A DNA stretch of 64,000 nt. Source: Gammaproteobacteria bacterium. Its GTDB lineage: Bacteria > Pseudomonadota > Gammaproteobacteria > Magnimaribacterales > AG-339-G14. The stretch lies in the NCBI GenBank assembly GCA_038141925.1, contig JAYQJB010000002.1, positions 377,443-441,442 on the forward strand, given 5' to 3'. This document shows positions 1 to 64,000 of the stretch, piece after piece (position 1 is the stretch's first letter; the number at the start of each line of letters is the position of its first letter). A model generated the notes under the pieces. It was given only the letters and a program-made list of their open reading frames with translations, did not search any database and was not told the origin of the DNA. The position numbers were made by a program, and so were the translations under genes.

Positions 1-1
1 G

Positions 2-367
<366 letters not shown>

Positions 368-372
368 TTTTT

Positions 373-1365
373 TTAGTTTTCTTCTTCAGAGAGATTTTTA
401 AGTTGCTTCATTAAATTGAAGTGACTGTCATCTCTCATAGGCAGAAAATCATGATCGTATGCTTTTTCTGGATTCTCTCTGACCCTTCTATCTAATGCTT
501 TTGCATCAGGACCAATAAGAATTCGCCACTCTTTGGCTTTGACGCCATCCAAAATTACTTTCGCAGCAGCTTCAGCAGAAGTAATGGCTTTTTCTTTGAA
601 ATCTCTTTGTCTATTCATGACCGACTCACGAAACATTTCTAAAGATAGGTTGTGAACTGGCGCACCAACTTTAATCCATCTGTCTTTCATTTCTTGAAGC
701 TCTTCATCATTAAGATCAGCTATATCTTTTTGACCCAAGACTTTTCCAGAATTTTCACTAATCGAAGTTCCAATATGTCCTGGCATTACCAGAGATACAC
801 CAAGGTGTGGCGCATTGATACGAAAGTCGTTTATTAATGCTTCAGTAAAACCTTTAACGGCAAATTTAGCAGCAGAATAAGAAGTATGGGGTTGGGAATG
901 TCCCAGAGTTGCCCAAAAACCATTTACACTACTGGTATTGATCATATGACCTTCTTCGCTTTTAAGTAAGGCATCCATAAATGCTCGAGAGCACAAATAA
1001 ACTCCGTCCCAACAAATCTTAAAAGTTCTTTCCCACTCTTCTATTCCAGATAGAACAAAACTTGCTCCACCACCAATACCGGCGTTATTAAAAAGTAAAT
1101 TGATATGCTCAGTTTCTTGTTGTTCCAAAACTTCATCTCTAAAACGCAAGACATCATCTTCAGAAGAAACATCGCATAAGTGTTTGGTGATTTTTACCTG
1201 AGGATATTTTTTTGTAGCTTCTTGGAAGGTCTCTTCCATATTTTCTTCAATGACATCGCAAATAGAGACATGACAACCTTCTGCAGCCAATTGATAAGTG
1301 AGCTCTCTTCCCATGCCGGTACCACCACCTGTGATTACCGCAATTTTTCCATCAAAATTTTCCAT
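373..1365 (-). CDS. short-chain dehydrogenase/reductase (SDR) family oxidoreductase
   Basis: 330-aa ORF with the TGGGTGMG Rossmann motif, NNAG, and the catalytic YSAAK (YxxxK). Confidence 0.85.
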   Translation of the reverse strand: MENFDGKIAVITGGGTGMGRELTYQLAAEGCHVSICDVIEENMEETFQEATKKYPQVKITKHLCDVSSEDDVLRFRDEVLEQQETEHINLLFNNAGIGGGASFVLSGIEEWERTFKICWDGVYLCSRAFMDALLKSEEGHMINTSSVNGFWATLGHSQPHTSYSAAKFAVKGFTEALINDFRINAPHLGVSLVMPGHIGTSISENSGKVLGQKDIADLNDEELQEMKDRWIKVGAPVHNLSLEMFRESVMNRQRDFKEKAITSAEAAAKVILDGVKAKEWRILIGPDAKALDRRVRENPEKAYDHDFLPMRDDSHFNLMKQLKNLSEEEN

Positions 1366-1480
1366 CTTTCTCCTAAAAATAATTTTCTAAAGTTTTTTTA
1401 CTTTACATAGTATCTACTAGAAAAAAAACCTATAATCCTTTCTCCAAGATCAGCAAGATAAGATTTTTACTTCTAATTTT

Positions 1481-1557
<77 letters not shown>

Positions 1558-1574
1558 ATTTTAAATTTAATATT

Positions 1575-1603
1575 TTGACAGTGATACTGTCATATCCTAT
1601 ATT
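1575..1603 (+). promoter_or_regulatory. sigma70-type promoter (TTGACA, 17-nt spacer, TATATT) with embedded palindrome TGACAGT-gat-ACTGTCA; copy 1 of 2
   Basis: TTGACA at 1575-1580, TATATT at 1598-1603, exact 17-nt spacer. Perfect 7-3-7 inverted repeat at 1576-1592. GGGAGA Shine-Dalgarno at 1613-1618 and ATG at 1628. Near-identical copy at 10130-10158. Confidence 0.5.
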
Positions 1604-1627
1604 CTTCTCTCAGGGAGATAATTCAAA

Positions 1628-3271
1628 ATGCTCAAAAAAACGCTTTACTCACTCATTGCAATTGTTTTCATTGGGATTATTGCTTGGGAATACAAAGTAA
1701 ATATTTTGATTTGGTCTATACCAAAAGTAACTTCAATTCTCATGCCTATTCAGGAAAACATTCCTACTTCTTGGCAAGAAGGTCCTGCAGTTGCTAGTGA
1801 AGATGAAAGACCAAACATCATTTTAATCTTGGCAGATGATATGGGTTACAACGATATTTCCATGCATAACGGTGGGGCATCAGATGGTTCATTGAAGACT
1901 GCCTATATAGATTCTTTAGCAGAAAGCGGTATTTTATTCACTAGAGGTTACGCAGCGAATGCAACTTGTGCGCCTTCCAGAGCGTCCATCATGACAGGAA
2001 AATATCCAACCAGATTTGGTTACGAATTCACCCCAGTACCTGCAACCGGACGATTGATCATGTCTTGGCTTGCTGAAGAAGATGATGCAGCAAACTCAAA
2101 GCAAGAATTGATAACGAAGTTTCAAGAAATTTACCCCCTCTATGGGAACAAGGCATGCCTACTGAGCAAATTACCATCGCTGAAGTATTACGCGATGCTG
2201 GGTATTACACAGCTCATATTGGCAAATGGCATCTTGGGTCATGCCAATGGTATGGACCCATTGAGTCAAGGATTTGAAGATTCTTTATCTTTAGTTGGTT
2301 ATTATCTCCCGGAGGATGATCCAGATGTTGTTAATGCTAAGTTTGAAACAAGAATTGATAAGATGATTTGGGAATCGGTCAATATTCAGCAAGATTTAAT
2401 GAAGGAAAGCTTTTGCTCCAGATAAATATGTCACTGATTACTACACCGATGAAGCATTAAAAGTTATTGAAAAAAATAAAAACAGACCGTTTTTCTTATA
2501 TTTAAGTCATTGGGCAGTACATAACCCTCTGCAAGCGCTTAGAAGTGATGTCGAACAAATGAGTCATATGTCAGATCACAATCTTAAAAGTTTATTCTGG
2601 AATGATTGCGCACTTGATAGAAGTGTTGGAAAGATAATTCGCAAAACTTAAAGAATTAAAATTTATGGAAAAACTTTAATCATTTTTACCAGTGATAATG
2701 GAGGAGCTAATTACATTGAATTAGAAGATATCAATAAACCGTTTCAGAGGATGGAAAATAAGTTTTTTTTGAGGGTGGAATTAGAGTTCCATATATTGTC
2801 AGCTGGCCTGATGAGATTAAACCAGGACAAAAATCTAATAGTGCTGTACATCACTTTGATATTTTTTCCACAGTTACTTCTGCCGCTGGAATAAAATTTA
2901 AAGGAGCAGATTTAGACGGGGTTAATCTTCTTCCATATATTAAGAAAGAAAAATCTTCAGAACCTCATGAAACTCTTTTTTGGCGTTCCGGCAATCATCA
3001 GTCTGTTTTACATGAAAATTGGAAATACATAGTTAGCAAAAAAGAAAATTTTCGTTGGCTTTTTAATACTTCCATCGATCCGACAGAGAAAAACAATGTA
3101 ATCGATTCTTATCCTAAGAAAGCGCAATTACTTGAAGGCTTATTAGCTAAATTTAATTCTGAACAAGCTGAACCGGTCGTACCATCAGGCTTTGAAGTAC
3201 CCATCATGATTGATAAATATGATGGGCAAACATATGAAGCAGGGGACGAATATATTTACTGGTCTAATTAA
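1628..3271 (+). pseudogene. Cys-type sulfatase (arylsulfatase family), frame broken many times (decay or sequence error)
   Basis: Sulfatase motifs are spread over all three + frames. They include ADDMGYNDIS, CAPSRASIMTGKYP (the C-x-P-S-R signature), GKWHLG, APDKYVTDYYTDEAL, LIIFTSDNGG and EGGIRVPYIVSWP. Breaks fall at the C-run 2134-2138, G-run 2236-2238, T-run 2411-2414, near 2745, and at the T8 run 2763-2770. There is an in-frame TAA at 2649-2651. The last 167 codons (2771-3271) are intact. Confidence 0.85.
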
Positions 3272-3295
3272 ATAAACGCAATTTAAAGGCTCTTT

Positions 3296-3330
3296 AGGGG
3301 AACACCCCCTCTAGGACAGAAGGGGTGCTC
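3296..3330. terminator. G/C-rich hairpin region between convergent genes (possible bidirectional terminator)
   Basis: AGGGG-aacac-CCCCT (3296-3310), or alternatively CACCCCCT...AGGGGTG (3303-3327), in an otherwise AT-rich spacer. No clean U-tract follows, so support is weak. Confidence 0.3.
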
Positions 3331-3347
3331 TTGGGGGTTTCTCTAAC

Positions 3348-5375
3348 TTAGAAGTTAAAGTTCAATTTGATACCGAAGTTTCGGCCAGCTAAAGGCACTT
3401 CATTTTTAACATACGAAGTGTGATTTCTAGCTTTTTCATCCAAAAGGTTTTTTCCAAAGACAGACAAAATTAGTTCTTCGTCATTACCAATGACAATGGT
3501 TCTTCTGATATCGAAATCAACCATGGTGTAGCCATCTGATACAGACTCACCAAAACTAATGTCATCTTCTTTTTGTACATCCATAATTTTGACGTCATAA
3601 ATAACATTTGAATTTTCAAGGGCAAAGCGATAAACATTTTTGATTGGAGTGATTCTTGGAACATTTCCACCGCTTCCAAAAGTTCCGACAACTTCTTCTC
3701 TACCATACGAAATTTGAAGTTCTCCGTTGTTTGTAGAAAAAGATCTACCTACTTCAAATTCATAACCATTGAAATCGGCATCTGCTTGAGAATAATCTAC
3801 ATTTGGTCTGCCACTAGTAACTGTTCCTCTATTTTTAATATAAATGTAGTCATCTACTGCATTTGCATAAACCGAGGCATTTACAAAGTAGCCATCACTT
3901 TCATAGCTAACACTAAAATCCAAATTATTGGATCTTTCAGATTCTAAATTGACATTACCAAACTCATTTCTACCTGCAGCCAGGTGAGTTCCATTCATGA
4001 AAAGTTCTATTTCAGATGGAGCTCTGGCAACACTTGAAATACCAAGAGTTATGCCAACATTGTTTGCTACATCCCAACCCATGGTAAGAGCAGTACTCAA
4101 GTTACTTTCGCTTATGTCATGAAGAGTGTTACCAATTGCACCATCTCTATTCAACTTGATCCAGACGAACACCAAAATCAAGGTCCATGACTTCTAGTTC
4201 TCTGCATAGGAAGTAACCAAAGCTCAACATTTGGGAATCAACTGGTTTCATGAAAGCTTCTTCACCGATGATTGCTACATCTTCTTGACTTGCGTTAATT
4301 GTTACATTCTGTCTGTTACCACCAGCTTGATTTCCAATATCAAGCTTCATGCCAAATTCAAAAGATTCATTGGTAAAGGTAGTTGGACCATGTTCTTCCT
4401 CTTCCTCTTCTTCTCCTTCATGATGTTCTCCCTCTACATGACCTTCAGTAAAAGAGTAATCATTTTCTTGTAAGAAGTAACTTAACTTGTCCAGTCCACG
4501 CAGATTAGTTGCTGCTCCTTCAAGGGTTAAGTTTTCGGATTCAGTATCTGCTTGGATCCTCTCTTCGTGTTCTTCTTCACCTGCACCATGTTCTTCCTCT
4601 TCTTCACCATGGAAAGCTATTCCATAGGTGTTTTCAATTTTCCCACAGAAAAACCAAAGTAACCCCAGTCTCTAACAACCGAAGTACCAAATTTGTGACT
4701 AAATGTTGCTAGATCAGAGTTCTCTAAAGATGTTTTAGCCTCTGGAGAACCTTCATGGATGATGGCTCCATTTGGAACATCATAGCTTTCGAAATTTACT
4801 TCTTTAAGAGCATAAGTCAGATTTACATCATTGACGTTTCCCTTATAAGAAAAACTTCCCGCAGTTCCCATGTTAGCTGTTTGTCTTTCAAGACCGATAT
4901 TAAAGTCGTTACCTTCAAAATCTTTACTGGCTATAGTTTGATCGACGATATTGATGATTCCACCCATAGTTCCATTGGAATACAACAAAGATGAAGGACC
5001 ACGAACCACTTCAATTTGTTGCAGATCGTTCATATCCACATCGTTTAGATGGTCAGCACCCAACCCAGAGACATCTCTAACCAACTTACCGTTAGAAAGT
5101 ATTCTTACTCTGGTACCGCCTATTCCTCTAATGACCGGTTGGCCAACACCAGGACCAAAGTTTGAAGAATTCACACCGAGTAAATAAGTCAAACTTTCTC
5201 CAAGATTTGTCGAAGCCGAATAATTGATGTCATCCCCTTTGATGACAAAAACTGGTGAATCTATTTCTGCTAGAGTCGCACCACCTAGTGATGAAGTAAC
5301 GATAACTTCTTCATCTGTTGCATGAAGCACATTAAAAAATGCGAAACACAAAACAAAATACAAAGATTTTTTCAT
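3348..5375 (-). CDS. TonB-dependent receptor with His/Glu-rich insertions; two frame breaks
   Basis: N-terminal signal peptide and plug domain (VIRGIGGTRVRILSNG, IEVVRGPSS). C-terminal beta-barrel ends ...GIKLNFNF with a terminal Phe. There are three collinear ORF pieces, with breaks near 4640 and 4160. Total length is 2028 nt, i.e. 676 codons. AGGAGG Shine-Dalgarno lies upstream of the ATG at 5375. Confidence 0.85.
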
Positions 5376-5431
5376 AATTTCCTCCTAGAAATTAAAAAAT
5401 TAAAATTAAAAAAAAGTTTTAAGGTTTGGAT

Positions 5432-5719
5432 TTATTGAGGCGGGGCTCTAGAAAGAAAGTAAGAATGATTCTTTTTTTGATAAAAATTTAAGTCTTCAAT
5501 TTCTTCACCGTCAGAGAAAAAAAGATGATATGAATTTTCTTCAAGTTCATTACTTACTTGATCACTCGTACAAGTAAGACATTCATTATGAAACTCAATT
5601 TCGTGATGCTCGGCATCGTGAATTTCATGAGTATGATCATGAGAAAGCTCTCCAAGTAAGCCACTTGAAGATAAAACCAAGCTAAAAAGAATTGCTAGTT
5701 TGTTTCCTTTCCCTAACAT
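5432..5719 (-). CDS. small His-rich protein with hydrophobic N-terminus, hypothetical (possible metal-binding partner of the receptor)
   Basis: 95-aa ORF ending 56 nt upstream of the receptor ATG on the same strand. Hydrophobic leader LAILFSLVLSSSGLLG is followed by LSHDHTHEIHDAEHHEIEFHNECLTC. I recognise no family. Confidence 0.5.
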   Translation of the reverse strand: MLGKGNKLAILFSLVLSSSGLLGELSHDHTHEIHDAEHHEIEFHNECLTCTSDQVSNELEENSYHLFFSDGEEIEDLNFYQKKNHSYFLSRAPPQ

Positions 5720-5784
5720 GTTAGAGATTGTATTATAAAAAAATATTTTTTACACTTTTCATAAAATTTTTTGGGAGAAAAACT

Positions 5785-6372
5785 ATGAGATTGTCGCTTA
5801 TTTTATTATCAATAATTTTTATTTCTTGTTCTGAAACTTCGCACAATTCAGCAGAGTGGCAAATTAAAGCTTACTCTTCTGCTGCACCTTCATACATTGG
5901 AGATTTTGCTACGGTGATTGGCGGTAATGGAGAAACGCTCAGAGAAGGAACCAATGGTTGGATTTGTCAACATGGCAACCCAAGACCTTATCCAAAAGAC
6001 GGATGGAAATCTGCTCATGAAGCCATGCCTGCATGTCACGATGAAGAAGGAATGAAATGGATGATGGCTTACGATGAAGGAAAGGCTCCTAATTTAAGCA
6101 GAGATACCTATATGTGGATGCTCCATGGCGATGTTGGTGAAGACAATCTTGTTCCTGGTGTTTTAAATAAAAGCGACTCAACTCCAGGACAATGGATTGA
6201 ATCAGGTCCGCATTTGATGCTGATGCCAAAAGATCCTAATAGCCTGAATAATTTCACTACTGACTTCACAAAAGGGGAGCCTTACGTCATGTTTCCTGGA
6301 ACTGACTATGCTCATTTAATGATTCCTGTGGAAGGTTATTACGATTACCAGCCTTCAGCTAAACCAGACTAA
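5785..6372 (+). CDS. hypothetical lipoprotein
   Basis: I prefer the ATG at 5785, preceded by GGGAGA at 5773-5778, over the track start at 5728. MRLSLILLSIIFISC looks like a lipobox signal. I recognise no family. Confidence 0.6.
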   Translation: MRLSLILLSIIFISCSETSHNSAEWQIKAYSSAAPSYIGDFATVIGGNGETLREGTNGWICQHGNPRPYPKDGWKSAHEAMPACHDEEGMKWMMAYDEGKAPNLSRDTYMWMLHGDVGEDNLVPGVLNKSDSTPGQWIESGPHLMLMPKDPNSLNNFTTDFTKGEPYVMFPGTDYAHLMIPVEGYYDYQPSAKPD

Positions 6373-6374
6373 CT

Positions 6375-7505
6375 TTATAGAGAGCCAAAGAAGTTTCTTA
6401 TCTCTTGGATGTAAAGTTCAGGCTTTTCTAAAGCTGCAAAGTGCCCGCCTGAATCTAAAACGTTGTAATACTTCAGGTTGCTGTAGCGTTTTTTAAGCCA
6501 ACGTTCAGATGCTTTGAAAATCTCTTTAGGGTAGATACTTACTCCAGTAGGCGTTTTAACTTCTCCGCCATTGAATTCACCGAAACTTTCCCAATACAGT
6601 CTGGCGGAGGATGTTGCAGTTTCCGTTAACCAATAAAACATAACATTGGTCAGTAACTCATCCCTTGATACCGCGTTTTCTGGATGACCATCACAATCGG
6701 TCCATTGATAAAATTTTTCTAGAATCCATGCTGCTTGACCTATGGGCGAATCAGTCAATCCATAGCCTAAAGTTTGCGGCCTTGTGGATTGTTGTTTGGA
6801 ATAGCCAGAGTCCCACTCTTGATAAAATTGAAATCCTGCTAAAGCATTCTGCTCAAATTCAGTTAAATCATTCATTGTATCCATATCAGGAGAAACTACT
6901 GCCATATTTAAATGAATAGCTTCACAGTCAGGATCTTGTGTACCAAGAGCGGTTGTTACTGCAGAGCCCCAGTCACCACCTTGAGCGAAATATTTTTTGT
7001 AACCAAGGTTTTTCATGAGTTGAGAAAAAGTATCTGCAATCTTTTCTACACCAAATCCAGGTTTTGTGGGTTTTCCTGAAAATCCAAATCCTGGCAAAGA
7101 AGGGGTTACCACATGAAAAGCATCTTTAGGGTCTCCACCGTTGAGTGTCGGATCTGCTAAAGGTTTAATCACTTGCAGGAATTCCACAATGGAACCTGGC
7201 CAGCCATGAGTGATGATTAATGGTTTAGCTTCTTTATGAGAGAGAGGGTAATGAATAAAGTGAATATCCAAGTCATTTATATTTGTTATGTACTGAGGAA
7301 ATTCATTAATTCTTTTTTCATGTTTTTTCCAGTCATAATCCTTCAACCAATATTCGTGAATATCTTTCATGTAAGACAAAGGAATGCCTTGAGTCCAATC
7401 GTCCGGCGTCTCTTTTTCAGGCCATCTCGTCATTTCAAGACGTTTTTGTAAATCTACTAATTTTTCCTTTGGAATATCTATCTTAAAATCTTGTATTGCT
7501 GACAT
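6375..7505 (-). CDS. epoxide hydrolase (alpha/beta hydrolase with epoxide-hydrolase N-terminal domain)
   Basis: 376 aa. N-terminal domain pattern (DFKIDIPKEKLVDLQKRLEMTRWPEKE...GIPLSYMKDIHEYW) followed by the HGWPGS oxyanion motif. Confidence 0.9.
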   Translation of the reverse strand: MSAIQDFKIDIPKEKLVDLQKRLEMTRWPEKETPDDWTQGIPLSYMKDIHEYWLKDYDWKKHEKRINEFPQYITNINDLDIHFIHYPLSHKEAKPLIITHGWPGSIVEFLQVIKPLADPTLNGGDPKDAFHVVTPSLPGFGFSGKPTKPGFGVEKIADTFSQLMKNLGYKKYFAQGGDWGSAVTTALGTQDPDCEAIHLNMAVVSPDMDTMNDLTEFEQNALAGFQFYQEWDSGYSKQQSTRPQTLGYGLTDSPIGQAAWILEKFYQWTDCDGHPENAVSRDELLTNVMFYWLTETATSSARLYWESFGEFNGGEVKTPTGVSIYPKEIFKASERWLKKRYSNLKYYNVLDSGGHFAALEKPELYIQEIRNFFGSL

Positions 7506-7593
7506 GCTATCTATTAAAACCTTGTTTTTATTGTATTATTTAATTTTAATTACAAATTAACATAGATTTTTTAAATTTACTTATTTTTAAATA

Positions 7594-7803
7594 ATGGAAA
7601 AAATAATGGAATTATTCTCTAACCACTTATCAAATTGGGGCTTGGTTTGGTTTTGTTTGATTTTCTGGGGAAGCATTTTTAATGCGATATTGATAAGTTT
7701 GCCTTTTAGCGAGATCAGTTCTTATCTAACTTATACAGGATACATAGCTGGTTTAATTTTGGGTCTTTTCGCAAAATCTAAAAAATGGAATTGGTTAGGA
7801 TGA
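7594..7803 (+). CDS. small hydrophobic membrane protein, hypothetical
   Basis: 69-aa ORF with two hydrophobic segments. It overlaps the next gene by 19 nt. No recognisable family. Confidence 0.4.
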   Translation: MEKIMELFSNHLSNWGLVWFCLIFWGSIFNAILISLPFSEISSYLTYTGYIAGLILGLFAKSKKWNWLG

Positions 7804-8707
7804 GCGCAGTTATAGAAAATAATCGAGAAGATCTTTCCATAGACGCAGAAAGACTAGTAGCAAGAACTTTCATGGGAAGAATCGAGTGGGAGATGATTGT
7901 CGTAGGTATAGGTCAATTTTTAATTTGGCTTGGTATATGGTTTATGGTTCTTCAAGGAATTCTGCCTTTATGGGCTGGTTTTATTCTAAGCACAATCTCA
8001 ACGGCCTTTTCATACTTACCATCGCATGCAGGTCAACACGGTCATTTATCGGGAAAACATAAAAACTTAAAATGGCTGAATGCCTTTGTCGGACAAATTT
8101 CCTTGATACCTCTTGCCCAGTCTCATCATATTTTAAAAGCTACTCATATGAAGCATCATGCGCATACCAATAATCCAGAAAAAGATCCTGATTACTTTCA
8201 TACTCATGTAGATCATTGGTGGCAGGCAGCTTTGAATGTTCATCGTCAAACCGATGGAGGAGATCCTAGTTTCAAAAAATGCTGGAAACCTATATGGAAG
8301 AAGATCAAAACTTTAAGGCAGATATCGATAAAGGTTCTACATTTGCTTTGATGATATTTTTTGGTCAAATGATTTCCGCATTCTTTTTTCCTTTGGAAAC
8401 TTTGTTTCTTTGGTGGATACCGAGGAAACTTGTAGCATCATATTTGGGAGTAATATTTTCTCATGAGCCTCATAAGGTTTTGCCGGTTGGTAGATACAAG
8501 GATACTAGATTCTGGGTAAATGGAATTCCTAGATTTTTTAATCATTCAATGCAAATCCATGTAATGCATCATATGTACCCGAATATTTGTCATTTTGATG
8601 AACCAAAAGCAATAGAAGCTTTAAAACCCTTTATGATTGCAAGAGGCATTCCTGGCGCCGAAGATCTTCCTGATAAGATTTCTTACAAACTTCTTACCTA
8701 CAAATAA
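7785..8707 (+). CDS. fatty-acid desaturase family membrane di-iron protein; one frame break
   Basis: Three His boxes: [22 protein letters not shown]. Two overlapping ORFs join at the A6 run at 8274-8279 (FKK|MLETY...). The length is one base short of a multiple of 3. The true start may be the ATG at 7800. Confidence 0.8.
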
Positions 8708-8709
8708 TA

Positions 8710-9291
8710 TTGGCCTATACATTAAGCATTGGTGAAAATGCTCCTGACTTTGATTTGGTAGGAACTGATGTTGATTATTACTCTTTGGATTCCTTTCAAA
8801 AATATGAAAATCTCATTATTTTCTTTACTTGCAACCATTGTCCGTATGTAACTGGATCAGATGAAGTCACAAGAGCAACGGTAGAAAAATTTCAAGGACC
8901 TAGATTTAAATTTGTTGCAATTAATTCAAATAGTAAAAATACCTATGAAGAAGACAGTTTTGAAAATATGGTCAAAAGAATAGACGACTTAAAATTTCCA
9001 TGGCTCTACCTTTATGATGAGACTCAAAAAGTAGCAAAGGATTATGGAGCCTTAAAAACACCTCATTTTTATGTTTTTGATAAAGAAAGAAAGTTGGTTT
9101 ACACCGGAAGAGGAGTTGATTCTCCTAAAGATTTATCTAATATTAAAGTTAACGATTTAGAAAGAGTTCTTAAAGAACTTAAAGAACAAAAAGAAATATC
9201 AGTGCCAGTTACCAATCCCATTGGCTGTAATATTAAATGGGAGGGCAAGGAAGCACACTGGATGCCTGCAGAGGCATGTGACTTAATATAG
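8710..9291 (+). CDS. thioredoxin-fold redoxin (AhpC/TSA-like thiol-disulfide oxidoreductase)
   Basis: 193 aa with a TTG start. N-terminus [12 protein letters not shown] is followed by the [10 protein letters not shown] CxxC motif. Confidence 0.75.
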
Positions 9292-9301
9292 GAGATAAAA
9301 A

Positions 9302-10009
9302 ATGTCAGAGCTAGCAACTTTAAAAACAGAAGGAGATGTATCAATAATTACTTTGGATGATGGGAAGGCAAACGTATTTTCTTATCCAATGTTAGAAACC
9401 CTTCAAAAAATTCTGTCTGAGATTCCTAAAGACAAAGGCTCAGTAATTATAACTGGCAGAGACGGAATGTTCTCTGGAGGTTTTGATTTAAAAACTTTTG
9501 CTTCGGGCGATGTTGATTTAATAAAAAACATGTCATCTTTGGGGTTTAAAACTTTATTTGATTTGTATACTTTTCCAAGACCAGTAGTTGCTGCAATTTC
9601 TGGCCATGCGGTAGCGCTTGGCATTTTTGTAGTTTGTTGTTGTGACTATAGAATTGGTATAGATGGGGAATTTGTGGTTCAAGCAAACGAAGTAAGAAAC
9701 AACATGGACATCCCTGTACCAATAATGGAAATTGCTGCAAGTCGAGTAGATAAGCAACATATTTATAGAGCTCTTTTTCATGCAGATCCTTATAAAATGT
9801 CCGATGCCGTGAGCGCAGGCTGGATAGATGAAGTTGTATCCTCTCCGGGAGACCTTATGAAAAGAGCAATGGAGAAAGCAGAAGATTTAGCAACTTTAGG
9901 TCATCCGATGTACCAAAAAACTAAAGAAGTTTTTCAGCAAGATATTGTAGAAAAAATCCAAGCAAATTTACCTAATCCTTCAGATAATCCAAGCTTCGTA
10001 TCGGTTTAG
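9302..10009 (+). CDS. enoyl-CoA hydratase/isomerase (crotonase) family protein
   Basis: 235 aa. GRDGMFSGGFDLK oxyanion-hole segment and PVVAAISGHAVALG, both typical of the crotonase fold. Confidence 0.8.
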   Translation: MSELATLKTEGDVSIITLDDGKANVFSYPMLETLQKILSEIPKDKGSVIITGRDGMFSGGFDLKTFASGDVDLIKNMSSLGFKTLFDLYTFPRPVVAAISGHAVALGIFVVCCCDYRIGIDGEFVVQANEVRNNMDIPVPIMEIAASRVDKQHIYRALFHADPYKMSDAVSAGWIDEVVSSPGDLMKRAMEKAEDLATLGHPMYQKTKEVFQQDIVEKIQANLPNPSDNPSFVSV

Positions 10010-10044
10010 TTATTCGTAAACTTCTTATATAATCCAATTCCTTT

Positions 10045-10120
10045 GGGGCTATAGCTCAGCTGGGAGAGCGCCTGATTTGCATTCAGGAGGTCCGCGGTTC
10101 GATCCCGCGTAGCTCCACCA
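10045..10120 (+). tRNA. tRNA-Ala (anticodon TGC)
   Basis: Acceptor GGGGCTA/TAGCTCC with the G3:U70 identity pair, anticodon loop TTTGCAT, T arm CGCGG-TTCGATC-CCGCG, encoded CCA. Confidence 0.95.
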
Positions 10121-10129
10121 AAAAAACCT

Positions 10130-10158
10130 TTGACAGTAGTACTGTCATAATCTATATT
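10130..10158 (+). promoter_or_regulatory. sigma70-type promoter (TTGACA, 17-nt spacer, TATATT) with embedded palindrome TGACAGTA-g-TACTGTCA; copy 2 of 2
   Basis: TTGACA at 10130-10135, TATATT at 10153-10158, 17-nt spacer, inverted repeat at 10131-10147. 25 of 29 nt are identical to 1575-1603. The ATG at 10166 lies only 7 nt after the -10 element and has no Shine-Dalgarno. Confidence 0.5.
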
Positions 10159-10165
10159 TTATTTC

Positions 10166-12013
10166 ATGAGAGCATTACACGACTTAGTTATTAGAAACGG
10201 AAAAATTGTTGATGGAAGTGGAAAAAAACCTTTCCATGGAGACCTTGCAATTGATAATGGGAAAATATCTGCAGTAGGAATTGTCGAAAATCCAGGAAAA
10301 AAAGAAATCGATGCCAAGGGCAATATTGTTACGCCAGGATGGGTAGATATTCATACTCATTATGATGGTCAAGTCTGTTGGGACCCATATTTAACGCCAT
10401 CAAGTTGGCATGGTGTTACTACAGTTGTGATGGGAAATTGTGGAGTTGGCTTTGCTCCTGTTAAACCTGGCGATGAGGAATTTTTGATTCAATTGATGGA
10501 AGGAGTTGAAGATATCCCAGGCACGGCTCTTCACGAAGGAGTTGACTGGAATTGGGAAACTTTTCCAGAGTTTTTAGATGCAATAGAAAAAAAGGATTTT
10601 GTCATGGATCTAGGTTTCATGTTCGGACATGGTCCTTTGAGAAGTTACGTCATGGGTTATGAAAGATGTCAAAGTCAAGTTGATGCCTCGGAAGAAGAAA
10701 TTTCAAAAATGTCGGATATTGTCACCGAGGCAATTGAATCTGGTGCTTTAGGGTTTAGTACTTCTAGAACAATTTTACATCGAGATGTTCATGGAGTTTA
10801 TGTTCCTGGAACCGAAGCAAGCTCAGAAGAAATGAAGTCTCTGGCTTTTGCAATCGATAAAGCTGGCGAGGGAACATTGGAAATTGTGTCTGACTGGCTA
10901 GATAAAGAAATCGAAATGTCTTGGATGAGAGAATACGTTGAAAAAAGCGACTGTGGACTAACAGTCCTTCAGACAAGTGGAGACGCAGTAAAAACAATTT
11001 TATTTTGTGAAGAACAATTTCTAAAAGGTAAAAATGTTAGGCCCCAATTTCCAGGTAGGAATGTGGGCATGATGTTTGGTTTGGAAAGTTCTTTGCATCC
11101 TTTTATTGGTCATCCTTCTTATCGCGAAATAGCAGACCTTCCTTTATCCGAGAGGGTAAAAATTATGAAAGCTCCTGCTTTTAAAGAAAAACTACTTAAT
11201 GAAAACCCAAATTTAGCTTCTGAGATAGAAAAATCAATGAATGAGCAAGACAGTGCTAAATCTCAAGAAGAAATAAAAGAGGCAGCCAACTTAGGCCTAA
11301 AACTTATTTCCAATTACGATACGCAGTTTATTTTGGGAGATCCTCCTAATTACGAACCTGGAAAAGAAGACAGTATCGCAGCTTTAGCAAAGTCTAAAAA
11401 CATATCTGAACTTGAGGTTATTTATGATGAATTTCTTAAAAACGAGGGAACTAATCTGGTTTATGCATGTTTTACCCCTTATGAAAATCATAAATTAGAT
11501 TTCGTAGAACGAGCTTATGGTCTTAAATCGTCTGTAGCCGGTGGAAGCGATGGCGGCGCTCATTGTGGATTGATATGTGATGCAAGTATGCCAACAACTA
11601 ATTTGTCTCATTGGGCAAGAGATAGAGAAGCTGGCAAAAAAATTCCAATTGAATTAATTGTCAGAAAACAAACTAAGGATACTGCCGAAACTTATGGTTT
11701 GTTCGATCGAGGAGAAATTAAAACCGGAATGTTAGCCGACCTAAATATTATCGACTTCGACAAGCTTAATGTCACTCATCCAAAAATGGTATATGACTTA
11801 CCTCTAGGAGGAAGAAGATTAATCCAAACTTCTTCTGGTTACTTGGCAACAATTAAAAGCGGCGAAGTAGTCTACGAAGCTGGCGAAGCTACAGGCGTTC
11901 TTCCAGGAAAATTAATTCGAGGAAAACAAACTTGTGAAGTAAAAACAGAAAAGGAAAGAGTTCCTTTCATTGATCGAACTTTTCGTTTGATGTCTGTAAA
12001 AGCTTTGAAATAA
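10166..12013 (+). CDS. N-acyl-D-amino-acid deacylase (D-aminoacylase) family amidohydrolase
   Basis: 615 aa. N-terminus DLVIRNGKIVDGSG, metal-binding DIHTHYDGQ, and GVTTVVMGNCGVGFAP, typical of this amidohydrolase subfamily. Confidence 0.85.
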   Translation: MRALHDLVIRNGKIVDGSGKKPFHGDLAIDNGKISAVGIVENPGKKEIDAKGNIVTPGWVDIHTHYDGQVCWDPYLTPSSWHGVTTVVMGNCGVGFAPVKPGDEEFLIQLMEGVEDIPGTALHEGVDWNWETFPEFLDAIEKKDFVMDLGFMFGHGPLRSYVMGYERCQSQVDASEEEISKMSDIVTEAIESGALGFSTSRTILHRDVHGVYVPGTEASSEEMKSLAFAIDKAGEGTLEIVSDWLDKEIEMSWMREYVEKSDCGLTVLQTSGDAVKTILFCEEQFLKGKNVRPQFPGRNVGMMFGLESSLHPFIGHPSYREIADLPLSERVKIMKAPAFKEKLLNENPNLASEIEKSMNEQDSAKSQEEIKEAANLGLKLISNYDTQFILGDPPNYEPGKEDSIAALAKSKNISELEVIYDEFLKNEGTNLVYACFTPYENHKLDFVERAYGLKSSVAGGSDGGAHCGLICDASMPTTNLSHWARDREAGKKIPIELIVRKQTKDTAETYGLFDRGEIKTGMLADLNIIDFDKLNVTHPKMVYDLPLGGRRLIQTSSGYLATIKSGEVVYEAGEATGVLPGKLIRGKQTCEVKTEKERVPFIDRTFRLMSVKALK

Positions 12014-12063
12014 CTTTGGAATTATAGAAAAAGTCCTTTTTAAAGTAGTGTTGTTACCGACGA

Positions 12064-13396
12064 CTAAATAGCAGTTTCTAAATTAGCTTTATCTTTAGCA
12101 TATCTTCGTCCTGCAATGTAATAGCATGGAATGGCAAGTGATCCGATGAAACCAAAGACTAATAAAGACCAGGTGTAAGGCTCCGCAAGAGTATCCCTTG
12201 TTAAATCTATTAAAATTCCTGCTCCTAGGGAACCTATAGTGAGACCAATTAAATTTATACAAAGAATATAAAACGCAACGATTGTCGCTCTAATTTTTTC
12301 TGGAACTAACTCTTGAACAGTTGAAAAAGTAGGACCATAAAAACATCCAAGCTGAAAGTATCCTACAACTACTCCAACCCAAAAAATTACCGTTGTCGGT
12401 TCTACAAATCTATAAATAACACCTAATGGTAATAAAATAAGAGATAACCAAAACAAGAAAATGGGCCTTCCTTGATTTGTCTTTTCCAACCACCAGTCAC
12501 TTATTAAACCGCCAAATAAAACTCCTGCCAGCCCTGCAAATACAGCGATTATTCCTGATATTTGAGCGATTACACTTCTATCAAAACCCCTTTCTTCAAC
12601 CAACCAAATTTGTTCAAAAGCAGCTGCGCCAAGAATAATATGATAGAAAACACCTCCAGAGATTGTTAGTGTTAATGCTGGCGATTTTTTCAAAGCATTT
12701 ACTAAAATTGTCATTACCTCGGCAAAAGAAAGTTTTTCTTCTTGTGCATTAGTGGAATTCTGAATGTCTATTCTTTTCTTATCTTTAAAGAGCAACATAC
12801 AAAGCCCTAAAAAGACACCAATAATTCCTAGCATGTAAAAACAGCCTCGCCAGCCAATTGTTTCTCCAAGATGGCCTTCTAAAAAAACTGGTGACTTTAT
12901 ATCTGCTACAAATCCAACTAATAAAAGACTTATCGCAACGCCTAATGGAACTCCTAAGTAATAAAATCCTGAAGCAAAACCCATCCTTTTTGGAGGGAAG
13001 GCATCTCCCAAAAGAGACATTGAAGTTGGAGTGAGAATTGATTCTCCAACGCCAATGAACATTCTAGGAAGAGCTAAAGTGATAAAGCCTTTAGCTGCAC
13101 CTGATGCCATTGTAAAAATACTCCAAAGCACAACTCCAAAGGCAATCAACTTAGTTCTATTTACTCGATCAGCCAAAGCCCCCATAAATAGACCCATGAT
13201 TGAATAAAAGAAAATAAACGCTAGAGAAGTCAGCAAGTCCAAATTGCCATCCGGTAAGTTCTAGCTCTGGAACAATGTAGTTAGCAAAACTTGCAATTAA
13301 TTGTCTATCAGTAATGTTTAGAAGATTTAGTACAGTCAGAAAAAAAAGAAGTCTATATGGATTCATACTTATAGGATATTGTGAAAGAATTGTCAT
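12064..13396 (-). CDS. MFS transporter; one frame break
   Basis: Multi-TM protein with the MFS loop motif GALADRVNRTK. Two overlapping ORFs join near 13235-13245. The length is a multiple of 3 plus 1. Confidence 0.8.
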
Positions 13397-13425
13397 AGTA
13401 TAGGATTTTTAAAAAAATATAAAAA

Positions 13426-14016
13426 ATGTTTGTTTTGGGCGTAACAGGTGGAATTGGGTCTGGCAAATCAGCAGCAACTGATATTTTTTTCTTCTCTGGG
13501 ATTAAGATAGTCGATGCCGATGTTTTATCTAGAGTTCCCGTTCAAAAAGGAGAAGCAGGCCTTTTTGAGATAGAAAAAAGATATGGTTCTGAAATTCTTC
13601 TTTCTTCAGGAGAACTGGATAGAAAAAAATTAAGAGAAATAATATTTGAAAAAGAAGAAGAAAAAGATTGGTTAGAAAATTTACTTCATCCTCTAATAGC
13701 AGATTTAATTAAAGAGGAATTAAAATTATCTTCTTCCAAGTATACAATCCTTGCTTCTCCATTATTGTTTGAAACTAAACAGTCTGATTATTGCGATGAA
13801 GTACTAGTTATTGATGTATCTGAGGAAACTCAAATTTTAAGAACAAAGACGCGAGACGATGTTCCTGAAGAACAAGTGAAAACCATAATTCTCTCGCAAA
13901 TCAATCGTTCTGAAAGACTTAGGTTAGCAACTCATATCATAGAAAATGAAAATACTTTAGATGATCTAAAAAAAGCTGTAAGCAGAATTACATCAAAAAA
14001 TAATTACCCAAATTGA
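13426..14016 (+). CDS. coaE: dephospho-CoA kinase
   Basis: 196 aa with the N-terminal P-loop GVTGGIGSGKS. Followed by yacG, as in gammaproteobacteria. Confidence 0.9.
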   Translation: MFVLGVTGGIGSGKSAATDIFFFSGIKIVDADVLSRVPVQKGEAGLFEIEKRYGSEILLSSGELDRKKLREIIFEKEEEKDWLENLLHPLIADLIKEELKLSSSKYTILASPLLFETKQSDYCDEVLVIDVSEETQILRTKTRDDVPEEQVKTIILSQINRSERLRLATHIIENENTLDDLKKAVSRITSKNNYPN

Positions 14017-14022
14017 AAATAA

Positions 14023-14175
14023 ATGAAATGTCCAAGTTGTAAAGAAGAAATTTCAGAAATTGCTGACAAAAAATTTAGACCTTTCTGCTCAGAAAGATGT
14101 CGCTCTTTAGACCTGTCAGATTGGCTTAACGAAAGAAATGTTATTTCTTCGGACTTATCTCATTCAGAAGATTGA
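14023..14175 (+). CDS. yacG: zinc-binding DNA gyrase inhibitor YacG
   Basis: 50-aa ORF, below the track cutoff: MKCPSCKEEI...FRPFCSERCRSLDLSDWL. This is the CPxC...RPFCSxRC...DLxxW YacG pattern, immediately after coaE. Confidence 0.8.
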   Translation: MKCPSCKEEISEIADKKFRPFCSERCRSLDLSDWLNERNVISSDLSHSED

Positions 14176-14702
14176 AAAAATCCACTGATACCTGCAATAC
14201 CTTGAGCACCGTTTTCTTTTGCAATTTTAAGGTCTTCTTGCTTTAAACCTCCTAAAGCAAAACTAGGTCCCGGAAATAATTTGGCAAGGTTAGAAAATTC
14301 TTCCCACCCTAATGCAGGATTTTTATTTGTAACATTTTTAATTGGCGAGATAAAAATAAAATCCAAGTTAAGTTGCGCAGCTTTAATAACTTCATTTTTA
14401 TTATGACAGGAAGCGCCGGTTAAAGAGGAACTCAACTCGTTTGTTTCAGTTAAATCACTAGAAGTTAGATGAAGGCATTCATGATTAGAAATAATATCTT
14501 TCAATCTCGAATTCAAAATTACTTTACCTCCCTTAGTTTCATAAATTTCTTTAGTTTTATTCCAGTGCTCCAGAGAAAAATCAAATACATCTACACGGTA
14601 GATTAAGTACTTTGAAGTACCAGATAGTTTTTCGATTAGAGAAAAGAAGTTTTCTGTAATTTTTTTTGGAGTGATGGGAATAAATCTAGCTTCTGTAATC
14701 AC
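14160..14702 (-). CDS. thiamine-phosphate synthase (ThiE/TenI) family protein
   Basis: 180 aa. GASCHNKNEVIKAAQLNLDFIFISPI and ALGGLKQEDLKIAKENGAQGIAGISGFF match the ThiE-fold C-terminal half. No Nudix box is present. Confidence 0.6.
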   Translation of the reverse strand: MITEARFIPITPKKITENFFSLIEKLSGTSKYLIYRVDVFDFSLEHWNKTKEIYETKGGKVILNSRLKDIISNHECLHLTSSDLTETNELSSSLTGASCHNKNEVIKAAQLNLDFIFISPIKNVTNKNPALGWEEFSNLAKLFPGPSFALGGLKQEDLKIAKENGAQGIAGISGFFQSSE

Positions 14703-15861
14703 TATTAATCGATACGTACTCTGGTGAAAGGTCTGATGTCATGATAAGAGCCGATTGTTTAGATTTTCCAAGATTGATTTCAATATTGATTGTTTTTTTT
14801 CTAAATTCCTTTTTGCCCTTTGCTTCGGAATATTTTGGACTTAGATTTCCATTGACTAAAACCGGATGACCTCCAATTTTAAGTGTTAGATTTTTCATAT
14901 CAAATTCCTTTGCATCGGCATTTCCTGCGGCGGTAATGATTCTGCCCCAATTGGGATCTTCACCGTATGCTGCTGTTTTAACTAAAGGAGAATTTGCAAT
15001 TTTTAAAGCAACTTTCTTAGAAGCTTGATAGGAGCTTAATCCCGAAACTTTAATCTTAATGAGTTTGGTTGCACCTTCTCCGTCTAAACCCATCTTTTCA
15101 GCCAATTCTCTAAAGACCTCAAAAAAGTTATTCTTAATTTTTTTGTGATATTTCTTAAAATCACTTTTTATTTCTGAAGTTGTTGCAAAAATACTTGAAT
15201 CACTTGGAGACTGATCTCCATCAATTGAGATGGCATTAAATGTCTGATCGCAAATATCCCTATGCAATTTCTTCAATTGAATTTTTGTAAGTTTTAGATC
15301 TGTAAAAATAAAACTGAGGGTAGTTGCCATATTTGGTTCAATCATCCCAACTCCTTTTGCAACTCCAATTACATTTATTTTTTGATTCCCTGGCTTGAAT
15401 TTCTTTTTTACTACCTTATGTCGAGTATCTGTAGTCATTATTGCGTTAGCAAAGTCTTCCCAAGAATTTTTGCCTAACTGATTGGTACATTTTTTAAAAG
15501 CTTGAGAAAGCTTTTTGGTATCTAGTAATTCTCCTACCACACCAGTAGAGAAGGGTAGGATATTGTCTTTGGATACGTTTAATAAAGAAGAAACATCTTC
15601 AATAAGTTTTTCAGAGTCTTTTTTCCCTTTCTTACCGGTTGCAGCATTTGCATTTCCTGCATTGACCATTAAGACCTTCGGTTCTGCAATATTTTTATTC
15701 ATTTTTTTCAAACATATTTCAACTGGAGCAGACTTAAATTTATTCGAGGTAAATAAACCAGACCAAATTGCCTCCTTCTCAAGTTTTACTATTGAGGTAT
15801 CCAATCTAGTTCCATACTTTGTCTTTGAGGACGCACAACCAATTTTTATATCTTTCAACAT
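14686..15861 (-). CDS. argJ: bifunctional ornithine acetyltransferase / N-acetylglutamate synthase
   Basis: 391 aa. Self-cleavage site region EPNMATTLSFIFTD. C-terminal YVSINSDYRS. Confidence 0.93.
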   Translation of the reverse strand: MLKDIKIGCASSKTKYGTRLDTSIVKLEKEAIWSGLFTSNKFKSAPVEICLKKMNKNIAEPKVLMVNAGNANAATGKKGKKDSEKLIEDVSSLLNVSKDNILPFSTGVVGELLDTKKLSQAFKKCTNQLGKNSWEDFANAIMTTDTRHKVVKKKFKPGNQKINVIGVAKGVGMIEPNMATTLSFIFTDLKLTKIQLKKLHRDICDQTFNAISIDGDQSPSDSSIFATTSEIKSDFKKYHKKIKNNFFEVFRELAEKMGLDGEGATKLIKIKVSGLSSYQASKKVALKIANSPLVKTAAYGEDPNWGRIITAAGNADAKEFDMKNLTLKIGGHPVLVNGNLSPKYSEAKGKKEFRKKTINIEINLGKSKQSALIMTSDLSPEYVSINSDYRS

Positions 15862-18494
15862 TATCTTTTTTTCTTTTTTCTGTTAGCTTTTGCTTGCAGT
15901 CTTCTTAAACGTCTGTTTCCTTCTGCTGGTTGATCGTTACTGGATGCTTGTTGTTTAGACACAGAATTATCCATAAATGCTGAAGGCGAATTTTCATGCA
16001 CTGTTTTAGTTTTTTCTAAAACCTCTCTAGATTTCATTTTTTCAATTTCTTCTTCGTCTTCAGGTTTTACTTCGACGCGGCAGAGGAACCTTGTAGATTC
16101 TTTTTTAATTGTTTCAAGAAGTTGTTCAAACATCTCAAACGCTTCTCTTTTGTACTCAAGACGCGGATCTTTCCCTGCATAACTTCGAAACCCAATGTTT
16201 TGTCTGAGCGAATCAAGTTGATTGATATGATTTTTCCAACTCTGATCAATGACCTGAAGGATGATTTGATTTTCCAATTGAGAATAAACGTTTGGAAATT
16301 TATTTCTTTTTTCTAAGTAAATTTCGTCAGCAAAATCCAAAAGCTTATTCAGCACCTCTTGCGTGTTGGATTCACTATTTTCTAATTCAGCTTTTAAATT
16401 AAATTGCAGATTAAATTCAGATTCTAGGATGTTTGTTAGTTCATCAACTTTCCAATTGGTTTCTATTTCATATTCAGGAATATGAGCTTCAAAAGTCGAG
16501 CTCAAAACATCAGCTCGCATATTTGAAATTAAGTCGTCTAAATCTTTATCTTCTAATATTTCCTTTCTTTGCTTATAAATTACCTGTCTTTGTTCATTCA
16601 AGACATCGTCAAATTCTAGAATTCTTTTACGAATATCAAAATTCCTACCTTCAACTCGTCTTTGAGCTCGTTCTATAGAATTAGTTAACATCTTATGTTC
16701 TATAGATTCTCCTTTTTTCATTCCACCAAAGGATTGCATTAGAGCTTTCATTCGGTCGGGGGCAAATATCTTTAGCAAGCCGTCATCTAGTGATAAGAAA
16801 AACTGCGAAGAACCGGGATCACCTTGCCGCCCTGACCTTCCTCTCAGCTGATTATCAATTCTTCGGGATTCATGTCTCTCGGTGCCGATGACATGCAATC
16901 CTCCCAATTCAACAATTTCCTTTCTGGCTGTTTCAGATTCTGGGAATCCTCCAAGGACAATATCTGTTCCTCTTCCAGCCATATTTGTAGCTATGGTCAC
17001 AGCTTTTTCTTTTCCAGCTTGGGAAATTATTTCTGCCTCTTGTTGATTTTGTTTAGCATTTAAAACACGATGATGAATATTTAAGGTATCTAGTTTTTTT
17101 GACAAAACTTCAGAGTTTTCAACAGATATGGTGCCAACAAGAATGGGATTGCCTTTTTCGTGATAAGTCTTTATCTCATCGATGATGGCATCATTTTTTT
17201 CATCCTCTGTGAGATAAATTTTATCGTTTTTGTCTTCTCTAACCATTGGAAGATTTGTGGGAATAGAAATTGCTTCCAAAGAATAAATTTCATCAAATTC
17301 TCTAGCTTCTGTTTTCGCAGTTCCTGTCATTCCTGACAGCTTTTCAAACATCCTGAAGAAGTTTTGAAAAGTAGTAGATGCAAGTGTTTGACTTTCAACT
17401 TGAATGTCTAGATTTTCCTTTAATTCTAAAGCTTGGTGAACCCCATCAGAGAGTCTTCTGCCCGGCATCGCTCGACCTGAATTCGTATCAATTAAGATGA
17501 CTTTTCCATTTTGAACTATGTAATCGGTATTTTTTTCAAAGAGAGTTTCAGCCCTAATAAGAGCTTGAACCATATTCAGAAGTTTTAAATTTTCACTGGC
17601 ATACAGACTCACAGAATCCTCGAGGAGGTTATTTTGCTTGAGATAATTTTCTATTTTTTCATGCCCATTTTCGGTAATTTCAATTGATCTGGATTGCAGA
17701 TCTATAGTGAAGTCTCCTGCTTTAAGTACTTCTTCTTTTTCAAAATCAAACTCTTCCTCAGTGAGACTTTTCACCACCGGCTTAAGTTTTCTGTAGAGAG
17801 GCCCATTATCTTCTGCAACGCCACTTATAATTAGAGGAGTTCTGGCTTCATCGATTAGTATCGAATCCACTTCGTCTACCACTACAAAATAAGGATCTCT
17901 TTGTAGACGATCTTCCTCTCTAAGAACCATATTGTCTCTAAGATAGTCAAAGCCCAGCTCGTTGTTTGTGGCATAAACAACTTCTTTAGCATAGTTTTCT
18001 TTTTTTTCTAAAGGATTAAGTTCTGGAGTTATATATCCAACATTCATTCCCAAGCCTTCGAAAATTGGAGCCATCCAGTTTGCATCCCTTTTCGCCAAGT
18101 ATTCATTAGCAGTAACTACAATGACACTTTTTCCAGTAAGTGCATTGAGATAACAGGGTAGGGTTGCAACCAATGTCTTGCCTTCTCCAGTTGCCATTTC
18201 AGCAATCATGCCTTCATTTAAAATGGCACCACCGATTAGTTGACAATCGTAGTGACGAAGTCCTAAAAATCTTTTACTTGATTCTCTTACAGCTGCAAAC
18301 GCCTCTGGCATGAGGTCTTCTAAACTTGAACCTTCGGAAAGTCTTTCTTTTAATTTACTAGTAGTATTTTTTAGTTCTTCGTCCGTGAAAGAATCAAAAT
18401 TTTGTTCTAAATCATTTATTGAATTTACAACGCTTCCGAGTTTGCGTAAAACTCGCTTATCTTTGTTTCCAAATAAGAATGACAATATGGACAT
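15861..18494 (-). CDS. secA: preprotein translocase ATPase SecA
   Basis: 877 aa. MATGEGKTLVATLP Walker A, VDEVDSILIDEARTPLIISG, TNMAGRGTDI, basic C-terminal tail. Confidence 0.98.
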   Translation of the reverse strand: MSILSFLFGNKDKRVLRKLGSVVNSINDLEQNFDSFTDEELKNTTSKLKERLSEGSSLEDLMPEAFAAVRESSKRFLGLRHYDCQLIGGAILNEGMIAEMATGEGKTLVATLPCYLNALTGKSVIVVTANEYLAKRDANWMAPIFEGLGMNVGYITPELNPLEKKENYAKEVVYATNNELGFDYLRDNMVLREEDRLQRDPYFVVVDEVDSILIDEARTPLIISGVAEDNGPLYRKLKPVVKSLTEEEFDFEKEEVLKAGDFTIDLQSRSIEITENGHEKIENYLKQNNLLEDSVSLYASENLKLLNMVQALIRAETLFEKNTDYIVQNGKVILIDTNSGRAMPGRRLSDGVHQALELKENLDIQVESQTLASTTFQNFFRMFEKLSGMTGTAKTEAREFDEIYSLEAISIPTNLPMVREDKNDKIYLTEDEKNDAIIDEIKTYHEKGNPILVGTISVENSEVLSKKLDTLNIHHRVLNAKQNQQEAEIISQAGKEKAVTIATNMAGRGTDIVLGGFPESETARKEIVELGGLHVIGTERHESRRIDNQLRGRSGRQGDPGSSQFFLSLDDGLLKIFAPDRMKALMQSFGGMKKGESIEHKMLTNSIERAQRRVEGRNFDIRKRILEFDDVLNEQRQVIYKQRKEILEDKDLDDLISNMRADVLSSTFEAHIPEYEIETNWKVDELTNILESEFNLQFNLKAELENSESNTQEVLNKLLDFADEIYLEKRNKFPNVYSQLENQIILQVIDQSWKNHINQLDSLRQNIGFRSYAGKDPRLEYKREAFEMFEQLLETIKKESTRFLCRVEVKPEDEEEIEKMKSREVLEKTKTVHENSPSAFMDNSVSKQQASSNDQPAEGNRRLRRLQAKANRKKKKR

Positions 18495-18496
18495 GT

Positions 18497-19417
18497 TTAT
18501 CCAAGACTAGGATCGATGATTGGTTCTATGTAATCAATAATGGGATTATCACTTTCAGAAGAAATAAGTTCCCAAGAATCTGGAACTTCAATCAATTTTC
18601 TTAAAAGCAAGTTGTTTTGTGTATGTCCAGATTTATATCCTTCAAATTCTCCAATAAGATTATGTTGCAATAAATATAAGTCTCCGATTACATCCAAAAT
18701 TTTATGTTTAACTAACTCATCTTTAGATCGCAAACCTTCTTCGTTTAAGATTTCATTATCTTTGATAGCAATAGCATTTTTTTGACTGGCACCTAAGGCA
18801 AGAGAATTCTTTTTCAACGCTTCTAGTTCTTCCATAAAGCCATAAGTCCTTGATCTTGAAATTTCTTTTAAATAAGTCGTTGAATTAAAGTCAACTGTGG
18901 TTGTTCTAGAGTGACTTTTGCGCGCCTTGTCATCATAAACAAGCGAATGTGTTACTTTAAAACCGTCGTAAGGAGACAATTTCGCATAAGCACCATTATC
19001 GGTAGATATTGAGATTTCTTTTTTAATTTTTATAAACTTTTTTGGTTTTGTTTGTTCTTTAATACCTGCAGACTGTATTAAGAAAACAAAAGGACTCGCA
19101 CTACCATCCATAATTGGGACTTCGCAATCGTTTATTTCTACAGTGACGTTATCTATGCCTAAACCAGCAAAAGCAGACATCATATGTTCTACAGTAGCAA
19201 TCTCAATTTCTCCATCTTTTAATGTTGTTGCCATTGAAGTTGGCCCAACATTCTCAACTACTGCTTTTATTTCAACATTAGGCTCTAAATCAAATCTTCT
19301 AAAGACTACTCCTTGATCTTCTTCAGCTGGGAGGAGATTAATCGTTATTTTTCTTCCTGTATGAAGTCCAACTCCAGTTGCTTTTATAGGATTTGTAAGA
19401 GTTCTTTGTACCAACAT
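18497..19417 (-). CDS. lpxC: UDP-3-O-acyl-N-acetylglucosamine deacetylase
   Basis: 306 aa. QRTLTNPIKATGVGLHTGRKI N-terminus, TVEHMMSAFAGLGIDN, HKILDVIGDLYL. Confidence 0.97.
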   Translation of the reverse strand: MLVQRTLTNPIKATGVGLHTGRKITINLLPAEEDQGVVFRRFDLEPNVEIKAVVENVGPTSMATTLKDGEIEIATVEHMMSAFAGLGIDNVTVEINDCEVPIMDGSASPFVFLIQSAGIKEQTKPKKFIKIKKEISISTDNGAYAKLSPYDGFKVTHSLVYDDKARKSHSRTTTVDFNSTTYLKEISRSRTYGFMEELEALKKNSLALGASQKNAIAIKDNEILNEEGLRSKDELVKHKILDVIGDLYLLQHNLIGEFEGYKSGHTQNNLLLRKLIEVPDSWELISSESDNPIIDYIEPIIDPSLG

Positions 19418-19422
19418 TGCTT

Positions 19423-20121
19423 TTAAATTCTTTGTTTTCTGGCTTCAAATAGAATAACAGAACAAGCATTGGATACGTTAAGACTTTCTATCTGTTCATT
19501 CATGGGAATTCTTATCATTTCGTCTATATCTTTTTTTAGATTTGGTTTTATGCCTTCACCTTCAGACCCCATTATAATAGCCGTAGGTAAGTTATAGTCA
19601 CACTCGTAATAGTTTTTTTCAGCAGTTCCATCGCAACCAAGAATATTGAAATTTAAAGTTTTAAGATTTTTTAGTAGATACTTGATGTTATTAACAATAA
19701 CAAAAGGCATTATTTCTGAAGCACCCTTTGAAACCTTTCTTACTGTTTCGGTAAGATGACATGCTCTATTTTTGCTGACTATTACCGCATCTACATTTGC
19801 AGCTAAAGCAGTTCTTAATATAGAACCTACATTTTGTGGATCCATAACATGATCCAAAATCAGTAGAAGCGAATTCTCTTTTTGAATAATCAACTTTTCT
19901 AAAAAATTAATATCTTTTATTTGTGATGGTTTGAAAGTTGCTGATAGTTTTTTATCTGTATTAAATGAGATAGATAAATCTTTTTCTTCTGCAAGTGAAA
20001 TCAATTCCAAAGTTTTTTTATTATTTTTATCTTTTGGGATAGATAGCTCTTCAATATTTTGAGGAAGGTTATCAAGTAAAGTTTTGATAAAGTTTTGATC
20101 AATAGTTTCTAACTTTTTCAT
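19423..20121 (-). CDS. rlmB: SpoU/TrmH-family 23S rRNA 2'-O-methyltransferase (RlmB-like)
   Basis: 232 aa. DPQNVGSILRTALAANVDAVIV, IIMGSEGEGI, LNVSNACSVILFE. Located directly downstream of rnr, which is the usual rnr-rlmB pairing. Confidence 0.8.
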   Translation of the reverse strand: MKKLETIDQNFIKTLLDNLPQNIEELSIPKDKNNKKTLELISLAEEKDLSISFNTDKKLSATFKPSQIKDINFLEKLIIQKENSLLLILDHVMDPQNVGSILRTALAANVDAVIVSKNRACHLTETVRKVSKGASEIMPFVIVNNIKYLLKNLKTLNFNILGCDGTAEKNYYECDYNLPTAIIMGSEGEGIKPNLKKDIDEMIRIPMNEQIESLNVSNACSVILFEARKQRI

Positions 20122-20123
20122 AT

Positions 20124-22004
20124 CTAATTAATAACTTTCAAATCAATCCTTTTTCTAGAAGTTTCCACGGATTTTATTTTAATTTTAAATTTATCACCCA
20201 ATGCGTAAATATTTTGTTTATTTGCAGAGGCAAGAGAATGAGCTGTCGCATCATGAACATAATAAGGCGCTCTTTTAAGATTTTTTACATGACAAAACCC
20301 CTCAATATTAAGTTCACTGATATGCATAAATACGCCAAATTCCAATACCGCCACTACTTCTCCATAAAATTCTTTTCCGATGTGTTGTTCGGCACACTTA
20401 CAACTTAGATATTTAGAAGATTCCCTTACAATTTTCTCTGCTTCTCTATCTTTATCACTACAAATTGTAGCAATGCCATCTATTTCATCTTGAGAATAAG
20501 AGCTTCCTTTTTTTCAATAATCGACTTAATAACTCTATGCGTTACCAGATCCGAATACCTTCTTATTGGAGATGTAAAATGACAGTATTCTTCAAGTCCA
20601 AGAGCAAAATGGTTACTTTCTTTTCCTGAATAGACAGCAAGCTTCATACTTCTTAAGATCTGATATATCAAAGAAAAGGATTTTTCTTTTTGTTTGATCT
20701 CTTTTAGCCAAGCGTTGAGTTTCTTTCTAGGATTAGATTCAGTCATGCCTTTACGAAGACCTCTTGCTTTAAGAAATTCTTTAAGCTTTTCCAATTCATG
20801 ATAATCCGGGTTATCGTGGTGTCGGAATGGAATAGGTTTTTTAAGTTTTTTAGTTAATTTTGCTGCACAAATATTTGCCAGAATCATAGATTCTTCTATG
20901 ACTTCATTTGCTAGTAGATGATTTATCGATTTGAACTTAATTATTTTGTTATCTTTGCCAACAGGCCTATATTCAGGAAGATAAAAATCTATTGCCTTCC
21001 TTTCTTCTCTTATTTTTCTTCTCAAAGCATGTATTTTTTTTAGAGAACTCAAATTAGACACGATATCATCTGAAAGAGCTGTTTGACCTTTTTGATAAAA
21101 TTTTTCAACCTCATCATAGGTGAGACGATTCTTAGAACAGATAATAGAATTGAAAAATTCATAGGATTTTATTTCTCCTTTTCTATCTAGATAAATTTCG
21201 CAAGTTAAAACCAACTTATCTTCGTTAGGCCTCAATGAACAAAGTTTATTTGATATAAGTTCTGGCAGCATAGGGATAACTTTTTTTTTCAAAATAAACC
21301 GAGGTGGCTCTAGACAAAGCTTCTTTATCTAGCGAAGAATCTTGAAGCACATATTCGGAAACGTCTGCTATTGCTACATACAAAAGATAGCCATCGGAAC
21401 TTTCCTTAGCATACACAGCATCATCAAAATCCTTCGCATTGCTTCCATCAATGGTCACAAAATTTAAACTTCTCAGATCTTTTCTGGAGTTGATATCTTG
21501 TTTTGAAATATCTCTTTTGATCTTGTTGCATTCGTTAATAATAGATTTGGACCATTCGGTAGAAAGCTCGGTTCCATTAGTTGCAAAAATAAAAGCCTCC
21601 TCAAATACATCACTGCTTTTTAAGGTTTTGATAGGCTTTGCTTTGGGCTTGTACTTTAGAGATGGTTGAGATGTTATTTTTACTTCACAAATTTCATTTG
21701 ATTTGAAATTCTTCAAATTCTTGCCCTCTAACAGGATATCGAGATGAAAACTTTTGTCTAGACTGGTTAGAAAGGTCTTGCCTTTATACTTCTTAATAAT
21801 ACCCGTAAGCTCACGGGTATTCCTCTTCAAAACTTCCTTAATTTTTGCCTTGCTACCAGGCATTTTTTGACAGACAACTTCATCGCCTGGAAAAACTTTG
21901 AACATTTCTCTATTCGATAAAGACAGAAATTCATCCTCTGAATACTTTACCCTCCCTCTGCCCGATTTATTTAAAAATACCGTGGCTTTGAAATTTTCTT
22001 TCAT
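20124..22004 (-). CDS. rnr: ribonuclease R; two frame breaks at T-runs
   Basis: RNB motifs DFDDAVYA, IPMLPELISNKLCSLRPNEDKL and FTSPIRRYSDLVTHR, plus a C-terminal S1 domain. Three collinear pieces join at the T9 run 21281-21289 and the T7 run 20508-20514. Total 1881 nt, i.e. 627 codons. Confidence 0.9.
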
Positions 22005-22073
22005 TGATTCAATTATACTGCCCTTGGTAATCTATAAAGCGATTTAATTTTTAATGTATATTGATAGAAATAT

Positions 22074-22550
22074 ATGACCACCCCAGATTTAAGTGATAAG
22101 TATCCCCACGTAGATTTTTTAAATTTGCAGTTTACGAATTTTGGTAAAAAAGGTTTTTTTTCAGGAAAAATTGAAACAGCAATTTGCCCTGATGATAATT
22201 CAAAAGTAAAGCAAGTTTTAGGTGAAGAGGGTGACGGAAAAATTTTGATCGTTGATGGTCAAGGTAGTACCAGAGTTGCCTTAATGGGAGACATGATTGC
22301 AGAGTCTGCGGAAAAAAATAATTGGCAAGCTGTCATAATAAATGGCTGTGTGAGAGATGTTGAGGCCCTGTCTAATTTCAAGATTGGAATATTTGCTTTG
22401 GGCTCAGTTCCAAAAAAAAGTGAAAAAAAGGATCGAGGCGAAATAGGAATCAATATTAAATTTGGGGGTATCTCAATTGAATCTGGAAATTGGGCTTATG
22501 CTGATGAAAGCGGGATATTAATTTCCAAGGAACAGTTAGATTTAGATTAG
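22074..22550 (+). CDS. rraA: RraA family protein (RNase E regulator / HMG aldolase fold)
   Basis: 158 aa. GKILIVDGQGSTRVALMGDMIAESAEKNNWQAVIINGCVRD is the characteristic RraA core. Confidence 0.85.
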   Translation: MTTPDLSDKYPHVDFLNLQFTNFGKKGFFSGKIETAICPDDNSKVKQVLGEEGDGKILIVDGQGSTRVALMGDMIAESAEKNNWQAVIINGCVRDVEALSNFKIGIFALGSVPKKSEKKDRGEIGINIKFGGISIESGNWAYADESGILISKEQLDLD

Positions 22551-24982
22551 ATTTTTATCTCTTCTGTAATTGAAATATCTCTTACAGAAGTCCCTATATG
22601 AATGACGTAATTCCCTTTAGCAATTTCCCATTTAGAATTTTTTACATTCCATTCTGAGAGATCTCTTTTAGAAACTTTTAAAGTTAATTTCTTAGATTTG
22701 TTTTCTAAAACTTTTAACTTTTTAAAATCTACAAGTTTCCTTTTCGGTGTCTCTGCCTTCACTGCCTTTCTTTCTAGATAGCATTGCACAGTTTCAGAAG
22801 CAGAAAAGTCACCAATATTTTTAAGTTTTATTTTAATTTTTATTTCGTGTTTCTTCTTTGTAACAGAAACCTTTTTTAATTTAAATTTTGAGTAAGATAA
22901 ACCGTGACCGAAAGGAAAAAGAGGTTCAATTTTTTTCTTGTCGTACCATTTATAACCAACCAATAATTTTTCTTTGTAGTCCATTTGCAAGTTTTTACCT
23001 GGATAAGAAGAATATGCCGGCGTATCAGATAGTTTTTTGGGGTAAGTTGTAGGCAACTTACCACTTGGACTTTCTTTGCCAAATAATATTTCTGCTAAAG
23101 CATTTCCAAACTCCTGTCCTGGAAACCAAGTTTGTAAAATTGCTGGGCATGACTTTATCCAAGGCATGCTTACAGGAGATCCGGTATTTATGACCAAAAC
23201 TGTATTTTTATTTGTAGCTAAAATCTTTTTGATAAGAGCATCCTGCTCGCCTGGAAGGCTTAAACTTTTTCTATCATTGCCTTCTGTTTCCCAATCCGAA
23301 TTTGTGCCTACAACCAGAACTACCGCATCAGATTGCTTTGCTACTTTGACTGCTTCTTCAAGCAAATTTTTTGGATCAGGCGGTCTGCAGCCAAATTGTA
23401 TGGCTGGAAATCTTCCTTCAAATTCATACTCAACTTCTACTAGATATTCTCTTCCCTTGGAAAGTTTTATTTTGTTTCGCTTTGGAGCACAAGCAAAACC
23501 AAAAAAAGCTTCTCCTTTTTTTTGAGATGACCAATTATCAACTAACTCCTTTCCATTGATTTTGATTCTGGATAAACCAATACTAAAAACCTCAAACTCA
23601 AATTCTCCTGAAATCTTTGGTTTATAAGTAGTAGAAAATTTAACAGATAATTCAGGCCTTTCCTTTTCATCCAAGCACTCTCTTGCAAATCCTTGCAACG
23701 CCCAAAATCTATTTCCACTTAAAACTTGTTTTGCTATTGCCTTTCCATCAAAAGTTTTTCCTCGAAAAAACTCGACTTCAAATCCATTTTCTTTTTTTTC
23801 TGGAACGTAAGAGCATTCTTTTTCTAAAGCAGGGAAATATTTATCAACATGACAACCTTTTGCATAATTTATTTTTACTTTTTCATCCTTTAAGAAATTT
23901 GAAATTCCCTCTAAAGGATGAACTTCGTAATGAGGTTTTAAACCAGCACTTCCGCCACCGATAATTTGACTGTCTTTTACGTTTGGACCGATAAGTGCAA
24001 TTTTAGAGATTTTGGTTTTATCAAAAGGTAGTACTTCTTCATTCTTTAAAAGAACCATTCCTTCAGTAGCGGTTTTTTTAATAAGTTCGCGATGAGACCT
24101 ATTATCAATGCTTTTCTCTGCAACTCTTTTTTTGTTGAACCTATTAGTGAACTTTGCAACATTGAGAATTCTCTTCACTTTCTCATCAATTGCTCCTTCT
24201 TCAACAAGTCCATCTTTAACTGCATCGACTAGGCTTTCCCCCCAAGATTTTGCTGGCCCAGGCATTTCTAAATCTAGACCGCCATTGGCATTTTCCACAG
24301 TTTCTAATGCAGCTCCCCAGTCACTCACAACATAACCGTCAAATTTCCATTCTTTTTTTAAAATTTGATTTATTAACTCATCGTGAGAACTGCAATAAAT
24401 ATTATTTACTTTGTTATAGGCTGACATTACGACTTTAGCTTTAGCTTTTTTTATTCCCATTTCAAAAGGATATAAATAAAGTTCTCTTAATGTTTTTTCA
24501 TCTATGTTGGAACTAACAAGGTGTCTTTCAAATTCAGTATCGTTTCCAGCAAAATGCTTCAAACAAGCAGCAACTCCCTTACTTTGAACACCAGATACAT
24601 AAGAGCAGGCAATTTTTGAAGTTAAAACAGGATCTTCTGAATAACACTCAAAATGACGACCCCCAAGCGGGTGACGATGTAAATTTATAGTAGGAGCTAG
24701 AAGAACATCAACATCCTTATATAAGGCTTCCTCACCTGTAGCCGAGCCAATTTTTTTAATTAGTTTTTCATTCCAAGTTGCTCCTAAAAGAATAGGGCTA
24801 GGAAAACAAGCTGAAGTTTGAGGAGTACTGGAGTCTCCTCTTACTCCGTTTGGACCATCGGACATTTTTATTTTTGGTATTCCATATTTTTTAATATCCG
24901 GGGTATGCCAGTTATCAAAACCTGATAACAAAGATACTTTTTCTTCAAGAGATAGTTTGGAAATTATTTTTTTTAATTTCAT
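22547..24982 (-). CDS. glycoside hydrolase family 3 beta-glucosidase with PA14-like insert
   Basis: 811 aa. LSLEEKVSLLSG, KHFAGND, the YVVSDWGA nucleophile motif, and a C-terminal fibronectin-like domain. No obvious signal peptide. Confidence 0.9.
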   Translation of the reverse strand: MKLKKIISKLSLEEKVSLLSGFDNWHTPDIKKYGIPKIKMSDGPNGVRGDSSTPQTSACFPSPILLGATWNEKLIKKIGSATGEEALYKDVDVLLAPTINLHRHPLGGRHFECYSEDPVLTSKIACSYVSGVQSKGVAACLKHFAGNDTEFERHLVSSNIDEKTLRELYLYPFEMGIKKAKAKVVMSAYNKVNNIYCSSHDELINQILKKEWKFDGYVVSDWGAALETVENANGGLDLEMPGPAKSWGESLVDAVKDGLVEEGAIDEKVKRILNVAKFTNRFNKKRVAEKSIDNRSHRELIKKTATEGMVLLKNEEVLPFDKTKISKIALIGPNVKDSQIIGGGSAGLKPHYEVHPLEGISNFLKDEKVKINYAKGCHVDKYFPALEKECSYVPEKKENGFEVEFFRGKTFDGKAIAKQVLSGNRFWALQGFARECLDEKERPELSVKFSTTYKPKISGEFEFEVFSIGLSRIKINGKELVDNWSSQKKGEAFFGFACAPKRNKIKLSKGREYLVEVEYEFEGRFPAIQFGCRPPDPKNLLEEAVKVAKQSDAVVLVVGTNSDWETEGNDRKSLSLPGEQDALIKKILATNKNTVLVINTGSPVSMPWIKSCPAILQTWFPGQEFGNALAEILFGKESPSGKLPTTYPKKLSDTPAYSSYPGKNLQMDYKEKLLVGYKWYDKKKIEPLFPFGHGLSYSKFKLKKVSVTKKKHEIKIKIKLKNIGDFSASETVQCYLERKAVKAETPKRKLVDFKKLKVLENKSKKLTLKVSKRDLSEWNVKNSKWEIAKGNYVIHIGTSVRDISITEEIKI

Positions 24983-25002
24983 AACAGATTGAAGAGTATA
25001 CT

Positions 25003-25383
25003 TTGTTAAATTGCTTTTTGAGAATGCCTTTTTTTATTGTTTTATTTTTTTACATAACAATTTCCATTTATCAGATCAGCGCCGTCACAGATGCTTTAAA
25101 ACTTATCTTTATGGTTGAAAGTACATTTCTTGAAGGTATTTTATTTATCATCTCTCTTTTTCTTACCTTTACTCCTTTTCTAGGTCCAATTTTAGGCATC
25201 ATAGGAGCAACATTTGTCTGGGAGTGGAATATTTTATTTTCCGCGTTACTTTTTTTCTGGCCATATCTAATTGGATTTTTGTTTTTTTTCTTAAGAAATA
25301 AAAGTTTGGGAAAAAAGAATACAAAAAGCCAAGACTCAAATATAGAAGATGCTCAAATAATCAAAGAAGAGAAATTTAAATAA
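25003..25383 (+). CDS. hydrophobic membrane protein, hypothetical
   Basis: 126-aa ORF with about 4 hydrophobic segments and a charged tail. The ATG at 25024 is a plausible alternative start. No family recognised. Confidence 0.5.
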   Translation: MLNCFLRMPFFIVLFFYITISIYQISAVTDALKLIFMVESTFLEGILFIISLFLTFTPFLGPILGIIGATFVWEWNILFSALLFFWPYLIGFLFFFLRNKSLGKKNTKSQDSNIEDAQIIKEEKFK

Positions 25384-25386
25384 TAT

Positions 25387-25462
25387 TGGAGCTGGCGATT
25401 GGATTCGAACCAACGACCGCCTGATTACAAATCAGGAGCTCTACCAACTGAGCTACGCCAGC
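25387..25462 (-). tRNA. tRNA-Thr (anticodon TGT)
   Basis: Reverse complement folds as acceptor GCTGGCG/CGCCAGC, D arm GCTC..GAGC, anticodon stem CCTGA/TCAGG with loop TTTGTAA, T loop TTCGAAT, encoded CCA. Confidence 0.95.
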
Positions 25463-25506
25463 AAATCAGATGAAGATGATATATTAATTAAAAAATAAAT
25501 TGCAGA

Positions 25507-26295
25507 TTAATTTATATTTATCGAAACCTCTCCAGAAGATATTTTTTTTGTTTTATTACCCATTCTGACATTTAGAGATCCATCGGAATTTACATCTAGA
25601 GCAGTGCCTTCTCTATTAACTGAATTTGAGAGAAAAACTTTTTTGTCTTTTAAAAAATTTAATTTATTGAAATCTTTTACAAAGCCATCAAAACCTTTTT
25701 TTTCAAAATTTAATTTTGATAGTAAGACTTCGTTTGCTATCTCAGATATTATTTCGTTTCTATCGATTTCGATATTCTCAAATTCCAATTTAAGAGAAGT
25801 CCAGTCTCTCTCAATTTCTGTATTATTTTTCATAAAAATATTTAAGCCAATTCCCACAACAATTAAATTTTTCTTATCCCTTGTAAAAGTCTCTATTAAG
25901 ATTCCCCCAATTTTCTTTTTATTCAAGTAAATATCATTAGGCCATTTAATTTCAGTAAAAATATTTTGCCTTAATAGAACATTGTGCACTGCAAGAGCTG
26001 ATACCAAACTAAAAGAGCTGAAAGTCTTCAATTCTTGATTGGTAGAAAAACTCAGAGACATATAGATATTTTCATACTTGGGGCTTTGCCATTTTTTCAA
26101 ATTTCTTCCCCTACCTTTTGTTTGGCTTTCTGCTACGCACAGACAGTATTTATTTGGATTTGCAAACTCAATAAGGTAATCATTAGTTGAGACTAGTTCT
26201 TCAGAAAGCGATAAATCCCACTCAAAATCACTCTTTTTTTTAAGAAAATTAAAGATTTTTTCTTCTTTTAATGTATTTTGTTTGACATCTTTCAT
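25507..26295 (-). CDS. birA: biotin--[acetyl-CoA-carboxylase] ligase, no N-terminal DNA-binding domain
   Basis: 262 aa. SQTKGRGRNLKKW biotin/ATP loop and KWPNDIYLNKKKIGGILIE. Confidence 0.9.
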   Translation of the reverse strand: MKDVKQNTLKEEKIFNFLKKKSDFEWDLSLSEELVSTNDYLIEFANPNKYCLCVAESQTKGRGRNLKKWQSPKYENIYMSLSFSTNQELKTFSSFSLVSALAVHNVLLRQNIFTEIKWPNDIYLNKKKIGGILIETFTRDKKNLIVVGIGLNIFMKNNTEIERDWTSLKLEFENIEIDRNEIISEIANEVLLSKLNFEKKGFDGFVKDFNKLNFLKDKKVFLSNSVNREGTALDVNSDGSLNVRMGNKTKKISSGEVSININ

Positions 26296-26310
26296 GTGTG
26301 CTCAGAGAAT
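26282..26310 (+). promoter_or_regulatory. candidate promoter for tRNA-Tyr (TTGACA, 17-nt spacer, GAGAAT)
   Basis: TTGACA at 26282-26287, 17-nt spacer, GAGAAT at 26305-26310. The predicted start is a few nt before the tRNA 5' end at 26324. It overlaps the birA start codon on the other strand. Confidence 0.45.
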
Positions 26311-26323
26311 ACACAACTCTATA

Positions 26324-26407
26324 GGAGGGGTTGGGGAGCGGTCAAACCCATCTGACTGTAAATCAGACGCTTCGGCTTCGCAGGTTCGAATCCTGCCCCC
26401 TCCACCA
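26324..26407 (+). tRNA. tRNA-Tyr (anticodon GTA)
   Basis: Acceptor GGAGGGG/CCCCTCC, anticodon stem TCTGA/TCAGA with loop CTGTAAA, long variable arm, T loop TTCGAAT, encoded CCA. Confidence 0.95.
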
Positions 26408-26413
26408 AAAGTG

Positions 26414-26442
26414 TTGCATTTAAAGCAAAATTTAAGTATAAA
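26414..26442 (+). promoter_or_regulatory. candidate internal promoter (TTGCAT, 17-nt spacer, TATAAA) ahead of tRNA-Thr/tuf
   Basis: TTGCAT at 26414-26419, 17-nt spacer, TATAAA at 26437-26442, within the 114-nt tRNA-Tyr/tRNA-Thr spacer. The AT-rich background makes this weak. Confidence 0.35.
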
Positions 26443-26521
26443 GCCGTTCGGAGCATCGGGTGTTGAGAGTTATTTTATTTTCTACTTTTCTTATACCGTC
26501 TCCTAAGACATTAAAGGAATT

Positions 26522-26597
<76 letters not shown>

Positions 26598-26628
26598 TTA
26601 AATAAAGTTTTTTAAAGAGGAATAAAAA

Positions 26629-27822
26629 ATGGCTAAAGAAAAATTCGAAAGAACCAAACCGCATTTAAATGTGGGTACTATTGGTCACGTAGATCATGGT
26701 AAAACGACTTTAACAGCTGCTTTAACTAAAGTGTGTGCCGAAGCTCAAGGTACAGGTGAAGCAATTGCTTTTGATGGTATCGATAATGCTCCTGAAGAAA
26801 GAGAAAGAGGAATTACGATTGCTACTTCTCACGTAGAGTACGATTCTACTGCAAGACATTACGCTCATGTAGACTGCCCAGGACACGCTGACTACATTAA
26901 GAATATGATTACAGGTGCTGCACAAATGGATGGCGCTATCCTTGTTGTAAATTGTGCCGATGGCCCAATGCCTCAAACAAGAGAGCACATTCTTCTTGCT
27001 AGACAAGTGGGCGTTCCTTACATTGTCGTTTACCTTAACAAAGCCGATCAAGTTGATGATGCAGAACTTATTGAGCTCGTAGAGGTAGAGGTCAGAGATC
27101 TATTGAATGAATATGAATTTCCTGGAGATGACACCCCTATAATTATAGGTTCAGCTCTTAAAGCTCTTGAAGGAGAAGATTCAGAACATGGAGTTCAATC
27201 TGTTCAAAAGCTTGTTGAGGCGCTTGACTCTTACATTCCAGAGCCAACCAGAGAAACTGATAAGCCTTTTCTAATGCCAATTGAAGATATTTTTTCAATT
27301 CAAGGAAGGGGAACGGTTGTTACTGGAAGAATTGAGAGAGGAGAAGTCAAAGTTAATGACGAAATGGAAATAGTTGGTATTAAAGATACTGAAAAAACTG
27401 TTTGTACAGGAGTTGAAATGTTTAGAAAGCTTTTAGATGAAGGAAAAGCCGGAGAAAACGTTGGAGTCCTATTAAGAGGAACAAAAAGAGAAGATGTGGA
27501 AAGAGGACAAGTTCTTTCTGCGCCTGGCTCAATTACCCCTCACACAAAATTTGAAGCTCAAGTATATGTTCTAAGTAAAGAAGAGGGAGGAAGACATACT
27601 CCTTTCTTCAAAGGGTACAGACCTCAGTTTTATGTAAGAACTACTGATGTAACTGGCGAAGTAACTCTCCCTGATGGTGTAGAAATGGTTATGCCAGGAG
27701 ATGACGTTGCAGTAACAGTAGAGCTTATTTCTCCAGTAGCAATGGAAGATGGTATGAAGTTCGCTATCCGTGAAGGTGGAAGAACTGTTGGTGCCGGAGT
27801 AGTTTCTAAAATTATTCAATAG
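26629..27822 (+). CDS. tuf: elongation factor Tu
   Basis: 397 aa. [28 protein letters not shown] Shine-Dalgarno upstream. Confidence 0.99.
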
Positions 27823-27896
27823 GCCAGTAGCTCAATTGGTAGAGCGGCGGTCTCCAAAACCGCAGGTTGGGGGTTCAATTCCCTCCTGGCCTGCCA
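27821..27896 (+). tRNA. tRNA-Trp (anticodon CCA)
   Basis: Acceptor AGGCCAG/CTGGCCT, anticodon loop CTCCAAA, T loop TTCAATT, discriminator G plus encoded CCA. The first two nt are the AG of the tuf TAG stop. Confidence 0.95.
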
Positions 27897-27942
27897 GAAA
27901 GAGAAGCCCTCTTCTTGAAGAGCATGGTACGAGAGGAGCTAG

Positions 27943-28284
27943 ATGATTCTAAGTAAAGGTCTTTGGTTAGTAGGATTGGCAATTATTGCTACTGCAGTTT
28001 GGGGCAATTCCTATTACAGCGATTTTGGTCTTCTTTATAGAGTTATAGGAGTTATAGCTTTATTTTCATTAGGCCTATTTGTACTGAGATTTACCGAGTG
28101 CGGATCTGTTGCTTTCCAAACTATAAAACAGTCTGCAACTGAAATCCGCAAAGTAGTATGGCCCAATAGAACTGAGACAACTCAAACTACTCTTATAGTT
28201 GTAGGTGTAGTCATAGTTGCTGCTCTTATTTTATGGGGCTTAGATTCTCTTTTTTCTTTTGTAATGAGTTTAATCTTAGGGTGA
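27943..28284 (+). CDS. secE: preprotein translocase subunit SecE
   Basis: 113 aa with three TM segments. EIRKVVWPNRTETTQTTLIVV conserved segment. Position tuf-secE-nusG. Confidence 0.95.
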   Translation: MILSKGLWLVGLAIIATAVWGNSYYSDFGLLYRVIGVIALFSLGLFVLRFTECGSVAFQTIKQSATEIRKVVWPNRTETTQTTLIVVGVVIVAALILWGLDSLFSFVMSLILG

Positions 28285-28287
28285 TAA

Positions 28288-28821
28288 ATGTCTAAAGCTT
28301 GGTACATCATAAATTCTTATTCCAACTACGAAAATAAGGCTAAAGAGCAACTTTTAGAAAGAATTAAATTAGAAAAAATGGAAGATCATTTTGGCAGGAT
28401 AGAAATACCAGTTCATGAAGTTGTTGAATTGAAAGGAGGAAAAGAGAAGATTACAGAAAAAAAATTCTTTCCTGGGTATATCTTAGTTGAGATGGAAATG
28501 AATGATGAAACTTGGCATTTGGTTAAAGAGACTCCCAGAGTGCTCGGTTTCATTGGCGGTACAAAAAATAATCCCAAGCCGATTTCCGATGCTGAAGCAG
28601 CAAAGATTTTAAATCAAATGGAGCATGGAATAGAGGAGACATCACAAGGCACTGTCTATGAACCTGGAGAAATGATTAGAGTTATAGACGGCCCATTTAA
28701 TGACTTTAGTGGAGTTGTAGAAGAAGCTGATAACCAAAAGGGTAAAGTAAAAGTTGCTGTAATGATCTTTGGAAGATCAACTCCTGTTGAATTGGACTTT
28801 TCTCAAATTGAAAGAGGATAA
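28288..28821 (+). CDS. nusG: transcription termination/antitermination factor NusG
   Basis: 177 aa. [14 protein letters not shown]-terminus and KOW region [16 protein letters not shown]. Confidence 0.97.
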
Positions 28822-28823
28822 AT

Positions 28824-29252
28824 ATGGCTGAAAAGAAAATAATGACATACATCAAACTTCAAGTTCCTGCAGGAGCTGCATCACCAAGTCCTCCTGTTGG
28901 ACCAGCCTTAGGACAACATGGAGTAAATCTTATGGATTTTTGTAACGCATTTAATTCTAAAACCAATGAATTGGAAAAAAATCTTCCTGTACCAGTAGTC
29001 ATTACTGTTTACGAGGATAGAAGTTTTGATTTCATTGTAAAAACGACTCCAGCAAGTGTTCTTCTAAAAAAGGCAGCAGGCCTTTCTAAAGGAAGTCCAA
29101 CACCAAATTCAGAAAAAGTTGGAAAAGTCTCTAGGAAACAATTAGAAGAAATTGCAGAAGCAAAAATGGCTGATTTAAACGCTACCGACATGGATCAAGC
29201 TGTAAAAATTATTGAAGGAAGTGCCAGAAGCATGGGAATAGAGGTAATTTAA
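28824..29252 (+). CDS. rplK: 50S ribosomal protein L11
   Basis: 142 aa. [25 protein letters not shown]. Confidence 0.98.
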
Positions 29253-29908
29253 TGTCTCAAGAAACTAAAAAATATTTGATCGAGGAAGCTTTAGGTGAAC
29301 TTAATTCTAAGGCTTCAAAAAAATTCACTGAATCTTTGGATGTTTCAATTAACTTAGGAATTGATGCTTCCAAATCAGATCAAAATGTTCGAGGAGCATC
29401 AAATCTCCCTCATGGAAACGGGAAATCTTTCAAAGTTGCAGTATTTGCTGATGGCGATGAAGCAACTCAAGCAAAAGAAGCAGGAGCAGATAAAGTAGGC
29501 ATGGAAGATCTTGCAGAGGAAATAAAAGCAGGCAATATGGATTTTGATGTTGTGATTGCAACACCTGACACCATGAGAGTAGTTTCTCCTCTAGGACAAA
29601 TTCTTGGTCCAAAGGGATTGATGCCAAATCCAAAATCAGAAACTGTTACTAAGGATATTCCAAATACAGTAAAAAACGCAAAATCAGGACAAATTAGGTA
29701 CAAATCAGATAAACAAGGTATAATCCACGCCCGTATTGGACAGATAGGATATACAGAAGAACAATTGAAAGATAATTTAGAAGCTTTTTTAACAGATGTT
29801 AAGAAGGCAAAACCCCCTTCGGCAAAAGGGGTTTATATTTCAAAAGTAACCCTCTCTTCCACCATGGGTAAAGGGTTTGAAATTGATACTGCAAAACTTA
29901 ATTTTTAA
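29252..29908 (+). CDS. rplA: 50S ribosomal protein L1
   Basis: 218 aa. [35 protein letters not shown]. The N-terminus is about 14 aa shorter than E. coli L1. The start overlaps the rplK stop (TAATG). Confidence 0.97.
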
Positions 29909-30095
29909 TTTATAGATGAGTTTGTTTGAAAAAATAAGAATTTTAAGCTGTTGTAACTTCGTTACAACCGTCTTAGACCGTAGGAGTTTAACTTCATTAA
30001 ACTTAATGTTTCCTACGCAGATAGTTCAAAAAGATTTCTCTTTTTGGACAAAAGGTTCCTCTTTTGGAAATTTAATCAAAGGAGGGTTTTAATTA
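29909..30095 (+). promoter_or_regulatory. structured rplJ (L10) leader candidate
   Basis: The 187-nt gap is unusually long for this window and holds stacked hairpins. These are GTTGTAAC-ttc-GTTACAAC (29950-29968), CGTAGGA..GTTTAA-cttca-TTAAAC..TCCTACG (29979-30017) and CAAAAAG-atttct-CTTTTTG (30027-30046). A GGAGGG Shine-Dalgarno follows. Confidence 0.45.
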
Positions 30096-30614
30096 ATGTC
30101 ACGCTTAGATACTAAGAAAGTTCTAGTTGAGGATTTAAATAAGATTGCTCAAGAAGCTTTTTCTGTGATCGCGGTTGATTATCGAGGAACTAATGTTCCT
30201 GGTTTAACTCAACTTAGAAAGGAAGCTAAATCACAGTCTGTTCAATTAAAAGTTATTAAAAATACTTTAGCAAAAAGAGCTTTGGAGAATACTAAATTCG
30301 ATTCTCTAAACGAAATTCTTACAGGTCCAACCCTGTTGGCTTTTTCTATGAATGATTTTCAAAGTGCAGCAAAACTTGTAAAAGACTTTGCAGCTAAAGA
30401 AGAATCATTTGAAGTAAAAGGGCTTTCCATAGGAGAAGGTTTTCTTGAGCCAATTGAGCTTAAGGCCTTAGCTTCTCTTCCATCAAAAGAAGAAGCAATT
30501 TCTATGCTTTTAGGATTAATGCAGGCTCCACTTAATAAACTTGCAGGAACTTTAAATGAGGTTCCGTCTCAGTTAGTTAGAACTGTTAACGCAGTGAGTC
30601 AAACAAAATCTTAA
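30096..30614 (+). CDS. rplJ: 50S ribosomal protein L10
   Basis: 172 aa. VIAVDYRGTNVPGLTQLRKEAK, KVIKNTLAKRAL. Confidence 0.97.
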   Translation: MSRLDTKKVLVEDLNKIAQEAFSVIAVDYRGTNVPGLTQLRKEAKSQSVQLKVIKNTLAKRALENTKFDSLNEILTGPTLLAFSMNDFQSAAKLVKDFAAKEESFEVKGLSIGEGFLEPIELKALASLPSKEEAISMLLGLMQAPLNKLAGTLNEVPSQLVRTVNAVSQTKS

Positions 30615-30640
30615 CTATCTAGGTATAACGGAGAAAAATA

Positions 30641-31021
30641 ATGGCTACTACTAAAGAAGAAATACTCGATGCGATATCAGAAATGAGCGTTATGGATGTA
30701 GTTGATTTAGTAAAACTTATGGAAGAAAAATTTGGCGTCACTGCTGCAGCTCCAGTTGCTGCTGCTGCTGCTCCTGCCGCAGGAGGCGAAGCCGCTGCTG
30801 CTGAAGAGCAAAGTGAATTTGAAATTTTCTTAGCTGATGTTGGTGAAAAGAAAATCGATGTCATCAAAGCTGTGAGAGCAATCACTGGCTTAGGCTTGAA
30901 AGAAGCAAAAGCAATAGTTGATGGTGCTCCCGCTTCTGTTAAAGAAGGCGCAAATAAAGATGAGGCTGAACAAGCTAAATCTCAACTTGAAGAAGCTGGC
31001 GCAAAAGTAGAACTAAAATAA
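30641..31021 (+). CDS. rplL: 50S ribosomal protein L7/L12
   Basis: 126 aa. Ala-rich hinge, [21 protein letters not shown]-terminal KVELK. Confidence 0.98.
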
Positions 31022-31044
31022 CATCATTTATAGGCTAAATTTAT

Positions 31045-34000
31045 ATGGCAAGTACGTACTCATTTGCAGAAAAAAAGAGAATAAGAAAAAGTTTTGAAAA
31101 AATTTCTAGTGCGATGTCACTACCTGATATCTTAGAAATTCAAACCGATTCGTATGATTACTTTTTACAAAATATTCCTGATGCTACAAAAAGGAAAAAT
31201 CAAGGCTTGGAAAGCGTTTTTCAATCGATTTTTCCAATCAACAGTGTTTCTGGAAATGCAAGGATTGAGTACTTAGGCTATAAACTTCAAGAGCCTGAAT
31301 TCGATGTTCAAGAGTGTCTTCCGCGAGGAAAAACTTATGAGGCGCCTTTAATAATAAGATGCAGAATCATCTTTATTGATAAAACCACTGGCGAAGAAAA
31401 CCTCAAGAGCGCTAGAGAAGAAGAAGTTTATATGGGAACTGTTCCTTTGATGACTGACCATGGAACTTTTGTCATCAACGGTACTGAAAGGGTAGTTGTT
31501 TCGCAACTGCATAGATCACCAGGTTTGATATTTGATCATGACAGGGGCAAAACTCATTCATCAGGGAAACTTTTATACTCATCTAGGGTCATTCCTTATA
31601 GAGGCTCTTGGCTAGACTTTGAATTTGATCACAAAGATCTTGTTTACATTCGTATTGATAGAAGAAGAAAACTCTATGCAACTATTTTACTCAGGGCAAT
31701 AGGTTTTACTTCCCAAGAGATATTAGAAAAATTCTATGAAAAAGAAACTTATCTGATTGGTTCAAATAGTTATGCTTTGAAAGTCATTCCCAGAAGAATG
31801 GTTGGAAAGATTGCCCCTTCAGATATTAAAGGCACTCAAGGAGTAATTATCGAAGCAGGTAAAAGAATCACTGCTAGACATATAAGATTAATTGAGTCTA
31901 GTAAGATTAAAACTTTAGAGGTTCCAAAAGAAAGTCTCTTCAATCAAACAATTGCTGAAGATATTATTGATCCATCAACTGGAGAAATCGCAATAGCATG
32001 CAACACTTTGATCGATGAAGAAGTTCTTCTCAAATTGAGTGAGCTAAAACTAAAAGAAATTAATGTCCTTTATATAAATGAGCTTGAATCAGGCCCATAT
32101 ATTTCAGATACCTTAAGATCAGACACTACTTCAAATTCACTTGAAGCTCTTGCTGAAATTTACCGAATTATGAGACCTGGGGAACCACCTACCAAAGAAG
32201 CCGCAACTCTATTGTTTGAGAACTTATTTTTTAATGCAGATAAATATGATCTTTCTGATGTGGGAAGGATGAAATTCAATAAAAGGCTTGGTAGGGAAGA
32301 ATTAATAGGAAAAGGAACTCTAGATAACGACGATATTCTTGAGGTTATAAAAACTTTGGTAGATATCCGAAATGGAAAACAAACCTGTGATGATATAGAC
32401 CATCTTGGAAACCGAAGAATTAGATCAGTTGGAGAAATGGTTGCTAACCAAGTTAGAGTTGGTTTATTGAGAGTGGAAAGAGCTGTAAGAGAAAGGCTAA
32501 ACATTGCAGAAGCAGAAGAATTAGGGCCAGCAGATTTAATTAATGCAAAACCAATAACAGCTGCAATTAATGAGTTTTTCGGTTCAAGTCAGTTATCTCA
32601 ATTCATGGATCAAAATAACCCTCTATCTGAAGTAACTCATAAAAGACGGGTTTCGGCATTAGGCCCTGGAGGACTAACTCGTGAAAGGGCTGGTTTTGAG
32701 GTTAGAGATGTTCATCCTTCTCATTACGGAAGAGTTTGTCCTATTGAAACTCCTGAGGGACCTAACATTGGTTTAATAAATTCTCTGTCTGTATATGCAA
32801 AAGTTAATGATTTTGGTTTTCTTGAAACCCCTTACAGAAAAGTAGAAAACGGCAAGGTAACCGATGAAATTCAAAATGTATCTGCCATTGAAGAAGGTGA
32901 ATTTGTTATTGCACAAGCCTCTGTAAAATTAGACAAAAATAATAAATTTGTTGAAGAGCTCGTTCCAGTAAGATATCGAAATGAATTTGAGTTGATGACT
33001 GTAGATAGAGTTGATCTTATGGATGTTTCTCCTCAACAAGTAGTCTCTATTGCTGCAGCGCTAATACCTTTTCTAGAGCATGATGATGCAAATAGGGCAC
33101 TGATGGGATCAAACATGCAACGTCAAGCAGTACCAACCTTATCAACAGAAGCTCCTTTAGTTGGTACTGGTATGGAAAGACTGGTAGCACAATACTCGGG
33201 AGATTGTATTATTGCTAAAAATTCTGGAACTGTAGAAAAAGTTGATTCTGGAAAAATTGTTGTAAGAAAAAATCTTAAAGAGATAAGTGCAACGGATTCT
33301 GCTGTCGATATTTATAATTTGATCAAATACACAAGATCAAATCAAAATACCTGCATCAATCAAAGGCCTATCGTAAGCGAGGGAGATAAGATTTCTGCCG
33401 GAGACATATTGGCAGATGGCTCTTCTATTGATTTAGGAGAATTAGCTCTTGGAAAAAACATAAAAATTGCCTTGATGACATGGCATGGCTACAACTTTGA
33501 AGATTCAATCTTAATTTCAGATAAATTAGTCAAAGAAGATAAGCTTACAAGTGTTCATATTATTGAGGAGACTTGCACTGCAAGAGATACAAAACTAGGT
33601 CCAGATGAAATTACAGCGGACATTCCCAACGTAGGCGAGTCTGCTCTTTCAAAACTCGACGAATGTGGAATAGTACACATTGGAGCTGAAGTAAATGCAG
33701 GAGACATTCTTGTTGGTAAAGTAACGCCAAAAGGCGAAACACAACTTTCTCCAGAAGAAAAACTATTAAGAGCAATTTTTGGAGAAAAAGCATCTGATGT
33801 TAAAGATACTTCTTTAAGAGTTAAAGCTGGGCAAGATGGAACTGTTATTGATGTTCAAGTTTTTACAAGAGAAGGTTTAGAAAAAAATTCTCGTGCTGAA
33901 GTAATAGAATCGGTTTCTTTAGCAGAGATTCAAAAAGATATCGATCAAGAATTAAACATAGTCTCTGAAGCTACAACAAATTCCCTTATGTCTTCGCTTG

Positions 34001-35121
34001 AGGGCAAGAAAGTCATTAGCGGAAGGGGTATTTCCAAGGGAGAGGCTTTGACAAAAGATTTCTTAAAGAGCTTGCCTGCTGCTGAATGGTTCAAATTGAG
34101 AATGCAAGATGAAAAACTGAATGATTTGATTAAAGAATCTAAAGATAATCTCAAAAAATATGAGGATATGCTCAAAGAACGTTTTGAAGCTAAAAAAAGA
34201 AAAATAGTTTCTGGCGATGATTTGCCTCCAGGGGTGCAACAAGTAATAAAAGTTTATCTTGCTGTAAAAAGAAAAATTCAGCCTGGAGATAAACTTGCAG
34301 GAAGGCATGGAAACAAAGGTGTAATTTCAGTAGTTATGCCTGTTGAGGATATGCCTTATGATGAAAACGGAGAACCAGTTGATTTAGTTCTAAATCCTTT
34401 AGGAGTTCCTTCGAGAATGAACGTAGGACAACTTCTTGAAGTTCACCTAGGCTGGGCTTCAAAAGAACTAGGCAAAAAAATAGGCGAGCTTGTTGAAAAG
34501 TCTAAGAACCTTTCTGAAGTAAAACCTTTTGTTGAAAAAATTTATTCTTCTACTGGAAAAAAAGAAGAGCTTGAAAAACTGTCTGATAAAGAATTCAAAG
34601 AGCTATGTGAAAACTTAAAATCAGGAGTGCCAATGGCTACACCTGTTTTTGATGGAGCCTCAGAAGAAGAGATTAAAAAGATGCTCGAACTAGCTGATTT
34701 ACCATCTTCTGGCCAAGCTCAACTATATGATGGAAGAACAGGTGAGCCTTTCGATAGATTAGTGACAATTGGGTACATGTATATCCTAAAATTAAATCAC
34801 TTAATTGAAGATAAGATGCACGCTAGATCTACAGGTTCATATAGTCTTGTTACTCAACAACCTCTCGGAGGAAAAGCTCAATTTGGAGGACAAAGGCTTG
34901 GAGAAATGGAAGTATGGGCTCTTGAAGCTTATGGAGCTGCTAACACTTTACAAGAAATGTTAACTGTAAAATCAGATGACGTACCAGGAAGAACAAAGGT
35001 ATACAAAAATATTGTTGATGGTAACTATGAAATGGAAGCTGGTATCCCCGAATCCTATAATGTTTTAACCAAAGAAGTCAGGTCCTTAGGAATTGATATA
35101 GACTTCGATGAGGTAGATTAA
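31045..35121 (+). CDS. rpoB: DNA-directed RNA polymerase subunit beta
   Basis: 1358 aa uninterrupted. [42 protein letters not shown]. Confidence 0.99.
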
Positions 35122-35125
35122 ATTT

Positions 35126-38100
35126 ATGAAAGATTTATTAAAACTTTTTAAACAGGAAGAAGAAAATAATTTCAACGCAATTAAAGCCGGACTAGCTTCT
35201 GGGCAGCAAATTAGATCTTGGTCTTTTGGAGAAGTAAAAAAGCCTGAAACTATTAATTACCGTACGTTCAAACCTGAGAGAGATGGTTTATTTTGCGCAA
35301 AAATATTTGGTCCAGTTAAGGATTATGAATGTATCTGTGGCAAATATAAAAGAATGAAGCACAGAGGAGTTGTCTGTGAAAAGTGCGGAGTTGAAGTAAC
35401 TCTAGCTAAAGTCAGAAGAGAAAGAATGGGACATATAGAATTGGCAGCTCCAGTTGCACATATTTGGTTTTTAAAATCTCTTCCTTCTAGAATATCTCTC
35501 CTTTTAGATAAGACTCTCAGAGAAGTAGAAAGAATTTTATACTTTGAATCTTTCGTGGTCACAGACCCAGGCATGACTGATCTTGAAAAAGGCCAAATTT
35601 TAGACGAAGAAGAATACTTTGAAAAACTTGAGGAGTTTGGAGAAGAATTTTCTGCTGGCATGGGAGCAGAATCTGTAAAAATTCTTCTTTCTGAGATGAA
35701 TTTGGATAATGAAATATCAGAAGTACAAGAACAAATAGATTCTACAAATAGTGATGCCAAGAAAAAGAAGCTTTCCAAAAGATTAAAAATACTTAAGGCT
35801 TTTACCTCCTCCAATAACAAACCAGAGTGGATGATCTTGGATGTATTACCTGTGTTACCTCCAGACTTAAGACCTCTAGTTCCATTGGAAGGTGGAAGGT
35901 TTGCAACATCCGATCTTAACGATCTTTACAGGAGAGTTATTAATCGTAATAACAGACTTAAAAGATTAATAGAGCTTAATGCTCCTGAAATAATTGTAAG
36001 AAATGAAAAAAGAATGCTTCAAGAATCAGTGGATGCATTACTCGACAATGGTAGAAGAGGAAGAGCTATCACTGGTTCAAACAAAAGGCCTTTGAAATCA
36101 CTCGCAGATATGATTAAAGGAAAACAAGGAAGATTTAGACAAAATCTTCTTGGTAAAAGAGTAGATTATTCTGGAAGATCTGTAATTGTTGTAGGACCAA
36201 CATTGAAACTTCATCAATGTGGACTTCCTAAGAAAATGGCTTTGGAGCTTTTCAAGCCATTTGTTTTTGGAAAACTTCAACAACTAGAATTAGCAACAAC
36301 TATTAAAGGTGCTAAAAGAATGGTTGAAAGGGAAGAACCAGTAGTTTGGGACATTTTGGCCGATGTAATCAGAGAACATCCGATTCTGCTAAATAGAGCA
36401 CCTACTCTTCATAGACTCGGAATTCAAGCTTTTGAACCAACCTTAATCGAAGGAAAAGCCATTCAACTTCATCCTCTCGTTTGTAAAGCTTACAATGCAG
36501 ACTTTGATGGCGATCAAATGGCTGTTCATGTTCCTCTTACTTTAGGAGCTCAACTGGAGTGTCGAGCTTTAATGATGGCAAGTAATAATATTCTTTCACC
36601 TTCTAATGGAAAACCAATCATTGACCCTTCGCAAGATGTAGTACTTGGTATTTATTACATGACTAGAGAAAAGGTTTCAGCCAAAGGAGAAGGTTCTATT
36701 TTTGCTGATATAAATGAAGTTCATAGGGCTTATGAAAGTGGAAACGTTGATCTTCAGGCAAAAGTTAAAGTTAGATTAGCTAATAAAGAATCAGAGTTAA
36801 ATCTTTTAGATACTACTGTAGGAAGAGCAATTCTTTCTGGAATTCTTCCTAAGGAACTTGATTTTGAACTCATAAATAAACCTTTGGATAGTAAAGCGAT
36901 ATCTTCTCTCATTAATATGGCATATAGGCATAGCGGTTTGAAAGAAACAGTAATATTTGCAGACAAACTAATGTACTTGGGGTATGAGTACTCTACTAAA
37001 TCCGGCTCTTCAATTTGTGTAGATGATTGTCAAATCCCTACCGATAAAGAAGAAATCATCTCAAGTGCTGAGTCTGAAGTAAAAGAAATTGAATCTCAGT
37101 ATTCATCTGGTTTAGTAACACAAGGTGAAAAGTACAACAAAGTTATTGATATTTGGTCAAGAGCTAATGAAAAAGTCGCAAGCTCATTGATGGACACAAT
37201 CTCAACAGAAAAAGTTGAAGACAGAGAAGGTAATTCTATAGATCAAAAATCCTTTAATTCGGTATTTATGTATTTAGATTCTGGAGCAAGAAGTTCCCCT
37301 GCTCAGGTTAGACAACTAGCCGGAATGAGAGGCCTAATGGCTAAACCAGATGGCTCAATAATTGAGACTCCAATTACTGCCAACTTTAGAGAAGGTTTAA
37401 CTGTTCTACAATATTTCACTTCTACTCATGGCGCTAGAAAAGGTCTGGCAGATACTGCTTTAAAGACTGCCAACTCAGGTTATTTAACAAGAAGATTGGT
37501 TGATGTTGCGCAAGATCTTGTAATTAGAGAAGAAGATTGCGAAACAAAAGAAGGTATAGAATTAAGATCAATTATTGAAGGTGGTGAAGTTGTTCAACAT
37601 TTAAAAGATAGAATTTTAGGTAGAGTTTTAGCTGAACCATTATCTTCAAAAGATGGGTCATTCAAAATTTCTAAAGGCACATTAATTGATGAAGCCTTAG
37701 CTGAACAAATTGAACAAAACAATATAGATATTGCAAAAGTAAGATCTCCAATAACTTGTGAAACTAGTTTTGGAATTTGTTCAAAATGCTATGGAAGAGA
37801 TTTGGGAAGAGGCAATCTAGTAGATCCCGGCGAAGCCGTTGGAATCGTTGCTGCTCAATCTATTGGAGAACCTGGAACTCAACTTACAATGCGAACTTTC
37901 CACATCGGAGGAGCTGCTTCTAGGTCATCAGAAGAAGACAGAATTCAACCTAAGTATGACGGGACTGTGAAAATTAGAAATCTAAATACACTTCAAAATA
38001 AGTCTAAAAAACAAGTTTGCATTTCTAGATCAGCTGAATTGGTTCTTTTTGATGAAAATGAATCTGAAAAAGAAAGGTATAAAATTCCTTACGGAGCAGA

Positions 38101-39298
38101 AATAAATGTCAATGAAGGTGCTGCTATCAAATCTGGAGAATTGTTGGCAACTTGGGATCCATTAAATCACCCGATAATTTCTGAAGTTAAGGGTAAGGTA
38201 AATCTTAAAGATATGGAAAATGGTATAACCATTAGGGAAGTAACTGATGAGTTAACAGGCCTATCAAGTGTAGAGATCTTGGATGCGTCTGAGAGAACTT
38301 CTGCAGGAAAAGATATGAATCCTATGGTGGTCATAACTGATGCTAAAGGGAAAGAAGTTATGCTTCCTGGAGGTAAAAGACCTGCTGAATATAAGTTAGA
38401 ACAAAAATCTCTCGTGAATGTAACTGATGGTCAATCTATAGAAATAGGTGATGTCCTTGCAAGAATTCCTAAAGAATCTTCAAAAACAAGAGATATTACT
38501 GGAGGACTTCCTAGAGTGGCTGATTTATTCGAAGCAAGACAACCAAAAGAAGTAGCTATTCTTGCTGAAATAAGCGGTGTGGTTTCTTGGGGAAAAGAGA
38601 CCAAGGGAAAAAGAAGACTTGTTTTAACTGGAAAGGAAGGTAAAGAAGAGATTGTTCGTGAAACTTTAATACCTAAAACAAGAAGTATTAATGTCTTTGA
38701 AGGAGAAACCGTCACCAAAGGAGATGTGATAAGTGAAGGCTCCTTGAGCCCTCATGATATTCTATCTTTGAAAGGAGTTGAGGAGCTAACAGAGTATGTG
38801 GTTAATGAGATTCAAGATGTTTATCGACTACAAGGTGTTGAAATCAGTGATAAACACATCGAGTGTATCTTAAGACAAATGCTTAGAAAAGTTGAAGTTA
38901 CTGAGTCTGGTGATACGGATCTTATCATTGGAGATCAACTAGAGCTTTCAGAGGTATTACAACAAAATAAAAAAGCCTCTTCAGATGGTGGAATTCCAGC
39001 TAAATTCAAGCGTCTTTTATTAGGAATTACAAAAGCATCTCTTGCTACAGAGTCTTTTGTTTCAGCTGCATCTTTCCAAGAAACTACAAGAGTTCTTACC
39101 GAAGCCTCTGTAACTGGAAAGATAGATAAATTAAGAGGGCTTAAAGAGAATGTTGTAATAGGAAGGCTTATTCCTGCTGGAACTGGATACGGCTCTTCTC
39201 AAGGACAAGCAGACTTAGTCTCAGATATTGAATCTGAGCTTAGCGAAGTAATTGCTGATACTGAAGCTGATCAAAGTGAATCTACTAGCGAAGAATAG
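35126..39298 (+). CDS. rpoC: DNA-directed RNA polymerase subunit beta'
   Basis: 1390 aa uninterrupted. Zn ribbon [23 protein letters not shown] and catalytic [12 protein letters not shown]. Confidence 0.99.
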
Positions 39299-39299
39299 T

Positions 39300-39328
39300 T
39301 TGACCAAATGACAATGTCTCATTAAAAT
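39300..39328 (+). promoter_or_regulatory. candidate str-operon promoter (TTGACC, 17-nt spacer, TAAAAT)
   Basis: TTGACC at 39300-39305, 17-nt spacer, TAAAAT at 39323-39328. It lies in the 43-nt rpoC-rpsL gap, and the ATG at 39342 has no Shine-Dalgarno. Confidence 0.4.
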
Positions 39329-39341
39329 CGCGCACTTAATT

Positions 39342-39713
39342 ATGGCAAGAGTAAATCAACTAATAAGAAAACCAAGAAAGGTTAAGAAAGCTAAAAGTGA
39401 TGTCCCTGCATTGGTAGGTTCTCCACAAAAAAGGGGAGTTTGTACTAGGGTTTATACAACAACGCCAAAAAAACCTAATTCGGCTTTAAGAAAAGTTTGT
39501 AAAGTAAGATTAACTTCTGGATATGAAGTTATTTCCTACATTGGTGGAGAGGGCCATAATCTTCAAGAACACTCTGTTGTTTTAATAAGAGGTGGTCGAG
39601 TTAAAGATCTTCCAGGTGTTAGATATCATACTGTTAGAGGTACACTGGATACTACAGGTGTCGAAGACAGAAAACAGCGAAGATCTAAATACGGATCTAA
39701 GAGGCCTAAGTAA
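39342..39713 (+). CDS. rpsL: 30S ribosomal protein S12
   Basis: 123 aa. [21 protein letters not shown]. Confidence 0.99.
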
Positions 39714-40183
39714 TGCCTAGAAAAGGACCAGTCCCGAAAAGAGATGTTATCCCCGATCCAAAATATGGGAACGTAAAACTTGATAAGTATGTAAATAACT
39801 TAAAGCAACGAGGAAAAAAGAGTACAGCTGAAAAAATTATCTACTCTGCCTTAGACCAAGTATCTTCAAAATCAAAAAGAGACCCACTTGAAGTTTTTGA
39901 AGAAGCTTTAGATCAAGTTGGCCCTCAAGTTGAAGTTAAATCCAGAAGAGTTGGCGGTGCAACTTATCAGGTCCCTTTAGAAGTAAAAACATCTAGACGT
40001 CTTGCTTTAGCTATGAGATGGATCGTTTCAAGTGCTAAGAAAAGATCTGAAAAAAATATGTCTACAAAACTGGCTGGAGAATTGATTGATGCTGCAGACG
40101 GAAGAGGAGAGGCAGTAAAAAAACGTCAGGATACCCATAAAATGGCTGAAGCAAACAAAGCTTTCTCTCACTTTAGATTTTAA
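39713..40183 (+). CDS. rpsG: 30S ribosomal protein S7
   Basis: 156 aa. [14 protein letters not shown]. Start overlaps the rpsL stop. Confidence 0.99.
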
Positions 40184-40186
40184 TCA

Positions 40187-42301
40187 ATGTCTACAAGAAA
40201 AGTTCCTTTAAACTTATATAGAAATATTGGCATTTGCGCGCACGTCGATGCCGGAAAGACCACAACAACTGAAAGAGTGCTTTTCTACACTGGAATATCT
40301 CACAAAATAGGTGAAGTTCATGATGGCGCTGCCACAATGGATTGGATGGAACAAGAACAAGAGAGAGGTATTACAATTACTTCAGCTGCTACGACTTGTT
40401 TTTGGAAAGGTATGAGGAGTCAATTTAATGAACATAGAATTAATATAATCGATACCCCTGGACACGTTGATTTTACGATTGAAGTAGAAAGATCTTTAAG
40501 AGTTTTGGATGGTGCTGTAGTTGTTTTTTGCGGAAGCTCTGGCGTAGAACCTCAATCAGAAACTGTTTGGAGGCAGGCAAACAGATACAAAGTTCCTAGA
40601 ATAGCTTTTGTAAATAAAATGGATAGAGCCGGAGCTGACTTTTTAAGAGTTGTTGGCCAAATTAAAGATAGGTTAGGCGCTGCTCCTGTTCCGATACAAC
40701 TTCCTATAGGTGCAGAAGATGATTTCAAAGGAATCATTGATTTGATGAGAATGAAAGCTCTTTACTGGGATGGAGACGATATGGGAACATCTTATAGAGA
40801 AGAAGATATTCCATCAGACCTTCTTGATCAGTCAAATGAATATAGAGAAGCGATGCTTGAGTCAGTTGCAGAAGCAAGTGAAGAATTAATGGAAAAATAT
40901 CTGGAAAACGGCGACTTAACTCTTGAAGAAATAATTCAAGGTATCAGGATTAGAACTTTGAATAATGAAATTGTTCCTACTATATGTGGTTCTGCCTTTA
41001 AGAATAAAGGTGTTCAACCAATGTTGGATTGTGTAATTGATTTTCTTCCTTCGCCAGACGAAGTAGAAGCAATACAAGGTATTTTGGAAGATGAGGAAAC
41101 GACTGACCAAAGATCATCCAGTGATGAAGAGCCTTTTTCTGCTTTGGCCTTTAAAATTGCTACAGATCCTTTTGTTGGGACTTTAACATTTGTTAGAGTT
41201 TATTCAGGTGTTTTAAATTCTGGAGACGCCGTTTATTCCCCTGCAAAAAGATCCAAAGAGAGAATTGGAAGAATGCTTCAGATGCATGCAAACAATAGAA
41301 GTGAAATATCAGAAGTAAGAGCAGGAGACATAGCTGCAGTCATTGGTTTAAAAGACGTAACAACAGGAGATACTTTATGTGATCTTAAAAAACCAATTAT
41401 CCTTGAAAAAATGACTTTCCCTGAGCCTGTTATTTCAGTTGCGGTTGAACCTAAAACAAAAACAGATCAAGAAAAGATGTCAACAGCCTTAGGAAGACTT
41501 GCTCAAGAAGATCCATCTTTTAGAGTGAATTCTGATGAAGAGTCGGGTCAGACAATTATTTCAGGTATGGGAGAACTTCATCTAGATGTACTTGTCGATA
41601 GAATGAAGAGGGAATTTGATGTTGAAGCTAACATCGGTAAACCTCAAGTAGCATACCGAGAAACAATTAAGAAAGATGTTGAATCTGAAGGAAAATTTGT
41701 CAGACAATCTGGAGGAAAGGGTCAATACGGTCATGTTTGGTTAAAAATAGAGCCCTTAGCAGAAGCTGAAAAAGAAGATGAAAATGAAGTATTTCAGTTT
41801 GTGAATAAAATTGTTGGAGGAACCATTCCAAGAGAATTCATTCCAGCCGTCGAAAAAGGCGCTTTCGAACAAATGCAATCAGGAATATTAGGCGGTTTTC
41901 CTTTGATCGATGTAAAAGTAACGGTTTATGATGGATCTTTTCATGATGTGGATTCTTCAGAAATTGCTTTTAAAGTTGCCTCTTCGATGGCTTTAAAAGA
42001 TGGAGCATTAAAAGCTAATCCAGTTATCCTTGAACCAATCATGAAGCTGGAAGTTGTAACTCCTGAAGAGTATATGGGTGACGTTGTTGGAGATTTGAAT
42101 CGAAGAAGAGGAATAGTCCAAGGCATGAATGACATTCATGCTGGAAAGGTTCTGGATGGAGAAGTTCCTCTTGCAGAAATGTTTGGTTATGCAACTGATC
42201 TAAGGTCTGCTACTCAAGGAAGAGCAACTTTCACCATGGAACCTTTGAAGTATTCAGAAGTCCCTGCAAACGTTGCAGAAGCACTTATAAATAAAGGTTA
42301 A
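40187..42301 (+). CDS. fusA: elongation factor G
   Basis: 704 aa. [24 protein letters not shown]. Confidence 0.99.
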
Positions 42302-42308
42302 TTTCTTA

Positions 42309-42337
42309 TTGACAGTCTCCAAGGGCAGGCATAGAAT
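42309..42337 (+). promoter_or_regulatory. candidate S10-operon promoter (TTGACA, 17-nt spacer, TAGAAT)
   Basis: TTGACA at 42309-42314, 17-nt spacer, TAGAAT at 42332-42337, starting 8 nt after the fusA stop. Confidence 0.55.
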
Positions 42338-42344
42338 TGCCGCT

Positions 42345-42380
42345 CTTTTGCATATTTATATGTAAAAGACCGATTTTTTT
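42345..42380 (+). promoter_or_regulatory. S10 leader hairpin plus T7 run (attenuator-like)
   Basis: CTTTTGCATA-tttа-TATGTAAAAG-type stem of about 10 bp (42345-42368), followed 5 nt later by TTTTTTT (42374-42380). It lies in the leader upstream of rpsJ. Confidence 0.35.
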
Positions 42381-42424
42381 CGGAACGTTCTTTAAAAATT
42401 TTGTTGTTTAAATAGAGGTAAGCT

Positions 42425-42745
42425 TTGCAAAGCCAAAATATAAGAATTCGTCTAAAAGCTTTTGATAACAAGCTGATAGATAAGTCTGCAAAAGAAATTG
42501 TAGAGACTGTAAAAAGAACTGGTGCAGTTGTAAAAGGGCCTATTCCTATGCCTGTTAGAAAAAGGCAAACAACAATTTTAATTTCTCCCCATAAAGACAA
42601 GGATGCTCGTGATCAATACGAGATTAGAACTTACAAACGTATCATGGACATAATCAAACCTACTGAAAAAACAGTAGATGCACTCATGAAACTAGATCTT
42701 TCTGCTGGTGTAGACGTACAAATATCTCTGGATGAACTCAACTAG
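42425..42745 (+). CDS. rpsJ: 30S ribosomal protein S10 (TTG start)
   Basis: 106 aa. [19 protein letters not shown] aligns residue for residue with the E. coli S10 N-terminus, so the TTG at 42425 is the start. AGAGG Shine-Dalgarno at 42414-42418. Confidence 0.97.
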
Positions 42746-42748
42746 AAA

Positions 42749-43388
42749 ATGATTGGATTAATTGCAAGAAAAGAAGGAATGAGCAGGGTTTTCACTGATG
42801 AAGGGAAGTCTGTTCCTGTTACGGTTTTGAAAATTCATTCAAACGTTGTTTCTCAGATTAAAACTTCTGAAAAAGATGGTTACGATGCTATCCAAATATC
42901 AGCAGTAGAGCAATCGGAAAAAAATCAATCCAAAGCTGAAATAGGTCATTTGAAAAAAAACAACATTTCCTTCAAAAAACTTTCTCAAGAGTTTTCCTTA
43001 AAAATAAGTGAAGAAGAAAATCTTGATATAGGCTCTGAAATAAAGGTCGATATTTTTGAGGAAGGCCAATTTGTAGATGTAATAGGAACGACAAAGGGAA
43101 AAGGCTTTGCGGGTACGGTTAAAAGATGGAATTTTGCAACTCAAGACGCTACTCATGGAAACTCTCTTGCTCACAGAAAACCAGGTTCAATTGGACAATG
43201 TCAAACTCCTGGAAGAGTTTGGAAAGGAAAAAAAAATGTCAGGACACATGGGCAACGTAAGACAAACTACACAAAATTTAAAAGTCCAAAAAATTGATAT
43301 GGAAAATAATTTTATTTTAATCAAGGGAGCTGTTCCTGGTCCAAATGGATCAGAAGTAACCATTAAACCGGCAACTAAAAAAACATGA
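42749..43388 (+). CDS. rplC: 50S ribosomal protein L3; one frame break at an A9 run
   Basis: [46 protein letters not shown] continues in the next frame as [17 protein letters not shown]...[13 protein letters not shown]. The break is at the A-run 43228-43236. Length is a multiple of 3 plus 1. Confidence 0.95.
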
Positions 43389-43999
43389 AATTACCTTTTT
43401 TAAAATCTTCTAAAACAACTGAGGCTGAAGTTTCAGAAAAAATCTTTGGAGTTGAGATAAATAAAGATCTTATCGCTCAACTTATAAAAATCTATATTGA
43501 AAATAGCCATCCTGGGACAAAGGCTCAAAAAAACAGATCTGCTGTAAGAGGAGGTGGAAAAAAACCTTGGCGCCAAAAGGGAACAGGAAGAGCTAGGGCA
43601 GGAACATCTAGAAGTCCTCTCTGGCGTGGTGGAGGAGTTGTATTTCCTGCTTCAACTAAGTCAGCAAAACCAAAAAAACTTAACAAGAAAATGTATAAAT
43701 CTGCCATGCGATCCATTTTTTCGTCTCTTGCAAAAGAAAATAGAGTTTTTTTGTCCGACCAAATAAATATAGAAAATCCAAAGACTAAGGATTTTGTAGA
43801 TTTTCTAAAGAAAAATGAACTTAAAGAAGGCCTGTTTATTGTTGACGAAATTTCAAACAATCTTAGTTTAGCTTCAAGAAACTTACCAAATGTGAATGTA
43901 ACCAATTTGAATACTTTGAATCCTATTAACTTATTGAAGTTTAACTCAGTAGTGATTGCAGAAAATTGTCTTAACCTTATTGAAGAGAAATTATCGTGA
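43385..43999 (+). CDS. rplD: 50S ribosomal protein L4
   Basis: 204 aa. [30 protein letters not shown]. Confidence 0.98.
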
Positions 44000-44298
44000 G
44001 CAATATTATTCCCAACAAAATTATCGAATCAGCTTTAGTTTCTGAGAAATCTTCTTTGGTTGGACAAAACGCAAATACATACGTATTTAAAGTGAATACT
44101 TCTGCAACAAAAAATCAAGTGAAAAAAGCTATAGAAGCAAAATTTGATGTAAATGTTACGAAGGTGAATATTTTGAATGTTAAAGGGAAGACAAAACGAA
44201 TGATGAATCTAAAAGGGAAGATTAGAAAAAAATCTGATTGGAAAAAAGCTTACGTTTCATTAAAACCAGAACAACGAATAGAGATTATTCAAGAATAA
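43996..44298 (+). CDS. rplW: 50S ribosomal protein L23 (GTG start)
   Basis: 100 aa. ALVSEKSS..., [19 protein letters not shown]. Confidence 0.96.
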
Positions 44299-44299
44299 A

Positions 44300-45124
44300 A
44301 TGGCAGTAGTAAAGGCAAAACCAACATCACCAGGAAGAAGATTTAGAAGCCTTCAAACTGGAAAAGATTTATACAAAGGCAGGCCTTTGTCTTCACTTGT
44401 AACTAAGAAAAGTAAAACTGGCGGTAGAAATAATGCGGGAAGAATCACAACACGCCACATTGGTGGGGGACATAAGCAACACTATAGGATTATTGATTTC
44501 AAAAGGATCAAGGATAATATCCCCGCAAAGGTAGAGAGAATCGAATATGATCCCAACAGGTCAGCATATATAGCTTTATTGCTTTATAACGACGGGGAAA
44601 GAAGATACATAATTGCCCCTAAAAACCTAAAAGTAAATGATCAGGTAATTTCTGGAGAAAAGGCATCGGTAAATGTCGGAAATACCCTGGTTTTAAAAGA
44701 TATCCCTGTTGGAACAATTCTTCACTGTGTGGAGCTGAAACCAGGAAAAGGAGCACAACTCGCCAGAAGTGCAGGTACCTATGTACAGTTTGTTGCTAAA
44801 GAAGGTCAATACGCAACTCTAAGACTTAAAAGCGGTGAGGTTAGAAAGGTTTTGACTGAATGCAGAGCAACAATTGGAGAAGTCTCAAATCAAGAACATT
44901 CTTTAAAATCTTTTGGTAAAGCTGGTGCAAAAAGATGGATTGGAGTGAGACCCACAGTTAGAGGAGTAGCAATGAACCCCATTGATCATCCTCATGGAGG
45001 TGGTGAGGGAAAAACATCTGGAGGAAGACATCCTGTTTCTCCATGGGGAGTTCCTACTAAAGGATACAGAACAAGAAGCAATAAAAGAACAGATTCACTG
45101 ATTGTTAGGAGAAGGAAGAAGTAA
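44300..45124 (+). CDS. rplB: 50S ribosomal protein L2
   Basis: 274 aa. [30 protein letters not shown]. Confidence 0.99.
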
Positions 45125-45396
45125 TGGTTAGATCGGTAAAAAAAGGTCCTTTTGTAGATCATCATCTTGAAGAAAAAGTTCAAAAGGCGATTGAAGAAAA
45201 GAGCAAAAGACCAATCAAAACTTGGTCAAGGAGATCAATGATTACACCCGAAATGGTGAACTTGACTATTGCAGTCCACAATGGCCGCGCTCACGTACCA
45301 ATTCTGATCAAAGAGGACATGGTTGGACATAAGTTAGGAGAATTTGTCCCAACAAGAACATTCAAAATGCATTCAGGAGATAGACAAGCGGGTTAA
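45124..45396 (+). CDS. rpsS: 30S ribosomal protein S19
   Basis: 90 aa. [23 protein letters not shown]. Confidence 0.99.
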
Positions 45397-45398
45397 TT

Positions 45399-45740
45399 AT
45401 GACTGAAGTAAAAGCAAAGCTTAGTAGATTAACTGTTTCACCTTACAAAGTAAGGTTGGTAGCTGATCAAATTAGAGGAAAGAGGGTTGAAGAGGCTATA
45501 GACATATTATCTTTCAGCAAGAAATCTTCTGCATCAAATGTACTAAAGCTTTTGGAGTCAGCAATTGCAAATGCTGAAAACAATAAAGGTTTGGATATCG
45601 ACGATCTTTTTGTTTCAGAAATCAAAGTTGATGAATCTTTTATTCTTAAAAGAATCCAAGCAAGAGCTAGGGGAAGAGCAGACAGAATTCAAAAACGCAG
45701 TTGTCATGTCAACATAACTTTAGGGAGTGAAAAAAACTAA
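45399..45740 (+). CDS. rplV: 50S ribosomal protein L22
   Basis: 113 aa. [39 protein letters not shown]. Confidence 0.98.
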
Positions 45741-46391
45741 ATGGGACAAAAAGTAAACCCGATAGGAATTCGATTAGGGATTTCTCGAAAGCACAACTCA
45801 ACTTGGTATGCTGAAAAAGATAAGTATCAAGAACTCTTGCTTAATGATTTCGCTGTCAGAGAGTTTCTAAAAAAAGAACTTGATAATTCTTTTGTAAGCA
45901 AAATTGAAATTGAACGTCCTTCACAAAGTGGAAAAGTAACCATTCATACTTCAAGACCAGGAATGATCATTGGAAAAAAAGGTGAGGACATAGATCGTTT
46001 AAGGGATGAGCTTACAAAGTTAATGGAAGTTCCAGTTAGCTTAAATATACAAGAGATAAGAAAACCTGATTTAGATGCTCAACTGGTTGCTGCAAATATT
46101 GCGGTTCAACTTGAAAGACGAGCAATGTTTAGAAGGGTTATTAAAAGAGCTGCACAAAATACTATGCGTCAAGGCGCTCAAGGAGTAAAAGTTAGAGTTG
46201 CAGGAAGATTAGGGGGCGCAGAAATAGCGAGAGCTGAATGGCATAAAGAGGGGAGAGTACCTCTTCATACTCTTAGAGCAGATATAGATTATGGTCTTGC
46301 AGAAGCAAAAACAACTTATGGAATCATTGGAGTAAAAGTTTGGATTTGTAGAGGTGAAATATCTACTAAACCTAAAAAAACTGATAACTAA
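45741..46391 (+). CDS. rpsC: 30S ribosomal protein S3
   Basis: 216 aa. [14 protein letters not shown], the KH domain, [13 protein letters not shown]. Confidence 0.99.
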
Positions 46392-46396
46392 AAATT

Positions 46397-46811
46397 ATGT
46401 TTCAACCCAAAAGAACAAAATATAGAAAACAAATGAAGGGTCGCAATAGAGGTCTTGCCCAAAAGGGTAATTCTTTAGATTTCGGTGCCTTCGGTCTCAA
46501 AGCCACGTCCCGAGGACAAATTACTTCAAGACAAATTGAGGCTGCAAGAAGAGCTATGACAAGACATGTAAAGAGGGGAGCAAAAATTTGGATAAGAATC
46601 TTCCCCGACAAGCCAATTACAAAAAAAACCTCTTGAAGTTAGACAAGGTAAAGGTAAGGGAAATGTTGAGTATTGGGTTTGTCCTATAAAACCAGGAAGA
46701 ATTCTCTATGAGATGGAAGGTGTTGATGAATCAATTGCAAGAGAAGCCCTAACATTAGCAGCTGCAAAATTACCCGTTGGAACAAAATTTGTTCAGAGGA
46801 GATCGGTTTAA
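46397..46811 (+). CDS. rplP: 50S ribosomal protein L16; one frame break at an A8 run
   Basis: [19 protein letters not shown]...[14 protein letters not shown] continues in the next frame as [28 protein letters not shown]. The break is at the A-run 46621-46628. Length is a multiple of 3 plus 1. Confidence 0.95.
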
Positions 46812-46981
46812 TGGCAAAGAAAAAGGCAAACTTATCTGAAATTGAAAAACTCAATATGGAGTATTTAGATTTGAAATTAAAAAACAGTTCGGGCTCGCTT
46901 AAAGAGACTCACAAACTATCGGAATTAAGAAAAGACATAGCTAGATTAAAAACCAAAGAAAGAATAGGAATAGAAAAATGA
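46811..46981 (+). CDS. rpmC: 50S ribosomal protein L29
   Basis: 56-aa ORF, below the track cutoff: [53 protein letters not shown] and ATGA overlaps with its neighbours. Correct slot between rplP and rpsQ. Confidence 0.9.
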   Translation: MAKKKANLSEIEKLNMEYLDLKLKNSSGSLKETHKLSELRKDIARLKTKERIGIEK

Positions 46982-47241
46982 GTGAAGTAATTGAAAGAAC
47001 TTTGGTTGGGTCAGTTGTTAGTATTTCTGGAGATAAGTCTAGGGTAGCTCTTATTCAGAGAAGCGTTAAACATAAAACATTAGGAAAAATTATAAAACGG
47101 TCGTCAAAAATTAGTTTCCATGATGAAGATAATTCTAGCAATTTAGGAGACAAGGTAAAAATTATGGAATGCAAGCCTTACTCAAAATCCAAATCTTGGA
47201 AACTTATCGAAGTGCTTAGAGTATTTGAGGGGGTTGAATAA
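46978..47241 (+). CDS. rpsQ: 30S ribosomal protein S17
   Basis: 87 aa. [41 protein letters not shown]. Confidence 0.97.
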
Positions 47242-47243
47242 AA

Positions 47244-47612
47244 ATGATTCAAACTCAGACCATTTTAGAAATTGCAGATAACAGTGGAGCAAGGAAAGTT
47301 ATGTGTATAAAAGTTCTTGGTGGCTCGAAAAGAAGATACGCTCGAGTTGGTGACATTATCAAAGTCGCCATAAAAGAAGCTATTCCAACTGGAAGAGTAA
47401 AAAAAGGTCAGGTTGCTGAAGCTGTCGTAGTTAGAACTAAAAAGGATATTAAAAGAGAAGACGGTTCTAGCATAAGATTTGATGATAATGCAGCAGTCTT
47501 AGTTAATACACAAAAACAGCCGATTGGCACTAGAATTTTCGGACCTGTATCTAGAGAACTAAGAAGTAAAGATTTCATGAGAATTATTTCTCTTGCTCCG
47601 GAGGTCATTTAA
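47244..47612 (+). CDS. rplN: 50S ribosomal protein L14
   Basis: 122 aa. [28 protein letters not shown]. Confidence 0.99.
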
Positions 47613-47614
47613 TT

Positions 47615-47927
47615 ATGAAAAAACTTAGAACCGGAGATGAGGTTATTGTGATATCTGGAAAAGATACAGGAAAAACTGGAACTCTTTCTAAATTTATCTC
47701 AGAAACAAAATGCATTGTTTCTGGAGTTAAAATTGTTAAAAAACATCAGAAGCCTAACCCTCAACTCAATATTCAAGGGGGAATTCTTGAAAAAGAATCA
47801 CCAATTGATGTTTCTAATTTAGCTATCTACAACAAGAAATCAAAAAAAGCAGACAAAATTAATATTGAAATTAAAAAAAGATAAAAAAATAAGAGTATTT
47901 AAATCGGATGGAAAAGAAATCAAATGA
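47615..47927 (+). CDS. rplX: 50S ribosomal protein L24; one frame break at an A7 run
   Basis: [16 protein letters not shown]...KKHQKPNP, then the C-terminus [15 protein letters not shown] is read in the next frame. It ends in an ATGA overlap with rplE. The break is at 47873-47879. Length is a multiple of 3 plus 1. Confidence 0.93.
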
Positions 47928-48472
47928 GCACTTCAATTTTAAAGAAAACTTATCTTGAAAAGGCAGTTCCAAACTTAAAGGAATCTTTAGGTTTTAAGTC
48001 AAATATGGCAGTACCTAAAATTACTAAAGTAACTCTTAACATGGGTCTGGGCCCCGATGCAGTAAACGACAGAAAAGTTATTGATACTGCAATCGAAGAT
48101 CTAAGACTCATTTCTGGTCAGCAGCCAGTTAAAACGCTTGTAAGAAAGTCAGTAGCAAGTTTTAAAATTAGAGATGGCTATCCTATAGGCTGCAAAGTAA
48201 CCCTAAGAGGGGAAAGAATGTACGATTTTCTAGACAGACTCTTGAATATCGCAATTCCAAGAGAAAGAGATTTCAGAGGACTTAGCGTCAAGTCTTTTGA
48301 TGGACAAGGTAATTACACCATGGGAATAAAAGAGCATATTATTTTCCCGGAAATTGATTATGACAAAGTTCAAAAAATCAGAGGTATGGATATAAGCATT
48401 ACTACTTCTGCAAGAAATGATGAAGAAGGCTTGTCCTTACTTAAAGAACTAAATTTTCCATTTGTTAGCTGA
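47924..48472 (+). CDS. rplE: 50S ribosomal protein L5
   Basis: 182 aa. [38 protein letters not shown]. Confidence 0.99.
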
Positions 48473-48481
48473 GGTAAAAAA

Positions 48482-48787
48482 ATGGCAAAAAAATCAATGA
48501 TAGCAAGAGAAATAAAGAGACAAAAAACAGTTGAACGCTTTGCTGCTAAAAGGGCAGAGCTAAAAAAGATAATTGCCGATTCTCAAGCTTCTGATGAAGA
48601 TAAGTTTGCTGCTAGAGAGAAATTGCAAAAACTTCCAAGAGATGCAAATCCAATTCGTCTTCAAAGAAGATGTCAAATAACAGGAAGACCTCATGCTGTA
48701 TACAGAAAATTTGGTCTTTCAAGAAATAAATTAAGAGAATTAGCAATGAGAGGAGATGTCCCAGGATTAGTAAAATCAAGCTGGTAA
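48482..48787 (+). CDS. rpsN: 30S ribosomal protein S14
   Basis: 101 aa. [47 protein letters not shown]. Confidence 0.99.
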
Positions 48788-48792
48788 GAATT

Positions 48793-49189
48793 ATGAGTAT
48801 GCAAGATCCAATTTCAGACATGATAGCAAGAGTTAAAAATGCTCAATCTAGAGGTCATAAAGAAGTACTTCTTGAGCTCCTCTAAAATTAAGTTCGGTAT
48901 ATGCAAGGTTCTCGAATCAGAAGGTTATATTAAAAAAGTCGAGCTAGTAGGAGAACAGCCCAAGCAGGAAATTAAAATTACTCTTAAATATTTCGAGGAT
49001 TTACCTGTTATTAAAGAATTTGACAGAGCAAGCAAACCAGGGCTTCGCAAATACTTTTCCTTTGATCAAATTCCACCTGTTAAAGGAGGTTTGGGTACAG
49101 CCATCATGACAACCAGTAAGGGAATCATTACCAGCGATCAAGCAAAAAAAGAAAAAGTGGGTGGCGAACTAATCTGTACGGTATTTTAA
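48793..49189 (+). CDS. rpsH: 30S ribosomal protein S8; one frame break
   Basis: MSMQDPISDMIARVKNAQSRGHKEV (ATG at 48793) continues in another frame as SSSKIKFGICKVLESEGYIKK...GGELICTVF. The break is near 48860-48880 and is not at a long homopolymer. Length is a multiple of 3 plus 1. Confidence 0.93.
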
Positions 49190-49191
49190 AA

Positions 49192-49731
49192 ATGGCAAGA
49201 AATATAAATAGAAAATTACTTCTTTCTGATGGTGCAAAAGCGTCAATAGCTGAAGACGTTCTATCGATTTCTGGAGCAAAGGGAGAGCTTTCTCTAAATG
49301 TGCATGATACTGTTAAAGTTTCTTTAGAAGAGGATTCAATTCTCTTCAATCCAAAAGACTTAGAGGACAAAACCTCTATTTCAATGACAAGTACCATGAG
49401 ATCTCTTACTTTGAATATGATAGAAGGTGTCACTAAAGGTTTTGAAAAAAAACTTGAAATTAATGGCGTCGGTTACAGGGTAAAAGTATCAGGAGCAAAT
49501 CTTGAACTCTCGCTTGGCTATTCTCATCCAATTAACTACAAACTGCCTGATGGAGTTACTGCTGAAGCTCCTACCAATACAGAATTAGTGTTGACATCTA
49601 CTAACAAACAACTCCTAGGCGATACAGCCTCAGAGATAAGAGCTTTTAGACCTCCAGAACCTTACAAAGGAAAGGGAGTTAAATATTCCGATGAACATAT
49701 AAAAAGAAAAGAATCTAAGAAAACCGCCTAA
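49192..49731 (+). CDS. rplF: 50S ribosomal protein L6
   Basis: 179 aa. GVGYRVKVSGANLELSLGYSHPINY, PEPYKGKGVKY. Confidence 0.98.
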   Translation: MARNINRKLLLSDGAKASIAEDVLSISGAKGELSLNVHDTVKVSLEEDSILFNPKDLEDKTSISMTSTMRSLTLNMIEGVTKGFEKKLEINGVGYRVKVSGANLELSLGYSHPINYKLPDGVTAEAPTNTELVLTSTNKQLLGDTASEIRAFRPPEPYKGKGVKYSDEHIKRKESKKTA

Positions 49732-49732
49732 G

Positions 49733-50081
49733 ATGAAAAAGATTGAAGCAAGAAATAGAAGAGCAAAAAAACTAAGAAGTCTCTCTGAAGGCCTTAATGT
49801 TAATAGACTTAGCTATATTTAGATCTGCAAAACATATATATGCACAAGTTTTTTCAGTTGATGGAAAACAAATACTTGCGCAGGCTTCCTCACTAGATAA
49901 AGAGTTAAAAGCTACCAACGGAGGAAACGTTGATGCAGCTGAGAAGGTCGGAGAATTAGTTGCAAAAAGGGCAATTGAGCAAGGGATTAAAAAAGTTACT
50001 TTTGATAGGTCTGGCTATAAATATCATGGAAGAGTGAAGTCTCTTGCTGATGGTGCTAGGTCTCAGGGATTAGAATTTTAG
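49733..50081 (+). CDS. rplR: 50S ribosomal protein L18; one frame break
   Basis: [26 protein letters not shown] (ATG at 49733) continues in another frame as [14 protein letters not shown]...[20 protein letters not shown]. The break is near 49810. Length is a multiple of 3 plus 1. Confidence 0.93.
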
Positions 50082-50089
50082 AGAAGAAT

Positions 50090-50572
50090 ATGGAAGAAAA
50101 TTTTGAACAAACCACTGAAGTTTTAGAAGAAAAACTAGTTGGCGTAAACAGAGTTGCCAAAGTTGTTAAAGGAGGAAGACTATTTGGTTTTACTGCCTTA
50201 ACTGTAGTAGGTGACGGAAAGGGAAAAGTTGGATTTGGTAGAGGAAAAGCACGGGAAGTGCCAATAGCAATTCAAAAAGCATTAGAAAGTGCTAGAAGAA
50301 ATATGGTTAATGTCGACCTTAACGGATCAACTATTCATTACGCAGTTAAAGCTAAACATGGATCGGCAACTGTTTACATGCAGCCTGCTTCACCCGGTAC
50401 AGGAATTATAGCTGGAGGAGCAATGCGAGCAGTCTTAGAGCTTGCTGGCGTAAAAGACGTATTAGCTAAATCATATGGCTCGACAAATCAAATTAATGTT
50501 GTAAGAGCTACATTCAAAGGCTTATCGGAAATAGAATCACCAGAAAAAGTTGCATTAAGAAGATCAAAATAA
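50090..50572 (+). CDS. rpsE: 30S ribosomal protein S5
   Basis: 160 aa. [32 protein letters not shown]. Confidence 0.99.
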
Positions 50573-50574
50573 TT

Positions 50575-50763
50575 ATGGCTGAAGAAAAAATAATTTCTGT
50601 AAAACAAATTAGAAGTGTTACTGGCTCTAAAAGAAATCAGAGACTCTCTTTAAAGGGATTGGGCTTAAAAAAAATCAATCATGTTGTGCAAGTTAAAAAC
50701 ACAAAAGAAAATCTTGACATGATAAACAAATGCAGGCATTTAATAGAGGTAATTGAAGAATAA
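50575..50763 (+). CDS. rpmD: 50S ribosomal protein L30
   Basis: 62 aa. VKQIRSVTGSKRNQRLSLKGLGLKKINH. Confidence 0.96.
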   Translation: MAEEKIISVKQIRSVTGSKRNQRLSLKGLGLKKINHVVQVKNTKENLDMINKCRHLIEVIEE

Positions 50764-51191
50764 TGAAGCTTAATGAATTAAATCCTAATTTAAAAAATAA
50801 ACCCACTAAAAGAGTTGGCCGAGGAGCAGGTTCTGGCTTAGGCAAAACTTCTGGTAAAGGGCATAAAGGTCAAAAAGCAAGATCTGGTGGAAAGGTTCGT
50901 CCTGGATTTGAAGGCGGGCAAATGCCAATTCAACAAAGATTACCTAAATTTGGTTTTACCTCTAGATCATCAAAATATAAAACACATATCAAGCTTGGTG
51001 ATTTAAACAATTTATCTGAGGACGTTATAGATTTAGATGTTTTAAAGGCAAATAAACTGATTTCAAGAATAACAAGGGAAGTTAAAGTAATTAATTCTGG
51101 TGAGTTAAAAAAAGCTATCAAAATAAAAGGTCTAAAAATTTCAAAAACTGCTTCAGAAGAAGTTAAAAAATCTGGAGGCGAGGTAGGTTAA
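50763..51191 (+). CDS. rplO: 50S ribosomal protein L15
   Basis: 142 aa. RVGRGAGSGLGKTSGKGHKGQKARSGG. Confidence 0.98.
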   Translation: MKLNELNPNLKNKPTKRVGRGAGSGLGKTSGKGHKGQKARSGGKVRPGFEGGQMPIQQRLPKFGFTSRSSKYKTHIKLGDLNNLSEDVIDLDVLKANKLISRITREVKVINSGELKKAIKIKGLKISKTASEEVKKSGGEVG

Positions 51192-52495
51192 TGGCGGCTA
51201 TTAATCCTAAATCCTCTGGCCTTTCAGAACTTTGGTCAAGACTGAGATTTGTCTTACTAGCGCTTATCATCTATAGGATTGGAACTCACATACCTGTGCC
51301 TGGAATAGACCCTGTAAAAATTTCTTCTTTATTTGACCAAAATCAAGGAACTTTGCTTGGCTTGTTCAATATGTTTTCTGGAGGTGCTTTGGAAAGAATG
51401 AGCATCATGGCTCTTAACGTTGTTCCTTATATTACTGCGGCTATTGTCATGAATCTTTTAGAAGCAACCACTCCAAGTTTAAAGAAAATGTTCAGGCAAG
51501 AAGGAGAACAAGGTAGGAGAAAAAGAACCCACTATGTGCGTTTAGGAACTTTGCTTCTCGCAATATTTCAATCGATGGGGTTTGCAATAGCTCTTTCTTC
51601 CCAAGGAATGGCAATAGACCCTGGTAACATGTTCATTTTTACTGCGGTGGTCTCTTTCGTTACAGGCACAATGTTTTTAGTTTGGCTTGGAGAGCAAGTA
51701 AACGAAAGAGGAATTGGAAATGGTATTTCGCTAATTATTTTTGCAAGTATTGTATCTGGTTTGCCAAGTGCGATTGGACAATCCTTTGAAGGAGCAAGAC
51801 AAGGAGAAATAAGTCTCATCTTGCTTCTTACAGTTGCCTTTATGGCGATACTTGCAATTTCTTTCATAGTCTGGGTAGAAAGAGCACAAAGAAGAGTTAC
51901 TGTAAATTATGCTAGAAGAAATCCTAACCAAATGGCTATGGGACAAGCTTCGCATGTACCATTAAAAGTAAACATGTCAGGAGTGATTCCTGCTATTTTT
52001 GCAAGCAGTATAGTTCTTTTTCCAGCATCAATTAGTTCTTGGTTTGGACAAAGCGAAGGGATGGAGTGGCTGCAAGAAGTATCTTTGGCTTTAAGTCCAG
52101 GACAACCTTTATATGTTGTTGTGTTTTCCATTTTGATTGCTTATTTTTGCTTTTTTTACACTGCAATACAGTTCCCAGCAAAAGATATTTCAGATAATTT
52201 GAAAAGGTCTGGCGGCTTCCTTCCTGGAATTAGACCGGGAGGTCACACGGAAGAATACATCGACAATGTTATGTCCAGACTGACAGTTTGGGGATCTATT
52301 TACATGATAATGATTTGTTTGTTACCCCAATTTTTAATTGTTTCTGCGAACGTTCCTTTTTACTTAGGAGGAACTTCACTTTTAATTGCAGTAGTAGTGG
52401 TAATGGACTTCATGGCTCAGGTACAATCACACCTTTTATCAAGTCAGTATCAGTCTTTGATGAAGAAAGCTAATTTAAAAGGGTTTAAAAGATAA
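51191..52495 (+). CDS. secY: preprotein translocase subunit SecY
   Basis: 434 aa, 10-TM profile. [28 protein letters not shown]. Confidence 0.99.
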
Positions 52496-52496
52496 A

Positions 52497-52613
52497 ATGA
52501 AAGTAAGAGCATCAGTAAAAAAAATATGCAAAGATTGCAAGCTTGTTAAGAGAAGAGGCACAGTTTATGTAATCTGCAAAACTGATCAAAAACATAAACA
52601 GAGGCAAGGATAA
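52497..52613 (+). CDS. rpmJ: 50S ribosomal protein L36
   Basis: 38-aa ORF, below the track cutoff: [38 protein letters not shown]. Its stop overlaps the rpsM ATG by 1 nt. Confidence 0.95.
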
Positions 52614-52969
52614 TGGCAAGGGTAGCTGGAGTAAACATACCTGACAAAAAGCAGGCTTGGATATCTTTAACACATATTTTTGGAATAGGTAGAACAACTG
52701 CCCTGAAAATTTGTGAAACGACAGGTATTAAGTTTGATACAAAAATTTCTGCATTAAACGAACAAGAATTAGAGAAGTTGAGAAAAGAAGTGGGTAACTT
52801 TCTCGTAGAAGGAGACTTAAGAAGAGAGGTTAGCACCAACATCAAAAGATTAATGGACCTAGGTACTTTAAGAGGCATCAGGCACAGAAAAAGATTACCT
52901 GTAAGAGGTCAAAGAACTAAGACAAACGCTAGGACTAGAAAAGGGCCTAGAAAACCAATCAGAAGATAA
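52613..52969 (+). CDS. rpsM: 30S ribosomal protein S13
   Basis: 118 aa. [26 protein letters not shown]. Confidence 0.99.
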
Positions 52970-52971
52970 TA

Positions 52972-53361
52972 ATGGCAAAAGAAAAAGGAAAGAAAACAAA
53001 AAGTTCTAAGTCAGTTGCAAGCGAAGGAGTAGCTCATATTCTTGCAACTTTTAACAATACGATTATTAATATTACTGATAAAAAAGGTAATACGATCTCT
53101 TGGTCAAGTTCAGGTGCAAATGGATTTAAGGGCTCAAGAAAAAGTACCCCATTTGCTGCTCAAATAGCAGCAACTAAAGCAGGAGAACAAGCCATTAATT
53201 TAGGTTTGTCGGAAGTGGAAGTGGAAGTTTCAGGCCCAGGATCTGGTAGAGAGTCAGCGGTAAGAGCTTTAAATGGTTGTGGTCTGAAAATAACAAAAAT
53301 TTCAGACGTTACACCAATTCCTCATAATGGTTGTAGACCGCCTAAAAAGAGAAGAGTGTAA
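52972..53361 (+). CDS. rpsK: 30S ribosomal protein S11
   Basis: 129 aa. [36 protein letters not shown]. Confidence 0.99.
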
Positions 53362-53363
53362 TC

Positions 53364-53984
53364 ATGGCAAGATATAGAGGACCAAAAATTAAGCTTTCTA
53401 GAAGAGAGGGTACCGATCTTCAACTTAAAAGCGGATATAGATCTTATGAATCTAAGGCTAGGTCCGAAAATCCTCCTGGCGTACATGGATTAAGGAGAGG
53501 CAGGCTTTCAGATTACGGTATTCAATTAAGAGAAAAGCAGAAAGTAAAAAGAATGTATGGCGTCCTTGAAAAACAGTTTAGAAATTACTACAAAAGAGCA
53601 GCTCGTCAGAAGGGCGAAACCGGTACTAATTTATTACTTTTTTTAGAGAAAAGACTTGATAACGTTCTTTATAGACTTGGTTTTGCATCAACTAGAGCCG
53701 AGGCAAGACAACTAGTCAGTCATAAATCTGTCTTAGTGAATGGAAAAACAGTGAATATTCCGTCTTATCAGGTTGCTGAAGGCGATGAGATTTCAATAGC
53801 AGAAAAATCTCAGTCGCAAAAAAGAATTACACAGGCTTTATCTTTAAGTGAACAAAGAGAAGAATGTGAATGGGTATCCGTAGATAAATCTAAATTTACT
53901 GGTACTTTTAAAAATTTACCTACGAGAGAGTTGCTAAGTAGTGAAATAAACGAGAACTACATAGTAGAGCTTTATTCAAGGTAA
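53364..53984 (+). CDS. rpsD: 30S ribosomal protein S4
   Basis: 206 aa. [16 protein letters not shown] and the S4 domain [24 protein letters not shown]. Confidence 0.99.
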
Positions 53985-54007
53985 AAAAATCTAAATTTGA
54001 GGATCAT

Positions 54008-55000
54008 ATGACAGACAATTTTGACATTATCAAAGATTTCTTAACTCCAAAAGAAATTATCGTTGAGGAAGTTAATCCTAATCATTCAAAAATTATATTG
54101 GAGCCTTTGGAAAGAGGATTTGGCCATACATTAGGAAATGCTTTAAGAAGAATTATTTTATCTTCTATACCCGGCTCTTGTGTTGTTGAAGCAAAAATTG
54201 ATGGAGTGTTGCATGAATTCTCAACAATTGATGGGGTTGCAGAAGACGTGATAAACATACTTTTAAATTTAAAGGGTATAGCCGTAAGAATGATGGATGT
54301 TGAAGAAGCGGAACTATCTGTTGAGAAATCCGGAACGGGCAAGTTAACTGCAGGAGATTTTGAACTTCCTGCTGGTGTGGAAATCATTAACCCAGATCAT
54401 CAGATTGCAACTCTTGCTGATAACGGCAGTATAAAAATGTCTATAAAAGTTAAAAAAGGTAGAGGTTACGATCCAGTAATAATCAGTGCTACTGAGGAAG
54501 GAGAAAGTAAAGAAGTTGGATTGTTAAGATTAGATGCTTCCTATTCACCGATAGAAAAGGTTGCTTATCAAGTTGAAAACACAAGGGTCGAAAACAGAAC
54601 AGATCTCGATAAGCTTATTTTAGATGTTCATACTAATGGTACAATTGATCCAGAAGAAATTTTGAGATTGGCAGCAACTATTTTACAAAGACAGTTAATT
54701 GCATTTGCTGAACTAGGGTTTGAAACCGAAGAAGAAGAAGAAGAAGAGATTCCTCCAGTTGATCCAATTATGCTTCGTCCTGTTGATGAATTAGAGCTTA
54801 CTGTTAGATCGGCAAATTGTTTGAAAGTAGAGAAAATTTATTACATTGGCGATCTTGTTACCAGAAAAGAATCAGATCTGTTAAAAACACCAAATCTTGG
54901 AAGAAAATCTTTGAATGAAATTAAAGATGTATTAGCAGCTAGGGGATTATCTTTGGGATTGGAACTAGATAACTGGCCGCCTTCAAATATAGAAAGTTAA
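54008..55000 (+). CDS. rpoA: DNA-directed RNA polymerase subunit alpha
   Basis: 330 aa. [15 protein letters not shown]-type motif ([18 protein letters not shown]). [25 protein letters not shown]. Poly-Glu linker. Confidence 0.99.
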
Positions 55001-55407
55001 TGAGTAATTTAAAAAGAGGCAGAACTTTTGGTAGAAATAGCTCTAGGAGAAAGGCGCTATTTCAAGCTTTAGCTATTTCATTAATAGAACATGAAGGTAT
55101 TAAAACTACTTTACCTAAAGCTAAAGAATTAAGGTCATTCATTGAACCATTGATAACCCTTGCTAAAGATGATTCTGTAAGCAATCGAAGACTCGCTTTT
55201 TCGAAGATAAGAAATAAGTCTGCAGTAGGAAAGCTTTTTTCTGACTTAGGTCCAAGATTTAAAGATAGGCCTGGAGGCTATTCCAGAATCATTAAGATTG
55301 GTTTTAGAAAAGGAGATGCTGCTCCGATTGCTTTTATTGAACTCGTAGACAGATCTATTGAGGACGAAGTTGTAGTCGATACTTCAGTAGAGCCTGAAAA
55401 GGCCTAA
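55000..55407 (+). CDS. rplQ: 50S ribosomal protein L17
   Basis: 135 aa. [35 protein letters not shown]. Confidence 0.98.
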
Positions 55408-55418
55408 GACGTAATTTT

Positions 55419-58220
55419 TTATAAAAACTTTCCAGTATAGGACTTTTTGCATTTAGCTAGTTGACTAGTATCTCCAGCAGCAACTATTTCTCCTCCACCA
55501 TTTCCACCTTCGGGTCCAATATCAATAATCCAATCAGAGTTTCTGATTACATCTAAGTTATGTTCAATCACAACAATTGTGTTTCCTTGAGAGTTTAATT
55601 TTTGTAAAACATCCATTAGCAGCTGGACATCATGAAAGTGTAAACCTGTTGTCGGTTCGTCTAATAAATAGATTGTTTTACCTGTAGAAGTTTTAGAGAG
55701 TTCTTTAGCTAGCTTAACTCTTTGAGCCTCTCCCCCAGATAAAGTGGTAGCTGGCTGTCCTAACCTCAAATAACCAAGTCCTACTTGATTTAAAGTATCG
55801 AGTTTTTTCTTGATTTTTGGAACGGCTTCAAAAAATATAGAAGCTTGATCAACAGTCATATTTAAAACTTCTGAGATATTCTTACCTTTATATTTAACCG
55901 TTAAGGTTTCGTTGTTGTATCTCTTTCCATTACAAACATCACACTTAACATAAACATCTGGGAGAAAGTGCATTTCTACTTTTATCATTCCATCTCCCTC
56001 ACAGGCTTCACATCTTCCTCCTCTGACATTGAAGCTAAACCTTCCAGGTTTGTATCCTTTAGCTCTAGCCTCTTGCGTTCCAGCAAAAAGTTCTCTTATT
56101 GGAGTGAAAATACCTGTGTAAGTTACTGGATTAGATCGCGGGGTTCTGCCGATGGGGCTTTGACTTATTTCGATAACTTTATCGACAAGTTCCGTACCTT
56201 CTATTTTTTCAAAAGCCTCAGTTTTCATGGAACTTTTACTTAAAATATTCGACAGAGCAGGATAGAGCGTTTGATTTATCAAAGTAGATTTTCCAGAACC
56301 AGAGACTCCTGTAATAGAAATTATATTTCCCTAGGGGAATTTCTAAATCTACATTTTTTAGGTTATTTCCTGTACATCCTGATAACTTGATTTTTCCTTT
56401 ATCTATAATTTTTTTCTTTTTTTCTATTTGAATTCTTTTTTTCCCAAAAACATATTGAGAAGTAAGAGAATTTTTGGCTTTTTAAGAGATTCAATATTTC
56501 CAGAAAAACAAACTTCTCCTCCATGGATTCCTGCTTTTGGACCTATATCTATAATATGGTCTGCTTCTTCAATTGTTTCTTGATCATGTTCCACAACGAT
56601 TACTGTATTACCCAGCTCTTTAAGTCTTTTTAGAGTAGATAAAAGTTTTTTGTTATCTCTTTGATGTAAGCCTATAGAAGGTTCATCAAGAATGTATGTT
56701 ACTCCCACTAAGCCAGCACCAATTTGTGAAGCGAGTCTTATCCTTTGGGCCTCGCCTCCACTCAAAGTTTCAGCACTTCTAGAAAGAGTAAGGTAGTTAA
56801 GACCAACATCAGAAAGGAAAGTTAAGCGCTCTTTTATTTCTTTAATAATTTTTATTGCAATTTCCCCTTTTACCCCTGTCAAAGTTAGTTTTTTAAAAAA
56901 ACCAAGAGCATCACCAATTGTCATCCCTACAATTTCAGGTAATGAAAATTTATTTATAAATACGCTTCTTGCTTCTAGGTTCAATCTGGTTCCGCTGCAC
57001 TCATCGCAAAGGGTATTTGTCATAAATTTTGCATAATATTCTCGTCTAAAATTTGAATCTGTATCTCCAAGTCTTCTTTCAATATTTCTTACAACGCCTT
57101 CAAAAGGCTTAAATATTTCTCTTTTAAAACCTCTTTTGGAAACGTAACTAAAATCAACTTCATCATCGCTCCCATATAGGACAATTTCTTTTTCTTTTTC
57201 TAATAGATCTTCGAAAGGAGTATCAAGAGAAAACTCAAAAGTTTGGCTAACTCTATTTAACAAGTATCTGTTGTGGTAAGTGAGACTAGCATCCCAGTCC
57301 TTTATGGCTCCCTGGTTAAGACTAAGTTCTGGTCTAACAATTAATTTAGAAAAATCTATTTTTGATTTATAGCCCAAACCATCACAAGATGGACAAGCAC
57401 CAGATGGACTATTAAATGAAAATAATCTTGGCTCTAATTCTTGAATACTAAAGCCACATTTAGGACAGGCCATTTTAGTAGAAAATGCATCAAAACTTTT
57501 TTCATCATCCATATCTTGAATTTCAATTAATCCATTAGACTCAGATACACAAGTCTCTAAAGATTGTATGAGGCGACTATTGTTTTTTAAATCAATAGTT
57601 AGCCTATCAATCACAATGGATATCGAATGTTTTTTATTTTTATCTAGTTTGATTTGATCACTTAAATCATAAACTACTCCATTTACAGTTACTCTCACAT
57701 ATCCTTTCATGAGGAGATCATTAAATAAGTTCAAATGCTCGCCTTTTTGCCCTTTAATTACTGGAGCTAAAATGAAAACTCTTTTTTTATTAAAAGTTTT
57801 AAGTATTTTCTTACCTATTTGATCAATGGTTTGACCTTCAAGAGAGATATTGTGATCCAAACATTGTGCAGTGCCTGATCTGGCATAAAGTAATCTAAGA
57901 TAATCATAAATTTCTGTTACAGTTCCAACTGTTGACCTTGGATTATGAGAAGTTGATTTTTGCTCAATGGATATTGCTGGAGACAATCCTTCTATGGTGT
58001 CAACCTCAGGTTTGTCCATGACCGAAAGAAATTGTCTAGCATAAGCAGAAAGGGACTCTACGTATCTTCTTTGTCCTTCGGCATACAAGGTATCAAATGC
58101 AAGTGAGGATTTTCCTGAGCCAGATAAGCCAGTTATTACCGTCAGTTTATCTCTAGGTATATCTAAATCAATATTCTTAAGATTGTGTTGCTTAGCACCT
58201 TTGACATGAATAAATTTCAT
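55419..58220 (-). CDS. uvrA: excinuclease ABC subunit A; two frame breaks
   Basis: [23 protein letters not shown], two LSGGEAQR signatures, Zn-finger Cys pairs. The middle segment ([16 protein letters not shown]...[17 protein letters not shown]) is read in a third frame. Breaks are at the T5 run 56471-56475 and T3 run 56326-56328. Total 2802 nt, i.e. 934 codons. Confidence 0.95.
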
Positions 58221-58267
58221 TTATTTAATTTTTCTTTTAGATTAGACTAACTTATCAGATATCAATT

Positions 58268-58711
58268 ATGGCTCAAAGTGGAATAAATAAGGTTATATTA
58301 CTTGGAAATTTAGGACAGGATCCTGAAGTAAGATACACCGCTGGAGGTGTACCTATAGCAAATGTATCTATCGCTACCTCAAATAGCTGGAAGGATAAAA
58401 ACTCTGGAGAAACGGTTGAACAAACTGAATGGCACAGAATTGTTTTCTTTAATCGTCTTGCAGAAATCGTTGAGCAATATCTTAAAAAAGGCTCAAAAAT
58501 ATATGTAGAAGGGCAATTAAGAACTAACTCATGGGAAGATAAAAATACAGGTGAAAAAAAATTTAGAACTGAAATTGTTGCAAGAGAAATGCAAATGCTA
58601 AGTTCTAGAGGAGAGCTGAGTCAGCAGAATCAGGATTCAGGATTTGAACAGTCTTCGCAAAATTCTCAGGAAGAGAACGTGCCTTGGGATGATGAAGATA
58701 TACCGTTTTAA
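58268..58711 (+). CDS. ssb: single-stranded DNA-binding protein
   Basis: 147 aa. [21 protein letters not shown] fold, acidic tail ending DDEDIPF. Confidence 0.98.
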
Positions 58712-59931
58712 TTCTTAAATTTTGAAAGAACCAAACTTACATTAGTTCCACCAAAACCAAAACTATTACTCATAAAGGAATTAAATTCTTTTTCCAGAGA
58801 TTTTTCAGGAATATTTATGCCATCTGCTTCAGGAATAGGGTTAGTTAAATTTTTATTTCCAGCGATAAAATTTCCATTCATCATAAGTATGCTGTAAATA
58901 CATTCTTGTACTCCTGCTGCACCTAAAGTATGTCCAGTAAGAGATTTTGTTGAGCTTACTATTGGGATATCATCTTTGAATACTGATTTTATGGCATTCA
59001 ACTCAATAGGATCTCCAGCAGGAGTTGAGGTCCCATGGGCATTAAGATAATCAATAGATTTTAAACCGCTCATTTCTAAAGACTTTTTCATACAATTTTT
59101 TGCTCCTTCACCAGATGGAGCAACCATGTCATCTCCATCGGATGTTGCTGAGTATCCTTTTATTTCAGCATATATTTTCGCTTTTCTTGATAAGGCATGT
59201 TCCAATTCTTCAACTATCAAAATTCCTCCTCCACCTGAAATCACAAAACCATCTCGATTTTTATCAAAGGGCCTAGACGCATCAGTTGGATTTTCGTTGA
59301 AATTACTTGATAAAGCTCCCATTGCATCGAACAATCCAGATTGTGTCCAATGCTCATCTTCTGCACCTCCTGCAATTATTACATCTTGATTGCCAAGTTG
59401 GATTTGTTCCCAGGCAGAACCAATACAGTGAGCACTAGTTGAACAAGCTGATGAGATTGAGAAATTTACTCCTTTGATTTTTAAAGAAGTAGCTAGGCAA
59501 GCTGAAACTGTACTTCCCATGGTCTGAGTTACTCGGTAAGGACCAACTCTCTTAACTCCTTTTTCTCTTAGAATGTCTGCCGCATCAACTTGACTTCGAG
59601 AGGATGCTCCTCCTGAACCAGCAATTACTCCAATTCTGTCTGTTTCAAAGATACCCTCTGGCAAATCTGAATCCTTTATAGCATCTAAAGCACTCAGATA
59701 AGAGTAGGCTGCAGCTTCTCCCATGAATCTGAATAATTTTCTGTCTATCAAATCTTTAAGGTTTATTGATATTGATCCTGAAATTTTGCTTCTAAATCCT
59801 AAATCGCTATATTCATCATTTTTAGAAATTCCAGAGATGCCATTTCTTAATGATTTAGATATTTCTTCTAAATTATTTCCAATGCAGGAAATTGAACCCA
59901 TTCCTGTTATAACTGCTCTTTTTTTTGTCAT
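58708..59931 (-). CDS. fabB: 3-oxoacyl-ACP synthase I
   Basis: KAS fold with the active-site [13 protein letters not shown] and [12 protein letters not shown] prefer the ATG at 59931 ([12 protein letters not shown]) over the TTG-extended track start at 59964. Directly downstream of fabA. Confidence 0.9.
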
Positions 59932-59932
59932 T

Positions 59933-60454
59933 TTAGAAATTTTGTGGATCTTCAAATAAACCAACTCTTAAATCTTTGGCAGAATAGATTTCTTTTCCGT
60001 CAACAAACATCAATCCATCAGCAAATCCAATAACAAGTTTTTGTTTCCTAATCCTCTTTATACTGATTTTATATTCAACTAGTTTAGCTTTTGGCAGTAC
60101 TTGTCCATAAAATTTTACTTGACCTGAACCAAGGGCTCTACCAATACCGCTATTACCTTCCCACAAAAGATAAAAACCTAATAATTGCCACATTGCGTCA
60201 AGCCCCAAACAACCTGGCATTACAGGGTCTGTTGAAAAGTGACAGTCAAAAAACCATAGATCAGGAGTTATATCCAACTCGCCTTGTATTTCACCAGTGT
60301 TGTAATCACCTTTAGAATCATTTATCTCAACAATCCTATCCATCATCAACATTTCATTATTAGGTAATCTTCCATTACCTGGTCCAAACAAATCACCATT
60401 TGAGCAAGCTATTAGCTCATCTTTAGAAAAATTATGTTTATTTTTTATATCCAT
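59933..60454 (-). CDS. fabA: 3-hydroxydecanoyl-ACP dehydratase/isomerase
   Basis: 173 aa. [29 protein letters not shown] active-site region. Confidence 0.96.
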
Positions 60455-60485
60455 TTTTTAACAATTACCTTAGCTTTCTTATAGA

Positions 60486-60514
60486 TTGCGAGGAAAGACT
60501 TTATCCTATACTAT
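60486..60514 (+). promoter_or_regulatory. candidate rplU-rpmA promoter (TTGCGA, 17-nt spacer, TACTAT)
   Basis: TTGCGA at 60486-60491, 17-nt spacer, TACTAT at 60509-60514, in the divergent fabA/rplU gap. Confidence 0.4.
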
Positions 60515-60540
60515 TCGCTTCTATTTTGTAATTTGTAAAG

Positions 60541-60858
60541 ATGTACGCAGTAATAAAAAGCGGAGGAAAGCAACATAAAGTTTCAGAAGGAGAGGAAATT
60601 CTTCTTGAAAAAATTTCTCTAGACGAAGGAGAAGAAATAGAGTTTTCTGAAGTTTTAGCTGTAAACAAAGACGGTAATTTAAATGTGGGCAAACCTCTCT
60701 TAGAGGGAGCTGTCGTAAAAGGTAAAGTAATAAATCATCTCAAGACAAAAAAAATTACAGTTATTAAAATGAAAAGAAGAAAAGACTATAGAAAAAAACA
60801 AGGACATAGACAGAATTTAACTAAAGTAAAAATTGAATCTATAAGTTATGGCGCATAA
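60541..60858 (+). CDS. rplU: 50S ribosomal protein L21
   Basis: 105 aa. [18 protein letters not shown]. Confidence 0.98.
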
Positions 60859-61108
60859 AAAAGCAGGTGGTAGCTCCAGAAATGGAAGAGATTCTGAGTC
60901 TAAAAGACTTGGAGTTAAAAGATATGGTGGGCAAGCTGTTTCAGCTGGAGAGATACTCGTTAGACAAAGAGGAACAAAATTCCATCCCGGACAAAACGTT
61001 GGTATCGGGAAAGATCATACTCTTTTTGCAAAATGTGATGGAAAAGTTTTTTTCAATAAAAAAGGAAAAAACCTCAAGCAATTTGTAAATATAGAATCTA
61101 CTTCATAA
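60848..61108 (+). CDS. rpmA: 50S ribosomal protein L27
   Basis: 86 aa. [29 protein letters not shown]. Confidence 0.99.
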
Positions 61109-61112
61109 AATC

Positions 61113-62123
61113 ATGCGCTTCATCGATGAAGCAGTAATAGAGATTTCATCTGGAGATGGCGGTAATGGCTGCCTAAGCTTTCGTCGAGAGAAATTCATTC
61201 CAAAAGGAGGTCCTGACGGGGGCGATGGTGGAAAAGGCGGTAATATAAATTTTATTGCAAATGAATCTTTGCATACTTTGCAAGACTTTAAGCTAAAAAG
61301 AAAATACAAAGCTCAAAGTGGGCGACAAGGAAAAGGAAAAAACATGCATGGCAAGGATGGTGCAGACACCATCCTAGAGGTACCCTTGGGAACTTTATTG
61401 ATAAATGACGAAACGGATGAACTCCTTTGTGACCTTACTAAATCTAATCAAATATTTACCGCGGTAAAAGGAGGGAAAGGCGGTCTTGGTAATGCTAGGT
61501 TTAAGACATCTACCAATAGAGCTCCAAGAAAAACTACAGAAGGAAAGTTAGGCGAAATAGTAAAAGTGAGGCTAGAGTTAAAAGTCTTGGCAGATGTAGG
61601 ACTTTTAGGAAAACCCAATGCAGGAAAGTCAACTTTGATTTCAAAAATATCTTCAGCTAAACCTAAAATTGCTGATTATCCATTCACAACATTAAGCCCT
61701 AATTTAGGAGTGGTAAAGTTCAATAATTATTCAAGCTTTGTTATAGCTGACATACCTGGATTAATTCCGGGGGCGTCAGAAGGTATTGGATTGGGAATAG
61801 ATTTTTTGAAGCATCTCTCCAGAGTAGAAATTCTTTTGCATTTAATTGATGTTGAAGAAGGGTAGTCTTAAAGAAATCAGAAAAAATTATGACAATATAA
61901 ATAAAGAACTGAAAGCATTTAGCAATGAGTTAAATCAAAAAGAGCAATGGGTTGTAATTAGTAAAATCGATAAAATGCCAGAAAACAAAATTAAGAACAT
62001 AAAAAAGAAGCAAAGAAACTTTTCAGCAAAAAAAATGTCTTTTATGTATCATCGATTTCTGGAGCAGGTTTAGAAGACATAATTCAAAGCATAGGAAATA
62101 GACTGGCAAGTGAAAAAAATTAA
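61113..62123 (+). CDS. obg: GTPase Obg/CgtA; two frame breaks
   Basis: [42 protein letters not shown]1 [10 protein letters not shown]3 DIPGLI. Breaks are at GGG 61860-61862 and the A8 run 62028-62035. The C-terminus [28 protein letters not shown] is back in the original frame. Confidence 0.93.
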
Positions 62124-62895
62124 ATCTGAAAAACTAATCGTAATTAAAGCTGGTTCCAGTCTAACTACTTTGGCATCTGGGCTACCAAATTTGAGATTTA
62201 TAAAATCAATCTCTGAACAAATATCCAGGCTACACAAAAAAGGATTTCACATTGTTTTGGTTTCTTCAGGAGCAATTGCCCAAGGAATGAAAATATGGAA
62301 TTTATCCTCTAAACCTAAGTCTGTAGATTTTCTTCAGGCCTTATCCGCTTCTGGTCAGATTGAATTGATAAACAATTATCAAAAGGAATTTAAAAAGTTT
62401 AATTTAATCGCTGCACAGGTTTTGCTTAGTCATTCTGATTTTGGCGTCAAGAGCCGATCTGAAAATGCTAAAAATAGTATTTCAAATCTAATCAAGCTAG
62501 GTGCCATTCCAATAATTAACGAAAATGATTCTATATCAACAGAAGAAATTTTAAATGGAGACAATGACCGGTTGAGCGGAAAAGTTGCAACTTTATTAAG
62601 GTCAAAAAAATTATTTATTTTGACAGACCAGAATGGACTTTATGATAAGAATCCAGATCAACATGTTGATGCAAAAATCATAAATAAAATAAACCTTAAT
62701 AAATTTGATTTTAAAGAAGTATCTTTTGGTGATTCAGGCATTTTAGGAAGAGGAGGGATGACGACAAAAATTAAAGCTGCAAAGGATTACCTCAAAAAAA
62801 GTAATGAGGTTTGGATATTAAATGGAAATGATGAAGGAACATTAGCAAAGGCTATCCAAAAAAAAGAAGTTGGAACAAGGATTTATTTATCCTAA
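62110..62895 (+). CDS. proB: glutamate 5-kinase (kinase domain only, no PUA domain)
   Basis: 261 aa with a GTG start. LIVIKAGSSLTT, NENDSISTEEILNGDNDRLSGKVA. Confidence 0.9.
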   Translation: MKKIKSEKLIVIKAGSSLTTLASGLPNLRFIKSISEQISRLHKKGFHIVLVSSGAIAQGMKIWNLSSKPKSVDFLQALSASGQIELINNYQKEFKKFNLIAAQVLLSHSDFGVKSRSENAKNSISNLIKLGAIPIINENDSISTEEILNGDNDRLSGKVATLLRSKKLFILTDQNGLYDKNPDQHVDAKIINKINLNKFDFKEVSFGDSGILGRGGMTTKIKAAKDYLKKSNEVWILNGNDEGTLAKAIQKKEVGTRIYLS

Positions 62896-63150
62896 TTTTT
62901 TAATAGATTTGATTAGTCTAGACTTTTGACGGGCAACAGCATTTTTTGGAAGAACCTTTTTATTAGCTAACTTATCTAAAACTTTTTGAGTTGAAACAAA
63001 TAAGTCTTTGGCCTTGGAAACATCACTTTCTTTAATCGCTTCTTCCACATTTTTAACCATTGTTCTCACAGATGCTCTTTGAGAACTTTTTAAATCGTTT
63101 CTAGTATTGGCCTGTCTAGACCTTTTTTTTGCTGATTGGATATTCGCCAT
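62887..63150 (-). CDS. rpsT: 30S ribosomal protein S20
   Basis: 87 aa. MANIQSAKKRSRQANTRN. Confidence 0.97.
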   Translation of the reverse strand: MANIQSAKKRSRQANTRNDLKSSQRASVRTMVKNVEEAIKESDVSKAKDLFVSTQKVLDKLANKKVLPKNAVARQKSRLIKSIKKLG

Positions 63151-63183
63151 AGGACGCGATGATGAAGATTATTTGGATTATTG

Positions 63184-63963
63184 TCAACTTTCTATTTTAA
63201 TTTTTACAAAAATAAATAGTTTATAAACTAATCTTATTAGTTCATTTAATATTCTATAGGGCGCCATAATCCAATATCTTTTATAAAAGGAAACTTGAAA
63301 TTTCTTTGCTTGAATATAAGAGTTTCCCAAATGCAATTCTTCCTTAAGATGTACCGGGGACGGAGTAATACATAACGATCTTAGGTTTAAGGCCCAGTCC
63401 CTGTCCATTGCATGATCTATGGGAAGGCTCATTACTCTCATTTTCTCTATAAGGTTTTTAGCAGCAAATCTGTTGATCAGATAACACCCAGTTCCAGATT
63501 TAAATCCAAAATTCAAAGCAATATGGAATTCTTTATGAATTTTCTTTATTTTAACAGGCATACCTTTTTCTTTTGTTCTATCGCTTCCCCCGCTAAGCCT
63601 TAATAAATCAAAATTAATTCCCGAACGTATTGCACAATTGATAATTTCAACTATATCTTCTTCGAACTCAATGTCATCTTCACAAACTAAAGCAAAATCT
63701 TCTTTGGTATCTAAAAATTTTTTTAAAACATTCAGGTGACTAAAATAACAACCTAATTCTCCAAGATTGGTTTTTTTGCCATGCAGCAAGTTATATTTTA
63801 GCTCCGCATAATTGGGATTTGGCAGTGAAAGCTCTTTGCCGTCGACTGCTACCTCAAGCTCAAATTTAATTCCAATCCTATTAAAAGCCTCTTTTGCAGA
63901 CGATAATCTATCTTCTGCTCTTTTTAGATTAATTAAATATGCAATCACAATGAAATTATACAA
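63184..63963 (-). CDS. glycosyltransferase family 25 (LPS/LOS biosynthesis type)
   Basis: 259 aa. YLINLKRAEDRL N-terminus and LGELGCYFSHLNVLKKF...ALVCEDDIEF, typical of GT25. The track start is a TTG abutting the next RNA gene. An internal GTG (MIAYLINL) is a plausible alternative. Confidence 0.65.
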   Translation of the reverse strand: MYNFIVIAYLINLKRAEDRLSSAKEAFNRIGIKFELEVAVDGKELSLPNPNYAELKYNLLHGKKTNLGELGCYFSHLNVLKKFLDTKEDFALVCEDDIEFEEDIVEIINCAIRSGINFDLLRLSGGSDRTKEKGMPVKIKKIHKEFHIALNFGFKSGTGCYLINRFAAKNLIEKMRVMSLPIDHAMDRDWALNLRSLCITPSPVHLKEELHLGNSYIQAKKFQVSFYKRYWIMAPYRILNELIRLVYKLFIFVKIKIES

Positions 63964-64000
63964 TGGTGGAGGCGGCGGGTATCGAACCCGCGTCCATCGA
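63964..64000 (-). ncRNA. ssrA: 3' end of a tRNA-like RNA, best fit tmRNA (ssrA); truncated by the window edge
   Basis: The reverse complement reads ...TCGATGGACGCGGGTTCGATACCCGCCGCCTCCACCA. It has a T arm GCGGG-TTCGATA-CCCGC and an acceptor 3' strand CGCCTCC with U70, A73 and CCA. It closely resembles the conserved tmRNA 3' end GGACGCGGGTTC..CCCGCC..CTCCACCA. An ordinary tRNA cannot be excluded from 37 nt. Confidence 0.5.

Follow-up and report, generated by a model that had tools for sequence, protein, structure and literature searches.

The stretch of DNA analysed here (64,000 nucleotides, G+C ~36%, referred to below as the window) contains two tRNA genes that are each followed, on the forward strand, by a short promoter-like module and then by a hydrolase gene. 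The first is tRNA-Ile(GAU) (positions 1481-1557, forward strand), the upstream neighbour of module copy 1 (1575-1603, forward strand) and of a sulfatase gene (1628-3271, forward strand; Pfam PF00884, examined with tblastn and blastn against intact orthologues). The second is tRNA-Ala(UGC) (10045-10120, forward strand), the upstream neighbour of module copy 2 (10130-10158, forward strand) and of an amidohydrolase gene of the N-acyl-D-amino-acid deacylase family (10166-12013, forward strand; Pfam Amidohydro_3 and source names). Both tRNAs were called with ARAGORN and Rfam and are treated as context only, the sulfatase and amidohydrolase genes being the proposed targets of copies 1 and 2, respectively. 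The tRNA ends at 1557 and 10120 agree with the spacing reported in an initial annotation of this DNA, which had placed the modules 17 nt after tRNA-Ile and 9 nt after tRNA-Ala. An Rfam scan of the window returned six tRNAs and nothing else.

The sulfatase reading frame is broken in the window (frames 2, 3 and 2 in succession, with 22 gaps in 2 kb relative to its relatives), whereas in its orthologues the frame is unbroken, at 547 aa. The genes for a TonB-dependent receptor, a desaturase, RNase R and UvrA are also split relative to intact orthologues, and these split genes point to indel-rich assembly errors rather than real pseudogenes. A Shine-Dalgarno sequence for the sulfatase (GGGAG at 1613-1617) is predicted by the leader fold to lie inside a small 5'-UTR hairpin. 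The amidohydrolase has the N-terminus MRALHDL, which is the same in its relatives, and a C-terminus 18 aa shorter than that of the 633-aa orthologues; an exact-protein look-up of the window amidohydrolase returned no match because the window copy is truncated. Its homologues, up to 97% identical, came from marine metagenomes, and one was named as from a SAR86 cluster bacterium; homologous proteins thus assign the window to the gammaproteobacterial group SAR86 and not to Leptospira, an origin first considered in view of the low G+C and the stand-alone tRNA-Ile and tRNA-Ala.

The two modules are near-copies of one another, copy 1 reading TTGACAGTGATACTGTCATATCCTATATT (1575-1603) and copy 2 reading TTGACAGTAGTACTGTCATAATCTATATT (10130-10158), and the mismatches between them fall at module positions 9-10, in the centre of an inverted repeat (dyad), and 21-22, in the promoter spacer. 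Copy 1 has the -35 hexamer TTGACA at 1575-1580, a 17-nt spacer and the -10 hexamer TATATT at 1598-1603, with a predicted transcription start at ~1610. The -35 of copy 2 lies at 10130-10135 and its -10, again TATATT, at 10153-10158, with the ATG 7 nt further on and the start predicted at 10165-10166. Both modules match the sigma-70 consensus at 11/12 positions (TTGACA-17-TATATT), and they were the top two sigma-70-like sites in the first 14 kb of the window. Near-consensus hexamers, a 17-nt spacer and retention of these elements in orthologues give both modules the features of sigma-70 promoters, with start sites that are predicted.

Overlapping the -35 and spacer of each promoter is an exact TGACAGT-N3-ACTGTCA dyad (1576-1592 and 10131-10147), which, with a conserved TA after its right arm, we regard as a putative TetR-type operator. 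Operator copy 1 spans 1576-1594 (TGACAGT at 1576-1582, ACTGTCA at 1586-1592 and TA at 1593-1594) and operator copy 2 spans 10131-10149 (arms at 10131-10137 and 10141-10147, TA at 10148-10149), neither being assigned to a strand. The extended operator consensus is wwTGACAGT-N3-ACTGTCAww, built on a 17-bp core dyad. No further dyad site was found in the 64-kb window even when 3 mismatches were allowed, and shuffled-window controls gave a mean of 0.14 dyad matches at ≤2 mismatches. The right half-site 9-mer, ACTGTCATA, occurs twice in the window, both times within the modules. The initial annotation had described these features from the letters alone, and its description held throughout: 25 of 29 positions identical with the differences confined to the dyad centre and spacer, a consensus -35 with an exact 17-nt spacer and a TATATT -10 in each copy, a perfect palindrome over the -35 and spacer, and no other full palindrome in the window.

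That annotation had also seen no transcription-factor gene in the window and had suggested an unlinked regulator of a small hydrolase regulon. A Pfam search of ~26 ORFs of the window, which left aside the ribosomal-protein cluster and several others, likewise gave no transcription-factor domain, and tblastn did not find the cognate regulator gene described below, tetR, in the 64-kb window. We scanned one genome per species from 185,579 species for TTGACA-N6-CTGTCATA-N3-TATAWT, which returned 81 loci, ~30 of them marine and nearly all of these from SAR86. The ~50 matches outside SAR86 (Clostridia, Saccharicenans and others) were rejected as unrelated consensus promoters without the 7-bp arms, some of them carrying a CIRCE element. 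A scan of viral contigs for the bare 14-base dyad gave at least 120 scattered single matches.

The marine matches fell in three contexts: before the sulfatase (17 species), before the amidohydrolase (3 species) and at a third locus (nine SAR86 genomes and two MAGs labelled Rhodobiaceae). In this third context all 11 of the 11 loci had a divergent gene for a TetR-family protein (PF00440) of 191 aa, starting ~10-60 nt from the dyad or dyads. The dehalogenase-like gene on the other side of the intergenic region has the promoter in which one dyad is embedded, and a second dyad usually lies 25 bp upstream of that one, outside the promoter's -35. The arms of the second dyad reach 9 bp, reading TATGACAGT-GAA-ACTGTCATA in locus L148. 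A consensus promoter for tetR itself was sought by eye in the 93-bp intergenic region, which held only weak candidates, such as TTGCTT-18-TAGAAT.

For a motif-blind test, a TetR protein alignment was used to fetch 57 tetR loci (254 kb) from metagenomes by protein similarity alone. These loci contained 92 dyads with ≤2 mismatches, against 0.78 expected from base composition, and every one of the dyads lay upstream of tetR. At least one dyad was present in 49 of the 50 loci having at least 60 nt of upstream sequence, the lone exception having degenerate dyad copies, and 41 loci had a dyad pair exactly 25 bp apart. Across 484 kb of mainly SAR86 DNA, dyads with ≤2 mismatches were confined to the tetR/dehalogenase, sulfatase and amidohydrolase contexts, and an additional 20-kb tetR locus had no dyad outside the tetR intergenic region. 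The dyad co-occurs tightly and specifically with tetR. The upstream bias for which the initial annotation had proposed a scan of related genomes was found, as the dyad occurred in this DNA in the three contexts only and always in a promoter or before tetR. A dispersed palindrome of the REP or MITE type was considered and rejected, with 2 copies in the 64-kb window, three gene contexts in ~0.5 Mb of mainly SAR86 DNA, and a fixed position in the promoter or before tetR.

The 191-aa proteins beside the dyad matched PF00440 above its cut-off, and the database homologues of the regulator were all already annotated with PF00440, some of them being named TetR/AcrR. Homologues that are 40-43% identical have an invariant helix-turn-helix (HTH) region (DGRKLRS..T.DHIL, G.RTIFRHF) and the same operator. 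An AF2 model of the regulator, of moderate confidence (pLDDT 74.5), has ten helices in the all-helical TetR fold, and its best Foldseek matches in the PDB were the TetR-family repressors EthR, BkaR, DesT, FadR and TetR(D), at TM ~0.65. Searches of the PDB and NCBIfam by sequence gave weak, generic TetR matches (e.g., 25 bits to the NCBIfam FadR model against a cut-off of 200), so we do not regard the protein as an orthologue of a known regulator.

At the tetR locus, the gene with the embedded promoter encodes an alpha/beta hydrolase that passes the NCBIfam haloalkane-dehalogenase subfamily cut-off (315 vs 265 bits), and it adjoins tetR in nearly all loci. A GST-like gene comes next, and a longer tetR contig continues on that strand with an NMO-like gene, a further alpha/beta hydrolase gene and some small unknown genes. 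The sulfatase, the amidohydrolase and the dehalogenase gene all have a TTGACA-17-TATATT promoter with the dyad lying across its -35 and spacer. In some lineages a second hydrolase gene follows the sulfatase under the same putative operator, with best NCBIfam matches to haloalkane-dehalogenase models that fall below their cut-offs, and it adds to the hydrolase/detoxification theme.

Given where the modules sit in the window, we considered the alternative put forward in the initial annotation, that the palindrome is an RNA hairpin terminating the tRNA-Ile and tRNA-Ala transcripts or guiding their 3' processing, and that it overlaps promoter hexamers by chance. Both window copies do lie 9-17 nt after a tRNA, no other terminator is found between the tRNAs and the downstream genes, and the isolated stem folds at -7.5 kcal/mol (z ~-2.9 against shuffled sequence), but the fold in context is unexceptional (z -1.2 to -1.4). 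There is no T-run after the stem on the forward strand, and a terminator scan found nothing on that strand at either site; with 3 G-C pairs among the 7 of its stem, the palindrome was rejected as an intrinsic terminator or processing hairpin. In the clade typified by L009 the stem is down to 5 bp and -3.3 kcal/mol, tRNA-Ala has no hairpin at all after it in the relatives at 85% and 80% amidohydrolase identity, and none of the remaining four tRNAs of the window has anything comparable, two of these leading directly into tuf and secE.

The relatives also separate the module from the tRNAs. In two loci (L167 and L169) tRNA-Ala is separated from the module by a ~750-bp FkbM-type methyltransferase gene, in another (L195) a DGQHR-domain gene has come to stand after tRNA-Ile and before the module, and in a fourth (L140) the 39 nt preceding the module, which is all that is covered there, are not tRNA-Ile sequence. 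Despite these insertions the module stays directly before the sulfatase or amidohydrolase in all four loci, even where 0.75-1.5 kb has been inserted behind the tRNA. At the tetR loci, whether derived from the scan or fetched motif-blind, no tRNA was found in the fetched flanks, and the dyad occurs at at least 60 such loci. We consider a role in tRNA termination or processing highly improbable. By its placement across these loci, the module belongs to the downstream gene and the tRNA proximity is incidental, because the module follows that gene through insertions and occurs at tetR loci without a tRNA; the position directly 3' of two tRNAs given in the initial annotation was thus correct for the window, and the link it implied was not upheld. 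Flanks of tRNA genes may be sites of gene turnover in a compact genome, where both regulated genes would merely happen to be located. More speculatively, a bound repressor might also stop read-through from the tRNA promoters.

We next compared upstream regions at loci around amidohydrolase homologues 97, 93, 85 and 80% identical to that of the window. At all four distances the sulfatase promoter keeps TTGACA, ACTGTCATA and TATATT. An alignment of 18 distinct tRNA-Ile-to-sulfatase spacers has TTTTGACA, ACTGTCATA and TATATT as its sole invariant blocks, with the 3-nt centre of the dyad and the flanks varying, and ACTGTCATA is invariant across sulfatase lineages down to ~75% protein identity. The left arm at the sulfatase is 7 bases long in the window's clade, and only 5 bases long in the L009-type clade, where these bases are also part of the -35.

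In all orthologous amidohydrolase loci, including those without a dyad, a -35 and a -10 are set 17 nt apart and the -10 lies 6-7 nt before the ATG. Because the -10 is always this close to the ATG and there is no Shine-Dalgarno sequence, the amidohydrolase mRNA is probably leaderless. The dyad itself is present at this gene in four of five lineages sampled at 93-97% protein identity, the fifth (93%) having lost the right arm, and the loci of the 85% and 80% identical orthologues keep the promoter but have no dyad. Since the dyad is missing at ≤85% identity and half-lost in one 93% lineage, membership of the amidohydrolase in the proposed regulon would be recent and dispensable. By this distribution, the predicted promoter is old at both genes, and so is the putative operator of the sulfatase, that of the amidohydrolase being recent. 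The expectation in the initial annotation that orthologous loci would keep the motif held for the sulfatase, with an invariant right half-site in the 18 spacers and a left arm that is shorter in the L009 clade, and failed for the amidohydrolase at 85% and 80% identity.

This lability at the amidohydrolase bears on a further reading, in which the modules are merely strong promoters, the dyad is a relic or by-product whose regulator was lost or never in control, and the near-identity of the two copies comes from short-patch copying of a promoter. Copying is compatible with the 29-bp layout, including the unusual TATATT -10, that the modules share with the dehalogenase promoter. The failure to find tetR in the window, or among the listed matches on the nearest long contig, would also agree with a lost regulator. 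The substitution pattern argues the other way: in the window and in relatives with a 97% identical amidohydrolase the arms are perfect and the differences fall in the 3-nt centre and flanking spacer, which indicates that selection probably acts on the arms, and at the sulfatase ACTGTCATA stays unchanged within a spacer that is otherwise unconstrained.

Evidence on whether tetR and the operators occur in the same genome also speaks to this reading. No tetR was found on the 1.27-Mb contig Ga0494229_00028 of L002, the relative with a 97% identical amidohydrolase, among the best 120 protein matches listed. A protein search centred on the TetR of the single-cell genome AH-324-J20 gave no match on that contig or on a 1.31-Mb contig among the matches listed, and a synteny search with the tetR neighbours gave no match on either contig and no synteny with the window. 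In the AH-324-J20 genome itself the tetR locus (L186) is found together with the tRNA-Ile/sulfatase module (L187). The sulfatase of this genome and that of L002 are 93% identical, so that a single cell with a sulfatase this similar to that of L002 carries tetR, against the idea of a lost regulator. It was the one genome with both loci among the species genomes matched, most of which are partial single-cell genomes or MAGs. The window's own genome would be expected to have tetR too, and we judge it unlikely that the modules are promoters with a relic dyad.

We therefore return to regulation by the TetR-family protein. The reading we favour, at a probability of about 0.8, is that each module combines a sigma-70 promoter, serving the gene on its right, with a predicted operator for a TetR-family repressor encoded elsewhere, which would control the sulfatase, the amidohydrolase and the dehalogenase-like operon together. 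In this scheme the repressor dimer would sit on the operator when no ligand is present and keep RNA polymerase off a near-consensus promoter, and a small-molecule ligand would release it. Release would jointly induce the sulfatase, the presumably leaderless amidohydrolase mRNA and the dehalogenase operon, and TetR would regulate its own gene by way of the operator pair in the adjoining 93-bp intergenic region. We infer both binding and the direction of regulation from sequence: negative rather than positive control fits promoters that are both 11/12 to consensus, and the geometry of an operator covering the -35 and spacer fits repression by occlusion. The unlinked regulator of a small hydrolase regulon suggested in the initial annotation is in this way supported by the comparative data, the likely regulator being the 191-aa TetR-family protein with the same dyad in its own divergent promoter region.

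Some other regulator might act on the dyad, which, set against consensus motifs, resembles the sites of a LexA-like SOS repressor (ACAGT/ACTGT), a GntR/FadR-type protein (GT-N3-AC core) and PhoB (a single CTGTCAT half-site). The dyad and the gammaproteobacterial LexA SOS box (CTGT-N8-ACAG) have the tetranucleotides ACAG and CTGT in common, but the SAR86 half-sites are in the opposite relative orientation and differently spaced. Between the classic SOS genes uvrA and ssb of the window there is neither the dyad nor CTGT-N8-ACAG, the sole copy of which in the window falls inside an ORF (15861-18494). The LexA half-site resemblance pointed out, with its opposite orientation, in the initial annotation found no support, the dyad being co-localised with tetR and not with lexA. 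A Pho box has CTGTCAT twice as a direct repeat, with 11-bp periodicity, in place of the -35, whereas the modules have one direct CTGTCAT only, their other arm being inverted, and keep a consensus -35. The only regulator gene co-localised with the dyad is the TetR-family gene (49 of 50 motif-blind loci), and we give control by LexA, a GntR/FadR-type protein or PhoB very little credence.

By every feature testable here, the predicted system is one of a TetR-family repressor and its operator; the mechanism is textbook, and the regulon was not found described in the literature searched. Like TetR/tetO of Tn10, QacR, AcrR, EthR and DesT, it has a helical regulator of ~190 aa with an N-terminal HTH. 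It further shares with TetR/tetO and the TetR family an operator palindrome lying over promoter elements, a divergent arrangement of the regulator gene and its main target, with a pair of operators between them, and release by a ligand, which is presumed for the SAR86 system. It differs from the family's studied members in that the SAR86 regulator has no close characterised sequence relative, and from TetR/tetO in that the proposed regulon reaches unlinked single genes. In this last respect it is closer to the FadR (YsiA) type of Bacillus, in which one TetR-family protein acts on a short conserved box in the promoters of several separate catabolic genes, and FadR was among the fold matches. 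However, the SAR86 box is different, the genes are those of hydrolases rather than of beta-oxidation, and the SAR86 protein lies outside the FadR orthologous group.

The regulator encoded next to dhaA in Rhodococcus is of the TetR type. The dhaA locus resembles the one described here in having a putative repressor gene beside a haloalkane dehalogenase gene, a likeness of gene arrangement. The neighbouring regulatory gene in Rhodococcus has been proposed to encode a repressor, and strains that adapted to new substrates have lost it or carry it in inactivated form (PMC3414701). Literature searches on SAR86 together with TetR or haloalkane dehalogenase, and on the motif together with TetR, found no description of the TGACAGT-N3-ACTGTCA operator or of a SAR86 TetR regulon.

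SAR86, one of the most abundant groups of bacteria in the surface ocean, is uncultured and has small genomes with few regulators. To our knowledge, its gene regulation is essentially unstudied. With an operator so clearly defined and linked to a single TetR-family gene, a concrete regulon can be predicted, made up of the dehalogenase-like operon, the sulfatase and the amidohydrolase, and because one operator links them, it is suggested that these enzymes act on one class of substrate. The inducer of the regulator would then hint at what SAR86 eats or detoxifies. The regulon would also be changing over short distances, as the amidohydrolase promoter gains or loses the operator between lineages 93-97% identical. 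A more tentative idea, which we think possible and would not yet favour, is that the 29-bp cassette is a copyable unit that recruits accessory hydrolase genes, often at tRNA flanks, into a ligand-sensing TetR regulon for halogenated and/or sulfated algal metabolites, which would bring together dehalogenase-like, GST-like, sulfatase and N-acyl-D-amino-acid-deacylase-like genes. If that were true, SAR86, among the most abundant uncultured bacteria of the ocean, would have its first defined catabolic regulon of the inducible kind, which would also be a candidate biosensor.

When compared with their intact orthologues, several genes of the window appeared broken: the sulfatase (1628-3271), the TonB-dependent receptor (3348-5375), the fatty-acid desaturase (7785-8707), RNase R (20480-22004) and UvrA (55419-58220) were each split or truncated, and the amidohydrolase (10166-12013) was truncated at its C-terminus. 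Because the genes affected include essential ones and the alignments to orthologues contain numerous small gaps, we consider an indel-rich assembly, rather than pseudogenisation, to be the likely cause of these breaks.

The two tRNA genes of interest, tRNA-Ile(GAU) (1481-1557) and tRNA-Ala(UGC) (10045-10120), usually occur as a pair in the 16S-23S spacer. In this genome each is a stand-alone gene: protein genes occupy the 8.5 kb that separates the two, and we found no rRNA within the 64-kb window. The gene content of the interval between them varies between SAR86 clades. Different SAR86 genomes also carry additional genes wedged between the tRNA and the module (the promoter with its embedded dyad). 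A gene for an FkbM-type methyltransferase sits exactly between tRNA-Ala and the module in comparison loci L167 (5052-5720) and L169, and one for a DGQHR (DndB/DpdB-like) protein occupies exactly the corresponding position after tRNA-Ile in L195 (3487-4794). Given these extra genes, the 3' flanks of tRNA-Ala and tRNA-Ile in SAR86 look like insertion hot spots.

The -10 hexamer lies only 6-7 nt before the amidohydrolase ATG in every lineage compared (window 10153-10168; L001-L011, L167 and L169), and no Shine-Dalgarno sequence was found upstream of the ATG in any of these sequences, which together imply that the amidohydrolase mRNA is leaderless. Leaderless mRNAs are uncommon among Gammaproteobacteria. 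We also noted a possible small hairpin of the UCUCUC/GAGAGA type in the sulfatase leader (window 1603-1618), containing the Shine-Dalgarno sequence GGGAG; it is retained in the window-type clade and missing in the clade typified by L009, where the sulfatase leader lacks any obvious Shine-Dalgarno sequence.

At tetR itself, the gene for the putative repressor, 41 of 57 loci carry two operators exactly 25 bp apart, start to start. This spacing, seen in L148 (5129-5183) and most of L213-L262, means that the paired operators face different sides of the helix. Only one operator is present in L204 and in a small number of further lineages. In L263 (2700-2905), L264 and L265, whose tetR genes are distant homologues (~41% identity), the two perfect dyads are located ~270-300 nt upstream of the gene; in L263, an ORF of ~45 codons, Cys-containing, lies between the dyad pair and tetR.

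The genome scan also returned consensus promoters in MAGs of Saccharicenans and Acidobacteria (L153, L171, L172, L194 and L205). Each of these promoters is followed by TTAGCACTC-N9-GACTGCTAA, which matches the CIRCE heat-shock operator, and we rejected these matches as unrelated to the SAR86-type element.

Two MAGs labelled Rhodobiaceae (L193 and L200) have the same operator pair as SAR86 and a TetR that is 43% identical. Their divergent target starts with a small membrane protein gene, followed by a dehalogenase homologue (63-75% identity across the portion present), and behind tetR are MaoC-dehydratase, M20-peptidase, SDR and DsbA-like genes. In L270 (2110-9907), the dehalogenase-like gene under putative tetR control is followed by tightly packed genes on the same strand. 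They encode a GST-like protein, an NMO/IMPDH-like protein and a further alpha/beta hydrolase, together with three unknown products. The run may represent one long detoxification or catabolic operon.
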